Shown here: one piece after another, positions 1 to 11,411 of the stretch
Numbering within the stretch: position 1 is the first letter of the stretch
How the letters are laid out: every line of letters starts with the position of its first letter
Source of the DNA: Candidatus Thorarchaeota archaeon
Lineage (GTDB): Archaea; Asgardarchaeota; Thorarchaeia; Thorarchaeales; Thorarchaeaceae
Assembly (NCBI GenBank): GCA_016839605.1
Contig: JAEOTX010000035.1
Span: 1-11,411 of the forward strand
Length of the DNA: 11,411 nt
Direction: 5' to 3'
The notes under the pieces: generated by a model
Databases searched by the model: none
Seen by the model: the letters and a program-made list of their open reading frames with translations, nothing else
What the model was told of the DNA's origin: nothing
Translations under genes and position numbers: made by a program

Positions 1-294
1 GTATGATCCTTTCATCACCCTGAGATTCCATGTAGTGACAATATAGACAGTGTATCTCTTCTTGTATTCTCCAATTGTCCACAAGAACAATCCGAAGAAA
101 ATTGCTCCCATGCCAATCCACCAATCCAGCTCATCGTAAGGAACTACACGTGCTGCAACGGCTATGTTGAAGAGCATTCCAATAAAAAGAAAAACTGTGC
201 CTAGGATGTATAGATATAGAAAGCCAGTTCGTGCTGGATGGAAAGTCGCCAGAAGCTTCTCGTGGTCTTCAGGCGCTGTCTGATGCTCTGTCAT
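1..294 (-). CDS. Membrane protein with two TM helices followed by the start of a bacterial PH (bPH_2/YdbS-like) domain; 5' part only, runs off the left edge
   Basis: My translation from ATG at 294 is open for 98 codons to position 1: MTEHQTAPEDHEKLLATFHPARTGFLYLYILGTVFLFIGMLFNIAVAARVVPYDELDWWIGMGAIFFGLFLWTIGEYKKRYTVYIVTTWNLRVMKGSY. Two hydrophobic segments are followed by YTVYIVTTWNLRVMKG, resembling the first strands of bPH_2. An SD-like GGAGAGTGA lies 5 nt upstream of the ATG. Confidence 0.75.
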   Translation of the reverse strand, partial: MTEHQTAPEDHEKLLATFHPARTGFLYLYILGTVFLFIGMLFNIAVAARVVPYDELDWWIGMGAIFFGLFLWTIGEYKKRYTVYIVTTWNLRVMKGSY

Positions 295-343
295 GGGGGT
301 CACTCTCCGTGACCACACTGCACTCTTATCAAGTTGTCGTGAA

Positions 344-994
344 CTATCCGCCAGGAATCAGCGCACCTTTTTCTGGAACAACGCATTTTCCATCTGGAAA
401 CTTCTTCTGAAACAGATTACAGAATGACTTCGGTTTCCTAAAGAGCCAATGCATAGGAATTATTGTTGGGAGTGGGTGACTAAACTTACCAAGCTGTTCA
501 ACAGCAGATTTTGGAGAGGTGGCAACTATGCCGCTTATGGGAAGCGCGAGGAGGTCGAGCTCCTTGTCATGAAATCCATCTAATGTGATTGAATCTCCGA
601 TGTGCCCAAAGGAAAAGCCCTCTGACCTAACAATGACTCCATACACGATAATCCCCCTAAAGAAACCATGCTGCCCTTCCACGAACTCAAGAGTGAAATC
701 ATCAAAGCTTAGCTGTTCACCGAGCTTCGCTTCAACCGCCCTTTCTCGCCATTTGTGTAGCGCTTCAACTACTTGTCCATTGCCAACTAAAACGGCTTCA
801 GGATTTCTTTCAAGAAAGGGACCTACTCCTCTCGTATGATCAAAGTGTTTGTGTGTGCAATAGACCACATCGCCATCTATGTTTCCAGATTCCTTATCAG
901 CTGGATCAATAAGGAGCCTTTTTGTTCCAAGCTGAATGTGGAATCCTGACTGCCCAAGGAATCTGATTTCCGGCCAAACTGATATTCTAGACAC
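344..994 (-). CDS. Metallo-beta-lactamase-fold metal-dependent hydrolase (UPF0173/UlaG-like)
   Basis: FLGQSGF start, LLIDP, THKHFDH (HxHxDH), GQHG, GHIGDS and IPMHW motifs in canonical order. GTG start. Confidence 0.9.
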   Translation of the reverse strand: MSRISVWPEIRFLGQSGFHIQLGTKRLLIDPADKESGNIDGDVVYCTHKHFDHTRGVGPFLERNPEAVLVGNGQVVEALHKWRERAVEAKLGEQLSFDDFTLEFVEGQHGFFRGIIVYGVIVRSEGFSFGHIGDSITLDGFHDKELDLLALPISGIVATSPKSAVEQLGKFSHPLPTIIPMHWLFRKPKSFCNLFQKKFPDGKCVVPEKGALIPGG

Positions 995-1032
995 CCCGCA
1001 CCAAGAGTACTAGACTTCTAAATGCGCTCAAC

Positions 1033-1040
1033 TTTATATT
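1033..1040. promoter_or_regulatory. Putative archaeal TATA box in the divergent intergenic region (TTTATATT / AATATAAA)
   Basis: The clearest AT-rich element between the divergent genes at 994(-) and 1112(+). It reads as TATA-like on both strands, ~40 nt from the MBL start and ~72 nt from the NfeD-like start. Confidence 0.45.
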
Positions 1041-1111
1041 CGTTCGGGAGAATCATACCCCGAGTTTGAGACTATGAAGCCTTCAGACTCGCCCGGGGTG
1101 TACAAACGAGC

Positions 1112-2083
1112 ATGCAGGATATCGTGGTAATTGCAGCCTTGATTAGAGAGATATCATTTGGAATACTACTCATTGGTCTATTCTACACATTTGGAATGTT
1201 CATGATTGGTAGGCTTGTTTCAGCCATCGGCGAGCATGGTACAGACCATGATGTTGAGAAGGAAATTGACCACGATGTCGAACATGATATTGATCACGAT
1301 TACGATATGGAACATGGTGAGATAGAACATGATGTAGATCATGATTATGATATGGATCACATCGACATTGATCATAGTATTGAACACGAGTATGAAGCAG
1401 ACCACGACATAGATGCAGGGTACGACCACGAGATAGGACATGAAGTGGAAAAGGATATTGATCATGGAGTAGACTATGATGTGGACCATGAAGTTGAACA
1501 CGACATTGAGCATGACATTGAGCATGATGTTGAGCATGATATCGAGAAGGATTGGGACCACGAAGTTGACATAGATCATGAACTCGACATGGAGAAGCCT
1601 TCCGGATTCTTCGAGAGTGATAGAGGTGCCCCTCTGGGTGTGACCATTGGGACCTCACTGTTGAGCTTTGGATTCTTTGGATCCATCATATATTACGATG
1701 GCATAGTAATTCCTCTCGAAGGCAAGTTTCTTCTTCATTTTCTGGGAGCTGTTCTTGTAGTATATGCAGTCAGAACCGTTCTCGGGAAGGTGTTTGTTGA
1801 GTCCGGATTCATGATTGAGCCACGTCACCTCGTTGGTAGACACGTTGAGGCAGTTTCAACCGTCAGCGATGAATTTGGCGAAGTTCGAACGGATACTGAT
1901 ATGGGCTTGAGACGCTTTCACGCACGCCCATTCCAAAAGGGGGTCGTCTTCGAGAAAGGCACTGACCTCTATGTGGTATCAGCTAATGAGAAGTTCGTCT
2001 ATGTTGACCCGCGAAAAGAAGCCCTAAAGTGGAGTCATAGGCAAAGTCAGAAACGCCGTGACAGCCAAAAAGAAGCAACCTAG
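1112..2083 (+). CDS. NfeD/YqiJ(YuaF)-like membrane protein with long His/Asp/Glu-rich repeat loop and C-terminal OB-fold-like domain
   Basis: N-terminal hydrophobic helix, low-complexity DH/EH region, two more TM segments (PLGVTIGTSLLSFGFFGSIIYY; FLLHFLGAVLVVYAV), then LVGRHVEAVSTVSDEFGEVR...FEKGTDLYVVSANEKFVYV matching the NfeD C-terminal pattern. It lies directly upstream of an SPFH gene, the established NfeD-SPFH pairing. Confidence 0.8.
   Translation: MQDIVVIAALIREISFGILLIGLFYTFGMFMIGRLVSAIGEHGTDHDVEKEIDHDVEHDIDHDYDMEHGEIEHDVDHDYDMDHIDIDHSIEHEYEADHDIDAGYDHEIGHEVEKDIDHGVDYDVDHEVEHDIEHDIEHDVEHDIEKDWDHEVDIDHELDMEKPSGFFESDRGAPLGVTIGTSLLSFGFFGSIIYYDGIVIPLEGKFLLHFLGAVLVVYAVRTVLGKVFVESGFMIEPRHLVGRHVEAVSTVSDEFGEVRTDTDMGLRRFHARPFQKGVVFEKGTDLYVVSANEKFVYVDPRKEALKWSHRQSQKRRDSQKEAT
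1232..1597 (+). repeat. Degenerate coding tandem repeat, ~12-bp unit encoding [D/E]-H-[D/E]-[I/V/Y]
   Basis: Residues 41-162 contain 22 His and 55 Asp/Glu in 122 aa (hand count). Best-preserved DNA units are at 1496-1543: gaacacgacatt gagcatgacatt gagcatgatgtt gagcatgatatc. Confidence 0.9.
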
Positions 2084-2103
2084 ACATCATTTCTCTGCGC
2101 AGG

Positions 2104-2110
2104 TTTATAT
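2104..2110 (+). promoter_or_regulatory. Putative TATA box (TTTATAT) upstream of the flotillin-like gene
   Basis: Same heptamer as at 1033-1039, 20 nt after the NfeD-like stop, in a 226-bp intergenic gap. Confidence 0.4.
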
Positions 2111-2309
2111 CCTCAGAAAACAAAGGTTACTCAGGTGCGTCTGACCTCAGTGTACTACCATCTGAGCAACGATTTGGCAGGAGATTCGACGGCTAGGACA
2201 GATCAGGGACCGAGTCATCGACTGGGAGACTGACAATGCATATTCAGTGGACAAGAGGCGAACTGAGGCAACTGCACTGAAAACACAATTGTGTGAGTAG
2301 AAAGGAAAA

Positions 2310-3620
2310 ATGCAAGCAGGAATACTTGATTGGTTAGCAGCAAACCCAGCTCTCGCCATCGCGCTGTTTGGCATTCTGGGTATACTTTTGCTATCCTTCT
2401 ATATCGTGAAGTATGTCAGGATTTTTGATCCAAACATCTTCTACGTGCATCTAAGGAAGGGTAAGGCAATAAAGCAAGGGGAAGGCGGCATGGTCATTCG
2501 AATTCCATTTTTGGATAGAATACTGGCTGTGGACAGAACAGTCCAGCAGCTGAACATCTCAGCTGAGTCTGTGCTATCCAAAGAGAAGCAGAAGATTCGG
2601 TTGAGTGCAGTCCTTCAATGGCAGGCGGAAAACGCCATAGCGACTATCAACAACGTGAAGTGGTCAGAGATACCGCCAAGACTCACTGCTATTATTGAGT
2701 CAGTCATTCGTACATCGTGCGCTCAATTGGAAGTCGAGAGCATTCTTGAGGAAAGGCAACTAATCATTGAGGCCATCAAAAAGGAACTAACGGACATAGT
2801 TAGCGAGTGGGGACTCAAAATAGTCACTGTAGAGCTAGTAGATGTCGTAGTGGTCAACGATACTTTCCTGAGAGACATGTCCAAGCCTAGAGAGGCTGAA
2901 ATGCATAGATTAGCTCAGATTGCTATAATCCAAGCCGACCAAGAAACTGGTGTCAAAGACATCGAAAGAACTAGGATGCTAAGGGAAAAGGAGATTGCCC
3001 GTGATCAGCAGATTGGTGTACAGGAGCAGGCTCAGCTACGTGCTATCCAGGAGTCTGAGAAGCAACGTGAGCAGAGTGTACTTGAGATCGCGCTGCAGAA
3101 AGACCTGATGCAGAAACGCTATGAGAAGCAGCAGGCTGAGGTCGATGCTGAGAGAGACCTAGAGGTTGCAAAGTTCTCAGCTGAAGCTGAGAAGCAGAGG
3201 AAAATAAAGCAAGAAGTCGAGGTACAAGCCCAGAGGATTCTGCAGGAAGCTAAAGCTGATGCGGAGAAGATAAGCATGGTAGCCGCGGCTGACGCTGATA
3301 AGATTCTCAAGGTCACTAGTGCTGAAGCTGAAGGTATCAAGAAGACTCTGGCAGCTGCGAAGGACTACACTCCTCAAGCATTCGCAAGAGACTTCCTTGA
3401 GATTCTGCCAAGGATCTATGAGCAAATCGATATCGGAGATATAACCCTCTTCGGAGGTGGAAACGGTTCAGACACTGGTGAGGAAGGTGGAGCCGGGGCT
3501 TTCCAAGTCTTTGGTAACGTACTACTTCCTATGATGCTAATGGCCAGAATGATGGGCTTTGACTTTCAGGGATTGATGAAAGACTCACTCGGAAGCATGG
3601 CTATAGAGAAGGCCGCTTAG
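2310..3620 (+). CDS. Flotillin-like SPFH (Band 7) domain protein with coiled-coil region
   Basis: N-terminal TM helix; SPFH core (GGMVIRIPFLDRI, VLSKEKQKIRLSAVLQWQ, IIESVIRTSCAQL, LTDIVSEWGLKIVTVELVDV); long A/E/K/Q-rich coiled coil with AEAE/ADAE/ADAD motifs; flotillin-like tail (LPRIYEQIDIGDITLFGGG). AAGGA lies upstream of the ATG. Confidence 0.9.
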   Translation: MQAGILDWLAANPALAIALFGILGILLLSFYIVKYVRIFDPNIFYVHLRKGKAIKQGEGGMVIRIPFLDRILAVDRTVQQLNISAESVLSKEKQKIRLSAVLQWQAENAIATINNVKWSEIPPRLTAIIESVIRTSCAQLEVESILEERQLIIEAIKKELTDIVSEWGLKIVTVELVDVVVVNDTFLRDMSKPREAEMHRLAQIAIIQADQETGVKDIERTRMLREKEIARDQQIGVQEQAQLRAIQESEKQREQSVLEIALQKDLMQKRYEKQQAEVDAERDLEVAKFSAEAEKQRKIKQEVEVQAQRILQEAKADAEKISMVAAADADKILKVTSAEAEGIKKTLAAAKDYTPQAFARDFLEILPRIYEQIDIGDITLFGGGNGSDTGEEGGAGAFQVFGNVLLPMMLMARMMGFDFQGLMKDSLGSMAIEKAA

Positions 3621-3642
3621 AGAAAGAAGGCAGTAGGTATCC

Positions 3643-3687
3643 GCCTGGGGATTGAGACATATCTCTCTCCAGGCTATTTCTTTTCTT
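3643..3687 (+). terminator. Stem-loop plus T-rich tract between convergent genes
   Basis: GCCTGGGGA(3643-3651)-TT-GAGA-cata-TCTC-TCTCCAGGC(3666-3674) gives 13 pairs including one G-U, followed by TATTTCTTTTCTT. Confidence 0.65.
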
Positions 3688-3703
3688 GAATACACCTCAT
3701 TCA

Positions 3704-5509
3704 CTACATGCCTTTGTAGCAAGGCTTACCAAGCATTCTGAGAAGTTCTTTTCTCAGACTCAGCTCTTGAATAAAGCCATTCAACTGAACATCACACAGT
3801 CTTATTGTTGGTAGCAGAGGTAATTCATCCTCTGGCAACTCGGCATTGGGATCATCAACATTAATTAATTCTACAACTGACTTAGCAATGCTGAGCTCTT
3901 CCATTACCCGCATCAATAAATCATAAACGGGATCACACCAGAAGCAGTGGGCTGATTTGTAAAACGATATGCATTTCTTGCCCCCGCATGGTAGGTCCGT
4001 TTCATCAGTCCAAGTTGGGAAGACACAGACGAATTTTGCTCCCTTAGTGGAGTCGCCCTCGATGTGGTCTTCTACCCAAATCTGGCCGTTGAGATTGCGA
4101 ACGATGTTATCCGCCAGCGTAAGCCCTAGACCTCTTCCCACTACCTGAGCGTCGGGATGCCCACTTCTCTTGAAAATGAATTCCTTAAGCGGGTCCAAGA
4201 TGCCTGGACCATGGTCAGCGAACTCGATGCGCACTAATCTTGAGTCGATAATCTCTGCATTGATGTCAATCTCTACGATATTTCTCTCATCATACATCGC
4301 AGAATTATGGATAATATTGAACAGGACCTGAGACAGATACTGATGACCTGGGATGAAGAACTCTCCTTCAGCAATGTTAGTATTGACTTTGAGTTCCTTC
4401 CAATGAAAATCGATTCTTACAGATTCGACTGCTGCAACCAGGTGATTGTAGATATCGGTCTTTTCAAGCGGCGGAGGTTGGTCTCTAAGTGTGATGATTG
4501 TCCTCATGTTAGCAATCATTCTAGCGGAGCGTCTCACATTCCACGTTGCTGTCTCCAATTGTGACTGAAGTTCTTCTGGAATTTCCAGCTGCGATTCGAG
4601 AAGACCCATTGCGAAGAGAATCGACTGGTTTATGTTATTGAGGTCGTGAGTCGCGATTTCAAGGTAGAGATTGGCACGTTCCTCTTCCATTCGTTCCCGG
4701 CTCTCAGCAGTCTTCCGTCGGTCAATATCCATAGCCATGAGCCCGATTCGACTGGCCCTTCCCCCCGGCTTGTCTAGAGGGCCTGCTGTGACACTGACCC
4801 AAATAGACTTGCTATCAGCTCTTCTCATTAAGATCTCCACGGCAGTTACTGTTCCACCTTGCAGTATCTCGTCGAAGACAAGCTTCCCGGCCTTACTATC
4901 AATCGGGTCGCCTGGCAGAAATGATTCAATATTCCTTCGTATCATTTGCTCTTCTCTGTATCCTAAAAGCCGCATAGCTGCCTGATTCACTTGGAGTACA
5001 ATGCCTCTGGGGCTCAAGGTGAAATACGCTATCGGCGAAGACTCGAACAATTGCCTATATCGTGATTCCGACTGCTCAATAGCAGCTTCCAATTTGAGTT
5101 GCTGCGTGATGTTTCGAACTATTCCAACCTTGGCTGGGGCACCCTGATACACAAAGTCTGCTAGGCTGATCTCAACCATCACCATGCGACCTGCTTTCGT
5201 GACAAGTCGGATCCGGAGGCTTGGCTTGGATTCAGAAGAGATGTCAGAGCTTTCCGTCTGTTCCTTGTACAAATGAGCCGTAGCTGGGTCCAGAAGACTT
5301 GCAAAGTCTCTCCCAAGGAGTTCGCTCTCCTCAAGTTCAAGTAGCTTGGAAAATGCTGGGTTGACCATTGCAATGCTGTCGTCCTGAATCACCACAACGC
5401 CATCATTTGCCATTTGGAGGATGCTCTTGTACCTATCATTTGTATCAGTATCCTCTTGGGGCTTTTCCTTCGGCAAACAATACACACCCGGCATACAGTC
5501 GATCTGCAC
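3704..5509 (-). CDS. Soluble PAS-PAS sensor histidine kinase with C-terminal thioredoxin/glutaredoxin-like CxxC domain
   Basis: Two PAS/PAC domains (RYKSILQMANDGVVVI...VNPAF...RNITQ; RYRQLFESSPIAYF...VNQAA...MDIDRRK), H-box THDLNN, N-box NIIHNS, G1 DHGPGI, F-box IF, G2 GRGLGL, then a ~95-aa tail with CFWC. No TM segments. The real start may be ATG 5494 or TTG 5476 rather than GTG 5509. Confidence 0.9.
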   Translation of the reverse strand: MQIDCMPGVYCLPKEKPQEDTDTNDRYKSILQMANDGVVVIQDDSIAMVNPAFSKLLELEESELLGRDFASLLDPATAHLYKEQTESSDISSESKPSLRIRLVTKAGRMVMVEISLADFVYQGAPAKVGIVRNITQQLKLEAAIEQSESRYRQLFESSPIAYFTLSPRGIVLQVNQAAMRLLGYREEQMIRRNIESFLPGDPIDSKAGKLVFDEILQGGTVTAVEILMRRADSKSIWVSVTAGPLDKPGGRASRIGLMAMDIDRRKTAESRERMEEERANLYLEIATHDLNNINQSILFAMGLLESQLEIPEELQSQLETATWNVRRSARMIANMRTIITLRDQPPPLEKTDIYNHLVAAVESVRIDFHWKELKVNTNIAEGEFFIPGHQYLSQVLFNIIHNSAMYDERNIVEIDINAEIIDSRLVRIEFADHGPGILDPLKEFIFKRSGHPDAQVVGRGLGLTLADNIVRNLNGQIWVEDHIEGDSTKGAKFVCVFPTWTDETDLPCGGKKCISFYKSAHCFWCDPVYDLLMRVMEELSIAKSVVELINVDDPNAELPEDELPLLPTIRLCDVQLNGFIQELSLRKELLRMLGKPCYKGM

Positions 5510-5518
5510 ATTCCTGAG

Positions 5519-5532
5519 CTTAAGGGGTTTTC
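5519..5532 (-). promoter_or_regulatory. Possible BRE/TATA-like element for the histidine kinase (GAAAACCCCTTAAG on - strand)
   Basis: Purine run followed by TTAAG ~25 nt upstream of ATG 5494, a spacing compatible with a leaderless transcript. Weak match. Confidence 0.3.
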
Positions 5533-5611
5533 ACAACGACCTATGCTTCTTTGAAACGCTCATAATGTTTGCTTGTCTGGTGTCATTCTTATCGGCAAGT
5601 ACCGCCGCATA

Positions 5612-5646
5612 GAAAACATTTTAATAGTTATTCAAATGTTGGAATA
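5612..5646 (+). promoter_or_regulatory. BRE + TATA box (GAAAA-ca-TTTTAATA) overlapped by a 12-2-12 inverted repeat, the putative ArsR/SmtB operator
   Basis: AACATTTTAATA-GT-TATTCAAATGTT at 5615-5640 has 11/12 complementary positions. The TATA element at 5619-5626 lies ~25 nt before ATG 5652. Confidence 0.75.
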
Positions 5647-5648
5647 TT

Positions 5649-5972
5649 GTGATGACGCGAACTTCGAAACAAATTGAAGCTGATCTAGACCAATTAGACG
5701 CTCAAAACATTGCTCGATTATTCAGTGCTCTAAATGATGAGTCAAGAGTCAGAATAGTTCACCTTCTTATGCGGGAGAAGAGAATCTTTGTTTCTGAAAT
5801 AGCGGAGAGAACTGGGCAGCACATCAGCAGTGTGAGTCACCATCTACGAATTCTAAAAGACCTTGGCTTTGTGAAACATGAGCGTCAAGGCAAGAAGGTG
5901 TATCACATGTTGGATGATGACTGCATCAGAGACATCATGGAGAGGGCAAAGGAACATGTTGCTGGAAAGTGA
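5649..5972 (+). CDS. ArsR/SmtB-family metalloregulatory repressor
   Basis: FSALNDESRVRIVHLL, winged HTH (VSEIAERTGQHISSVSHHLRILKDLGFV), wing RQGKKVYH. Directly upstream of a P1B ATPase. Likely start is ATG 5652 (leaderless). Confidence 0.93.
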   Translation: MMTRTSKQIEADLDQLDAQNIARLFSALNDESRVRIVHLLMREKRIFVSEIAERTGQHISSVSHHLRILKDLGFVKHERQGKKVYHMLDDDCIRDIMERAKEHVAGK

Positions 5973-7866
5973 AGGGGAGGCTGTCTGTACTCATTGCGCA
6001 AAGCATGAGGAAGAAGACACCAAGACAAGCATGAATGAGAAGTATGCCTTGGCAGGTCTCTCTTCCGTTACTTGGGTAGTTGCCATTCTAGTGGAACTAC
6101 TTTGGCAGAACCAGCTCATTGTCTATAGCCTGTCAATTGCTGCAATTCTAGTAGCAGGGAGATGGATCATTCCAAGAGGGCTACGCGGTGCCGCTAAAAT
6201 CCATCTAGACATCAATTTCCTAATGACATTTGCAGCCTTTGCAGCCCTCATTATTGGTGCACCTCTGGAAGGAGCTGCCGCCATGTACCTCTTCTTCATC
6301 GCCAATCTCCTTGAAGACAGAGCAAGTGCGCAGGTACGAAATGACATCCAAGGCTTGCTGGAGCTAGCCCCACAGATGATCACCTTGAAGACTTCTTCAG
6401 GGCTAGTTGAGGTTCCGGTTGAATCAGGGCAGATGGGCGAGGTCTTTGTAGTCAAGCCGGGTGATAGAATTGGGCTTGATGGAATAGTCGTGTCTGGAAC
6501 CACCAGTGTGAATCAGAGCCCAATAACGGGAGAGTCAGTTCCGGTTTCCAAGCAAGTTGGGGACACGGTGTATGCTGGAACAATCAACATGGATGGCTCG
6601 GTTGAGATTGAGGTCACTCACTTATCAAGTGAGACTGTGCTCTCTCGCATAGTGTCACTTGTAGATGAAGCACGAAGCAAGAGGTCGCCCACTGAAAAGC
6701 TTGTATCTAGGATTTCTCACAGGTACACTCCAATGGTTGTGCTAGCGTCAGCAGCAATGGTAGTAGTAACATTCGCCTTTGGGTTCACTTTGCAGGATGC
6801 AGTCTATCGAGGACTTACACTGCTAGTCACCTCATGTCCATGCGCTTTTGTGATTTCTATTCCAGTGAGTATGGTCAGTTCAATCGCGGGTTCGGCACGT
6901 AGCGGTGTCCTTGTAAAGGGATCTGAATATATTGAAGCTCTGAGTAAGTCATCAGTTGTTGCATTCGATAAAACTGGAACTCTGACTGAGGGAGTGCTCC
7001 AGGTAGAAAACATTACACAGGCAAATGGGGCGACCAGAGAGGAAGTGCTTCACATTGCAGGTTCTTTGGAGCAATATTCTGAGCATCCCATTTCCAGAGC
7101 AGTCACACAATTGGCAGAGATAGAAAGAGTGACTCTTGGCACCGTCGACTCATTTCAAGCCATAGCAGGGAGAGGAGTCACAGGTGAGATTGGTGGAGAC
7201 AAAGTTGTGGCTGGCAATAGGGGTCTGATGCAGGAAAAGGGAATCGATATTCCTGACAACGACACTCAGAAGGCTGGAACTAATGTATACGTTGCCAAGA
7301 ATGGAAATCATGTTGGGACAATAAGGCTGATGGATTCAGTTAGACACACCGCAAGACGAGCTATTCAGGATTTATCCGCGATGGGCATTAGATCAGTCAT
7401 GCTGACTGGAGATAATGAAGCCACAGCCGTTCATGTTGCGAAGATACTTCAAGTAGATGAATACCATGCGGATCTTCTTCCTCACGAAAAGGTGGAGGCC
7501 GTGGAATCCATAACTGATGAAGGAACACATCTCTTTGTCGGAGACGGAATAAACGACGCGCCAGCTATGGCAGCATCAGATGTTTCTGTTGCGATGGGTG
7601 TAATTGGGAGCGACTTGGCCTTGGAAACCGCTGATGTGGCTCTTATGGAAGACGACCTTGAGAAGATTCCCATTCTTATCCAGCAAGCACAGAAGACCAT
7701 GTCTATTGTCAAACAGAACATTGCAGTGTCAATTGGCATCAAGGCAGCTGTAGCAATCTTGGCAATAGCTGGACTGGCGACTCTCTGGTTAGCTGTTGGA
7801 GTAGGTGATATGGGAGTTTCGTTACTCGTTATTGCGAATGCTTTGAGACTAGCAATGCGACGATAG
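5956..7866 (+). CDS. cadA: Heavy-metal-translocating P1B-2-type ATPase (Zn/Cd/Pb; ZntA/CadA-like)
   Basis: ITGES, SCPCAF, FDKTGTLT, SEHP, LTGD, VGDGINDAP; N and K in the penultimate TM (QNIAVSIGIK) and DMG in the last TM are P1B-2 signatures. Start reassigned from 5878 to in-frame ATG 5956, which overlaps the arsR end by 17 nt. Confidence 0.9.
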   Translation: MLLESEGEAVCTHCAKHEEEDTKTSMNEKYALAGLSSVTWVVAILVELLWQNQLIVYSLSIAAILVAGRWIIPRGLRGAAKIHLDINFLMTFAAFAALIIGAPLEGAAAMYLFFIANLLEDRASAQVRNDIQGLLELAPQMITLKTSSGLVEVPVESGQMGEVFVVKPGDRIGLDGIVVSGTTSVNQSPITGESVPVSKQVGDTVYAGTINMDGSVEIEVTHLSSETVLSRIVSLVDEARSKRSPTEKLVSRISHRYTPMVVLASAAMVVVTFAFGFTLQDAVYRGLTLLVTSCPCAFVISIPVSMVSSIAGSARSGVLVKGSEYIEALSKSSVVAFDKTGTLTEGVLQVENITQANGATREEVLHIAGSLEQYSEHPISRAVTQLAEIERVTLGTVDSFQAIAGRGVTGEIGGDKVVAGNRGLMQEKGIDIPDNDTQKAGTNVYVAKNGNHVGTIRLMDSVRHTARRAIQDLSAMGIRSVMLTGDNEATAVHVAKILQVDEYHADLLPHEKVEAVESITDEGTHLFVGDGINDAPAMAASDVSVAMGVIGSDLALETADVALMEDDLEKIPILIQQAQKTMSIVKQNIAVSIGIKAAVAILAIAGLATLWLAVGVGDMGVSLLVIANALRLAMRR

Positions 7867-7867
7867 G

Positions 7868-9457
7868 CTAGCGAAACGAGTTCATTGCATGTACACCAGC
7901 TTCAAGAAACAGGAAGACGATTGCCAATACATAGAATGGGAGGGCGACAAGTATCAATAGCTCATGCGCCAAAGCTGCAACTAAGGCAATCAATACCGCA
8001 CCCAAAGTGAGATTGACAACTGGAAATGAGAAAGCCAAGGGAACAGGAAGTATCCTTGGATCATTAGTAAAGACTGGGACAAATGCACCTATAGCTATTC
8101 CTGATGCTGTGAATATTAGGACCAGTGGAGCTGCAAGAGTGAGTAATGCACCAAAACCCTGAACTCGAAAGAAATAGGCGATGAATCCAAGAATTGGGAT
8201 TGAAGAAAGCCCAACCTCCATGAGGCTTAGCATATATTTTGCTAGTATGATATCTATTGGTTTGAAAGGACTTGCTTTCAAGAGGTAGATATTATCTTGT
8301 TCATCTACAAAGCTTAAGAGACTCGTGACACTGCTGAGCTGAATCATGAGAAGCACTATGAGTAAGAATGCTGGAATCGCAGTTGAGCTAAGTTCTGGAG
8401 GAATTTGCATTGGAGCAAGGTTGGCAGGTCTTACTAAGTTGAGGTATACGACAAAGATAGTACCAAAGACAACATACACATATTTCCAGATCTGAAGAGG
8501 GCTTCTCATTCTAGACCAGAAGTCCTTAAGCATTATCCAAGACATCGGGTCGGAGAATCTGGTTTCTGTGAAGTCTACCTGCCCTCTGACTATCTTACTA
8601 AATCGCCCTTCAACTTTCTCTCTCCCTGCAGCAGTTGCAAAGACTTCGTAATAGTCAAAATCACACAAAGCGGATAGAAAAAGGAATGATATCAGAAAAC
8701 CAAGAGCGAGGAATTGCAATCCCACAAGTGGACCATATCCCCATGATAATATTCCTGTGACTTCAGTGACTATGTACGCGAAAGCATTTGATGGAACTAG
8801 CATTGATTCCACGGAGCTGCTGGTTACTGATGGAATTGTAGGAAGGAGTGCCAAAACCACTAGAAGAACCACTAGTAGATGTCTAATGGGATTGTTGGTC
8901 CTCTGTTGCAGCTTGACCTTGAAGTAAGATGCAATCCCACCTAGGAAGTAATTCACTTCGAAGAATATGATGGTAGTGATTAGGAGTGTAAATAGGGGCA
9001 TGAATAGAATGTTTGCAGAGCTCACAATAGGGAAGATTGCAACAAGGCCTGCGAAGATGAAGACAATCTTGCGGACAAGTCTGCGAACGTATCTACTCAT
9101 GAATAGCTGATAAGGTTTGATGGGTGCACCAAGAATAATGGACTCATCATTTTCAGTCAATACCGCAGCAGGACCCAGACCGAAATAACCTCCAACAATA
9201 GAGGACAGTGTCAACACTCCCATCGCAGTGAATACCGTTCCACGATCAAGCACATCTTCCACAAGCACACCTAGCAGGAATACTACTGGACCAAAACTCA
9301 GGACCGTCGATATAATTACACTAACGAAATACACGCCAATGATGGTTATTCCGTAGAACATCAGCATCGATGGTGTTCTAATCGTGCGTTTGAACTGGTT
9401 CCAAAGCATCCGGACCTCGTTTCTAGCAAGGGTAACGGTAGTGACAACCAAGTTCAA
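7868..9457 (-). CDS. ABC exporter permease, multi-TM, two-repeat ABC-2-like
   Basis: About 12 hydrophobic segments in two similar halves (IILGAPIKPYQLFMSRY / YLLKASPFKPIDIILAKY); immediately downstream of an ABC ATPase. SD AGGTGA suggests TTG 9451 may be the true start. Confidence 0.82.
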   Translation of the reverse strand: MNLVVTTVTLARNEVRMLWNQFKRTIRTPSMLMFYGITIIGVYFVSVIISTVLSFGPVVFLLGVLVEDVLDRGTVFTAMGVLTLSSIVGGYFGLGPAAVLTENDESIILGAPIKPYQLFMSRYVRRLVRKIVFIFAGLVAIFPIVSSANILFMPLFTLLITTIIFFEVNYFLGGIASYFKVKLQQRTNNPIRHLLVVLLVVLALLPTIPSVTSSSVESMLVPSNAFAYIVTEVTGILSWGYGPLVGLQFLALGFLISFLFLSALCDFDYYEVFATAAGREKVEGRFSKIVRGQVDFTETRFSDPMSWIMLKDFWSRMRSPLQIWKYVYVVFGTIFVVYLNLVRPANLAPMQIPPELSSTAIPAFLLIVLLMIQLSSVTSLLSFVDEQDNIYLLKASPFKPIDIILAKYMLSLMEVGLSSIPILGFIAYFFRVQGFGALLTLAAPLVLIFTASGIAIGAFVPVFTNDPRILPVPLAFSFPVVNLTLGAVLIALVAALAHELLILVALPFYVLAIVFLFLEAGVHAMNSFR

Positions 9458-9470
9458 TCACCTGCATGAA

Positions 9471-10415
9471 CTATTCAGGAATGCCTCCAGTCAGTTCGAG
9501 AAAGACTTCCTCCAGATTTGTAGCACGAGTGCTCTCATTGAGTAGTTCTTTCAGGGTTCCTCTGCCTACAACCTTTGCATCATTCATTATGACAAATCTA
9601 TCACACAATCTCTCCGCCACCTCAAGAATATGCGTGGAAACAAGTATGGCTGAACCTTCTTTCTTTAAATCATGAAGATGCGCTTTGAGGCTCCAAGCCC
9701 CGCGTGGGTCTAATCCGTAGATTGGCTCATCGAAGGCCAGCACAAAGGGCGGCTCTCTGACAAATATGCCAACCAACAGTGTTCTCTGAAGATTTCCCTT
9801 TGAGAGCGTACCAATGTAGTCATCCAAATGCACTCGAAGCTGGAACATGTCTAGATAGTGACTCATCCGAACCAAGGTTTCTTCATTTGGGACATCATAG
9901 ATTCGACCCATAAACATGAGATACTCTCTCACAGTTAGACTAGGATAACAGGTCGGCTTTTCAGGGATATAGCCGATCAAATCCTTTGCTTGAATTGGTG
10001 ACTTCTGTATATCATGGCCACCTACGCTGACCTCTCCTCCGTTTGGCTTGATTATTCCTGTCATGACTCGCAATGTAGTCGTCTTGCCTGCACCATTGGG
10101 TCCCACAAGTCCTACGATTTCGCCAGGAGAAACTTTTAGGTCTAGTTTGTCTACCGCCAATGTCTTGCCAAATCGCTTAGACATTCCCTTGATATCAACA
10201 GCTGGGTTTGGCAATTTCTTTGGTTTGTCAGCTCTCTTCTCCTTACGCTCTTCCATCGTGTTAGATAATTCTTCAACAAGCCAACTTCGTTTTACTGTGC
10301 GACTGGCGATTGGTACTTTGAGAACGCGAGCTAATCTTACAAGCTCATCATCAGTCATCTTTTGAATCGCAGATAGTTCCACACTCAGTCGAGGCGCCTC
10401 CAGCCACTGTGTCAA
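9471..10415 (-). CDS. ABC transporter ATP-binding protein (EcsA/CcmA-like) with ~70-aa N-terminal extension
   Basis: Walker A GPNGAGKTT, GYIPE loop, signature LSKGN, Walker B/D-loop LAFDEPIYGLD, H-switch STHIL, C-terminal LEEVFLELT. Start uncertain (TTG 10415, or later GTG/ATG 10358). Confidence 0.92.
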   Translation of the reverse strand: MTQWLEAPRLSVELSAIQKMTDDELVRLARVLKVPIASRTVKRSWLVEELSNTMEERKEKRADKPKKLPNPAVDIKGMSKRFGKTLAVDKLDLKVSPGEIVGLVGPNGAGKTTTLRVMTGIIKPNGGEVSVGGHDIQKSPIQAKDLIGYIPEKPTCYPSLTVREYLMFMGRIYDVPNEETLVRMSHYLDMFQLRVHLDDYIGTLSKGNLQRTLLVGIFVREPPFVLAFDEPIYGLDPRGAWSLKAHLHDLKKEGSAILVSTHILEVAERLCDRFVIMNDAKVVGRGTLKELLNESTRATNLEEVFLELTGGIPE

Positions 10416-10493
10416 TAAGCATCTAATAATGAAGACGTGGACTCATAACATAAGAAGTCATGGGTAAGAGTATTCTGCAATCCGTCTTATCAA

Positions 10494-11195
10494 TCAGAAA
10501 TCTTGCACGTAGGGAATGACTCGTTGGTACTTAAGAGACCAATCTTTTACTTCTGTTACTATAGGATAGATCTCTACCCCACTTTTGTGAGCATTTTCAA
10601 GCTCCCTTGCGAATTCCGGATCAGTGTCCGCTTTGGGAGAGAATATTGTAGCATCAGGTCTTTGGATGACGAAGACGACCGCCGCTCTCCTAGCACGCCC
10701 TTCTTGCAGCGATCTAGCGAGATTTCTAAGGTGTCTAGCTCCCCTTTCTGTTGGTGCATCGGGGAAAAGCGCATGACCATCTTCAACTAGCGTGCATGAC
10801 TTGACTTCAATGAATGTAGTACCCTTGGACCCATCCAACCTGAAGTCGAATCTCCCATCGTAGATCCTTGGCTCAGGAGTGACCGCATCATATGGTAGAA
10901 ACCAGTCAAGCTCTCGATTCAGGAGTCTTTCCTTCATGAAGCGATTTGGCAAATTGGAATCGATTGAAATCAGAACATTGTCATGCCATAGCCCTATCAT
11001 GTCATAATTGGTCTTTCGATGAAGTCCTGCCCTTTGTCTTAGAAACACTTGTCTTCCGGGAATCATCAGTTCATACATTCTGCCAGGATTTGGAATGAAT
11101 ACCTCAACAACCTTCCCTTCAACCTCAACCCTTCCGAGAAATCTATTTGGTCTGTCGATGAAAATTGCCTCAGTTACTTCGCCTTCTGCTACCAT
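10494..11195 (-). CDS. sfsA: SfsA-family protein (OB-fold plus PD-(D/E)xK nuclease domain)
   Basis: RPNRF, PNPGRM, RFDF, FIEVKSCTL, FPDAPTERGARHL and FVIQR are characteristic SfsA motifs. Confidence 0.95.
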   Translation of the reverse strand: MVAEGEVTEAIFIDRPNRFLGRVEVEGKVVEVFIPNPGRMYELMIPGRQVFLRQRAGLHRKTNYDMIGLWHDNVLISIDSNLPNRFMKERLLNRELDWFLPYDAVTPEPRIYDGRFDFRLDGSKGTTFIEVKSCTLVEDGHALFPDAPTERGARHLRNLARSLQEGRARRAAVVFVIQRPDATIFSPKADTDPEFARELENAHKSGVEIYPIVTEVKDWSLKYQRVIPYVQDF

Positions 11196-11253
11196 TGTAG
11201 AACAAATGTGAAGAATTGAGGGCGTAAATTGCTCTTCCGGTATGGTATCAAGC

Positions 11254-11411
11254 TCAGAAGAATTCTGTAAGGGTAGCCTGAGTTCCCCTTTCAGTGAGTC
11301 CTGAAACCTTCACACCTATGAGCCGCACGTATTTGTGGGGGTCTCTTTTCCTATCAAAGATCTCAACAGCCAGCTGTTGAAGCATCTCTTGGTCGTCAGT
11401 CTCTACCGGGA
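11254..11411 (-). CDS. dinB: DNA polymerase IV (DinB/Dpo4, Y-family), C-terminal fragment with PIP box
   Basis: My translation (11409->11254) is PVETDDQEMLQQLAVEIFDRKRDPHKYVRLIGVKVSGLTERGTQATLTEFF*. VRLIGVKVSGL matches the last strand of the little-finger domain and QATLTEFF matches QxxLxxFF. Missing from the ORF track because it is truncated. Confidence 0.85.
   Translation of the reverse strand, partial: PVETDDQEMLQQLAVEIFDRKRDPHKYVRLIGVKVSGLTERGTQATLTEFF

Follow-up and report, generated by a model that had tools for sequence, protein, structure and literature searches.

In a Thorarchaeota (Asgard) archaeon, this gene encodes a predicted soluble sensor histidine kinase that terminates in a thioredoxin-fold domain with six cysteines. 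The thioredoxin fold of the tail is genuine, and the domain is a relative of the small archaeal thioredoxins MJ0307 and MtH895. By its fold and CxxC motif it is a putative disulfide oxidoreductase. The window, meaning the whole stretch of DNA that was analysed, comprises 11,411 nucleotides of contig JAEOTX010000035.1 (assembly GCA_016839605.1); coordinates of all features are given in Table 1.

The longest kinase frame begins with GTG at 5509 and closes with the TAG stop codon at 3704–3706. Translation probably starts at ATG 5494, giving 596 aa, because close homologues begin at a Met aligned to residue 6. The features of a two-component kinase are present, with the H-box His and the N, G1 and G2 boxes conserved. 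H-box ATHDLNN, phospho-acceptor H288 encoded at 4646–4648; the Thr-His-Asp of the H-box is kept in 17 of the 18 fused kinases. Boxes N (NIIHNS), G1 (DHGPG) and G2 (GRGLGL) are intact. Past HATPase_c the frame runs on for 103 aa (~95 aa in the original prediction), with the motifs quoted there and all six Cys in place. A receiver (REC) domain was found by Pfam neither in the C-terminus of the kinase nor elsewhere in the window, and the protein is not classed as a hybrid kinase. The five REC domains of the genome (80%-complete) are all on other contigs.

Table 1. Positions, strand and basis of the features of the kinase gene and of its divergent neighbours (aa, residues of the kinase)
Feature	Position in window	Strand	Basis
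Sensor histidine kinase gene, PAS-PAS-DHp-HATPase-Trx	3704..5509	(-)	ORF and domain searches
PAS domain A (aa ~27-141)	5087..5431	(-)	Pfam PAS_9/PAS, two stretches; TIGR00229 sensory box E 5.9e-34
PAS domain B (aa ~145-270)	4700..5077	(-)	Pfam PAS 150-262, PAS_9 161-255
DHp helices (dimerisation/phospho-acceptor)	4475..4696	(-)	HisKA match weak, E 0.036
HATPase_c (aa 392-498)	4016..4336	(-)	Pfam PF02518 E 3.6e-12; genome search gives same placement
Six-Cys thioredoxin-fold domain (aa 506-599)	3713..3994	(-)	AF2 model, structure matches, profile matches
N-terminal Cys pair C508-x4-C513 (CGGKKC), just ahead of b1	3971..3988	(-)	CG(R/K)xxC conserved
CxxC motif CFWC (C522, C525), preceded by H521	3935..3946	(-)	Alignment of 52 sequences
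P567, cis-Pro position of the Trx fold (LPT)	3809..3811	(-)	Invariant, 52 sequences
C572, end of strand b3	3794..3796	(-)	Cys in 47/52
C597, C-terminal C[YF] motif after last helix	3719..3721	(-)	Alignment
12-2-12 inverted repeat just upstream of arsR	5615..5640		Repeat search
ArsR/SmtB metalloregulator, divergent from kinase	5649..5972	(+)	NF033788 E 1.4e-22
Heavy-metal (Zn/Cd-type) P1B ATPase, no HMA domain	5878..7866	(+)	TIGR01525 E 6.8e-163, TIGR01512 E 1.6e-140

The AF2 model of the tail, built from a 52-sequence alignment, has a pLDDT of 87.9, a pTM of 0.79 and the b-a-b-b-b-a topology of the thioredoxin/glutaredoxin fold, which the original prediction had proposed from motifs. Its elements are b1 (514–518), a1 (525–538), b2 (546–550), b3 (568–571), b4 (574–577) and a2 (582–593). 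The best Foldseek matches are all thioredoxins (probability 1.0), and VIA-align likewise places thioredoxins on top (Z 9.7–8.0). Among solved structures, the family profile of the tail matches 1nho (E 2e-6), 1fo5 (E 2.3e-6) and Pyrococcus PDO (E 3e-5). In hhalign, the match to Asgard domains above the Pfam Thioredoxin/Thioredoxin_3 cut-offs reaches 99.6%. The tail by itself is below every Pfam and NCBIfam threshold, and as a single sequence reaches only E 0.4 to 1txx; sequence similarity to the thioredoxin superfamily is thus shown by profile and not by single-sequence search. In line with selection on the tail, its mean identity among close orthologues (87%) is much like that of PAS-B (88%).

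MJ0307 (PDB 1fo5) and MtH895 (PDB 1nho), of the Pfam Thioredoxin_3 type, are the best sequence-profile matches (E ~2e-6). They share with the tail a length of ~85–100 aa, the glutaredoxin-like topology, a CxxC at helix 1 and a Pro before strand 3. Unlike the tail, they are free-standing, carry CP[HY]C and have two Cys only. The tail differs in its hydrophobic CxxC dipeptide, CGxxxC knuckle, Cys after b3, C-terminal C[YF] and fusion to a kinase.

The cysteines of the tail are C508, C513, C522, C525, C572 and C597. C525 is found in all 52 tail-family sequences and C522 in 51, so that the CxxC is conserved in homologues, as originally expected. CFWC lies at the N-terminus of helix 1, which the model starts at residue 525. 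His at position -1 of the CxxC occurs in 20/21 fused members versus 4/31 standalone members; Pro at +2 occurs in 19/21 fused members. The active-site pattern H-C-x-[FW]-C faces the conserved Pro loop. P567 is paired in the alignment with P76 (IPT) of E. coli Trx; the Pro before strand 3 is cis in solved Trx-fold structures. CxxC and Pro are still kept at 22–30% identity. INVDD, LPT and NGF are also contained in the tail. The CxxC dipeptide is hydrophobic in the family (FW, LF, VF) and, to our knowledge, unlike that of any characterised reductase.

All four accessory cysteines (C508, C513, C572, C597) are present in 42 of the 52 family members, and one derived clade (support 100/97) is without any of them; lost all together, they are likely one unit. 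Judged from conservation in the alignment, they probably form a Cys4 structural metal site (Zn or Fe). Judged from topology, this unit would cluster at the opposite end of the sheet, separate from the CxxC. C513 and C572 fall on L24 and F81 of E. coli Trx in the alignment; in E. coli Trx these two residues are facing ends of neighbouring antiparallel strands. Zinc-binding thioredoxin 2 of D. radiodurans (PDB 7d6l; Z 9.4 over 95 residues) also combines a Trx fold with an extra Cys4 metal site. There, Zn is bound by a separate N-terminal finger that has a pair of CxxC motifs, whereas the four accessory cysteines of the tail derive from an N-terminal knuckle, from the b3 end and from the C-terminus; with a single C-x4-C as N-terminal motif, the tail is not of the TrxC type. 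A selenocysteine was considered and rejected: the TGA "inside" the match in two same-genus genomes terminates a paralogue whose C-terminus reads GCFS.

Ligation of an iron-sulfur cluster, by the four accessory Cys or by the CxxC across a dimer, would make the kinase an O2/NO or iron sensor like NreB or the glutaredoxin-type [2Fe-2S] proteins. Cysteine-rich domains (six to eleven Cys per ~100 aa in family members), an additional CGC motif in the loop before Pro in several standalone members, an anaerobe-type host lineage and the dimeric state of kinases agree with this. Foldseek, VIA and profile search matched the domain to no known cluster-binding Trx-like protein, in sequence or in fold. In the clade that lost the accessory Cys the domain is otherwise kept, as is more usual for a structural metal site that can be dispensed with. 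We regard a cluster as very improbable.

Among 1.8 billion proteins the tail profile (HMMER) picks out 54 cluster representatives, which puts the pattern far beyond chance. The six-Cys Trx-like family is Thorarchaeota-centred and lineage-specific. Standalone members are ~110 aa long and annotated as "hypothetical proteins"; the genome under study has three clear and two weaker matches. A word-indexed search for standalone relatives of 56–179 aa gave none, whereas exhaustive HMMER and own-genome searches did find them. Their genes are monocistronic, adjoin unrelated genes and give no functional clue by their neighbours. The domain was found in 76/76 other sampled genomes of the same family, mostly with 3–8 matches each, in some with 1–2. 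Not covered by the original prediction were this lineage-specific standalone family, the separate co-varying four-Cys unit, the MJ0307/MtH895-type nearest solved relatives and the dedicated ArsR with its own operator beside the ATPase.

At the end of a 450–640-aa frame the domain is present in at least 59 of 77 same-family genomes (this one included), from 16 genera; its presence in related genomes bears out the original prediction. Same-family standalone genes in the genome could have supplied the parts of an artefact, through mis-assembly or through loss of the stop codon between a kinase gene and a small thioredoxin gene. The occurrence in so many genomes, from many independent assemblies, argues against such an artefact, as do the conserved junction motif W-x-[DE]-E without a linker and the grouping of fused tails in their own clade with their own signature; the probability left to it is negligible. 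From the sequences, a soluble PAS histidine kinase appears to have acquired the domain at its C-terminus once, with vertical inheritance since. The fusion carries no name in public records. Paralogous Trx-tailed kinases (P0016, P0018, P0071) exist and have the same Cys pattern. No description of a kinase-thioredoxin fusion was found in the freely accessible archaeal and Asgard two-component literature, consistent with the original statement that no PAS-PAS-HK-Trx(CxxC) protein has been characterised.

As for function, the original prediction had offered gating by thiol redox state or by a soft metal, or else an output by thiol relay or docking. The likeliest role of the tail, at about an even chance, is that of a thiol-switch regulatory input on the catalytic domain of the kinase. 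The Trx domain, which follows the ATP-binding domain almost without a linker, would act as the switch. Oxidation or reduction of the CxxC would change the access of the catalytic domain to H288 and so set autophosphorylation. The CxxC pair could be a direct target of oxidants or be served by the thioredoxin-reductase system of the cell, and the signal would then be passed to an unlinked single-domain receiver protein. Redox partners encoded in the genome are two thioredoxin-reductase-like genes and three canonical thioredoxins. Docking prediction of the DHp-CA core with the tail scored 0.00, which counts neither for nor against contact. We infer the metal identity in the Cys4 site, the input (not output) direction and the redox stimulus. 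Kinase activity is under thiol control in ArcB and SrrB via Cys of the PAS or CA domain, the redox Cys of SrrB sitting within the catalytic domain itself (PMC8534201), and in RdmS of Methanosarcina, an archaeal kinase (PMC6944256). ArcB, SrrB and RdmS have isolated Cys in PAS, GAF or CA domains; here an entire redox-protein fold is appended, and membership of that group is not implied.

The main rival to the thiol switch is a soft-metal sensor, in which the tail binds a thiophilic metal (Zn, Cd, Cu, possibly As) by H521-CxxC and/or the accessory Cys and the kinase reports metal load beside the ArsR/P1B-ATPase efflux operon. The kinase is divergently paired with a P1B ATPase (ArsR called or not) in 7 of the 9 loci examined, down to 34–40% tail identity, and the pairing persists where genes past the ATPase differ; this points to metals over redox. 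Further support comes from the ATPase without HMA domain (Pfam matches E1-E2_ATPase and Hydrolase only), from a His-rich NfeD-like protein and a flotillin among the downstream genes, from D. radiodurans Trx2 among the top structural matches, and from the His next to the CxxC conserved in the fused clade, which could equally be a metal ligand. Metal-binding Trx folds are known in Sco1, ArsD and Zn-Trx2.

Against the metal sensor stands the ArsR of the operon itself. The 12-2-12 inverted repeat, likely the ArsR operator, is the best-conserved intergenic block across five orthologous loci; it adjoins arsR and lies ~120–145 nt upstream of the kinase start. An operator shared with the kinase was therefore rejected, and co-regulation of kinase and arsR is not supported. 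Moreover, the genomes are all of one family and the wider block is syntenic, so that the linkage of kinase and ATPase may simply be inherited. The P0016, P0018 and P0071 kinases and all standalone members share the Cys pattern and have no ATPase neighbour. We consider the metal sensor unlikely, at well below even chance. If the six-Cys Trx domain united a Cys4-metal site and the CxxC in one switch for the direct reading of thiol or soft-metal status, coordinated with the ArsR/P1B-ATPase operon and fed by a lineage-specific thiol relay of standalone paralogues, it would be a new kind of kinase sensor working on the ATP-binding domain from the C-terminal side; this too is doubtful, at a shade lower probability.

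Sensor domains are normally N-terminal to the DHp helices, and as far as position is concerned an output or docking role for the tail fits equally well. It could be a tethered oxidoreductase gated by the kinase state, or a SasA/KaiB-style surface that recruits a partner instead of, or besides, a receiver. The domain takes the place that REC has in hybrid kinases, after the catalytic domain, and no response regulator is present in the window, in agreement with the original prediction, or in nine orthologous neighbourhoods. A derived kinase sub-clade without the phospho-accepting His (P0023 reads TYG) retains the CxxC domain, which can thus matter without phosphotransfer. SasA-N (Z 8.3) and KaiB (Z 8.1) are among the structural matches, and SasA of Synechococcus (PDB 1t4z) is likewise a histidine kinase with a Trx-fold (KaiB-like) domain. 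The SasA domain, however, is N-terminal, KaiC-docking and, like KaiB, without CxxC and Trx active-site geometry, both of which are invariant in the tail family; the resemblance is in fold only. Nor is a partner or substrate gene conserved beside the kinase in the nine loci examined, and another Asgard family has a related CxxC domain in the sensor region, between the two PAS domains of a kinase. We rate the output or docking reading as quite unlikely.

This other arrangement (PAS-Trx-PAS kinase, L037) is one of three in Asgard families with a related CxxC domain, besides Trx-V4R (L044) and Ras-GTPase-Trx (L041); the tail profile matches them at E 4e-16 to 9e-8. Unlike the tail, their Trx domains score above the Pfam thresholds, contain just two Cys and occupy different places in the protein. 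The H-box of the L037 kinase appears to be without His.

Asgard archaea are the closest prokaryotic relatives of eukaryotes. We know of very few signals of archaeal two-component systems and of none in Asgard archaea. The kinase described here is conserved family-wide, and its extra domain names a concrete stimulus candidate, thiol redox state or a thiophilic metal, with C522/C525 as a clear mutational handle. An unannotated six-Cys thioredoxin-like family is defined, of which most of the sampled Thorarchaeota genomes have 3–8 copies. Asgard kinases, V4R proteins and Ras-like GTPases contain related Trx domains, and the occurrence of these in several kinds of Asgard signalling protein suggests thiol chemistry as a recurring signalling input.

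The kinase gene likely starts at ATG 5494, since close homologues begin at a Met matching residue 6 of the longest frame. Two PAS domains and HATPase_c (aa 392–498) are matched by Pfam and NCBIfam models; the DHp region between them bears the H-box ATHDLNN (H288) and has a weak HisKA match (E 0.036). The frame continues past HATPase for 103 aa, without a linker. The original prediction of a Cys-rich thioredoxin-like tail in place of a receiver is borne out in its motifs: CFWC, six Cys, INVDD, LPT and NGF are all present in the tail translation, and a Pfam scan of the window yields no receiver domain. No ORF of ≥60 aa is found by ORF scan on the opposite strand along the tail stretch. H-box T-H-D, N-box Asn, G1 DxGxG and G2 GRGLGL are kept across the aligned fused kinases, and by these conserved motifs the kinase is predicted to be competent. 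Genome-wide, HATPase matches number 15 and receiver domains 5, with small frames encoding four of these receivers; no receiver lies near the kinase gene or its orthologues in the orthologous neighbourhoods examined.

Features of the kinase locus, the tail model and related loci (window coordinates unless stated)
Feature	Position	Strand	Description
Kinase gene, longest frame	3704–5509	minus	601 aa
CFWC motif	3946–3935	minus	C522/C525
12-2-12 inverted repeat	5615–5640		AACATTTTAATA / TATTCAAATGTT; directly upstream of arsR; intergenic comparison
Tail model elements (tail numbering)	b1 16–20, a1 27–40, b2 48–52, b3 70–73, b4 76–79, a2 84–95		AF2
Membrane protein	1112–2083	plus	His-rich repeat, NfeD-like C-terminus
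Flotillin/Band 7	2310–3620	plus	
529-aa protein	7868–9457	minus	no family match
DrrA-type ABC ATPase	9471–10415	minus	
Standalone protein, locus L003	1468–1815		extra CGC/CxC
Kinase, locus L037 (genome G123)	928–2931	plus	PAS-Trx(CxxC)-PAS-DHp-HATPase
GTPase, locus L041 (G123)	525–1382	plus	C-terminal CxxC Thioredoxin_3
Locus L044 (G123)	1363–2961	plus	Trx-V4R-V4R
Trx-tailed kinase matches, relative G251, contig C1	72212–72517; 168197–168499		

The tail belongs, in diverged form, to the group of small archaeal thioredoxins, as structural and profile matches indicate. Alone it matches no Pfam or NCBIfam model, and its best match among PDB sequences is an E. coli thioredoxin variant at only E 0.4. 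In that alignment CFWC falls on the thioredoxin CxxC, and LPT coincides with the cis-Pro IPT. AF2 modelling gives pLDDT 72 with nine near-identical homologues only, and pLDDT 87.9 and pTM 0.79 with the 52-sequence family alignment (A3). The top 50 Foldseek matches in the PDB consist entirely of thioredoxins, glutaredoxins and Trx fusions (probability ~1.0, TM 0.5–0.64). A Foldseek-independent structure search recovers thioredoxins at Z 9.7 to 8.0, SasA-N at 8.3 and KaiB at 8.1; that the tail is an output or docking module is considered improbable. The A3 profile matches MtH895 (1nho, 2e-6), MJ0307 (1fo5, 2.3e-6) and Pyrococcus protein disulfide oxidoreductase (3e-5), and hhalign aligns it at 99.6% probability to Asgard domains passing the Pfam Thioredoxin or Thioredoxin_3 cut-offs.

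The kinase–thioredoxin fusion is real and old. Exhaustive HMMER searching of 1.8 billion representatives (E ≤ 0.001) finds 54 proteins with the tail domain, about 20 as C-termini of 450–593-aa kinases and about 30 standalone, 95–130 aa long. Sampled standalone proteins, where the source names them, are a "hypothetical protein", the named organism being Thorarchaeota; the window's genome (3.08 Mb, 80% complete) encodes three clear and two weaker standalone paralogues. Fused tails form one clade (maximum-likelihood support 94/92) with the standalone P0031 as sister; its only standalone rows are one long-branch sequence and P0014, a probable gene fragment whose N-terminus is the last part of a HATPase domain. 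All full-length fused representatives scanned are PAS(-PAS)-DHp-HATPase-Trx; one partial representative (314 aa) is HATPase-Trx only. Across a sample of 301 genomes of the phylum, the 76 other members of the window's family all contain the domain, usually in 3–8 copies. The fusion is not absent from relatives: in at least 59 of the 77 family genomes, the window's own included (best 150 matches), the domain ends a 450–640-aa open frame. Mean identity among close orthologues is 87% for the tail, 88% for PAS-B and 83% for PAS-A. This spread, the separate clade and the tail conservation rule out a lost stop codon or mis-assembly. In relatives, each genome has two or three kinase paralogues with a Trx tail, examples being G251 (two matches on one contig) and locus L048.

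C525, P567 and the Gly after b4 are invariant in the 52 aligned domains, and C522 is present in 51. Six Cys and the Pro are complete in 42; five, with CxxC alone, lack C508, C513, C572 and C597 together and form one clade (100/97) nested within the fused clade. In one of them, P0023, the phospho-accepting His is replaced by Tyr; a CxxC-only paralogue lies inside a PAS-kinase cluster, adjoining a divergent Ras-like GTPase. Being lost all-or-none, the four accessory Cys would act as one unit. C513 and C572 align to L24 and F81 of E. coli thioredoxin, which in the thioredoxin structure are the facing ends of adjacent antiparallel strands whose opposite ends flank the active site, which places the unit at the sheet pole opposite CxxC. 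On its simplest reading it is a putative structural Cys4 metal site. Fe–S cluster binding by the tail is rated very unlikely. A subset of standalone six-Cys proteins (e.g. at L003, P0029, P0039, P0045, P0048) bears an extra CGC/CxC in the loop that precedes the conserved Pro, with 8–11 Cys per ~110 aa; the added motif might form another metal or cluster site close to CxxC.

The divergently oriented neighbours of the kinase encode an ArsR/SmtB regulator and a P1B ATPase of Zn/Cd type that lacks an HMA domain (Pfam, NCBIfam). Of nine orthologous or paralogous loci examined, seven retain the pairing, at tail identities down to 34–40% and despite different genes beyond the ATPase; it is missing beside two other six-Cys kinases and the CxxC-only paralogue. 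The linkage is a hint, though no proof, of a role connected with metals. Against a tail that senses soft metals, a reading considered unlikely, the efflux operon already has a sensor of its own, ArsR, as the operator-like palindrome indicates. The 12-2-12 repeat, a likely ArsR/SmtB operator by sequence, is the best-conserved block of the 139-bp intergenic region in five orthologous loci, reads as a perfect palindrome at the most distant locus (L029), and lies ~120–145 nt upstream of the kinase start. DsrE/TusA, or TlpA-like redoxin with CcdA, recur 1–7 kb away in relatives, outside the window. The window's membrane protein carries a ~120-aa acidic repeat of HD[VI][ED] units with ~35 His; the Band 7 gene follows it and occurs near the kinase in some relatives. 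The 529-aa protein is probably the permease of the adjoining ABC ATPase, and in most relatives both genes lie in synteny with the ATPase/kinase block.

The tail would be a thiol-switch regulatory input on the kinase, a reading given about an even chance. It is favoured because conservation within the domain is highest at the active-site residues, and because the active site is tightened, not relaxed, in the fused clade (signature S-x-H-C-[LVFI]-[FW]-C-x-P; His at −1 to CxxC in 20/21 fused vs 4/31 standalone). The Trx domain also abuts the catalytic domain, and thiol control of kinases is already known from ArcB and SrrB, with catalytic-domain Cys among the residues involved (PMC8534201), and from RdmS, an archaeal kinase (PMC6944256). 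Archaeal and Asgard two-component surveys and kinase-sensing reviews make no mention of a thioredoxin-domain kinase, and public records name the protein "PAS domain S-box protein". Both the fold and the concept of kinases under thiol control were known before, so the architecture is rated a variant, not wholly new. In genome G123, from another Asgard family, a Ras/Arf-like small GTPase ends in a Thioredoxin_3 domain (25.0 bits vs Pfam cut-off 24.8), and the H-box of the L037 kinase, STKLLEPL, is apparently without His. The thiol-switch input is further favoured by the related domain in the sensor region of that kinase, and by thioredoxin reductase-like enzymes encoded in the window's genome, which would set the tail redox state. 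As the L037 and L044 architectures show, related Trx domains are built into several kinds of Asgard signalling protein.
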